Notes: a model not told the origin generated them from the letters alone. 55,371 bases of DNA from Phoronis australis (GCA_002633005.1 NMRA01000388.1:374128-429498), one strand, 5' to 3'; shown: positions 1 to 55,371, counted from the first letter of the stretch. Program-made: numbers and translations.

Positions 1-2117
1 CAAAATTTCATTTTTTTCGAAAAATTTACGGTATTAAGCGATACCATCAGTTTAGATAGAGCTTTGAACGGGCTTTCAGAAGATGCTTTCCATTTTTCTC
101 TACGACGTCTACTTTTCGAGTTATTTGAGATTTTGTGATAACGCTGCTCCTTTGTTGAGCGCTCTTGCTGCATTCTGGTTGGTTTAGCTTCTATTGAACT
201 AGACTGCAGCCTATTTCTTAATGATTTATGTCATCTAAATTCGTCATATAAATGTTATGATGTTCTTCATCATGGCCACCACCATCATCATATTCGTCAT
301 CTTCGTCATCATCTCCGACGTCGTCTTTTCTTCAGTTAATTTCGCCACGTGTCGCTCATGACTGTAGCCTATTTCTTAGTGATTTCTGACCTCTACGTTG
401 GTTATATGATTGATATCATAAATTGCATGGTCCATCATCGCCACCATCGTCGTCATAGCTGTCATCTTCGTTTTCATCTCTGTCGTCGTCTTTTCTCGTC
501 ATCTCTAACGTGGTTTTTTTAGTTAATTTCGCCAAGTTTCGCTCCTCAGAGCGCTTTCATTTTGTTTGTTCGCACTCTACAGGTCGCAATTTTGGTCCGA
601 TTTTCACAAAATTTGCACACACCGTGTAGATCATAAAGTCCTAGAAGCCTATTGTTTTTTGTCATCATCGGATACAAAATGGCGGACGTGGCTGCCATTT
701 TGTATCCGATTTCACAGTCAAATGCTCGTAGAGGCCGCATTTTTCAACAAACATGGCTGAAAATCGGAACGAATTTACTAAATTGCATGTGCTACAATAG
801 TACGGAAAATCGTTGACTTCCGGTTAAAGATAGCGAAAATATTGGACGTGGCGCATGCGCACCCCGAAATATGGCCAAAAACGTTTTCTCCTTTAGAATG
901 CGCATTTGCAAACCAATTACTTTCAAACTGGTCACGTGTTTGTTGAGTTTAATAAGCTTTTATAAAAAATTATTGAACCGGAAGTCACTTTCAAGATGGC
1001 GGCTGTGGGGAACAATCACACGGTTTCAATCGCACTGGGGTCGCATTTTTTATGGGAAGAGCAAATGACGTGAATTTTTGCATGTGGAATCCTTGAAGTA
1101 TGGCCTTTCAAAAAGTCTGCGAGAGCGTATTTCTCAGACTTACCGTTTTCAAGTTATTTGACTTTGAATTTCAAAAAAACGGTAAATTTTCAATTTTCTC
1201 GAAAAATTTTTGGATTTTTGCCAAACTACCACTTTAGATAGAGATTTGAACGGGCTTTCAGGAGATTTTTTCCATTTTGCCCTACGACGTCTACTTTTTG
1301 AATTATTCGAGATTTTCGGATACCATTGTTCCTTCGGTCACACGCAGCTGGCTGGCTTTCAGCTCACTTTGTTTTGGTTATGCCTAGTTGACCCAGACTG
1401 ACCCAGCCGGCACTATCCTACTGTAGACTGGACTGTCATGTTGCGCCATCTATTGTTCTTTATTGTAGTTGATTGTATGCTCTCTATTTTATTTCTTCGC
1501 TAGTCACATGAATGTTATCGTGATTGCCAAGCTACCGCTTTAGATAGAGTTTTGAACGGGCTTTCAGAAGATATATTCCATTTTGCGCTATGACGTCTAC
1601 TTTTTGAATTATTCAAGATTTACGGATACCGTTGTTTCAATTCGGTCACCTACAGTATGCAAGGACCCAGCAGGCTGGCTTTCAGTTAACTTTGTTTTGG
1701 TTATGCCTAGTTGACCCAGATTGACCCAGCCAGCACTGTCCTACTGTGGCGGAATAGCTCTCTGTAGACTGTACAACTCCAGGCCAAATACTTATTGTAA
1801 ACATAACTTTGCTTTGCAGACGGTCACATAGCACTACCTATTTTAGAATGTGGGAACAGACATGGCTCGCCCGTCCTGTTGCGCCATCTATTGTTCTTTA
1901 TTGTAGTTGATTGTATGCTCTCTATTTGATTTCTTCGCTAGTCACATGAATGTTATCGTGTTTGCCAAACTACCACTTTTTGAACGGGCTTTCATTCTTT
2001 ATTGTAGTTGATTGTATGCTCTCTATTTGATTTCTTCGCTAGTCACATGAATGATATCTTGTTCGTCGTCTTTTCGATTAATTCCGCCAAGTGCTGCTCC
2101 TTCGAGCGCTCTCGTTT
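1..2117. repeat. Complex interspersed repeat with internal degenerate direct repeats (non-autonomous DNA/Helentron-like element, truncated by window start)
   Basis: A ~100-bp block (tttagatagag..tgaacgggctttcag..gacgtctactttt) recurs at ~50, ~1232 and ~1538, and partially at ~1975. The block ttctttattgtagttgattgtatgctctc occurs at ~1455, ~1894 and ~1995. 205-360 resembles 360-545. Similar ends (gccaag..gctcc..gagcgct..gtt) lie at ~530-565 and ~2086-2117. Confidence 0.65.
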
Positions 2118-3743
2118 AAGTAAGTGAACTCATACAGTCGCAAAACACTAAATCGATGTCAATGTTTTTTTAAAGAAATTCCTAAAATAACGGCGTCTAA
2201 GGTTCGACGTTGCGTTACACCGATTGTAATTTACGAGGTGAGCTATTTGTTTCTGCTTTTTGTCGACTGGTAGTAGTTTCGTTGTGTATTACGACAGTTT
2301 TCATGTTGTTAATTCAAGATGCGTATTGCCTTAAGCATGCCATTCATTGCTTTGTACGTCCCGTACAGTGCTAATTTGACTAGGAAATCGTTTTAATACA
2401 CATTACTACATTGACGAAGAGGGTTTATTTAAGTTAGTCACTCCGGGTTTTGGCAAGACAACGGTGACAGCTTAACGTTAACGGCAATTGCAACCGTTTG
2501 TCATTTGACCCCTCGCGTTAGTGGCAAAAAACGTGTTTCTCACAGAGGTTCTTCGTTTTCTTGATTTAATCTCCTGGAACCCCCGCTTAGATGCGTCACT
2601 GTAGTGTTTTTACCCTCACACAGTTACTGTCAGGGAGAATGAACCTTATCTATACCAGATAAGGAAGTTGAAGGTTGGCTAGACCTCGTTGAGTAACTGT
2701 AGGTAGACAGATTAGCCAATGGTTTGATGCAGCAGTGAACCGCAGACGACGGTGTGCACGTATGTCATAGTTATCAGAGTTTATGGCATTCAATTGGTTT
2801 GTTATCTTCGTCGCAGGGGTATTGCGAATGCTTGTTGCTGGCCACAAGAAATTAGGTCATTCGCTCTTAATGTGCCTACAGAGAATTCCTTCCGAGGTCT
2901 GCCTACCCAATGCCACATTTTTATAGAAACGCTTCTTGATCCTCTTCTTGGCCGCACATTTTATCTAGTATCATGTAACGACGGTCTTCTCTCTAAAAGC
3001 TCTTACTCCTAGACAATTTCACCCGATGGAAAGTGTTTGGATCAACTGCTGGTGCCGACATCTACTGTCCGCTGCAGTTAACTTTTCCTGTGGATTCCAC
3101 TTGTTTTTAACGAAAATATCATTATTCAAATCCACTGACGTCTTCAAAAATACCTCATGAACGCTTACAGGTCCAACATGATGAAACTTGGAGGCATGCC
3201 AAGCCGTTTCCCAGCGAGCGGCTGACAGATATATACCTCCCATTCTCTTTGTTGTTGTAACAATAAGAACATACATACATATATAGTACAAGAAAAAATA
3301 TCCGCTTTCCCGTCACGACGGCTCATTTTGTTAACAGCAAAAATGACTGGTAATAACTGTTATGGCGGTAAAGTAATAGTGACATTATGGCTTTTCCACC
3401 TCACTAATCTTCCTGTTTAGTAGGTTCATTTCGTTGTTGCATTAGTGTCCGAAATTTGTTATGCATTAGACGAGCACATGAAACACGTTTCGCAATTTAT
3501 GCAGCAATTTATGCAGCAATTTATTGTCGTGGCTGCTGTAGCTTGTACAGCATTGGCACGACATATTTCCAGTCGCAGTTCGTTTGAGGTCAATTATATT
3601 CGTGAACCAAACACTTGCCAAATCCCACGGCACACTTGTGTGAATCAAAATAGTAGTTGTCAAAATCCCGTCTCGGGGAACACACGTCCTTTAAAGCGTG
3701 AAATTCGTTTTTCAGGCAGACGCATACAACTATCTTATCTAAG

Positions 3744-5771
3744 ATGGCGCAGACGACTTTGGATAAAATAGACGGCATTTGTAGTGCCTGGTTTAGGTTG
3801 AATTGTGACAAAAGAATCCTACAAAATATCATGTTTCGTTTCGAATCAGAACACCAACACGAGCCAGATAGTCGGCGACTCGCGGTTATGAACATAGTTG
3901 GCTACATTTATCACGAACTCAACGTGAAGGGAATTCTGGGCTCCGCGTCACAGTGCTTCGAGCGAGTATTAAGTGAAGACCCAGACAACCTCAACGCTCT
4001 TAAGAGTCTCGTTCACATTCACCGCACGGCGTCACCTGAAAAGGAGTTCAAGTATCAGAGGCATTTGGACCGCTTATGGCAGTGCGATCGGGTTTTGCAA
4101 GAGCAACTCATTGCCAGATGCATGTTCGAGCATGCAGTGTATATGAGTGTGCGTGAGGAGTCATTTCTACGCGACAATCATCAGCAGATTATCAAAACCT
4201 TCGAGAAATGCATCAGGATTGGGAAAGAAAGTAAAGTTACGAAATGCGAATTAGAGTTATGGAGGTATGAGTTGGGAATTCTTTACGTTCGTTTAGATTC
4301 TCTTTCAACTAAAGAACCAAAACTGACACAAGTTACCGAGAGACAATGGCTGGTAAAAAGCTTGGAGACGCTTTATGAAGTAGCAACAAGTGGTTCTTGC
4401 GAAAGACAAAGAGCTGACTGTAGCCTGCACAATGAATTTTTGGATTGTAAAGGCAAGTCATGGAGCTATTTGGGTGTTGCACTAATGCGTCGACTCGAGA
4501 CCCAAGGTTTTGCTATCAAAGACGTAGCGCAAAGCATAGGAGGCGAATTCTGCACACTCAATGGAATACAATGTTTTGAGAAAGCTTTAAGTATTTCGCC
4601 AAACCAACCCTCTGTTCTGAGACGGGTTGGACAGGCTTATATGCGAACAGGTGAGATGGATAAAGCAAAAGAATATCTTTGGAAGTCCGTTAAAATTCAG
4701 CCCACTGGTTACGCCTACAGTCTTCTTGGACAATGGTACTTTAAAAATTACCAAATGAAAGAAAGTAAAGATGATCTGGATTCGTCAATCAAGTATCTTA
4801 ATCTTGCAAGAAAGGGCTCCTGTGACATGTATACAATGTTTAAATGTCTCATACAAGCATACAAGGCCAGCGGTAACTTAGAGAAGGCCAAAAAGTATTG
4901 CGAAACGTGCGCAGGAACATTCGAAGGATCCCGAGAGGCCGATCTGTTCAGGTTATGGGCTAAGCTACTTCGTGAAACTAAAAACATAGCGATTGCTGAG
5001 CAAAAAGAGCAACGGGCTAAGAAGATAAGTGATGGACAGAATCCGGAAGAAATCAAAGATTTTGGAGTTCACTACGCCAAGAGTGACGAGGAACGTGTAG
5101 AGAGATTTGTGAAACAAGTAGAAGGAACCATGGAGGTGTCGGGCTACTATTTAGGTAGAGATCTTACACCTGGTAATTACTTTATTGATGGTCTGATAGG
5201 GTTAGAGAAAAAATGCAAGTACGTGTTCGTATTTTGCACAGAAAACTACGATTCGCGTTTTGAAAACGAATTGAATAAAATAATGCATCGGAGATTGGAA
5301 AGAGAGCATGGGTCTGTAATACCGCTGGTTTTTGGCAATGCCAGAGTACCGGAGTGTATAGCGGATGTTAAAGGAATTAATTACGATGAAAGTCAGCAGT
5401 GTTTTGATGAACTGGAAGAGGTGTTTCACGGGAAGAAGAGCCTAAGGAGGCGAATTGTGCATATAATGAGGGGCACGAATCATCCCATGACATTTGTGCG
5501 TTGTGTGACTCTCGCAATGGCCTTTCTTGTTGGTCGCGTAACAACATGGATATCGGAATACGTTACCAGCGGAAAGGAATGGTCAAGACATGTTTTGTTT
5601 GGACTAATATCAGTCACTTTTCTGACAGGAATGTTGATTATGGGGCTGGTGGACAAATTCAGACCTTATGGCATGCACAGAACTGTCGTACAGTACGTCA
5701 TACTTGTAATAATTGCCTATTTCGCCGGACTAAATGGACATTTCTTGAATAGTCATTATGGAAGGAATTAG
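3744..5771 (+). CDS. Intronless TPR (TTC22/IFIT-like) - TIR - 3xTM protein, 675 aa
   Basis: Uninterrupted 2028-nt ORF with aagATGG start context and AATAAA just after the stop (~5776). TPR-like helices include ASQCFERVLSEDPDNLNALKSLVHIH and IQCFEKALSISPNQPSVLRRVGQAYMRTGEMDKAKEYLWKSVKIQP. The TIR region at ~5058-5430 has box1 DFGVHYAKSDEERV, BB-loop GRDLTPG and VFVFCTENYDSRFENEL...VIPLVF. Three hydrophobic segments lie at ~5493-5555, ~5589-5651 and ~5682-5738. Candidate 5'UTR splicing uses donor GAG|gtgagc at ~2238 and acceptors at ~3420 or 3715. Confidence 0.88.
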   Translation: MAQTTLDKIDGICSAWFRLNCDKRILQNIMFRFESEHQHEPDSRRLAVMNIVGYIYHELNVKGILGSASQCFERVLSEDPDNLNALKSLVHIHRTASPEKEFKYQRHLDRLWQCDRVLQEQLIARCMFEHAVYMSVREESFLRDNHQQIIKTFEKCIRIGKESKVTKCELELWRYELGILYVRLDSLSTKEPKLTQVTERQWLVKSLETLYEVATSGSCERQRADCSLHNEFLDCKGKSWSYLGVALMRRLETQGFAIKDVAQSIGGEFCTLNGIQCFEKALSISPNQPSVLRRVGQAYMRTGEMDKAKEYLWKSVKIQPTGYAYSLLGQWYFKNYQMKESKDDLDSSIKYLNLARKGSCDMYTMFKCLIQAYKASGNLEKAKKYCETCAGTFEGSREADLFRLWAKLLRETKNIAIAEQKEQRAKKISDGQNPEEIKDFGVHYAKSDEERVERFVKQVEGTMEVSGYYLGRDLTPGNYFIDGLIGLEKKCKYVFVFCTENYDSRFENELNKIMHRRLEREHGSVIPLVFGNARVPECIADVKGINYDESQQCFDELEEVFHGKKSLRRRIVHIMRGTNHPMTFVRCVTLAMAFLVGRVTTWISEYVTSGKEWSRHVLFGLISVTFLTGMLIMGLVDKFRPYGMHRTVVQYVILVIIAYFAGLNGHFLNSHYGRN

Positions 5772-6879
5772 AACAAATAAACAACTAAACGGCATGTTAG
5801 GGATGACTCCAGTCAGGTCACTGTAACGTTTTAAACTAAGTTGATATTGTTGGTTTGGATCAGTTATGAAAGAGTTGACTAGACTTTCATCGACTTGGCT
5901 CTCATGCGAAACTAATTAAATTATTGTCTCACCCTGGCTCAAGATTTGTTCGCGTAACCGATTGGGTCTCAGTTAAATTCATAGCTCTTATGAAATTCTT
6001 AGTTATTGCTTTTCAGCTAAATTGTATAAGTATGAGAAATCAAATCATGAAAAACGGACTCCTAAATCGGGTATTTTTATACATCATTTTGTTGAATATT
6101 TTTCAAATCGGGCTACTCTTTAGCCAATCCGTTAGCGTTTTGCTTAGTTCCTTGATATGCGCCACTTCAAATCAATTACTCTCTTATACGATCATTGGGA
6201 TTGGGGGAAAGATTTCATTCTTCAACCTTCACGAGCTGTGAAAAACATGACGGAAAGATAGAAATCGTCAAAGGAAAGTTAAAACATCTCGACCGTGAGA
6301 AATTCTATAGACATTGAGCACGTTCAATGTCTTACAGACATTCACTGACCTGTCTTCTGCATGAAAAAATGAAAAGTGATATGATTCTTTTGCTCCAAAC
6401 TAATCATTCATTATTCTGGTTTGACAATAAACTGAAGTAAAATCTTGACAAAAACAATTACGTAATAATTGCGACGTGAGCTATGAAATCGAAAGTACGT
6501 CCGCCACGATGTTTCTGAAAATAAGCACTTGAACGCCATTAACTTGTAAATCGTCATTAATCAAAGGCTCTGGTAAAGTTGCCTCCGGTCGCCACGCTGT
6601 TGCTGTTCAAATTTTTTCTACATCACGGCACTCAAAATTGATTTTGTCCCACTTAACTCGTAAGTCGAGACTTGTAAGTCAGGTGTTCGTTGGCGCAAGG
6701 TCGGTAATTGTTGACGTATTTTCAAGGAAGTCAAAAATGAGAGTCTCACCTTTTTAGATACTATGCACGCTATTGTTAATGTTTTTTAATACATATATTG
6801 ATTGCCCAGACAATAACACAAAGCCAGTCTGAGGTTGGGCGCCTCAGATCTAGCTTTAACAACAGTATATAATATTATN

Positions 6880-7028
6880 ATGACGCCAGCATCCCTCACC
6901 TTTGGATCTCTAGAGTCACGTAATGTGAGAACCAGCCTGCACTTTCCTACTTTAAACTCCTCCGTGATTGATGCTAGAGGCAGCTGAAGCTCTGCTGTTC
7001 TGCTATAAAGGCCAACCTGTGTGAAGCT
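6880..7028 (-). mobile_element. Fragment of an RLE-type (R2/R4/Hero-like) non-LTR retrotransposon ORF
   Basis: Translates to FTQVGLYSRTAELQLPLASITEEFKVGKCRLVLTLRDSRDPKVRDAG, matching the remembered post-RT motif of such elements (LY..LQLP..S..EEFK..K.RL..TL..S.D..V). Flanked by the direct repeat TATAATATTA at 6868-6877 and 7029-7038. Confidence 0.65.
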
Positions 7029-7299
7029 TATAATATTAACCAATAAATTTACGTATACGGTAATAAAATGCACCTGAAGCGGGGAATGGGGACCAGGGGA
7101 AGGACTTCCACGCGCCATTCATACACACACTCACGCTGTGCTGATATGATGTCTGATGAAATTATGTGTTATATAAATACATACATATGAAATTAATAAT
7201 AACAGTAGAACTTTGTTCATTTCTATAATAAAAATTAAAAGCATGCGTGCAGACCTCTCCATTTATCCAGATTTGTGTCTGAGGTATCTGTTAAAATTG

Positions 7300-7475
7300 T
7301 GTTTATAAAGGTTTGTAACTTCAACTTCTTTTAATTTCTGAATTTTATTACCATAATTTAGCTGTTCAACTTCTTTGTCATTTTGACCAAAATATATTCC
7401 TAGATTTTTATAGGTTTCTGTGGCTGTAATTTTCGCTTTAGTTTTCCATACCTCTCGCTCTATCAAATGAACCAT
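7300..7475 (-). mobile_element. L1/Tx1-like reverse transcriptase C-terminal fragment
   Basis: ETYKNLGIYFGQNDKEVEQLNYGNKIQKLKE resembles the K-Y-L-G-I motif and following helix of L1-clade RTs. Confidence 0.55.
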
Positions 7476-8909
7476 TCTTCGGCAAGAATTATGTCAACAT
7501 TCGGCCAAGTCAGACATGTACAGGGGTCAGCAATGCATTCGTCGTCTACTCAGTGACCATGAAGAAGGTCAACATTTTCAGCTGCATGTGATAACTACGT
7601 AAATGGACGTCTGAATATCTGTCCACGACTAAAGATTGTCCTCGGATTCATGTTTTAAGGTTTAAAAATGCATTTTGATGACGAAAGCAAAATATATGTT
7701 GAGAATCGCAGCTTCGGTCAAACACTAAATCGTGGTCTTCCTGTGTGAAAATATTCCCTGTCGTATATGAATACCGTTTACATGTAACTGCTAACAAAGG
7801 GCAATGTTATCCAACTAAGCAGCACGAAGGAAAACTTTTCGCCAATTATCGGCTCACTTCTCCAGTTCCTTTCAGGTTTTAAGGCGTCTAGTAATCCATA
7901 AAAGTAAGGCAGAGCATGTCAACATTAAAACTTTGCATATGATAATTCTCTTTTTCATAGCTTTTGATTTCAACGCCAATGGTGATTATCTTGTCAACTG
8001 AGGCGATGTTTGCGAAACGTGATTGAAAGGAAAATGCAAAACTTTGTTCGTCTGCTCAATAAGCAATAATAATGCATTTAATAGAGCGGTACAAAAGCTT
8101 GCGTATGTAATTGAATGTTAGGAATTATTACGACAACAATCGTTGCCACGTTAAATAAACAAAATATTCTATTTACTTAATTTTCATTGGTACCCAACCA
8201 CCGCTATGCTGACAACTGTAATATTCACAAGATTCGCTATGTTCCTACATTTGTGCCTGATACTGACAACTACGTTACACTCTCACAGTTTACATTGACA
8301 GAATGAGTCCTCCGTTCTCCTTCTTTTTACCTCAATTCTGTGGGATATGTAGGTCGGCCGGTAAAAGGTGTTATTTCCTTACTTTCATTGTTGTGGCGAG
8401 ATAAATTGTTGCTACAACAAACGGATTTTGTGTTGACTGGTTGCAAGTGACATGTTTTGAGCCGTGCAGGTATTTTGTGGTCGATCGCGACTGAAAATTG
8501 GTGTTTCAGGTATTTGACATCAGCTGACTCCTCCAATGTGGAAAAACCACGCTTGAACGAAGTGTTTCAACATTTTTTCGGAGCAATGTATTCCGCTCCA
8601 CTGCTGGATCGTTCTTTCTATATGCAAACAATAGTCAAGTGGGTATGTGTATGAGAATGCTTTACGCATAACCTGGTAAGTGCAGCAATTAATGCCAGGA
8701 GTTCAAACACTTTATTTTCAATAACCCAGAACAAACAAGTTTGTAAGGCACGGTGGCTCAAAGCCTCAATGTCCGGTTTAGTGCTTGTGCACTTTCAATC
8801 AATGAGACTTTTACATTCGTTTGCTGCAGGTGCTGGCGGATGAGAGACTAAGCAATCATTAAATTTCCACTCTCTCATACACCTGTCCACCTGTTGCCAG
8901 TTTGTTTAA

Positions 8910-10281
8910 AGGAGAATGTCACCAAAAACAACGTACTTTGTAACAATTTAGATAGAGTAGGTCCATGATAACAGCAAGTTCAGTTCCTTTACCTGACACC
9001 AGATGGTAGACGGAGAGGCTGAAGTTAATCAATGACGTCACAGGTTCTAACACAGTCTGGTCAGCAGTTCACGAGACACTCACTGGTGTCGGCTTATCGC
9101 CTGAATTCATCATTTTACACCAATAAATCATCAAAGTTCGATGTTTGTGAAACAAATGGGTCGTTTTATTCTGCTACTACGGATTTATGGAAATTTTGAA
9201 CGTACCGTACCTTACAGAGTTCGCGGGGGTAGGTCAATTTACCCAGGTCGGTGGCAAAAGTTTGCAGTATGTTCGGTGATAATTTAGAATTATTCTTCCG
9301 TGAAATACAGACACGGAGGAGAGCATAACCGTGTTCTGTAATTTGAAATTTGCAAATTTCATCTGTTCAAAACACAAAACGCTCGTTTTAACACAATGGC
9401 CCGGAACACGATCAGGCCGGTCGCGGCCGGACTGGAGACATTACGAACATAAACCAGCCGGGTTAGTCGGCTGTGAAAGTTGAATGTGCACGTAAATACT
9501 TTGGTGAATTCGCCGCGAAATTTCAAATCCACTTACTCGACGGGGCCGCAAAGCCAAATTTCCCTTCCACAGAACCGTACAGAGAAACAATTTACAATAA
9601 CAATGATTTGAATAATGTTTGTTGTGTATATGTATATGTTTATTTATAAATAAAGACACCTCAAACATCTGACCATAGCACATAAAATCGAATTATTGTT
9701 TCACAGCAGCTTTCGGTCAGCAAACACTGAATTAGCATGGGCTCATACGGCGGTCACTTAGTTTTTAATGTATCTGAAGCCGATAAACGCAGTAAGTTTT
9801 ATTCATTGTTGATTTCTCAAAACATTTGCACTCATGAACACGCCTAAGGCATTACAAATTGTATCCACTGAGACAGACTTTGACACTTTTTTCTATTTAT
9901 ATAAACACTGGTTAGGGTGAAAAATTTCATTTTGAAACAGAACCGCTTTGTCTGCCACATACACGGAGATATTTCACGGCTCATACTTGATATTACGGAG
10001 AACTTTTCGTTCTTAACTGCCGGGAACCATTTCCTAAGCATTTCGGGTTTTCGATGAAATCGAAAAACTATATACGCGCTGTCCTGGCAGCTCCATGGTT
10101 CGCACAAGCGGGAACGATACGCATCGCCATAGCGGCACACATTCACAGACATCGCTGTGTCGTGTACTCATTGTTAACGCGACACTTTTCGGTGAGGTGA
10201 GATCGACTGTATACGAGCTGATGTGGATATGGACCGATTAAGACGGTAACAAAAAGTACTTAAATCGGGTGGCATTCTCCC
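8910..10281 (-). mobile_element. Kolobok-like non-autonomous DNA transposon (TTAA target, 14-bp TIR, THAP relic)
   Basis: TTAA|AGGAGAATGTCACC (8906-8923) and GGTGGCATTCTCCC|TTAA (10268-10285) are near-perfect inverted termini. The minus strand at ~9945-10130 encodes frameshifted THAP-like pieces: MAMRIVPACANH.., VFRFHRKPEMLRKWFPAVKNEKF and LRVCGR. Confidence 0.7.
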
Positions 10282-11445
10282 TTAACTGACGCATTTCTCA
10301 ACAGAAGCATGCGCATTAATGTGAAACAGGCACCTTACGAAAATTTGAACTGACTTACTTTTTAAAAATCGTTATTTTGGGACTTATTAAAAGAGTCAAG
10401 TTACTTGTAACTTAGGTAAACGTCTACCTTTATTAATTTTTTTAAAGTGCAACTATTAAGTGAAGTGATAACTTTGGTTTTCTTTACTATCTTTTACAAT
10501 TCTGACGCATTTTCATATGCCAAATTTGCGAGTTATTCAACACGACTTCAGCTACAGTATATGACAAATCTTGACCGTAGATTTTCGGTATTCGATATTT
10601 TTATCAATTTACAATACTTAGTTTTGGTACATAAGAAAAACACAACGAAAACTTAAAACTTAGTACAAGTATAAGCAGTAAATTTATATGTGTATTTGCA
10701 TTGCAATTATTTGTTTGTTACAATAAATGCTTCAAAAATAGTTTTCTTTAGCATTGTTTGAAAACAATGCACTCTTATTTTCATAATCTATGGCAGAAGG
10801 AAAAACTTGTCTAATATTGTCACTTAGCCTCAAACATCAGCTATCCGTGCTAAATATCAGGACATTTAGAGTGCTGGTATTTTGAGGCCAAATAAAATCC
10901 TTTCTACAAATCATTGAATAATACTGACCAAGAATGTCCCAGATATTTTGTCTGCCGTTAGCACTTGCGAGGTCAGTATAACTGAGGTAATTCCGACACT
11001 ATTTACATGCAAGTAGTTTACTGGTAATTCGACTTCACGATTGTATTATTGTGTTTATAATTTTATTTGTTATTATGTTTTGATACATCAATTGAAATTT
11101 GTTGTAATGTCATAGGGGCGTCAACGCAAACAGCTGCTCGCCTACCTGAGTTTCATCAAGAGCGTTTAATGCAGTTCATCCGCAAAATATGTTTCCCTGA
11201 AAATCATCTTCTTCAGCAACTTCCACTGCCTTTAATAAACACGCATATTTTGTTTCATATGCGGAGGATTTTTTTCTTAAACATTCTCTCTGTCGACCAA
11301 ACCCTCTGGTCGATATTAACGAAGTCAAAGATTTTCTAAACAAAACATTGCTGCGGGGCCGGCCCTGTTCTGTAAATTAGTTGATGATCAGGTTAGCGTA
11401 AAAACACACACATTTCCGATTTGACGTCTGCAAACAAATACAACG

Positions 11446-13814
11446 CAGTGGCGGATCTACGGGGGGTTCAGGGGGTTTAACCCCCCCCTCGGGCCAGGAC
11501 CCAAAAATTAAAAACAAAACAAAAGCGTCTCCAGCAAAACAAAAACGGCACCTCCAGCGTGTGTAAACCCCAAGTAAACCAACTTGGAAAAAATTGAGAG
11601 GGGGGGTTCACTTTGAAAATATAGTTGTTTTGCATTGTGAATTGCTGAGTCTTTGAGGCTCATCGGCAAAACGCGCGGGGATTTATTGTGCGTGCGCTTC
11701 CGTCGACACTTCTGAAGTAGCCAAGCATTTTAGATGGATTCACCGCTGAAAGAGCAGTTCTATAGCTTCTTTACTCTAAGATATGTTTTGATTTGATTAG
11801 GGGAAATACTGGGGTGCCGCAACCCTGATATTCAAGCGAATTGACGTGCAACGTTTTTACCTCATCTGCCATGCCGTGTCATTCTATTACACTCCACACG
11901 TTTGTAACTGATGTACAGTAAAGTTGTCTTGCGCAATATCATACAGTGTAGATGTACATGTACATGTAATATTTTTGAAAAAAATTCTTTTTCCGAAGAA
12001 TTGCTATTGTGGCGGGCGCCGTCGTCTGGTCGCGAGTCCGTTTGAAGACACACTCTATAACAAGTTATGTCTATACAAGGAATGACCAAGGGGGCACCCA
12101 CATTAAGAAAGTGACCGCATTCGCGAAAAGTGTACAGTACCAGAATATGCGGGGAGGCTGTTCTTTCACAACAAAGTCTTAAGGGACTCGTGCAATTTTC
12201 AATAGGCCTCCTAAGGAGCCCTAGTTCCGACCTCAACACCTATCGTCTGTCTACCTGCAATAAGCACACTGCCGTCTTCTATACTGGGAATTTCCGCAGA
12301 AAGACTCACCCGATGAAACGCTCATGCCCATGGGCATTTATTTGATATTAGTACTTCGGGTTTCAAGCGTTCAGACACTGGGACGTTTATTTCGAAAATC
12401 GCAAGAGATGCAAATAGGTCCTGGGATGCTTCGTCAAGGTTTGAAGTAGTCCATGATGAACTGATCAAATTTAGTTGCGCATGTAAGTCTTTCGAATGGA
12501 CTTGGCAACCTCAAGGGTCTTAGTGTCAACTGAGCTGCGAAACGAGATGCTGACATTTTAGAGGCTTACAAGCTCACTGACACAGCAGTTGACGAAATGC
12601 AAGCGTTGGGAACAAACATCGAAGATATCTGGGTAGAATGGTTCCAAGACGAGCAAATCATTGGATCCGATATACACTGTACAAATTCCTCGGCAGTCTA
12701 GACAACAGAAGGATAGGACTAACGTATAAGTAACCACTAGGGATTAAAATTTTAGAGAGAAGTTTTCAATTCAAAATTTTTTGCATAGTACACTTTAGGT
12801 CTCGCGACGGACCAGGCCAGCTTGATTTGTGTAGATGTTGAGTTTCAGTGTACTTCTGGTCCCTCGGCTAACTAGTCTTGTGATTTTTTTACCAAAGTGT
12901 GCTTTGTAAAACTATTTATCTCAGCCAGTACTGTTTGATCCCGCGACAGATCGACAATTTTGTATAGGGATAATAAGCACAGGTGTACTCTTGGTGTCGT
13001 GACGGACCAGGTCAGCTTTATGTGTACTCTCAGTGTACATCTGGTCCCTCTGCAAACTAGTCCAGTGTATCTTTTCACCACTGTGAACAGGATGTTTCGG
13101 TTTCGTGAAACTGTTTTCAGATGATTTGTTTCCTGATAGATTTGACGTTTTTCAATTGTTGTCAACGTAATTCAGCTTAATAAAGTGATGCCTAATTATT
13201 TATTGTCGCTTTTGATAATAGACTATGAGTTGAGAGCACCATCGTTCGCCAGTTTTTCTCGTAACGGGACAGAACACATGACATTTCCGGACTAACAGTA
13301 CAGGTCTTCGTTCTTAAACAACTTGAGGCTGCTGTTATGCGATCATCTGATATTCAAGTTTTCACGCCCCGTCGGTGCTCCTTAATTATGCTCTTGAATA
13401 TTTGGAAATTGTCTTAACCCATGCATACACACCACACTTTTTCGTATACGACTTTTCGTATGCTAAAAAAAGGTGTTTGTGAGCAGATGTTCCAACAGAA
13501 AGTTTTGCTGGTGGCGTGACTCATACCCAGATGTGCACAATATGGTTTCACGAAACTTATGTGCCAAGTTCATGTGACGAAATCCAGAAGGGTTTTAATT
13601 ATCTTAAGAAAAACTCCAGAGACAAGTTAAGTGCCAGAAACTTACCAGGATGCATGGAAATTTCACTATTTGGCTACAAAAACAAAAAGATATCTTACAC
13701 GGGAGGGGAAACCCCCCTCCCGACCTCCCCCGCTCGGCGCCACGCGCCTAGGATTCGACCTTGCATGGCGGGAATCCTAAATCCCCCCTTGCTGAAAACG
13801 TAGATCCGCCACTG
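11446..13814 (+). mobile_element. Decayed hAT-superfamily DNA transposon with transposase relic
   Basis: 16-bp perfect TIR CAGTGGCGGATCTACG (11446) / CGTAGATCCGCCACTG (to 13814). At ~12415-12730, frameshifted peptides SWDASSRFE, LVAHVSLSNGLGNLKGLSV, KRDADILEAYKLTDTAVDEMQALGTNIEDIWVEWFQD and VQIPRQSRQQKDRTNV resemble PRKRIR/THAP12-type hAT transposase. An internal direct repeat lies at ~12806 and ~13001. No 8-bp TSD is visible. Confidence 0.75.
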
Positions 13815-16800
13815 TAGAACATTTGGCATCTATACTAATAATAGGAAATAGAGCACTCTCTGCATAGATTGACATTGTGCTATGACAGATCTTTAATAGT
13901 TGGCGAATTAACAATTTTTCTACCACTGAATGTGTTCGTCCAGTCACGCGTCAAAACACATTACACTGATCACAGTGTTGTCACCGAAAAACGTACAAAA
14001 GAAAAATAGAAATACCGGTACCTATGACGGAAATAACCGTATTCTTTTCAAAATGTCAAACATGATGTTACTTTGTCAAAGATAATGGGCACTATCAAAA
14101 TATCTCATTTCGAAAAGGTAAAAAGTTGACATTTCAAATTTGTATGTGACGCAGTGTTGTAATTTGAAGAGCTACTATTGTGTTCTTCAAGATAGCGGTC
14201 TAATATCACGCATTTAAAAAGTGCCGACGAAGTACAAATCAATCGATGAGCAAACTTTTTTGAAAAATGATTGCTGGGAGAGACATTTTTTAGTAAATAT
14301 CGGTGCTGGAATGGAGAATGTTATTGGGAGGCTATGCAATCCAACACCGTTCACAGTTGTTCCAATCTGAATACACATTTTGCATTATCACGTTTTAATT
14401 ATTCATTAACGTTCTCTGGACCGAGAGATTGGGTTTTACATTAGGGAACACTCAACTGAATTTTAATAACTCATAAAAAGACTTCATAATCAAGAAATCT
14501 TTGTATTAAGCAGCGCTCGAGTTTGATTCCTTTCCATAGAACAAAATGGTTATATTCACAACACCAACAAATAATGCTTTATTGGTAACAAACAGGCAAG
14601 CTTGAAATCAATATGTTTACCAAGCCCCATAGCAAGTTTCGTTATTTTGGCACATTTTCATTAAAAGTCAAGCATTTGATATTACGTGCCGAATTGAGTC
14701 AATAAGAAAGCAAATTGTGACAACGAGGCTATTTCAGGGAAATGTGTCTTGTGCATAAAGCAAAATTGTAAATTCCGCGAAAAAGCAGTGTACTGTTTTG
14801 GCACAAGTTTTCGTTTAGACCAAAATATTGCATAATATCAGTAAATACTTTCAGTAAACTGAATATTGCGTTTATATTGTAAGGAGGCAAGAGCAAAGTT
14901 CCGCAGACTCGAGAATCTCTCGAAAACGCAAGATCATGTAAGATTTTACGAACCATTGCCATGCATTGTAAGCAAAGTACCTGAGAACCCTTCTTTACAC
15001 CCGGGAATCTTGCATCTGCGGAACGCAGCCCTGAGCTGCGCACTGCCTATCAAGTTTCTTGCGAGAAAAGTGATATCGTGCAAAGTCTTTTGCGAGATAT
15101 CGCAACCATGCCTTAGAAGCGAGTGTCTTGCGTCCACGCCGGAACGGGCCCAGGTTGGTACATTTAAATTAATTTACACCTTTTTACGATTTCCGGAATT
15201 ACCGATTGTAAAACCTCAGTAGTCTTTCGGAACTTATTAAGGTCACCGTATTATCAGAATATTTTATTCAGTTGCTTTTCCCGATTGTGTTATTGTTAAT
15301 TTACTAAACGATATCCGGGCTCACGAGTCATCTGCATGTGCGCAATAAACTGTGGTGATGGTGTGTTTAAATCTTGGAAAGAAAGGAAAGGTGCTTTAGC
15401 CGCAGTTAATATCTTTTGAAATCCCCGGCCAGTTTGGTGAAATTATAAATGTTCAGTAATTTCAAACGCACCTGTTTTGCAGTGTTTAAGTGCAACTATG
15501 TGCACTAAATACCAGTATGTACCAGCTATGTTCTAGCAAGAACTTCTCCTGATTTTGTAGAAGTCTCAGCTAAAAGTACCATCGTTTTGTAGGCGTGTAC
15601 TCAACTACACCGTAGTGAACGCGTTGACAGTCAACAATGCAAGCCTGTTTAACTTTACCATCCAATCAAACAAATTAACCAATTTGTCCTCGTTGCAAAT
15701 AAGATTTGTGAATTGTCCTTTGGTTGTTGACCGTATCCTTTTACATAACCCTAGTTTTCATACTAACAAGTATCAACTGTTTCTCGCTCAATTTTGCGTG
15801 TTCATGTTGCAGGCATCGACCGCGGAGTAAACTTAAAATTACAAAACCAACCAATCAGTGATTACAAATTGTCTGGAGTTCATCAACATGTCGGCGTAAC
15901 ACACATTTATACCTTGTTATCTTCATGAAAATAACCCAAAACGCAAGAAAAATTGTGGAGGTGTAGTAAGTGTAAAAGCAAAACTTTCTTTTCTCAAATG
16001 GAACCTGTCTTTTTAACAATCCTAAATTACTATGTAATCCATCTCAAACGGAAATTTTTGAAATAAATCCTAAATGACGAACAATTTGTTCTTAGTAGCA
16101 AAAATGTGTTTTTGCAATAGCAGTTCAAAGTAACCCGTGTGTTCTGACCCACGGTCATCTCAGTTGACCAAAATTCAACCACATTGCACTGGTCATGCGA
16201 TTAACAATGTATTAGAGTTTACCTACCTTCGCATCTGACCGATGATACAGCAACCCATAAGACTGTGAAAGCAACCCTCCAGTAACCCGCTCTGACTTTG
16301 AATTTAGAGTCAGACATGACTGAGAGTCAACTACACGGAATCGTCCCTGAGCGAGGAAATGACCAAGTCATTTGGGTTCGTGTCAATGACTGCACAAGCG
16401 CTGTTGATTAAATGACCTTACGATTATTGTATTCAATAGCTCTTTCAAAGAACTCGCTTTTATTTGTAGACATTGTGTTGTGAAAAAAATGTCCTATTAT
16501 TTTATCGTAATGTTGCCAAAGATTTTTTAAAGCGTGACGCTTTTTTGTTAAATGTGTCCAATGACAGCCAATTACAACAGCAAAATTGACATTCCGGCGG
16601 TTGCAACCTGAACCATTTGTTAGGGCGCTATAGAAAGCACATACTTAGCACCTGGAAGACTGATGAGTCTTGTCGCACCGCTGTATTTTGTCGCCGTCGC
16701 TTAACCCAAGGATGTCCACTGGCAAGCAGAATATATTAAGGAAATTATACCTTGAACCAAGTCATTCTCAATGAAATCATAGACTATAGTAAATGGACCG

Positions 16801-18759
16801 CCCACTCCATATATTTTCAATGGACGAAATCTGTGATCTTACGCATAAGCCGTGACATCATTAGTCAGTAGCGACACCCGGCAACATTACTTTTTTTTAC
16901 TTCCGGCAAGTATGTCGTCTTCTAATCATCGTCGGCTGTTGTATGGCTGGATGCCAAAAGTACCCACGACACTCAGTTCTATTATTGGAAAACTTTGAAC
17001 AGCGTTTCAGTGTCGAAATTTTTTTTTTTCGTTGTACTGGGCAGTAAAATAGATGCTAGAATTTCCCGTCACAGTACACTAACCGGAAACTGAAATTGGA
17101 AATTTAGGAGAGTGGCGCCTCCTCTAGAATAGTACGCAAGAAAATGTCGGAGTTGCAAATTTGTTGTCTATAATCTGTGATGAAATGACATAACAGTTTC
17201 CAATGCAATGCCATTTATGGTGTTGAGACACAGCTGACAATATTGTATTTTTCCTTTAGTTTTCTCGTCGGCAATTACATCGCTTTGAAGCCCACCACAG
17301 GGCAGTAAGAAGCGGGGGTGGCGGGGTACTCGTAGACACGTGTACAAAAGAAAATATAAGAGAATATTTGCCAACTCCAAGTGCTGGATTTACAATTGGT
17401 GACCCTTGTCCTGGATATTTCTGTAAAGGGAAAGGGACAGTTTTTGCAGTACACAATCAAAATGCATTTGAACCTGCTCGTCAATCTGCATTTTGCCCTG
17501 TTTAGCTGACCGAGGGGGCTCCAATGACGTCATGCAACATTATGTGTAAAGGAAACCCATCTTTCAATGGAATTAGCTATAACTCGTTTTATGTTTTTGT
17601 ATCATATAGCCTTTTATATTAAGGAGACCCTCTCAGACGGCGCCCTACTTTTGAGAAGTGGTCCCTCTATAAATTTCACATTGTCAACTATTCATAAGGG
17701 GAAATAAAATTTCAAATTATAGAAAAAATCATGTTCTTTTGTGTGAAGCCCAGCGGAAATGCTTCCCAAACAACCAAAAATTTTGAGATTGCATAAAAGC
17801 AATAGCACAGACCACCATCGAAAGAACGAAAGTTTGCAAAGCTTGAAGATCACTTTTTGGAAATTACAATTTTTTGATGTTTGTTGTAACGATAAAAACA
17901 TCAACAACTTTCCCAAAGAATTCTGAGAATAGCATACCTTCTGATGATCGTCATTGGGAAAGTACTGTTGAAGGAAGGAGGGTTGTTCGTAGAAGTCTCG
18001 CAGATATCGATCAGATTGGGGGTCGGGATATAATTTTTGATGACTGAGTGCAGCGTACATACATGTACATTGTAAGCCCACAGATTACACAGCTCAAGGC
18101 ACATGTACTACCAATCGTGAACAAAGATTTCTGGGATTCTTGGAATGCAACTGTAACAGAATATAACGATTGCGGTCGTTTTTTTGTGTATATTTTTTCT
18201 AAATATGTTTATTAAGCGCTCGCCATCACCCTCCCGTTTCAGGTCATTTGGCCTGAAACGCCAGGTGTGCAGATTTTTTCATTTAAAGAACTCGAAGAAA
18301 TTATAGGTTTAATACAGGTTCATTGGAAAATGTAAAAGTTGTACTTTGTGATTTAATAAGACTACTAATGAAAACTACTGGCCCTCCGGTATAAAGAAAA
18401 CTTGGAATCACGCCCAGATTGTAACTGAGCTAGTTAGCACCGAGCAGGGGAGGCGTCGGAAAGAGCAGGGAACATGGACAGTCAGAGCCGGGGAATATCG
18501 GGACGGTAGAACATAAAGACGGGGAAAACTGGGCATGGAAAACTACGATAGCCTACCTGACAGCATTGAGACAAGTTTGGGGTATTATTAAAAAACAGTG
18601 CACATGGCTTGATGTCATTTGCGATGCTTCAGACGTGCGCAGGTCTCATGGTTGGGCCCATTACACAAAACACCCCGAGCTAAAGCACGAGAGCCCCATT
18701 ATGGTTCTTCGTGAAGGAAGATTTGAAGTCTGCCAGTCTCCTTTAAGAAAATAGACAGT

Positions 18760-18975
18760 CATTTCCATTTGTTGCCATGCACTATATGTTGTAGGCATGT
18801 AACAGTGCAATCCAGTAGGTTGTTCCTTACCCTATAAAAAGCTGGGCAAGACTCTAACAGTTGTTTAGGGTATTCTACGTCAGTACCACACTCGGGACAC
18901 ATTGGCCTCTCCCTATCCTTAGTAATGTGTGTGTGTCTGGCTAGGTTACAATAGCCCGTCAAAAATGGAAGTCTG
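18760..18975 (-). mobile_element. 3' fragment of an I/R1/Jockey-group LINE (C-terminal zinc knuckle)
   Basis: FLTGYCNLARHTHIT..PMCPECGTDVEYPKQLLESCPAFYRVR matches the LTGH..L..H...CPxCG..E...H.L..CP pattern. Confidence 0.7.
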
Positions 18976-21900
18976 GAGAATATTGGTATCGGAAATACTG
19001 GCATAGACCTGAAAAGGAGTAAAATACATTTTTATGAATACAAAAAACAGATGTTGTCAAAACTGCAGTTAGAATGAAGTCTTGCTATTTTAATGAAAAT
19101 GTTAGACATTTTGAACTTCACAGTAGTTGTTGGCTGAGTTTGGTAACAAAATTTAGAACATTGAAAAGGTCAAAATGAATGGTCAGTGGTATCAAAAATT
19201 TCTTAAATAGAACATACTTCATAAAGTGAGATATACGTCATCAAAATCACAAAAATAATTGTTGTGAACACAACTGAAAGTAACACGCTTAAGTTTAATT
19301 TTAAAAAATATTCGCTGATGTTTGCAACCCTAGTCACTGATTTTTTCACATACATTTTGCAGGGAACAGATCATGGGCTCCGATTGGAGCATCCATTTTG
19401 AAATAGCTCTGCACTCTCAATTTCTGAGCTTGCGAGAACCCAATCCAAATTTATACCAAGTAGTCAATTTTTTGCCTAAAATTCACTACCGAATTCTTCA
19501 AATGACGATCGGGAATCGGTAGTCGACCAAATCGTTATCTTTGCAATACGGCCAGTGCAGGATTCTATTGCGGAAGCTTCTGTTTATAAAGGGTTTTCAT
19601 AATACATGTATTTAGTGCAATAACTTGGAAAAGTTTTCACAGGACAGACTGCCCCTTAATGAAAAGTCTGTCCTTGAAACAGTGTTTACAGTGGACACAT
19701 GTATATTTGTCCTCTGCTATCAGGATAAATGGTGCCCGAACTGAAGACAAAATCTTAACAACATGATGCCTGCGGTAAGCTAACGAAGATATGCCGCGGA
19801 CTAATAGCATATGTTTTATTTTGGTCGATATCTTTAATAAGAACTGGGTAGGCTACTGCTGTTCATATCAAACGAACATTTTAGTCCAGATTCAGAGTTT
19901 TAGATTGTGCCCAGCTTACCACATTGTGCCCGACCCTGTCTTCCTTAAAGTCAATGTTATGCAAATGTCACACATCCCGTAATGTGCTCGTAAACACGTA
20001 ATTGGCAAAATCAGGCTTACTGCCCAAGCCGATATGAAAAATGAATTTTAAGTTCACGTTGGTAAAGAAATAATGAGCCCCGCTTAATTTTCTGTGAGGC
20101 TGCCCAACATGAGAGATTCAATTTAATTTCAATTACCATAGCATTATATTCCAATGGCAAAATCATACAATCAAAACAATGTAAAGTTCCACGAGTCGAC
20201 ACTAATACGAAAATCGCCAGATCGCATTATGCTACTTAGACAAAATCCCAGGTCACATTATCCCGGTCGCATTCATAAATTCCAATTTGCAAAATTTTCC
20301 CGCCAGTTTTACGCCCAAGAATTCCTTTCTGACGGCCACACCACCTTGGGATGTGAGACTAACCCGACGTGACAAGCATCTTTATGGGCGTGGTCAGAAG
20401 CAAGAACGACCTGTCAGTTTTTCTCAAGTTTAGAAATCATTTCTCTTCTGAGTAAGGAACAAGATGGTAACTTACTTAATAACAGAAAGCGACCTATTTC
20501 AAAAGGTATTTTTGACTGGTGAATTAAACATGTGAGTGGTGAAATCTTTGTATAGCTTCTTTGCATTTGGGAGTGGTCAGTTTCAGTTTCAAAATGACAG
20601 CCGAACCATGGAACTCGAAAATTTTAACTAGGTAATGATTTTATAGCCTGTGTCCAAAGAATTTTGCTCCTCTTATGCATTCTGGACTGTTGGGTCTGTT
20701 TAGAGCTTTAATGGTGAAGTATTGGCTGTGTGTGTATTTTGGGCTCTCTGTCTCAAGTCTGAACTGTTCTCTTGAGGCAGTACTTATGCATCTGTGTTTG
20801 CCCTAAAGTTAACGGTTAAGATTCGTTTTTATTTAGTCTAGTTTGGGAAAAATTCAGCTGTATATTTTGAGGAGTGAGGTTCGGGAGTGCCAGGTACACT
20901 GTGTGTGGATTTTTCAAAATCTCTTGTTAAAACATAGGTACTGTACCAGTTTTTGGCTACTGCGGACAAATGATTCACAACGTGTGCGAAAAATGTACCC
21001 GCACTTCACACCGGGAATTCACATTCAATTCAGATTCTGCTCCCGTGTACACATTTGTGTTGAAAGTGGGTGCGTGAGTCATCAGGCATAGCGTGCTCTG
21101 TATACACGGGAATCTATGATGGCAAACAAACGTCTCGGAAGGGCAAATACATTTAAGTATATGAGCAATGCGTTTAATTTTTTTTATAAAAAATAACTTT
21201 TTGGTCTTCCGTTTGTGAATTTAAACCACTAATCTTGGTGTCAGTAAACAATGCATTTATTGTTATTTGAAATGTGAGTACGTTTTTGGGACACCCTTAG
21301 AACTCTCCCTTATCACTGAGAGTTATTTCAGATTGGCAAAAACTGTCTAGCGTACGATTTAGGGATCGGTTGATAGACATTTTTCCATCTTCAGCCTGCA
21401 CTGACTAAGTTTTTGGTTTCAACAACTTTTCCAAGAGTAGCTTCCATGAACTATTCGATTTTCGCATAGGTACAACAAGACATGTATCAGAAGCCAACAA
21501 ATTCATTTCTTATCTAAGCAGAATTTTATGAGCTGCGATTCCCGAAGTCACGCTCGCAGGTTCTTAACCGTACATCAGGGAGACGGCCCCATAGTGTTTG
21601 ATGGTTCCCCAAAGAAATTTTCTGAATTTATTCATGTGAACTTGTATCTTAGTTCATTCCAGATTAGCTGTTACGGTTTATAAGTTAAACTTGAAATACA
21701 AAAAAATAGCTGAAACATTTGTTTACGATTGCCAGTACATGTACGTTGAGTACGATTGGTCATCAAAAATCGTACCCACGATGGTCTGTTCGACAACTGC
21801 TAGTTACTTACTGAAAATAATTCGTGGTGACCATCTTCGAAAGGAATATCATTCTTATGATGCTATGGAAAAAAGTATAGATAATTAATCGTTACAATTT

Positions 21901-22199
21901 TAACCAACCTTTTCAACTACGGGCGATCAGTTTCAACTGAACAAACAATAATCGATTTAGCCATTTATATATTCCTCCGGTTCAACGGTAAAGGAGAAAA
22001 TGGTTGATCGCGAGGCCAATAATTACAAACAAATTTTTCATCCAACAAAAGTTCACCTTTTTGCCTTAAAGAATATTCAATTCCATGTTCACGCATACAC
22101 GATCTTGAGATTAAGCGGTATTCCAAGTTCACGCCCAGCATGTCACACGACCCGGCCGGGCCTCACCCTTGCTAAAAGCTCGTGACTGTTGTTTGATTC

Positions 22200-22343
22200 G
22201 TCCAATAGGTGGCGCAAAACCAAAACCCCTTGCGAGTCGATGTTGGCATACATCTCGAGCTTTTTAGCTTTGGTGGCCGTGTTATTTGGTGTCCTGATCT
22301 ATTTCGATAGCCAACCATCAATTAATTATTTTAGGAACATAAA
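22200..22343 (+). promoter_or_regulatory. HTATIP2: Candidate HTATIP2 promoter and non-coding first exon
   Basis: CpG-richer patch, CCAAT at ~22202 and donor AAA|gtaagt at 22344. The first coding exon is preceded by an acceptor (ttgttgtag, 23374), which implies an upstream exon. Confidence 0.4.
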
Positions 22344-22726
22344 GTAAGTATTTTTTATAAATCAGGCGCGAAATTTAGGTGCATTTGTTGCATTAATCTC
22401 GCTCTTCCGTTTGCGGGTCAACACTGCGACCCCCGACTAAATCATTGGCTGGTGAACACTTTTTGCTTTCGCAACAATTACCTCCTCGGCTGGCTGAGGG
22501 GCTTGGGTAATACCGGGGCTTGTTTGCATTTGGTTTCCACAGGCGTTGTATTGCCTAGTGGTTGGTACGGTGATGGTTGACCTCACTCAGTCTCAGCTGC
22601 TGGGTAAAAGAGCTAATGTCATGAGCCTCGTACTCGTAGTATGATAAATAGATGTTTGTGGTGCATAAGTACAGACAGTGCCACTGTATCTACTTAGCAC
22701 TAGATTGTGGTCATCCCATAGCCCTT

Positions 22727-22805
22727 AGCAAATTATGCCTCACACTGATTAAACCGTCAAAGTCATGTTGCCATAGGTACCTTTTGCACGTAGAGGAACA
22801 CCATA
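22727..22805 (+). repeat. Interspersed repeat, three copies in the window
   Basis: aattatgcctc(a/g)cac(t/c)ga.. occurs here, at ~36760 and at ~37534. The 22727 and 37534 copies align over ~75 bp. Confidence 0.7.
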
Positions 22806-23068
22806 GGGCATAGGAGGCCGAACAAATTAATGCTACAAGGTACAATTAAACTTTTTTTCGAACAGTGACTTAATTAGTTCTCTTGCCAAATTGGCAATTA
22901 AGTGGCCATCTTTACATTGCTCATGCCAGGGGATATGACATCACATGAAACTGACAATATTTTAGATGGCACGAAACCGAGTGGCTTGATCCTGCTTGAT
23001 TCACGAAAACGCTTGAAATCATCCCATTGTTTCATAAAACTAGCTAATTTAAACACCTGTTTTTCAGA

Positions 23069-23127
23069 AACAGGATCTTGGTATCTCCATTTTCCCAAAC
23101 AGGATCTTGGTATCACCATTTTCCCAA
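23069..23127. repeat. Tandem duplication, ~29-bp unit x2
   Basis: aacaggatcttggtatc(t/a)ccattttccca is repeated head-to-tail. Confidence 0.8.
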
Positions 23128-23375
23128 AGAGGAAGCTATCTTGCTTTACAGCTATTCTCTTTTGAATGGTGGTCACACTTGCATTATATGAGACTAACCT
23201 CATGAGTTTCAAGTTTACAGATGGGTGGATTTAAGATTGCAGCGACTGCACCTAAGTGGTATCATTTTGTTATGCCAGGGTTTTTTGCATCTCTTGAGCG
23301 GCTTTTAAACTGGCCCCAAGTATACGCAGACTGCTAATAGTTAAAACGACATCATTTTCACACCCTTGTTGTAGA

Positions 23376-23570
23376 ATGGCTGAGGCTTCATCAGCTGCAA
23401 GCACGTCTGAAAACTTCAAGGCAAAGAACCAGAGTGTGTTCATTTTGGGCGCAACAGGGCTGACTGGAAAAGAGTTAGTGAAAGAGGTTTTGGAGAGAGG
23501 TGTATTCAATAAAGTGGTCTTGATTGGAAGGAGGGAGGTCAAATACGATGACCCTTTGTATGAAGGGGTG
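23376..23570 (+). CDS. HTATIP2: HTATIP2/TIP30 oxidoreductase, coding exon 1
   Basis: Contains the Rossmann motif VFILGATGLTGKELVKEVLERGVFNKVVLIGRR and ends GTG|gtgagt (65 codons, phase 0). Confidence 0.95.
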
Positions 23571-24278
23571 GTGAGTGGAAAGAGTACCTCAAACTTGACA
23601 TTGATTGCAGATACTAGTACTGTACTGAGTTAACCCAAGAGTAAAGGGCAATGTTCGAATACAAAGTGCCTTCATTTTGAGAACCAGTTTTCTCCACTGA
23701 ATAACGGGCATCAAACTGGTTCTCAAAATATGGGCATGCTATATTGGCAGATAAAGTACATGTCATGCGATTTTTGGTAAATGTGTCACTACAATTGCCA
23801 TGTTCACCGGGCAAATCCATTGGTCAGGGGCTACTTTCAGACATGGTGTTTCATTAGGTGCTACATCTCAGTTATCGACTGCCAACTATAAATGAATATT
23901 GAACAAAGATGGATTTCAGTGATAACCGCTGCCTGTTCATGACAATATTCTTTAATATTCTTCCCCACCCCCCGGACATTTTAGACATTGCAGACTATAA
24001 AACTGAATTGGTCATTAAAAAGTTTAACTTTTTCATTGTTTGAACAGCAAAATTGACTAACTACAACCAACAAAGGGAAAGAGAAATAATGAGCATTGTA
24101 GATTTATAATAAGTTGTTAGACTCGTAGCCTTGCAGGTGTTGTCTACGAAGACTGGTAGAGGGTGATGGAACATCTTGCGGGAACTTGTCTCGTCATCAA
24201 TCCCTGTGGAAAGAAAATTATTTGACAGGTGTTTCCACAAGTTGTGATTTGTAATGTTTTCACAATCTCTAACTTTAA

Positions 24279-24428
<150 letters not shown>

Positions 24429-24665
24429 TGACAACTTATTGCCAATCATTGTTTGAGGTGCTATATTTAAATTCCCGTGTTCTGTTATGCTTGGCTGAAT
24501 ACCGAACCAATCCTTTTCAGTTTCTCAGTTTTAACACCTTGGGTGTTCCTAGCAACAGATGGTGTATATACTGAAGTTCAACTAATGTGATCAGGTTGTG
24601 ACTCGATAACAATGATCCATAACTGCAACTGGTGTAATAGGGAATGCTGTACCCTTGTGTTGTAG

Positions 24666-26447
<1,782 letters not shown>

Positions 26448-27992
26448 CAAAGTTTTCAGGTGCACATCTGAGCAGGAACACAAAATATTACAGGAAGGGA
26501 GAAGGGGGAAGTCGGAATGTTCCGGCCAAAATCAGATGGGCCCGTTTAAGAGCCTTTTACAGTTAACACGTGCCAATTCTGTCCGTCTGCCTCAGGAGGT
26601 AAACTTGTATGTCAGATATTGGGCCTGAATGGGAGAATTCGGTTTTTACTGAGCACGCAAGACACTCCTAATTTTCAGTTCAAGCACAGAAATAACATCC
26701 AGGTAATGTCGGATGCCCTGTCAGACATTTGCCGAGTTCAGCCAGTTTTTCACTGCATGTATTTTATTTATTTATTGTTTGTCGTTGTCAATGTGGTTTG
26801 GAAGCTTTGGGTCACATTTGGTGACCTTGGAATTTGGCCAGATTGCTTTTCACAAGTTGATGTTGTGCAAAGTGTCAAGCTGTGCATTGTATAGTTTGAG
26901 GTAGCATGTGAACTCTTTGAAAACCCTCTTCCTATGATTTTCACCATTTCATAACTCAGAAAGAATTTCTTGAAATAGGAAATTACTGTCCGCAATGTAT
27001 TTGACTGTGTTTTTCACTTTCAGTGCGTAAAAATGAAGTTCAATTCCATTCAAGTGTGGCGGCCATTTTGTCGGTGCACCTCCAGAAATTCCAAAATTAT
27101 TTCAAAATTCCATATTTAGTTCTGAAGAAATTTGATGAGGTGTAGAAAAAGCAAAATTTGGTGAAAAGTTTTAACAAGATTGATATCTGGTCAAATTCCT
27201 TTGATTTTAGCTGAAAGGAAGTGTATCGGAAAAAGTATCTTTAAGACTGCCAGGTGTCATTTGTTTTTGCCAGAGGTTTGATTGGCTTATCAAAAGTATA
27301 TTCATCCACAGTGGTTTCAGAGGAATAACTCAAAAGTCTCGGATTTCTACCAAACTCTCAAACAAGTGTGAATCACAGAACACTAAGATATGTGGTCAAA
27401 TTAGCTAGCTCCAAAATTTCTTAAAACCTTTAAGGGAAATTCTGCTTGCACTTGACCGTTGTAATGGGGTATTCGGATTGGACTCAGCTGTCATGACAGG
27501 GAATCCCGGGGCATCCTGTTTTTGGTGTATACTGTTTATCAGATTCGACTCCTGAACTTGACCTCCACTTGCTGTATGTTATGTTTGGTACTCCTAATTT
27601 TCACACTTGTTCACGAAGTGTTTTAGTTTGCTAGTGCCCATGTGCCTGGTTCCAAATCAGATAGTGGCTTAAGTAGTGACAATGTACATATTGACTCATT
27701 CCGAAATTTATCCATTCAGGAAAGATCATAACAACGTAGTAAAGGAAATTAATTAAAATCTTACTAAAAATTGAGGATGCTCCCAACTGCTTAAATTTTT
27801 TATAGTAGTATTGTAGTCCAGTTGAATATATTAAAATTCATTTCTCTTTGATTATTGTGGGTAATAAATATATTTAAGGTAAAACCATCGTTTTATGTTT
27901 GATTCATCCCGAAAAACAGTGAAAGCATTTTTCCTCTTCTATCTGCTTGCTTTTCTTTTACTTTTAAGTAATAGAGATGCTTCTTATTGTAG

Positions 27993-28054
27993 GGTCAAAT
28001 TGAGGCAGCCGTCCAAGCTTTGACCTTCCAGCGATACTCCATCTTCAGGCCAGG
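27993..28054 (+). CDS. HTATIP2: HTATIP2 coding exon 4
   Basis: ttattgtag|GQIEAAVQALTFQRYSIFRPG|gtagga, 62 nt, ending in phase 2. Confidence 0.93.
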
Positions 28055-29658
28055 GTAGGAACTTTTCTGTTGGTGGATTTGTCCAAAAAATTAGCTTTCT
28101 GATGATAAGGCTCACAAAAGGAAACCACTGGCTTTAATTTAGGTTGTTGGGGTAAATGTTTTAAATGAACAATGGAATGCAGTTGTTTGTCCTTAGCCTT
28201 AGACAGATTTGTAGTTAGTATTTCTTAGCTTGGTGGATGTACAGTAGTTATAAAAATGTGATTAATGTTGACAAAATTAGTCTAACTTTGTCAAAATTAC
28301 GGAATTGAGAAGGAGGTCAGACGAGGCGTGCTTCACTGAGGAATTAGTGGTGGAGATATTATTTTCGTGGAATTTTGTGATCTATAGGTATGGAGTGTGC
28401 TATGTATTTCGTAGAAAATATGTCATTTCAGGTGGACAGTTAGTAACTATAGTAATGATAGAGGTAAATACGCAGTCCAAAATAACTGATGGATTTGCCT
28501 GACTGGTCATTTTAAGTGCTGGACATGATCTCAAGTAGTTACAAGGTGTAAGTAGTTCGTCAGTCCAGAAATCGGTGTTATTTTGAGTCATGAATAAGTG
28601 GATATTGCCTTTTAAAGGGAAATGGTCTCATTTTTGGCAGAGGGGAGGTTAACAGCGCCAATAAATGATCAGAATCTTCTTATTGCTAGCACATTTCCTC
28701 ACTCTAGGTGACGGCCAATTAACTGAAATGGATTTGGCGCCGTCATGCGGTGCTTATTGTCTGCTTCTGTTGAAGGAAATACTGATTACTGGGACACTGT
28801 CTTAATTTGTCTTTCGTCGTCTGCTTTGTGACTCATACCAAACCTTCAGTCTCTCGCCACTTGTATACTTACATCTGAGAATGCAACGACTTGTCTTGTT
28901 TGTCCATAAGTGGCAGCACGTCCTGACCAATCCTTTATGCCAGAATATTTTCCATAAGTGCCTCAGCTATAACAATCACGTTACTATGTGTGCTTTTTGA
29001 GTGTTGATGGATACTTTTGGGGGCCAAGTGGTGTAATCATTCAAGCTTGAACAAATAGAAACTTTATATTGAGTTAAGGGGAGGTCACCCGTCTGCCAGC
29101 CATGTCGAGAGCAGGCAGCACAGACAGGTGAATTTCTAGTTTGTCGTTGTCTGGACAGTTGAAAGGTGAATACGGAAGGTTGCTTTTTGGATTGTGTATG
29201 CTGCAGATATCATGTCATATGTACGCTGTGATGGGGAAGGTCTAATACCATTAAAATTTTGTTAATAGAAAACTACAAGCTGTGAGATGAAAAGTTGTTC
29301 TTTTCATAGGACTATGTACATGTGTTAGAATTAAAAGACATAGTTTATTTAAATTATGCTGCTGGGTAAGTTCATCTTTTTGAGGAGGCAAATATGGCTG
29401 AACAGGCATTCTTTGCATGTCAAATTTAGATTAATATATTGTATAAAGACAGCTTTTGGAATCAGCAAAACACTGCCAACACTGTGTGCTAATACGAGAC
29501 ATTTAGACATGACAAATTTAATGTGTATTCGTACTGCAATGCAAGTGTTAGATTAGGTACCAACAACCTCACTTCTGATTGGTTAAATGGCAATGGAAAC
29601 AGTAGTGCTGAGGTTTTTTGGTTTTTAGGAGTATCAACTCTTCTGTCTCCCCTTACAG

Positions 29659-29881
29659 ATTTTTGATGGGCCATAGAGAGGAGAGGCGAATTGGAGAGAT
29701 TGTACTATCACCTTTCATGAAGTTGATGTACAAAGTGTCACCCACTACCATGACAACGCCGACAACAACCGTCGCTAAGGCCATGCTTAACAACGCGCTT
29801 GCAACCAGCGACCAGCCCAATGAACTGTATGAGAACAAAGACATTTACGAACTCGCTGGAGAAACAAAAAAGAAAAGCTGA
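29659..29881 (+). CDS. HTATIP2: HTATIP2 coding exon 5 (terminal)
   Basis: ccccttacag| phase-2 start, then FLMGHREERRIGE..TTTVAKAMLNNAL..ELYENKDIYELAG..stop. The spliced total is 241 aa. Confidence 0.93.
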
Positions 29882-31933
29882 ATGCAGATGGTGTTGTTGT
29901 AACATCAGGGCCTGGTTGCATCAAATATATACACTGAGCAGCAACAATGATATCACATTGTCACCAGTCACATTGATATAGTTGAACAATGCACCCGATG
30001 CCGTGTGATAATCAAATTTTTCCAGTAGATAAGTTTGGAATTTATGTAATCCAGGCCTGGTGTTGCTTTTAGAAATGGTTTGGTATACAAGCCAGCTTTG
30101 TGTTGTCATCTCTATTTTCAAGCTAATAGCCATATCTTGAAATGAACTTCTCTAGGTTGTGAGGTAAGAAAATTAACATTGGGTAACTGCGGTGCTGAAC
30201 TCAACAGCTGGACACATTTTCTTGTGTGGGGAATGTGGGGAAGAGAACATCTTGCTTTCACGGATTCTTTTTTTCTAAATTCACACATTGCAGCCCACAA
30301 CTCTTTAAGTGGTAAGCGTAAGAACGTAAAAAACAACCTGACGAGATCACCGGGAATTGAATTACAGCAATATGCAAAACCCAGTGACGTGAAAATGAGG
30401 CTAAAAATATGCTCTCGGAGTGTAAAGTACTAGGTGTTTGTTCCAGATTTATCGAGGAGTGAAGATAGATTTCAGGATGTGGCTATTGAACTGTGGTCAA
30501 TGAGTATCTTTTTATTGGCTTTAATATCTCTTGTGATGCGGATGCAACTAACCTTAACATACTAAATTCAGGAACTGTTATGGGTCTGGGTAGTGTGTAT
30601 TAATTAATATGTTATGTTTTTAAGCATTTGTTACGAGCCACATGATGCCTTGTGAAATGAAGGACAGATCGAAAACATCTGGGTCGGTGGAGGACTGCTG
30701 TAGGCATTGTGTGATAGGATTCCCAAGGATATTCCTTCCAAATCTTTGACGTTAAATCCTTAGCTTCCCTCTCAGGATCGTTGGTTTGCCAAATGTGTAA
30801 AATAGCTGTAATCTTAAACATATGAAGCGACACTTTTCAATATTGCAGAAATTTCAGTGTACAATTGTACTTTCTAAATCTCAAATCAGAAGTTATTTTG
30901 TTTCCTAATTACTAGATCTGGCTCTTTTATCTGCTGTGTTTAAGCTTAATGCAAATGTCTGAATTGCCCATTTCCTTCTGCTCTTTTAATTGAATTTCAA
31001 TATAAATTGTCGCTGTTAGCCAATTGTTGATCTTGTGAACATTCCTGTTGGCACAATACAATACTCAAATGAAGTAATCAAAAATGCCGTTGATGAGTGC
31101 CAGCAATTAGTCAAGGCTGCAGAAGCCTAATTAAAGAAGAAAAACAGCTACTACTGATGAATTTTGCTTGCGCCAAGATGCCTTGAAGTACATTCCAGTC
31201 ATTTTTCTAGTTAAGTTTAACAAGTACAATTATGTTTGAATGTCCATCGTTTCTTTGTGAATATGCTTGGGTGAGTACCCATTGTGGCCAAATATCTTCA
31301 CTTTTAGCAAGTTAGGTGTACTTATTATTAAATGTACTTAGCTCCCGATAGATGTCGCTACTAGTCTCCATTAGTGGAAAAGTGTGAAGTAAATAAAAAT
31401 GTGCCATTTTAAGACAAAAAATAACATGTGCCAGTATTTACTTGGTCAAGGGCTCATAACATCGTATTGGTTTAGATGTAGATATTTTCACAACTCAAAT
31501 GACCCATAAGTGCCATCGGTCAAGTGAATGTTCTTACCAGTGGCGCCATCTGTACTTTTACTGGCAGTAACTGTGGGTCTTTCTTCAAGCACAGAAATCA
31601 CATTTTATCAAAATAAGGAATTAGCAGACCAATTTTCTCATGGCGGGTTATTTTCTTATTGGAAGATGAGTTTGCAACAGCTTCTATGTGACCATGGTAG
31701 AGTTCAGTAGGTGTCTCATGGCTAGAAAAATCTGGCCAAAATCACGTTCTCGTTTTTACATGACAACATCTCGCGTAATTTTGCGAAGTCTTGCTTTTGC
31801 TTTTCAGTAATGTCCTAGCTAACTGAACTCTACCCAGGTGTTAGGGTACTGAAATGGTGCTTTGGTCCATTTTGTTCACTGGTCAAATCTTTAAAATAAA
31901 CATTTTTGAGGTTACCTTGTATTCATTACTTTT

Positions 31934-33237
31934 TTAAGCGCCCATATATGGTCGCATATTGTCGTCATCTCTGTCTGGGCGTCTGTCGTCCGGTGTCCGC
32001 AGCTGTATCTCCTAAATACCTTTCATGTTCTTGATGAGATTTGGCAGACATGTTCCTATGAAGCTGATGACAGGTGACGACAAATTTCGGACCTCTCCGA
32101 CTACAGGTGTGCCCCCTAGTGGCAATTTTAGTTTTTACGCTTGCCTCTGTACCTCCGGAAGTCCTCTATGGATTTTCATAAAATTTGAGTTATGCATAAT
32201 TTGCGAAATGACGCTATCCTTCCATTTTCGGATGGATTCAAGGTGTTTTGCGCCACCTAGTGGCCATATTTACTGTTTTCGAGTTTTTTGGCGTCTGCAC
32301 TTCTATAAACCAAACTGCTCTAGGGATGATTTTGAAAATTGGAATATATGTTCTTACTGTGAAAAGGGCAGCCGACGATTTTCTGACGACTTCGACTATT
32401 GTGGCGCCTCCTAGTGGCAGTTTTGTTTGTTTTTGCGCCCATGGCTGTATCTTCTAAACCCCTCACAGGTGAGATTTTGGCAGATGTGCTCTCATGAAGC
32501 TGGCGACAGATGGCGACGAATTTTGGACCTCTCTGACTACCGGTGTGCCCCATAGTGTCAATTTTAATTTTTTACGCTTACCACTGTATATTTAGAGTAC
32601 CTCGACGGATTTTCGTGAAATTTGGCAGTTAGGCATATACTAGTGAAATGATGCTATCATCTAGTTTTCAGACTGATTCGAGGTACCTTGTGCCACCTAG
32701 TGGCCATTTTTACTGTTTTCGAGTCTGTTTTCTGCGTCCGCCATTCTATCAACCAAACTGCTCTAGGGACGATTTTGAAAATTGGTATACATGTTCTCAC
32801 AGTGAAGAGGGCTGCCGACGATTTTCCGATGAGTTTGACTACTATGGCGCCTCCTAGTGGCAGATTTGTTTGTTTTTTGCGCCCATGGCTGTATCTCCTA
32901 AGTGCTCAACAGAATGTTTATTGAATTTTGCTGGTATATTTACATGAAGTTGAAAGCAGAGTACAACTTGCGAAGAATTGGATTATCAGTGTGCCCCCTG
33001 GTGTTAATTTTTTGTTTTTTACGTTTACCTCTGTATCGTCAAAGGTCCTCTGACAATGGATTTTCATAAAATTTAGCAAATAAGCATCTATTAGTGAGGT
33101 GACACTATCCTCTGCTTTTCGGTTGAATTCAAGGTATTTTGCACATAGTGGCCATTTTTATGATACAAATAAATACACCTACAAGCACACCGTTTGCGGT
33201 GCATTCATGGGCGCATTTCAATGCCGAGTTGCTCGTT
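31934..33237 (+). mobile_element. Helentron-associated (HINE/DINE/pearl-like) non-autonomous element with internal tandem array
   Basis: Preceded by a T-run. It has a 5' subterminal repeat GCGCCCAT (31938) with adjacent hairpin partner ATGGTCGC, a GTCY-like microsatellite (~31969-31999) and ~440-bp internal repeats (about 2.7 copies). The 3' end has ATGGGCGC (33207), hairpin GCATTTCAATGC and a terminal ..CGTT. Confidence 0.72.
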
Positions 33238-33260
33238 ACAACTACTCTGCAATCCAAAAT

Positions 33261-33322
33261 TGGCTTTACTTCAACCACCATGGCTTTACTTCAACCACCA
33301 TGGCTTTACTTCAACCACCATG
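33261..33322. repeat. Minisatellite, 20-bp unit x3
   Basis: tggctttacttcaaccacca occurs in three perfect tandem copies. Confidence 0.95.
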
Positions 33323-34030
33323 ATCTGAGACTTCTATATTAGCCACCTTATGGTTGTGTAGAACACACGTCTATTCAGCCAAATGTCCATAAAACTAGAC
33401 TTCAACTCGGTGAAAGTATATATTTCCTGCAAGTACAGAAAGCATGTAAATTTGATTTTGAAGTCCAATCTGCAGTTAACTGGGTCTCGTGACCATTTCT
33501 TTCGTAAATTTCATCTTCAAAGAGAAGTACATTCACAGCAAATCAATGGCTGAATGGCATCAATGTTTGATATAAATGCTTATTAAAGATGAAATCTCAA
33601 ATCACAGTTAATTTTCCAAATTATTTTGCTTTTGATTAGTGAGAATTAAAAGAAAAATATGGGCGTTGGGTGAAAAATGAAAGTGCCTTTAGGTTTTTTA
33701 CTGGTACAGCCCTCAGTTCTTTTCACTCAGAAACCCCTTCTGGTACGCACATATTTACTGACTCATGGGAATCTGTCCTGTACGCAACACTCGATCAAAA
33801 TCAAGGTTTTCCGCAAACAAATCTCTACTCATTGATCACAAAACATTCATATTCACAAGACAACACAACACACACACCCATGGGCCTATAACAACTGGTG
33901 TGAGCCGTAAGTTACTCTTAGACGGAAGGTACAGTAGGTTCGGGTGTACTCACAGAAACGCAACACTGACCTCTGGGATTTTTAAACTTTTTTTGTATTT
34001 TTAAATCTGTACAAAGAATGAGGACTGAAT

Positions 34031-34189
34031 TTATTCATTTTCTTCTGACCGCAGACGGGCGTTGGCATTTGTCACTTTGATAGCTAGCTGTTGAGCACGC
34101 TCAACGATCAGCTTCCTCTTCTTACTGGACACTGTACTGGCAATCTCAGCAGAAAATGTCCGGTTCTGCATCAGCAACACTTCCAACTC
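34031..34189 (-). CDS. RPL32: 60S ribosomal protein L32, last coding exon
   Basis: ttccccag|[52 protein letters not shown]. Confidence 0.97.
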
Positions 34190-35083
34190 CTGGGGAACAC
34201 AGAAAGAAAGCAATTGAGACAATGGTGACCAGAGGTTCACTTCATAAGCCAACACTGCCACGTCTCATCGTACTTGGATCTCGTCAAGTTATCTCCTGTA
34301 CCTCCAGATGCACGATTCTCGGAAGAAAAAAGTACATCATATAACTTGAGACATCAAAAGCAATGTCAATCAGCCATTTCTACATTTGATAACTCGGCTA
34401 TATTTCATTTGTTTTTCTTACTTGTTTATAGCCTATTTTTGAGCAGAGTTCCATGACATGTTGTTCGGCAGTTCTAGGCCAGTTGACTCACGGTTGTAAA
34501 GTTTTGATTACAAAGCAAAATCCTACTAGAATGGTTACCGAAATGTAAGTGAAAATATTATTGGTTGAAACGAGAGGAAACCACACAAAACACAGAACGG
34601 ACATTTATGCATTAAGCAAAAAACAATGGACATATCTACCAATAAATTTGGCAGATATTCACAGATAAGATATTCTAATACCTCGTTTAAAAATGCAGTT
34701 TAACCATGCTACAGTAAACCTTCCAGAATGCTTGTTGTAACCATCCCTACTTAGCGACAGTCACCACTGTTATGACCTTATTTGTTTAACAACAAGTTTC
34801 AAATGCTAGTCTTGCAGTTTGAATCATGCACCTCCTAGACCACAGATGATTGTTTTTCTTGGCCTAACAACCAGATGCCCGAGTCAACGTGCAAAAAAAT
34901 GTATGGATCTTTGCAATGCACACAAAAATTGCCCAAGATCTTCCACAAGGCCCCCAGTTCTCGTTACTAGTAAAACAAGCCTTAATCTTGGGTAACTGCG
35001 TGACTCTGGATTAAAATTATTCCTCGTTCAATTGAATGACACATTGTTGCATTTTCGAAACCCACTTCAGTGACAAAACTTAC

Positions 35084-35236
35084 AGCAACGTTGCGAACAA
35101 GAAATTTCTTGAACCCATCTGGGCAGACATGTCTGTGTTTCTTTGCAGTACCATAACCTATATTGGGCATGAGGTACTGGCCCTTGAACCGCCGGCGCAC
35201 TCTGTTGTCAATACCCTTAGGCTTCCTCCAGTTGGA
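35084..35236 (-). CDS. RPL32: RPL32 middle coding exon
   Basis: tgtttcag|[39 protein letters not shown]|gtaagt, 153 nt. Confidence 0.97.
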
Positions 35237-36185
35237 CTGAAACAAACACAGTGGAAGTGAGCTTTTCTGAAGTTTATTTACACTGAAATCATCATTGGTG
35301 ACCTGCAAGTCACCAATGCAACTTCAGATTGTGTTTGGCGACCTGGGAAAAATTCCAAGTCACCACAAAGTCACCACTGCGAGTACAGAAATAATTTCCT
35401 CTAAATTTGTTTCAAACTTCGTGTTCACTTCCAAACTTTAAATTATTAACAGTTTTCCTAGATTTATTACGGTAACCTTTGACTCACAACCGCTCCGCTA
35501 TTTCGTGAAATAAGCAAATTTGCCACCACACTTAAATTACAACACGAAGTAAAGAAACAGGAGTCGGAATTGTTAGGCAAAATCGGGCAAAATCAGCTGT
35601 GTCCGTCTGCATTTAATGTTCGTTCGTTGGAGGCAGGAATTGAGTAAGAGAACGAACCTACATTTAGGCATTTATGGGGTGAAATTGGAGCGCAAGAGAC
35701 TGGGTGGCATCACGGCAGTTTGTCAAGACTACTTTGGCAACCTGTAATATTTGCATAAGCGTCGAGCGCTGCACACATTTTAAAAAAAGTTTACACATTT
35801 TTAATCAAAGGCCTTCCTCTCCTTAAAAACATCTACAAAGTAACAACGATGGGCTTGACTATCTCCAATTTTAGTACTCTCTCCTCATTTTGAAATTGAT
35901 GCTTTCAATATCACTTTTCTGGTGTGTTTTGTTTCCAAGGAATTAGACAATGTTCCAAGTCAATGGGCATTTCGGCACTGTTTAGCCATCACTGAGAATA
36001 TTTAACTCAAGTACCTCAAGGTTTCAAAACATTTTTGCCTGGCAACAATAGACACAGCACAGGCAATGCACACATGTGCCACTTTCGAATTTGGAATTTT
36101 AGGGGTGGCCAACCCCAATAAACCCTGAAGCATTTGATGACAGATTCGGCGTTCTGTTGGTAACAAAAACAGAGTCACAGCATTA

Positions 36186-36446
<261 letters not shown>

Positions 36447-36888
36447 TTATGTGTTTGACAATATATCTATACCAACTGCCAGAGACCAAGACATAATTAA
36501 CAGGACCGCACCAGCCATATTACTCAAAGTCTTGCACATAGATACCATAATCAAAATCTTAAATTCCGTTCAAGAAGTCAAAATTGCGACTGAATTCCAT
36601 CCATTTTCCATTATTACAGAAAACCAGGGTATCGACTCATTACACAAGTACAACGCTTGAAATTCTGACTTTATTTAGACTACACTGAAGTAAGATCTGC
36701 GCTAATGTTATGGTGGCCATTCCACAGGGCCTTCATACGCCGCCAGAAGTTTTTCAGCGAATTATGCCTCACACTGATTTTAACATCACATTGCTATCGG
36801 TACCTTCGCCAGATTTCCTGGAGCAAGAAGTGTAAAAATGGCCAATTGCCAATTTGGGCAACTGAATGAAGACTGCTGTTTGAGCTTA

Positions 36889-37178
36889 CTATACCTAGCA
36901 CCATCTATCCGCAATCTGCTACAACACGTGCTGTTCCTTTTTCATCAGTCAACATCAGTGGTCAATTTCGTCAATTATTAACGTCATCGTATGCGTCTCA
37001 TGGACGACGATAAGATGACGATGACCAATAAGACCGCGAGAGAGGATGACGAGAGCAGACATAACGATGATTATTAATGATGATGTTAATAATTGACAAA
37101 ATCGACCAACGACGTTGACTGATGAAAAAGGAACAGCGCGTGTTGTAGCAGATAGCCGATAGATGGCGCTAGGTAAAG
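36889..37178. mobile_element. MITE with ~100-bp imperfect TIRs and TA flanks (Tc1/mariner-Stowaway-like)
   Basis: 36889-36990 is the reverse complement of 37078-37178 (ctatacctagcaccatctatc..tcaattattaac / gttaataattga..gatagatggcgctaggtaaag), with TA on both sides. Confidence 0.8.
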
Positions 37179-37448
37179 TAAGTTCCCTGAAATGGTTGCC
37201 GATTTCACAGTGCGCGTGGATAAAGTGGACCGAGTTCGGAATAGCCTAGTTATAGAACGGAGTAATTGAGGGTCGTGAGGTGGATATGTACGGATAGCCA
37301 GATGTCTGAGGAATGCAACAATATCAAACTCATTCATTTAGACCCACATTTACTGGATTTATTTGGAATAAGTTAGGGTCCATTATATCCGACTAGTGCC
37401 CCGTACTGTAATTCAACTGGAGATGGTGGTCACTGTCCATATTCACAG

Positions 37449-38172
37449 TAGGCAATGACCATCGCCTCTGTTGGCCCAAACCAGAGGCGATGCAGAGGCT
37501 ATAGGCGCTCTGTACGCCGGAAGCTTTTCGGCGAATTATGCCTCGCACCGACTAAACCATCAAAGTCACGTTGTTATAAATACCTTTTGCGCATAGAGGA
37601 ACACCTTAGGAGGTTTTCAATGTGTTTAAGTCCTTCCAACTCGAACAAACACTCCCGTTATGAAACTTTTTCTTCGAGCAGTCCCTACTTCAGTTCCCAA
37701 AATCGTGAATTCAAAATTTTCATTTTCTTAACCAGGCCGAAGGTCAGAAGTTGCGGTCCTACCGGCGAACTTTGAAAGCTGAAGTTCCCGCCCTTTGCGT
37801 TCGTGCTGCCGGGAACCAGCCGTGCATTTGCCGTGTTGTTAAACATTAAAATGTCAAATATGTGCACAAAGACTATTAAATGTTATATCAACAGCATTTA
37901 TTTTTATCAAATACAAACAATAATTCATTGAAATACAGTTTCAAGTAACGCCAATTAAAGACAAGTATAAGTGGTGGCATTTTGGAAACAGAACATTTGA
38001 CTGACAAGACTGCAATGGCTCACCTATGGCCTATTAAAAGATTGAGGTCATGAAGTCACATCACCTAGCCAGCCCAGTAAAAATTGGAGCGTGCGCAGTA
38101 CAAAAATTTTGACTTCACGATNCCTCTGCATCGCCTCTGGTTCGGGCCAACAGAGTCGATGGTCATTGCCTA
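37449..38172. mobile_element. Inverted-repeat element with ~50-bp TIRs and 9-bp TSD (Mutator-like)
   Basis: TIRs at 37449-37498 and 38123-38172. The direct repeat TATTCACAG lies at 37440-37448 and 38173-38181. An N at 38122 abuts the right TIR. Confidence 0.7.
37762..37800 (-). promoter_or_regulatory. RPL32: Candidate RPL32 TSS and non-coding exon 1
   Basis: The minus strand reads GGGCGG GC-box, pyrimidine-rich CTTCAGCTTTC (TCT/TOP-like), then donor CCG|gtagga. The first coding exon has an acceptor and so needs an upstream exon. Confidence 0.4.
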
Positions 38173-38181
38173 TATTCACAG

Positions 38182-38715
38182 CAGCTACTAAAAATGACGG
38201 CTAATTACAACAGTGTACTTGAAGAAAGCATAGAAACGTCTCTGATTTAAAATTTGAGAAAAAGTCAGTACCACTGGTTTCATTCAGTGGGAGTAACTGG
38301 TTTTCAAATCAGGGACACATGTATCCGACTATGATCGAAACTTATCCATTCAGGACATTAGTTACAAACAACTCGAGAGAAATGCGAACTACAACGCTGT
38401 GAATATTGATGAGAGGGAACTGTCGGAAACCCAACGGAAAAAAGATTCACTGCTAGAATCAGAAGATATCGTGCTGGAAACAGCAAAATATGAGTTTGAA
38501 TTTTGAAAATTAAAACTCAAAATGCTGATATCAAGAAATACGGCGTCGATTTTATTGGATTAATCATAGACGTTAGCACAAAACTCACAAGTTAGCAATC
38601 CAATATGGCGAAAAGGCCGAACAGGATTATGGGAGTGATTACTGCGTCCTCTAGTGGGACTTCGGCGATTGAATTTGATTTCTCGTTCAAGACCACCGCG
38701 TTAGAGCTTTTCCGG
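38182..38715 (+). pseudogene. Decayed coding-like exon of unknown family
   Basis: Consecutive protein-like frames are linked by single frameshifts and one stop, from aaaATG (38194) to donor CGG|gtatgt (38716). The empty site of the adjacent insertion reconstitutes an acceptor (tccatattcacag|). Confidence 0.35.
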
Positions 38716-39472
38716 GTATGTTACTGCATAACAATGAAGATCAGCAAAAACGAGAACAACTATAACAGGTTTAAATATACGTATATTTACATAGTGGGCG
38801 TCACTTCAGAGATCATTTAACATAGCTAGGTCGCTTGTGGCCATGGATCGGCCAAATAAAATCTACCAGAGGCGTATCCGAGGGAGGAATAAGGGCAGGG
38901 AGAAATTTGGGGTTTAGTAGAAATAGGAATCCAGTAACCCTAACTTTGGGTAATAAAGTTTAGGACTGAACAGTGCCCCGATTTTGAGCCTACGAGAGTA
39001 AAAGACCGATGACTTTCGAAAACCACTATGCCGTTGCCTAGACCTAGAATAGAAATTATCAATAAATCCCACAGTACACTGAACACTAATTAATGTATTT
39101 TTACTCAGGCTAGTCTCATTAGATTAGTGCTCTGGTTGCATTATCTCTAAAACATACTACGGGAATGTTCATGAGTTGTGAGTCTCCAAGGGTTGATTAG
39201 AAGTTTCTCATTTTTAGTTCTGGTTGATTCTTCTTTGCGGCCTGTTCAAGCAACTACCTGTTCGCGGCATTTTTGAAACAGAAGCTCCCGACCCCTTGTG
39301 GCCAGTTTTTATAACAGAAACATCCAATTGCCATAATTTTCAAATATCAAGCAGAAAATACAAATTTACGACATAATGAACCAGCCTCGGCAAACCACCT
39401 TATGTTTGATTGCGACATTTCTAGATCCGCACAGCCCATAGTTTTCTCGTTCAATTGTGAAGGTATATGTCA

Positions 39473-39591
39473 CATGCAGGGTGCACCATAGGGTGCCCCC
39501 CAATTTTTTCAGTGCTGCCTCGCCCACGGTCTATGGGCGGTGCACCACAGGGGGCTATAGTCCCCACTTTTTCAGTGCTGAGCCTCCCATG
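39473..39591 (-). mobile_element. Short dimeric MITE (CATG termini), same family as 47162-47303
   Basis: Two subunits each contain tttttcagtgct, the reverse complement of agcactgaaa in the 47162 copy. It sits in one copy of a local duplication. Confidence 0.6.
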
Positions 39592-42500
39592 TTTGAGGAC
39601 TGAAGTGGTGTCGGCCGGAAAAGAGTCGGGTAGTCATGAGGTGAATGATGGAACGGACTCTGCTCAACTTGGCCTTCGTTACAAGTTTTTAAGTTATTGT
39701 ACCGTTTGTTCACTTGCTATAATGGTTAGATGTCAAGTAGAAAATACAAATGTTTTATTGCGACATTTCTAGATCCGCACACCCCGCCACAGTTTTCTTG
39801 GCCACTTTGTTAAGTTATGTGAGGGACTGGTGTCGGAAATAAGCCGGGTAATTATAATAGTGCATTAAGGAGTGGACTCTCCCAACCCATCCCTCGCCGT
39901 AAGTTCTCATGTTATTTGTTGTTCACAACACAAAGAGAGAGCGTCAGGTGTGTCAAAGTTCGAGTTCCGCGGGTTTCCGCCAAAAATAATGAAACTGGTT
40001 TCGGACCACAACTCCAATCCGAGAACATCGTGACCGGCGGTGACAACAACAGTTATCAACAGTAACTCGTCCATGCAAGAGGTGTTTTTTCCGCTCTTCA
40101 TCATCGGTTGAACGGCTTTAAATAAAAACGAAATTGTTTGGCGGTAAATTAAATGGATATTTTTAGCAAATATTAATCGTCACAACTCGTTTGTGGTCAT
40201 GATGAATATAAGCTGGTTTCAGGTCATAATTTCGACAGGCAACGTGGAGCAATTCGTCGGGCGGCCGTGTCACCAGCAGGTGGGTCAATATTTTAACTCA
40301 TAGCATTTTAATTTCTTTATGAGCAAGGATTTAAAAGCAAGCGTTCGTCGGTTCTCTGCGGGGTACTTGTAAAACTGACAGCCTGAGACAGGCATTCCCT
40401 TAACTACATGTAGCTAGCTAATCACGGGCATGATAACAAACGCCAAATATAGCACTGTCCCGTGAACCCTGAGTGGGTGTGTTTAGGTGACTTTCGAAAA
40501 AATACTCGTATTTGCGTAGCTAAGAGTGCATGTTGGATTTTTGCATCAGTTGTTACCGTTTTCAAATTTTTTACGAGCATTTTTTACCTGTTGCCGAGAC
40601 ACTTTTTGTTAAATCGATTTCTGAGCAGTGAATGTTATCTGTACTATTTACCTAAACCCGACCGTGAAAAAGCTAAAAATGAAAAGATTTTCTTGTAACT
40701 CCACTCCAATATTGTGTGTTGCTGACGTCCATTTCACCTATTGCCTGATGATGAGACATCTCGTCTCAATTATTTTAATTTGTACGTTATGTATCTTGGT
40801 GTTTTGCGTCATAACTGCACGCCTGAAGATGTGGAAATTATATAGAGACTACGAGCGAGTATATAAAAAGCTGTCTAACAAAATGTACAGTCGTGCCTTC
40901 AACCAATGTAACATGCATAAGTGGGGTAGTTTAGCTCCAAGTAGCCTACATATAATCTCAGTCTCATTCTGTTCCACAAGAGGGTAGAACATTCATGTGT
41001 AAATTCATCATGGGTGCAAGGTATTTTTTATCAGTACACTGCTATTTTAAAAACTTTTGATTTTTTGTAATCATTAAGAACGATTACAGTTTTCCTTTTA
41101 AATGTAATATACATAGAACTTGGAGAATGCATACATTGACATGTTTTCTTCTTTTTTTTAAATGTTGATAACGTAAAAGCTCTTCGGTGTAAGACTACAT
41201 GGTGACCGCTGCGTCGTCAGGGTGAGAGCGAAGGCGACGCGGAGGGCTTAGGGCGAAATCACACGGTAATCGCCGACGAGTGATCCTGGTATGCTCGGCA
41301 CCTTGGAAATAGATGGGCTGTCGTCAAGAGGCCTGTTCATGATGTAGAACCCTACTGCATGGAGTATAGCAATGACTTCACGGAAATAAAACACCAGCTA
41401 TGATATAATAAATTGAAAGATAAAACGATGATCTTTCGAACTGCATGGTTGGCTTAAACTCTCGTAAACACCGTAAAAGTTGCGATCATTTTCGCAATGA
41501 AAATTAGCCAAAATAGATGCGTTAGCTTAGTTTCAGTTCTCTCGGTGGTAACCATTAGTGAAACGGCTTGGTAACTCGCTGAACCGTGGAAGATAATTGG
41601 CCTTATCGTGATGCCGGTCAAAAGAGCAGAGCAGCTGAACACATAAAAACGAGCTAGATTTAAATCGCTGTCGCCTGGAGTTGAAACCAAATGGGAGGTT
41701 TGAGAAATGGTGTAACTGGTGACAAAAGGGTGTCATATCAGATGTGTATTCGTGGCCAACCGCTGTGCACCTTAAGTGCGTTGCTCTTAGTCAGTGACAT
41801 TGCAAACTAATTGACGTCTAAACAAATGCATTGTTGACAGGGAAGGCAACACACGAGTTAAAACTTTAAGCAACTGACGTATTAACTAAATCGTTGACAT
41901 TTATCACGCCAACCTTCTATGTTCATAATACTCAGTAGGATTTCCTTTCTCTAATCCAACGGTGTTAATCTACGCAATTCACACCTTTACGGGGTGTCAT
42001 TAAGTACTGAAATAAGAATGTCAATTTATAATTCGAATGTCAACTGAGGGATTAGACGTGCATACCCGAACGAGCACACAACTGTTAGGGGGTCTATACT
42101 GTATTATATAGCGAGCTGTGGCTGCAGAGGTTATCAGTTCCTAGCTCGAACGCTACTATACATGTAGAACCGGCCAACAGAAAGTTGAACAACACATCTT
42201 TAATTTTACTGCTTACGGTAAGCATCCTGATAACTACTCATGTTTCACGTAGAGATTCCACTGGCGTGTGAAAATTACAAAATTTATTTTAGAAATTACA
42301 TATGGTATGACTCAGTAATGCCATTTAATAACCCCGCCTAAATAAACATATTGGGTCCTACTTGGCTCCACAAAAAGTATACTTAGTTCAATCTGGCGCA
42401 TCCCGGACGCGCCAGCTACGCTATGCATTTCCATTCCAAATTACATTTGTGATACTAATCCTTATTTTAATCTAATTTATTCGTTAGAATAGTTTGTCAG

Positions 42501-42847
42501 CATCCCTAACTAGCTGTTGAAAATGTCTGAAAACACAGTAACGTCGGCTCTAGTGCTGGGCTTTGGAGGACCAATATGAAAACACCGTGACCCCAGCGGC
42601 CACTCTGTTAAGAGTAAACAACAATATCGTGTCTAGTTTAACCAAGTTTGATAACTGATAAATTTTATAATCTACCATTTTTAACGCTTCGTATTGAATA
42701 TATAAGTGACGGTAGACAATGATGGCCTAAAAACGCCTAATATTGGTTCCTAGGCCCGAATAACGAGCACGTTACTATCACTTTTATAGCGGCAGATCTA
42801 AATCAAAATCAAAAGTTAGTTTCTTAGACACAACGCAGATTTATTGT

Positions 42848-43008
42848 CAGTGGCGAGTTTAGAGGGGAGCCCGCAAGGGGGCCATGCCCCCCCCCCTAAC
42901 ATTCTCCCAGATTCCATATGGCAGTTCGCGGGTGCAAATGTCTGACGGGCAAAATCCTGACTGATATTCTGTCCTGCCCCCCAACTCAAAATCCTGGATC
43001 CGCCCCTG
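42848..43008. mobile_element. Short non-autonomous DNA element (CAGTGGCG / GGATCCGCCCCTG termini)
   Basis: Termini resemble the 11446 hAT TIR. It has internal G/C runs and is flanked by the direct repeat ATTGT (42843-42847, 43009-43013). Confidence 0.65.
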
Positions 43009-43933
43009 ATTGTTGCTTCAAAAACATTACAACTCTATCGGATTAGTATTCCCGTAAAATCAATAAAGTTTTTCTTCGTTGCGTTTCACTTGCCACTGTT
43101 TTCAGTTCGGATCACAATCACTAGGAAGTGAAAGCTGCACAATTCATTGTTGCTAAACAGGGAAATAAAATACTCTCAGTAACACATAACTCATCTGTGC
43201 GTGACTGTGCCACAATATTGACCCGGCGCGGCCTCTCACTTAACCGTTTTAAGTCTGTGATCTCTGTCCTCAGGGAGAGAGTGGATCATTTCTGGGTTAT
43301 GAGTTTTTTTTTAACGCACCGTAATACAGTAGTTGCCCAGTCACCTTGCAACTGGGTGAAACCAATGAACTATACCAGGAGACTGGTATAGCAATGGTAA
43401 AACGAAACTCAATGAGGAGTTTACTTATTAGGAAAGCTCCATACAAGTGCGTTCCTTCCTGTGTCCACTCTCCAGTACAGGTGCAGAAGTGCCCTACCCT
43501 CGGGAGTTTGCAGCAAATTGATTGTCATGTAGTTACTTAGCCTACACTAAAAAGAGCCCTTTTGTCAGAAAACTAATCAAACGCATTGGAAAATCTTGAA
43601 AAACAACTTTGTGAACACAAAAACAGATGCCAACCACAGTATAGGAATATCCCTCAGAATATCGTGTCGAAGTGTTGCTGCGTACCCAACGATCCATATT
43701 ACTTTCAGGTTAGCACATGTACTATTGAAATGCGCCCCCCCCCTCACTTCAGGCGGTGATACGAGTATACCGATGTAATTACTGTTTGAAAGGCCTTTGA
43801 AAACAGTAAGCGAGAAGTAACATGCGACACAATGACACCGTTTCTCTTTTCTTTTCCAGGTAACTGGTTTCTAAAGGAACTGTGAGTCATAATATTTGTA
43901 TTTACCTTGGGAGAATATTACGGAACAAAAGAA

Positions 43934-44983
43934 ATGCCGGCTAGTAACCCTGCAAACATAACTACAATGGGTGAAAGTGACGTTCATTCAGTACACAGCC
44001 TACTTGATCAAGTATCGCTAGACGGCAGTCAAACTATCGTCTCGAACAAAGGCTTTTGTTGCCGTGACTACGGCAATACCGCGGCATCGACAAGAAATAA
44101 TCAAATCCCATCTGTTAATGGAATACAAAGAGGGTCACGTGATCGCGCAACACGTTTTGCTCGATTCACGCCACACAGCCCGGCAGATGTGAGAGATGCG
44201 AAGTACGAAGGCTCCGGCATGGACACAGAAACGGACGGGGATAGCCTTCTGGGCGACATGAGAGACTTCGAATCACCAGCTACGTACCCGTTGGTGAGGA
44301 TTAAGAGGAAATATTTACGTCGTCGATACGTCAACCCAATGGCTGACAACATCGCAAAGGCCCGTGAAAAGGGGCGGTCCTACTCGGCAGCGGACGTTGA
44401 GGAAAGAGCGTGCATTAAACATTTGCAGCGGGAGAGTTCCATTTCTAGTCAAATAGCAGAGAAATATCACGAAAGAGCAAGGACATTTGTAAAACAAGCT
44501 TCGGACTTGACTTCTGCAAAGGTTGATGAACAAGAAGATACACAAATTGTGGTGCGTTGTCACCCCAGAATTCCTAGAAAGCTAAAACCATTGTTTCACC
44601 ATCCGTCTTCCGAGGATATTTTGCCTCCCGCTCTGGGCAAACGGTCGGAAAACGTAGAAAATAAAGTGCCGTCGTCAAATGGAGATTACAATTACAGACG
44701 CACTTATAATTGGGAGACCTCGAATAAATCCGATATATCCTCGAACGGTTCCACCAACGGCAAACAAAAACGCGTACATTTCAATAAAGGAGCATTGCGT
44801 CGACCCGAGAGACCTTTACCACAGGGCAAAGAATCGCATACCGACCACAGAGACTGTAAAGTGCCAAACTCTTACGCAGTGGAGCTAGAGGCACGAAAAG
44901 CATTGGCCCGGAAACGTTTATTGATGTTGAAACCTATGTTTGCGACGGTACCGGAAAGCACAGACTTCAATACAAAACAGTAA
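43934..44983 (+). CDS. Uncharacterised single-exon protein (~349 aa), probably largely disordered
   Basis: 1050-nt ORF, GC-richer than its flanks, with a strong acceptor (tttctcttttcttttccag, 43859) upstream of the first ATG. S/R/K/D-rich with no recognisable domain. Confidence 0.75.
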   Translation: MPASNPANITTMGESDVHSVHSLLDQVSLDGSQTIVSNKGFCCRDYGNTAASTRNNQIPSVNGIQRGSRDRATRFARFTPHSPADVRDAKYEGSGMDTETDGDSLLGDMRDFESPATYPLVRIKRKYLRRRYVNPMADNIAKAREKGRSYSAADVEERACIKHLQRESSISSQIAEKYHERARTFVKQASDLTSAKVDEQEDTQIVVRCHPRIPRKLKPLFHHPSSEDILPPALGKRSENVENKVPSSNGDYNYRRTYNWETSNKSDISSNGSTNGKQKRVHFNKGALRRPERPLPQGKESHTDHRDCKVPNSYAVELEARKALARKRLLMLKPMFATVPESTDFNTKQ

Positions 44984-45410
44984 GCTATCACAAAGAACGG
45001 TTAGCGCAGAAACTGTCTTTAAATGAGATTTATCGTTCAAGATGTTATATGAATTATGTCACGCAAGCGATTAGTCACCCTGCCACGCCATTGTGTAGCT
45101 GTCTTTGAAGGAAAGATTAACTAATGGACGGGAAAATATCTCTAATTGGTAAAAGTAACGTCTGCAATCGTTGCTGCCATCCAGTGATAGAAAATCGATA
45201 GTTTGGACGGATCTAATGGAGATAATTCTTCATCTTGTGGTGATTGTACATCGACTTGGTGAAGGTGAAGGAGTAGGCCTATAATTGAACGTGCAATTAA
45301 ACAGATCTCGAAGTTGCGAAGGATTCGTTGTGAAAGACAAAAATTGATTTCATTTGTGAAAGAAAGTCATATTGTGGGACCAGGATTATGTAATATTTTG
45401 CACTTGTTAA

Positions 45411-45617
45411 AGGGACATCGTCTTTGTCACAACCATAAACTTTGGGGGATTATTGTTGGCTAGAGTAGACTTCTTGAAGTTTTCGCTTTGGTCAGAGCTA
45501 TGAAACAACAAAAATTGTTGTTTTGTGATTTCATTAGAGCGTTCGGCTGCTACTGAGTAGTTAGTGAGTTCAGTTCCGCCTTATTGCTATTTTCTGTAAA
45601 ATTGCTTTTTTGTCCCT
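45411..45617. mobile_element. Small TTAA-flanked (Kolobok/piggyBac-type) MITE
   Basis: TTAA|AGGGACA ... TGTCCCT|TTAA. The TIR match is short. Confidence 0.5.
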
Positions 45618-47161
45618 TTAAGTACTGTCTCAAATTTCGTCTTGCTAATTGCAGCGAAGAGCCGAGTCTACTCTAAAGGCGATGGTTTATTTTCTTCGCG
45701 AGCATTTTCGCGCTGAGGGTGGCACATGTCTTTGTAAAGCTCGTAGCCATATGATGCATGTAGCAGGATATTCACGTAAGAATGCCCACTTGCCTTAGGG
45801 TGGGTCATTTACAAACATCTGGGCCCTCACCGTACATTTATTTATAAACTTCATTTCAGCTATATGCTGCCATCGATCAACGGTAACACATGGGGATTTC
45901 TAAAATGATTAGAATTAACCTGAGAAACAGATCACCGAACTGAAAACTACGCGTTTGAAAACAAAAGAAGAACACTCCTATTCCAGCTCGTTTTTATTGA
46001 CAAAGCCAATGACAGATGTTTAACTGTAAGGATAGGATTCCCTTGATTACGTGGCAACTTAGTACCAAAGTACATTTTTTTCGCGCCGTCACGTCAATCA
46101 CTTAAAGTGATATTCTTTACGGCTGGTGCTTGGCCGTTTTCACGTATGAAAAGTCAAAGTCCACCACATGTACGGTTAAACATGACGTCTTGGCGGTGAT
46201 GAATTATTGAATTTCGATATTTCACACGAATGTGTTATTCCTGGTCATTAAGTCTAGAAAAAAAAATATTTACTCAGTTCTCAGCGAAATTTGCAAATAA
46301 CGTCCGCGACATTTTTTAGGGCGTTTAGCTATACTGCATGTGTTGCGTTACTAGTGTAACATTGTTCTCGTAGTCCACGAAAGATGATGTGGTTAGCATT
46401 ATTCACGAAAAGATGACGAAAACAACAAATTATGGATTCAGGTCTCATAAGCTTAAACGCCTCGGAATCAATAATTGATCGGCCCCTCATGGCTGGTCTT
46501 TTTCAAAGGTCTATGCACCTCTGCCCGATCTATTTGTTTACATTCTCGGTACGCTGTGCAGTAGGACACTGTTTTCTAACAAAACATTTGGTAAAAGGAA
46601 GTTACATTGAAACGATATGTTATGGCCACGCTATATTGAGTAGCTAAGAGATAAACAAGTGTTAATTATTCATAGGTAAGAGTCCTGTGTATTTCTTCCA
46701 CAAAACTAGTTTACTGTTGGTTAATGTTTTGGTGCCATTGTAAATATACTGTTTTATTTATAGACTACCCTGTAGTTTTCACGGTGTGTGACTACGTGAC
46801 AAGTGACGGAGGAAAATGACATGAGTTAAAAAGGTACAATCGACGCAAATGTCACTGTTTCTCATACTATACCCGCCCCCCTCATCTATGTCAGTGAATC
46901 CGTCCTCTGTCGTGTACCAACTTTTATTCAATGGGACAGGTCTGTTATAGTCACACTTTCAGAAGTCCCTCTCGAGGTAGAAAAACACTTTGTACGATTG
47001 GCCTATTTTCCCCGAGGGTCGCTTGACACGCAACTGAGTAGTCAAGTGAAAAACGATTCATTCAGTTATGTCTCGTCACCCATAACTCTAAGGTTATGTA
47101 GGATATTGTCGACTGTGACCGTTTTATCTACAAAAAAACTATAGGTTTTAACTCGTCAAAA

Positions 47162-47303
47162 CATGGGCAGGCGGAGGAGCACTGAAAAAAGTGGGGGGCT
47201 AGAGCCTCCCATTCCTCTATGGTGCGCGCCGCCATGGGCGGCGCAGCACTGAAATAAGTGGTGGGGCTATAGCCTCATAGCCCCCTTTGGTGCGCCGCCC
47301 ATG
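47162..47303 (+). mobile_element. Short dimeric MITE (CATGGGC..GCCCATG)
   Basis: Inverted termini and two ~70-bp subunits, each catgggc..gcactgaaa.aagtgg..ggcta.agcctc..tggtgcgc.gcc. Confidence 0.7.
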
Positions 47304-49169
47304 AAAAAGTATATATTTTCTGAAAGGGCTGTACTTCGGGAGCAAGTTTTCGGTTATACAGAATTGGTTAAACCCACGACACTTTTCATTGTTCACAGTC
47401 TATATTCCGTTACGATCATATCTTCGGAACAAAACTACTCTCAACTGAACATAGGTAAAGTAACTGACCTAGCGACATAATTAAAAGACACACGAAATTT
47501 TCTGAAAGCAGAAATTACGTAGAATTTGATTGTTGTCTCTAAACCAAATTACCACAAATAATGCTTTTCAGTAAAATTTAGCAAAAAAAAAGAAAATGTA
47601 AATTCATAACAAAACATCAAGATCAATTACTGACCAAATTTCACAATATAGATGTTTAAGACAAATTATCACAAACGCAACTACAGTTTTATAATTAATA
47701 ATTCGTTTTCGCTTTAGGCAACTTTAATTTTTTTACATCATGTAAGTCCTATTCTTTGATACTCCCTCATGCAAAAGTTGGATATTATAAAAACAATTCC
47801 CTAACAGCATTTTGGAGAGCAATGACTAAGCATAACGTGTGAAAATTAATTGATAATTCATTCAATCATTTCAGAGACATGTACGTGTTCCAAATCTGGC
47901 CAAATTGAACATTTTTTCTAGGGTCCTGTATTACCTTGGGAACGAGAGATTGTTACCATAGTTTGTATGGTACATCCGCAAATCTTCTCTTTGTGCGCAA
48001 CTACTCAAGTTCTGCTACGTTAACTAAGAGGATTGAAACCACCGTTTCAAAAAATTGCTCACGTAGTGTTTCAGCACATACCATCGGCAGTTTGCAATTC
48101 GACTATATTTAATGAATTCGACTCCGTTCTTGATTTTCACCCATCCATGAATGGATTGCTTCATCGTCGACATTTTGCGATTCGAAAGCATTTTCTTAAA
48201 TTTTGGCCCGTTCTCAGTGATTCTTACCAAGGACCACTAAAAATGCTCTAAAGTTTGTATATAACTCCTCCTACATTATTCATATTTCGACCAACTTTCA
48301 AACAAGCATGCTTAAGAAGTGTCGTTTGTAGCACACATTCTCTTAACCGAATTTTAAGGCATTTTGGCTTGTTTCTGTTTTATGGATCCAGGCAAATAAT
48401 ACGCGGCGCAACTCCTATATTTCACAATTTCAACCAAAAATTCAACAGGAATGTTTACGAGGCGCCACAGCGCGAATAGACGGTATTTTGTGATTCGACT
48501 CTATTTTCTTGATCTTTTCTCAGTATCCACGAATCGGGGTAGGGAAATATAACGCTCCTCTGTTCTCAACTCTTACAGACAAGCACGTGTGTTCACGAAG
48601 CTGTGCCCTTTCAGTTGTTTCAGTCGAACTGTCGAAGCGGAAATGATTGGTGTTACAGGATTAGACCGTATTTTCCTGAATTATATCCCGTTCTCAATTT
48701 TCCAGCTTCCATGTAGGGTTCTCAATGCCGAGTGCAACCCTTCACGACTAAGTTTGTTTGCGGTTTGAACAAAAAAACAGCAGCATTTTTGACGCTCGAC
48801 AATATTTTGCTATGAAGATTCCATGTGAGCTAACCAGTCTGGTAGAGGCTACCTTCACATTTATTTGTTATTATTCTATTAACAATGATTTATTCTAAGT
48901 ATCGTATAAACAGTATAATACCAAGGCAAATGTACAGTGCAGCCCATTTACTACGACCTACCATAGGACTGTTAGTAGGGGGCCTGGAGAGTGAGCCCAT
49001 TATGGTTGTGTCATTACTGGGAGGGCATCAACGTCTAAAAGATTCTGATCATTCTGTAGAGTGTATCAATCTACGTCCTTGCCTGGAATAGTCAGCCGCC
49101 AAACTCAGCAATTTTATGTTAGTGATGACAAAGTCGTGACAGAAGCAGGCAACAATGCTCAAAGAAGTT

Positions 49170-49500
49170 ATAATGACCCTCTCTTGAAACGCAGGGTCTT
49201 GCCAAGATGAAATAGGCACCTTTGCCATGGTAACCAGTCAACATCAGCAACTTTACGTCAGAAGCAGGAAACCTAGCCAAAAGTATTTGGGTTGACTCAT
49301 TGTTGAAATTTAGAGGTGCCGTTAAGCTGAATTGTTTATCGTTACCATGGTAACCAGGTATCTTCACAATCAATACCACCAACTTTAGGCTTGACGTTAA
49401 AAGGCATGCAACCATGTTCACATCATTTTAGTGCCCCTCCCTAAAATACAGGGCAGCTGCCAAGCTTGGACGTGCATCGTTGCCATGATAACCAAGTATT
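49170..49500. repeat. Degenerate ~120-140-bp tandem repeat, each unit with an X-box-like palindrome
   Basis: (g/t)tt(g/a)ccatg(g/a)taacca occurs at 49221, 49341 and 49479, and gccaag precedes it in units 1 and 3. Confidence 0.6.
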
Positions 49501-52500
49501 TTGGAATAGCAATAGTATAGGAAGACGACACATACCAACGAAAATTTAAAGACTAAAGACGGCCTATAACAAACACTGATTGTTCTACCATAGACATACC
49601 ATAGAAAAGTAGGAAACTTAAGCAACTCGTAGCCAAACACTCCAAAGCTGGACCAATTTTTAAATTAAAATCACACTAATCAGCGGCTTTCCTGGAAGCA
49701 GACATCCATGAAGTTGTTCTCTGTGTGTGACAATGCCTTCCACTGGGCTAGTGTAAAACACATTGCCACACATTAACCAACGAGGTTCCTCAATTTCATG
49801 TAGACCGGACGGACGAAAAATGTGACGTGTAGCGCAGTGGAATCATGGTCAATAAAAGAACAATCCTAAGGACAAATCTCGAATACTGAACTCGACAACA
49901 GTATAGCGTATTCAGATAGCGTTTGTTGAGATCCATTAACATACCGAATTTCAGGCAGATTTATCAAAGGACGATTGAGGTAATCGAAAAATGTTGAATA
50001 ACTAGAGAACGATAGGTCATGGCGCGAAACATGCCGCACTCCTAGACAAGATATATCTACATGTAAAATTGGGAAAAGCCTGTCAAAGGGCCATAGTACC
50101 TACAGCTCAGCAAAACGAAAATTCGAAATATTACGGCGTTCTCCGTTGACCCCAACTTGTTCGATCGGATGGAAAATGACGTTGACTGGCGTCTTACACC
50201 CGTGATTGGTATTTATGGTTGGAAGGCCAGCTCTCTTTTGTTCCATAATTGCTCTAATCAGACAGGATCCTATCCACAACCTGACTGGACAGTGCTTTTA
50301 AAAATAAAAGTTATAAACTGTTTGAACACAAATCAATAACAATTCTCATATCGTCGTCAAATACTGATCGTGTTTAGTTTTTGAATCACCAAAATCGCCC
50401 AACTACAACCGAAGTTATCTATTCTATGCGAACGCTTACCAAATTCATTGGGTTTGACTGTATTCATACGCGGTCGGTAATAAGGTGCAAATTACACTAT
50501 ATTTTTCCTAACGTCTTCATCCATAATACAAATACACAATACGTATGCTTATTCCAATACGCTGTTTAAGCATAATATGCTACTTTAACAAAGATATTAC
50601 GCCTGGTTACGCGCATTACAATCGTGGTCAAATTCATTACAAAGCTAAGGTCACGTGGTTCCTATACGCTACGATTTTCGCGCGCAGAGTTAGCCCGATT
50701 TCTCCAAAGCGTGAAGACAATGATAATCGTTCTCATCCAGACCTCAGATACATTAACAAGAGCAATGCAGAGCGTTGGTATGCGCCCAACGTACGTGAGC
50801 ATCGCATATTGCACAAATACAAAGGAAGATTACTATAAAACACTAAATGGACCCATGCCAGTAAACTTAACATGGCCTGTAAGGGGTGCAAAGCACTGAA
50901 GTAAGCAATGCTGTCCTCAATAGTAACATAACTGAATGCCAAGGCCGTAAAAAAATTAAAACTGGCACTGGAGACACAGTGGTAGATTAATGAATGTTAA
51001 GCCTTTTTGTACAATACTTAAAAAAAACTTGAGTTTCACAGAACAGAAAAGTACATATCTACAAAAATTGGAAATATTCTAATTTTAAAAAAACATGGAC
51101 ACTCACGCATGTTTTATTTATTGATTAACCTATAAGTCTGTAAGTCTTGGGAGGCGCCATTGTTGGGTGTGCTTGGGTAAGAAACCTAACAACTTGTATT
51201 ATAAATATAAAAATGACTTCTATGATAACCTAATTGCTAAACGGTTGGAAAACGCGTTTTTGTTGAATAAATGTTTGTACATTCTGTAGCAGTTGTGGAC
51301 GTCACATTAGGTTCCAACCATAAAATACTGAAATCATTATTTTGAAATAGTTGTCAAAGTATAGAACATCACCACTGGGTAAGATTGTGGATTAGTTTTT
51401 AACATAGATTATACTGATCACAGATCACATCAGTCAAAAATACTAAAAGACTTATCAATGTATATGATAATTTGATCATAGCAAAGTAAGTTATGAATTC
51501 CAGTGATGACTATGATAATTATAATATCTATATTAAATGTACGTAAAATAAAAAGATTGGAAAACATATAATATGGATGCAAAAATATATTGTAACAGAA
51601 TTAATTTAAAAATGAATGAAAATAAAAAGTTGCAAAACACTTAAATAATAAATGCAGTTCAAAATACCGTTTCTTTTATTTTTACGAATTTAGAACATAA
51701 TGCAGGCCTCCCAACAGCTTTCCACAAAAAGTAGGACAGTCAATTCACAAAAAGTAGTTAAACAGGAAAATAATTAGAAACAATTGAAGCAACTGAAGTG
51801 GTTGGTACTCATCTTTAGTACGAGGAGTGTCATTAGGCTTCCAAATCTAAGGTGATGCAGCCAAAATAGAAAAATGTGTCTCAAGTTTGTACCCCATTTC
51901 GTTATGTATTAACAGGGCTCAATACATGATCCAGTTTTATACCTCATCTGGAAAAACTCTGTAACAAATTATGAATACCCTATCCACTATCTGGCGACTT
52001 TTAAAAAATCACGTCTGAGTATTCATACCATGCAGAGAATTATTAGACCAAAACTTACATCAAACAAAGATATAGTAGATCTCTCAAACAATTTTTATAA
52101 TTACTAAAACAATCTAAACGAACATCACTAATTTTTACTACATGACGGCGTTTTCCCATTCAGTGATTTTACCAGACGTAGAAGGTTGTGAGCGTGTGAT
52201 AATATTTAGCTTCTTTGTTAACTGCCAAACACAGCCTTTCGTCTGGCAAGACAACAAGCAGGCTAGATACAATTTTATTGGAGATTAGAGCAATTATCGA
52301 ACAAATGAGAGCTGGTCATGTGAAGATTCTCGCTTACATGTACACTGGTCACCACACAGATTCCCTAAGCCCCAGACAACTTTTACGATGCCTATTCAGC
52401 ACGCCCTTTGTATTGATGTAGATCTGAGCAAATGAAGTGGAAAGGTAATAGCGAGCACTACTGCCTCAACAATGATGGTTGTTGTTAGAACCCTCAATTT

Positions 52501-53854
52501 GGTTTTCTCTGACATTTGCAGAGTTACAGTCTGCAACTCTGGAGAGTAGTTTTAACTCGGTACATTATAAATATTACAAAATGACTAAAAAGGTTAACTT
52601 GTGTTTATCTTCACAAAGGGCCACTTCCCAAAGGAACGATATGTTTCATATTGGTTTTTGTTATTTAATTTTTAATGCTTCTGCCCACTGGTTAGTTCAT
52701 TGTGAGCTCATCCCTGAACTTTCCACATTACAGATACGCTAAACATTTCACGTGTCATTAAAGTTTAATCTTCCAGGCCCATAGCCAGCTGTTCGTGGCT
52801 CCATGTTCCCTGGACGGGTCCGATGTTCCAGGCCCGCAGCCAGTTATTCGCGATTGTTATATTCTTCTCTTCGTACACTGCTTCCCACTAGCGACAATTT
52901 TCACTCCCCGGGTCATCAGTCGACCACGTCATAGATTTTTCAGACTAGAATCTATGGGAAAATTTTGTTCTGGCTCAATTGAAGCTAGCAAACGTAGACA
53001 AAATTATTCCGAGCGGCTAAGCAGTCACGCCTAGTCGGAGTTTGCCGCAAGAAATCGTATTATAATAACATGTCTAACTATTGCAGTCATTCAATTTCTT
53101 ATTACCGCAAACATCTACGCATAGTACGCGTCTACAACCTTGGCAAGTGACTACTGCTCTACTAAGCGACCCCTTTACGTTTTGACATTGGTGATATCTG
53201 GTAACGCCAGTTTGACCGACAGTGTGCGAAAAACAAAATTTTTCATGCATTTTTTTATTCAAGATGACACACAAACATCCATTATAACGTATTGTCAACC
53301 TGTGAATTCCGAAATCGAGAGGCACTGAGCAGATAACTCTCTGAGGCACACTGTTGTCTCCAAACAACCTCGGTCACCCAGTAATAAAACGTTTTCCAGA
53401 AAACCAGGAAATCTGGGGAATTTCATCAAAATAGGGGGAATTTGACACCTAAGCGTGAAGTACGAGAATTCTTAAAAATCCGAGAGCTTCCCACCCAATT
53501 CAATTTGAGAGGGTTGGCAAAACCAGCATCACATTTCTCTGGCTTGATTTTTTCGAATACATGTTTTATCTTGTCCACTGCAGTAGGAAAAGTGCGGCAA
53601 ATAAGACATCGAAGAAAGTGGAGGAACTGAAGCTGGCCTGGTTCTTAAAGTTTGCGAACATGGGAAGAAAATAAAGTGACAAAGAGTCCAAGTATTATAT
53701 TTTGAAGAAAATCCATCGCTTGGGAAACTAATTTTTTTACTCTTAACATAATTCACATTGCCAAATCATCGTTTCGGAGACCGTCGTTGCACTCACTCAT
53801 CCTTATCATCAATTTTCATCTCTAATAATTCGAACACTTGATTTTTTCTGGTCC

Positions 53855-54960
53855 TTTTTGTTTTATTTTTTATTTATTTTTCTTTTTTTCTTTCTCTAAT
53901 TGTCTGTTTTTTAACATTATTTTGCGATAATAATAAAAACACAGCACAAAGACATAAATCCCCAATGACACATCACAAGCACATACATTTCATTGAAAAC
54001 TCAATTTCACAAACCAAAAAACCAAACGTATTATTCTCATCTGTATTACTTTTTAAAGAGTCAAAAAACAGACCATCTTCGGAAAAAAGGTCTCCTAATC
54101 AATGTGAAATGAATTTCTATTTCTTTTTTGAAAAGTGTTATAGATGGAGGTTTTACTTCCAGTTTTCTACAATATATAATGCTTTTTGGCCAAAATAGTA
54201 AGATTCAACAGTTCACTCGCTTTTCCAGTTTTACCAAATTTAATAGTTTGAAAATCTGTCGATATAGCGTTTTTTTGCGTTGATATAATATTCAGCTAGT
54301 CTTTTCCAAAAAGGCTTAACAAAAGTGCAACCCCAAAATAAATGTTCTAAACTTTCAGGTTCATTCGTACAAAAGAAACATCGGTCAGTTGGAGAAATAC
54401 CAATTCGAATTAAAATGCGATTTGTTGCTAAAATTATGTCTACAATTCCCATTTGAAACCAAATGAGTCTAAAATTTGAAGTACAAAAAAATAGAAGTTT
54501 CATTCCTTACTTGATCTTGAAAAGCTTAAAGTATTTCCGTTGGTGCTTGAAACAAAGTTGTCAGAAAAATATCATAAATATCACGTACCCTTCGATTTTT
54601 CCCAAAAAGTTGCCAAAAAGTTGTGGGATAACTAGTTGAGACACTTTTGCACTTGATAACGATATACTTTTGAAAGTTAATTTCAAGCAATTTTCAGTTC
54701 GCAATAGAGTATGGAACCAAACTCAAATGTTGAAACAAACACATCCTTCCAAAAAGGATTCGCTGTGGATTGGGTTAACATTTTAAAAAAGAAGTTTCCT
54801 CCATTGAACATCTTTTTAGAGTCAAATTGGACATGAATTTCGCAAAATATCTATCCAGGACGAGTTATTTTGTCCATATATAATTTTTTTAACCATATCA
54901 TTACTTCAAGAGCTTCAATAACGGAAACTAAATGAAAACACTTGACTTTCCTATCTAAAA
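53855..54960 (-). mobile_element. 3' part of an L1/Tx1-clade LINE (zf-RVT) with A-rich tail
   Basis: ORF 54240-54503 reads WFQMGIVDIILATNRILIRIGISPTDRCFFCTNEPESLEHLFWGCTFVKPFW (CxxC..HLFWxC). Decayed frames lie upstream, and a T-rich tract (the A-rich tail) is at ~53855-53895. Confidence 0.85.
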
Positions 54961-55371
54961 GTTCGTACGGTTAATTTTGTCCCTATTAATTGGTATACGA
55001 AGCTCTCAAGGGAGAAACAGTTCCTACAATAGCGCAAGAACTGTTAGAGAAAACACCATACGTAAGGTTTCATTGAAACCCATCAATCGGTTCTCTGGAT
55101 GCCATCCAGAAACACTGTTCCCATACAACACTTGAAAAGCTCCTTGTCACAATGTTGCAGTGGACAAAAACAACCCGAATCCGGTGCATTGTCTGCGTCA
55201 ATTGTTTTTTTTAGATATCTTCTAGAATTGCTCTTTTGACAAACAACACATCATGTGAAACCCCTTGATAACAAAATGACCACTAGAAGGTGCTGCAGGA
55301 TTCAAATCCCCCGCAAAAATTAATGGTGGTGGCGTATTGACATCTGGTATCACACCACTGTGCCAAGTTTC

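Follow-up and report, generated by a model that had tools for sequence, protein, structure and literature searches.

The window, a 55,371-nucleotide stretch of DNA from Phoronis australis (GCA_002633005.1 NMRA01000388.1:374128-429498), contains an intact open reading frame (ORF) of 675 aa that is free of internal stops in translation and encodes, in order, a TPR region, a TIR domain, and a hydrophobic tail (Table 1). A second copy was not found in the window, where the family HMM described below matched this ORF alone over six frames. The neighbors in the window are intron-split animal genes; an exon at 23376-23570 resembles TIP30/HTATIP2 (E 5.2e-16), and one near 35000 belongs to RPL32 (E 7.1e-22).

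Table 1. Features at the locus, with window coordinates and the basis for each assignment
Feature	Residues (aa)	Position	Strand	Basis and remarks
Consensus-like splice donor (candidate)		2238..2243	+	Sole such donor found upstream in the window
Splice-acceptor-like pyrimidine tract + AG (candidate)		3708..3715	+	28 nt before ATG; phase 2 with the ORF; from sequence
ORF with IFIT-fold TPR region, TIR, and hydrophobic tail	1-675	3744..5771	+	Intact translation; 14 RNA reads; no indel in DNA contigs of run X1
IFIT-like TPR superhelix (predicted)	~7-434	3762..5045	+	VIA to IFIT1 5w5h; family HMM stretch
TIR domain, TLR/adaptor type	436-565	5049..5438	+	Pfam TIR_2; structure matches
BB-loop Box 2 motif RDLTPG	472-477	5157..5174	+	Aligns with TLR2 BB loop (E 0.12, weak alone)
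αC glutamate E509, at the NADase catalytic site; non-diagnostic	509	5268..5270	+	Glu in 12/22 relatives, absent from the column in 10/22
Basic amphipathic segment	563-582	5430..5489	+	Composition (6 K/R, 0 D/E); low pLDDT
Hydrophobic helix 1, marginal	582-600	5487..5543	+	KD 1.49; hydrophobic moment 0.94; contains two Arg
Hydrophobic helix 2, clear transmembrane candidate	617-636	5592..5651	+	KD 2.23; 0 charged residues
Hydrophobic helix 3, probable transmembrane	647-665	5682..5738	+	KD 1.75; 0 K/R/D/E in aa 648-666
AATAAA polyadenylation-signal match (candidate)		5776..5781	+	Shortly 3' of the stop codon; use not seen in reads

The gene is transcribed, albeit weakly. With roughly 18-19% of the data from each of the three RNA runs examined on 3400-6400, 14 reads (4, 4, and 6 per run; seven pairs) fit end to end in 3905-5419, all of them at least 99% alike. 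The first mate lay on the minus strand in all seven pairs, each inside the ORF, an orientation that would be sense in conventional stranded libraries. Depth was zero in eight of ten single-copy bins outside the ORF, the transcript level was very low, and no reads covered the tail, with 5319-5419 as the last covered bin.

The coding region had been described in the first-pass annotation as a single intact exon. Its integrity was borne out: DNA contigs and one RNA run together revealed 13 allelic substitutions in the ORF, eight non-synonymous and five synonymous, of which ten fall at aa 371-437, and the alleles seen carry no indels, frameshifts, or stops. The description “single exon” is true of the coding region only, as the acceptor-like site upstream of the ATG suggests a further exon, although no read shows the joint and no spliced reads were found at the site among those placed. 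The frame is open from this site to the ATG. The candidate donor would yield an untranslated first exon, with an in-frame stop just 5' of it, and RNA depth offered no support for its use.

The TPR region and its relatives

By prediction, the TPR region folds like IFIT1 and IFIT5. Pfam recognizes TPRs at aa 275-357. In a model made by AlphaFold2 from 23 aligned sequences (the window protein plus 22 distant relatives; mean pLDDT 77.4, pTM 0.61), aa 2-429 are all-helical; a single-sequence model was poor (pLDDT 45.1) and was set aside. In a VIA comparison, for which 962 chains were aligned, IFIT1, IFIT2, and IFIT5 fill the top 12 of the best 50 rows. The match to IFIT1 (5w5h) has a Z of 24.8 and an rmsd of 4.3 over 364 aligned residues, placing model residues 12-432 on IFIT1 18-412, versus a Z of 19.8 for Pins/LGN, the best non-IFIT. 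In Foldseek, IFITs have query TM-scores of 0.39-0.43, and nothing else among the matches listed exceeds 0.27. A wide structure search placed LGN/Pins first (Z 19.8) and IFIT2 below it (Z 17.5), with IFIT1 and IFIT5 absent among the matches listed.

Identity to IFITs in the structural alignment is 16-18%, and the window protein alone found no IFIT match in the N-terminal region by sequence search. A profile of the relatives described below reaches IFIT1 aa 7-132 with an E of 3.5e-15, and in a search with an eight-sequence, N-terminal-only profile IFIT1 was the best natural protein (E 1.4e-9), with designed consensus TPRs scoring higher. The IFIT half of an earlier “TTC22/IFIT-like” designation agrees with the VIA ranking; no TTC22 sequence or structure appeared among the matches of the homologue, profile, and structure searches.

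Word-index searches returned generic TPR matches only: two in 7995 candidates with the full protein as query and six in 8000 with an alignment. A full-library phmmer search produced 2405 matches at E<=0.001, and among the best 150 of these, the portion examined, only two combined a long N-terminal match with a TIR match. These are a TPR-TIR protein of Ptychodera flava (P0073) and a TPR-TIR-TIR-Death protein of Antedon mediterranea (P0009; Death match E 0.016), the latter with an adaptor-style output. A relative with a tail may be hidden among the other 2255 matches. Querying with the TPR portion of P0073 then gathered 23 proteins that measure 565-1024 aa and all carry TIR_2 (e.g., Ptychodera XP_070566814.1 and Antedon XP_071945916.1), and all 18 members with a named species are from hemichordates or echinoderms.

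A family HMM made from 22 of these 23 relatives, with the window protein left out, scored 132.7 bits against it, including a 103-bit stretch at aa 36-357 and 27.5 bits at aa 429-556, in the TIR. Comparable or even greater totals occur among generic TPR proteins, but only as sums over repeats; their best single stretch is at most 33 bits among the matches listed, and shuffled sequences reached at most 7.5 bits in the 27 reported of 50. The observed architecture is real and beyond chance. Its core of predicted IFIT fold and TIR belongs to a conserved, uncharacterized invertebrate family, and the window protein is, as judged by sequence, a very divergent relative of that family. Its identity to the family is 18-25%, versus 30-88% within the family (231 pairs), and its end branch is 5.89 long, with an unsure placement (midpoint root, no outgroup). 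The architecture had not been recognized as a named family; its TPR-TIR core is not unique, being shared by the 23 proteins, and “TIR-TPR” proteins are listed for oyster (PMC4346834).

In the Atlas, P0073 retrieved a cluster of echinoderm TPR-TIR proteins (0.98) as well as two TPR clusters (0.97 and 0.96) whose members are mainly from molluscs; the TPR module thus probably extends beyond deuterostomes. Bacterial TPR-TIR clusters were sub-0.9 look-alikes of P0073. A recent bacterial origin of the gene was considered and rejected: its relatives are animal, its TIR is of the TLR type, and its neighbors are intron-split animal genes.

Divergence has left its mark on the superhelix, which keeps 36 of 96 family-conserved TPR columns and four of 13 family-conserved basic residues, and carries a net charge of +10. 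Given these losses, the ligand site may have been remodeled or have decayed, and the lost columns, together with the very long branch, suggest that the TPR groove may be degenerate. With most of the family-conserved basic residues gone, RNA binding by the TPR region, and with it the nucleic-acid sensing considered earlier, is a doubtful hypothesis.

The TIR domain and the hydrophobic tail

The TIR fold of the first annotation is supported. Within the whole protein, the Pfam models TIR_2 (aa 444-550; 25.3 bits) and TIR (17.1 bits) both fall under their cut-offs; with the domain isolated, both barely pass (TIR_2 28.5 bits against a cut-off of 28, E 2.4e-6; TIR 21.6 bits against 21.3). Strands and helices alternate at aa 438-562 of the AlphaFold2 model, and the closest TIR structures among the best 50 rows of the wide search are TRIF (Z 16.9, rmsd 2.4, 129 aligned), IL-18Rβ (15.4), Hydra TRR-2 (15.3), and MyD88 (15.0), with further matches to TRAM, oyster TIR-STING (Z 14.7), and IL-1RAcPb. 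These seven, with a Z of 14.5-16.9, are all the TIR rows among those 50, and all are metazoan signaling-type TIRs. A NADase TIR does not occur among those 50 rows, which is not an exclusion.

The domain keeps 11 of 17 family-conserved TIR columns and an intact Box 2 Pro-Gly, with a BB-loop proline that is present in only three of 22 relatives. The Box 2 form RD-x-x-PG is typical of the TLR, IL-1R, TIRAP, and MyD88 groups and is lacking from SARM1, while the αC glutamate occurs in >70% of all TIRs, including the non-enzymatic TLR1/2/6/10, and is necessary for activity without tracking it (PMC7075850). The family profile matches TLR, TRR-2, TIRAP, and MyD88 TIRs at 1e-12 to 1e-20, compared with 4.7e-8 for AbTIR and 3.7e-8 for RUN1. 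From its sequence, then, this TIR looks like a signaling scaffold rather than a NADase, and the label “sensor-effector” overstated the case for an effector, given a domain that resembles non-enzymatic signaling TIRs and carries Box 2.

A hydrophobic C-terminal tail follows, as originally noticed, with its peaks defined as three non-overlapping 19-residue Kyte-Doolittle windows at aa 582, 617, and 647. In two sets of 5000 random stop-free frames, 19 and 18 frames, respectively, had three peaks of this kind. The 112 codons of the tail remained free of stops in nine of 20000 shuffles, and 207 of 101466 windows taken elsewhere in the same stretch were stop-free as well. Owing to this double rarity, the tail is unlikely to be a chance read-through. 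It has no significant Pfam or NCBIfam family, its matches being weak and generic only (DUF7475, E 0.019), and in the 23 relatives there is neither an extension over this part nor a comparable hydrophobic window (maxima 0.73-1.69). Set against these relatives, the predicted membrane tail has so far been seen in this copy only, as a new element. A transposon origin for the tail was rejected, DNA depth there being about 10 versus thousands in nearby repeats.

Whether all three helices cross a membrane is another matter. Summed on a biological insertion scale and with position terms left aside, helix 2 is favorable at -1.31, whereas helices 1 and 3 (4.37 and 3.53) show no advantage over soluble, buried helices from two of the relatives (3.0 and 3.43). 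Of three transmembrane helices proposed at the outset, therefore, only helix 2 is clearly transmembrane-like, with helices 1 and 3 marginal. Helix 1 may instead lie along the membrane surface, and the basic segment before it is likely, from its composition, to be cytosolic and membrane-adjacent. The K/R counts in successive flanks (6, 2, 3, 1) would favor three passes with a cytosolic N-terminus. The protein has no signal-peptide-like N-terminus, lacking a hydrophobic start, and for this reason TPR and TIR should both be cytosolic whatever the number of passes. The earlier placement of the two on the same membrane side is in keeping with this prediction and with the basic segment.

Proposed mechanism and rival readings

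Taken together, the protein is likely an innate-immune, membrane-tethered receptor or adaptor, with ligand binding as a putative activity. The specific reading preferred here, for which we would put the chances at about even, is that the TIR is combined with a superhelix predicted to be IFIT-like and ligand-binding and with a predicted membrane anchor, so that the protein would be an immune receptor of the cytosol, tethered to a membrane and signaling via adaptors. What has been shown is a single ORF, intact and transcribed, in which TPRs, a TIR, and a hydrophobic tail are joined. The tail is predicted to insert with the N-terminus cytosolic, most likely through three helices and at least through one. 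The TPR groove would bind a ligand in the cytosol, which might be a protein or, as for IFITs, foreign RNA, at a site that would differ from that of the soluble relatives. Binding would cluster the TIRs on the membrane surface, and, by analogy with established TIR biology, their BB loops might then seed MyD88- or TICAM-type assemblies leading to NF-kB/IRF-type signaling. As such, the molecule would be a sensor-signaling protein and not an enzyme effector, and by prediction it works like an inverted TLR, or like a fused sensor and membrane adaptor.

Several readings compete with a receptor of this kind. It is possible, if somewhat unlikely, that the protein is instead a membrane-tethered adaptor or negative regulator, in which the TPRs have ceased to sense a foreign ligand and scaffold host proteins, and the TIR binds TLRs or adaptors at a membrane to sort or dampen signaling. 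The loss of most conserved columns in the TPRs (36/96 kept), set against 11/17 kept in the TIR, would suit this role, as would the BB-loop proline, the low transcript level, and the precedent of a sensor-less TIR protein with a C-terminal TM, the Trichoplax TIR-DD-TM (PMC6321704). Yet a full IFIT-length superhelix with a net charge of +10 has been kept, and a ligand-switching receptor would also be expected to diverge fast. A quite improbable alternative does away with the tail or the gene itself: the tail might be a recent read-through or be spliced away, leaving an ordinary soluble TPR-TIR protein, or the gene might be a fast-decaying, lineage-specific copy. A tail that occurs in 0/23 relatives, that no RNA read covers, and that draws only weak, generic profile matches could be so explained, and the long branch (5.89) and the non-synonymous allelic changes (8/13) would also fit. 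Against these stand a tail that is both stop-free (a chance of about 0.0005-0.002) and triply hydrophobic (0.004), the AATAAA after the stop codon, alleles without a frameshift or stop, and the lack of a strong splice donor after the TIR, where only one weak match was found, at 5419.

About as improbable is the one-component sensor-effector, in which ligand-driven TIR oligomers would cleave NAD+ in the manner of SARM1 or bacterial TIRs, resulting in cell death or a membrane signal. E509 is present, the family profile does weakly match the enzymatic AbTIR and RUN1, and the bacterial look-alikes in the Atlas share the TPR-TIR layout; even so, the TLR, TRR-2, TIRAP, and MyD88 TIRs score far better, the glutamate column lacks Glu in 10/22 relatives, and, according to PMC7075850, that residue does not track activity and Box 2 RDxxPG belongs to non-enzymatic groups and not to SARM1.

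The membrane-tethered receptor also has a bolder version, an “inverted Toll-like receptor” whose IFIT-fold module senses cytosolic foreign RNA in one chain with the TIR and an organelle-membrane anchor, thereby performing the joint job of RIG-I and MAVS with unrelated parts. This is a speculative and, on balance, unlikely proposal, but if true, the IFIT fold would have served as a signaling receptor in invertebrates without interferon. The detection of viral RNA by such invertebrates becomes directly testable, for which sea urchin, sea star, and acorn worm, with their conserved soluble family members, may offer the better experimental entry point.

Comparison with known systems

IFITs have been described as a jawed-vertebrate, interferon-linked innovation. 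In the conserved invertebrate family treated here, the fold predicted to be that of IFITs is joined to a signaling TIR. According to PMC3688568, IFITs are restricted to jawed vertebrates, with invertebrate BLAST matches set aside as unrelated TPR proteins, and the IFIT gene has two exons, the first comprising the ATG plus 2 nt before a phase-2 intron. The likeness of the predicted model to IFIT1 and IFIT5 (PDB 5w5h, 5udi, 4hot, 3zgq) is a superhelix aligned over 355-369 residues from the N-terminus (Z 21-25), and, as in IFITs, nearly all of the coding sequence lies in a single exon; the candidate acceptor upstream of it has the phase of the IFIT intron. An ATG-NN-donor match of the IFIT type was not found in 1-3716, and the region upstream of the ORF (1-3744, which may or may not include the promoter) gave no match to simple patterns of the ISRE-like kind, typical of IFIT promoters, or to kB-like patterns. 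IFITs are also without the TIR and the hydrophobic tail.

With TLR/IL-1R and with MyD88, TIRAP, TRIF, and TRAM, the protein shares the TIR fold, Box 2 RDxxPG, and a predicted membrane attachment. The order of TLR/IL-1R is inverted, however: the membrane segment comes last, leaving TIR and putative sensor together on one side, and no LRR or Ig domain was matched in Pfam. To the NADase TIRs of SARM1, plant TNLs, and bacteria, the likeness is the non-diagnostic αC glutamate, and its BB loop is of the Box 2 type that SARM1 lacks.

Among invertebrate TIR proteins, both halves of the architecture have been recorded separately: TPR with TIR, named “TIR-TPR” in an oyster survey (PMC4346834) and among the abbreviations of an Aplysia survey (PMC9334734), and TIR with a C-terminal TM but no sensor domain, in the Trichoplax TIR-DD-TM (PMC6321704, supplement 1). 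In their accessible portions, these descriptions include neither a link to the IFIT fold nor a TPR, TIR, and multi-helix tail in one protein, and those of PMC2858798, PMC5549309, and PMC12373286 hold nothing on TPR-TIR. More generally, within a literature that took in few subscription journals, no TIR protein with an IFIT fold was found to have been described, whether tailed or not, nor was any match to the receptor layout of cytosolic sensor and TIR with the anchor last. The ecTIR-DC families, a further comparison, reportedly stem from Gerdol 2017 (Dev Comp Immunol), which may cover the soluble family.

In RIG-I/MAVS and STING, cytosolic sensing leads to signaling assembled on an organelle membrane. 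Any resemblance to these would be functional, by analogy, in coupling the one to the other; the relation to oyster TIR-STING is a TIR match only. The nearest kin are the echinoderm and hemichordate TPR-TIR proteins, with colinear homology over TPR and TIR, from which the window protein differs in missing a TPR-TIR linker of ~60 residues and in adding its 112-residue hydrophobic tail. It is not an IFIT, owing to its extra domains, and not a TLR, owing to its predicted topology, but, by sequence, a divergent relative of an invertebrate TPR-TIR family.

Repeats and other coding features of the window

RNA reads originating from other copies also pile up on three high-copy repeat stretches of the window, and the first of these contains nested direct repeats. 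An endonuclease/reverse-transcriptase-like fragment follows the exons of the TIP30/HTATIP2-like gene and adjoins the run of N. A Pfam search with the 358-aa low-complexity ORF returned no credible match; this ORF probably represents one large exon encoding part of a disordered protein.

Repeats, coding features and sequence gap in the window
Feature	Position	Strand	Evidence
High-copy repeat	1-2136		DNA contig depth in thousands
High-copy repeat	9079-10680		DNA contig depth in thousands
High-copy repeat	11215-13884		DNA contig depth in thousands
TIP30/HTATIP2-like gene, exons	23376-24805	+	First exon E 5.2e-16 vs PDB 2bka
Endonuclease/reverse-transcriptase-like fragment	about 24900-25350		E 0.0057
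Run of 764 N	25350-26113		
Ribosomal protein L32 exon	34982-35308	-	Pfam E 7.1e-22
Low-complexity ORF, 358 aa	43907-44983	+	

Allelic substitutions in the TPR-TIR ORF and a DNA joint near its end

The ORF shows 13 allelic substitutions, ten of which cluster at 4854-5052 (aa 371-437), a stretch that covers the final TPRs and their junction with the TIR, although the visible positions of such variants are possibly biased by contig breaks. Half of the clustered substitutions (5 of 10) are non-synonymous, and the cluster could represent a divergent haplotype block. Near the end of the ORF, a joint in one contig of DNA run X1, between 5753 and 6210, skips 456 nt; with a short side of 41 letters, it may reflect either another haplotype or a repeat artefact.

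Soluble relatives and their C-terminal modules

The soluble TPR-TIR family (P0073 and P0154-P0174; alignment A2) is well conserved among sea urchins, sea stars, brittle stars, sea cucumbers, crinoids and acorn worms. The number of paralogues per species reaches four, in Patiria. Thirteen basic residues are conserved across the TPR region in the alignment. Most records are named "uncharacterized", and one is named "Toll-like receptor 4".

One relative, P0009 (Antedon XP_071945916.1), combines IFIT-like TPRs with two TIRs and a weak Death-domain match (E 0.016). This arrangement couples the same predicted sensor module to a different output, which suggests that C-terminal modules have been shuffled within the TPR-TIR family.
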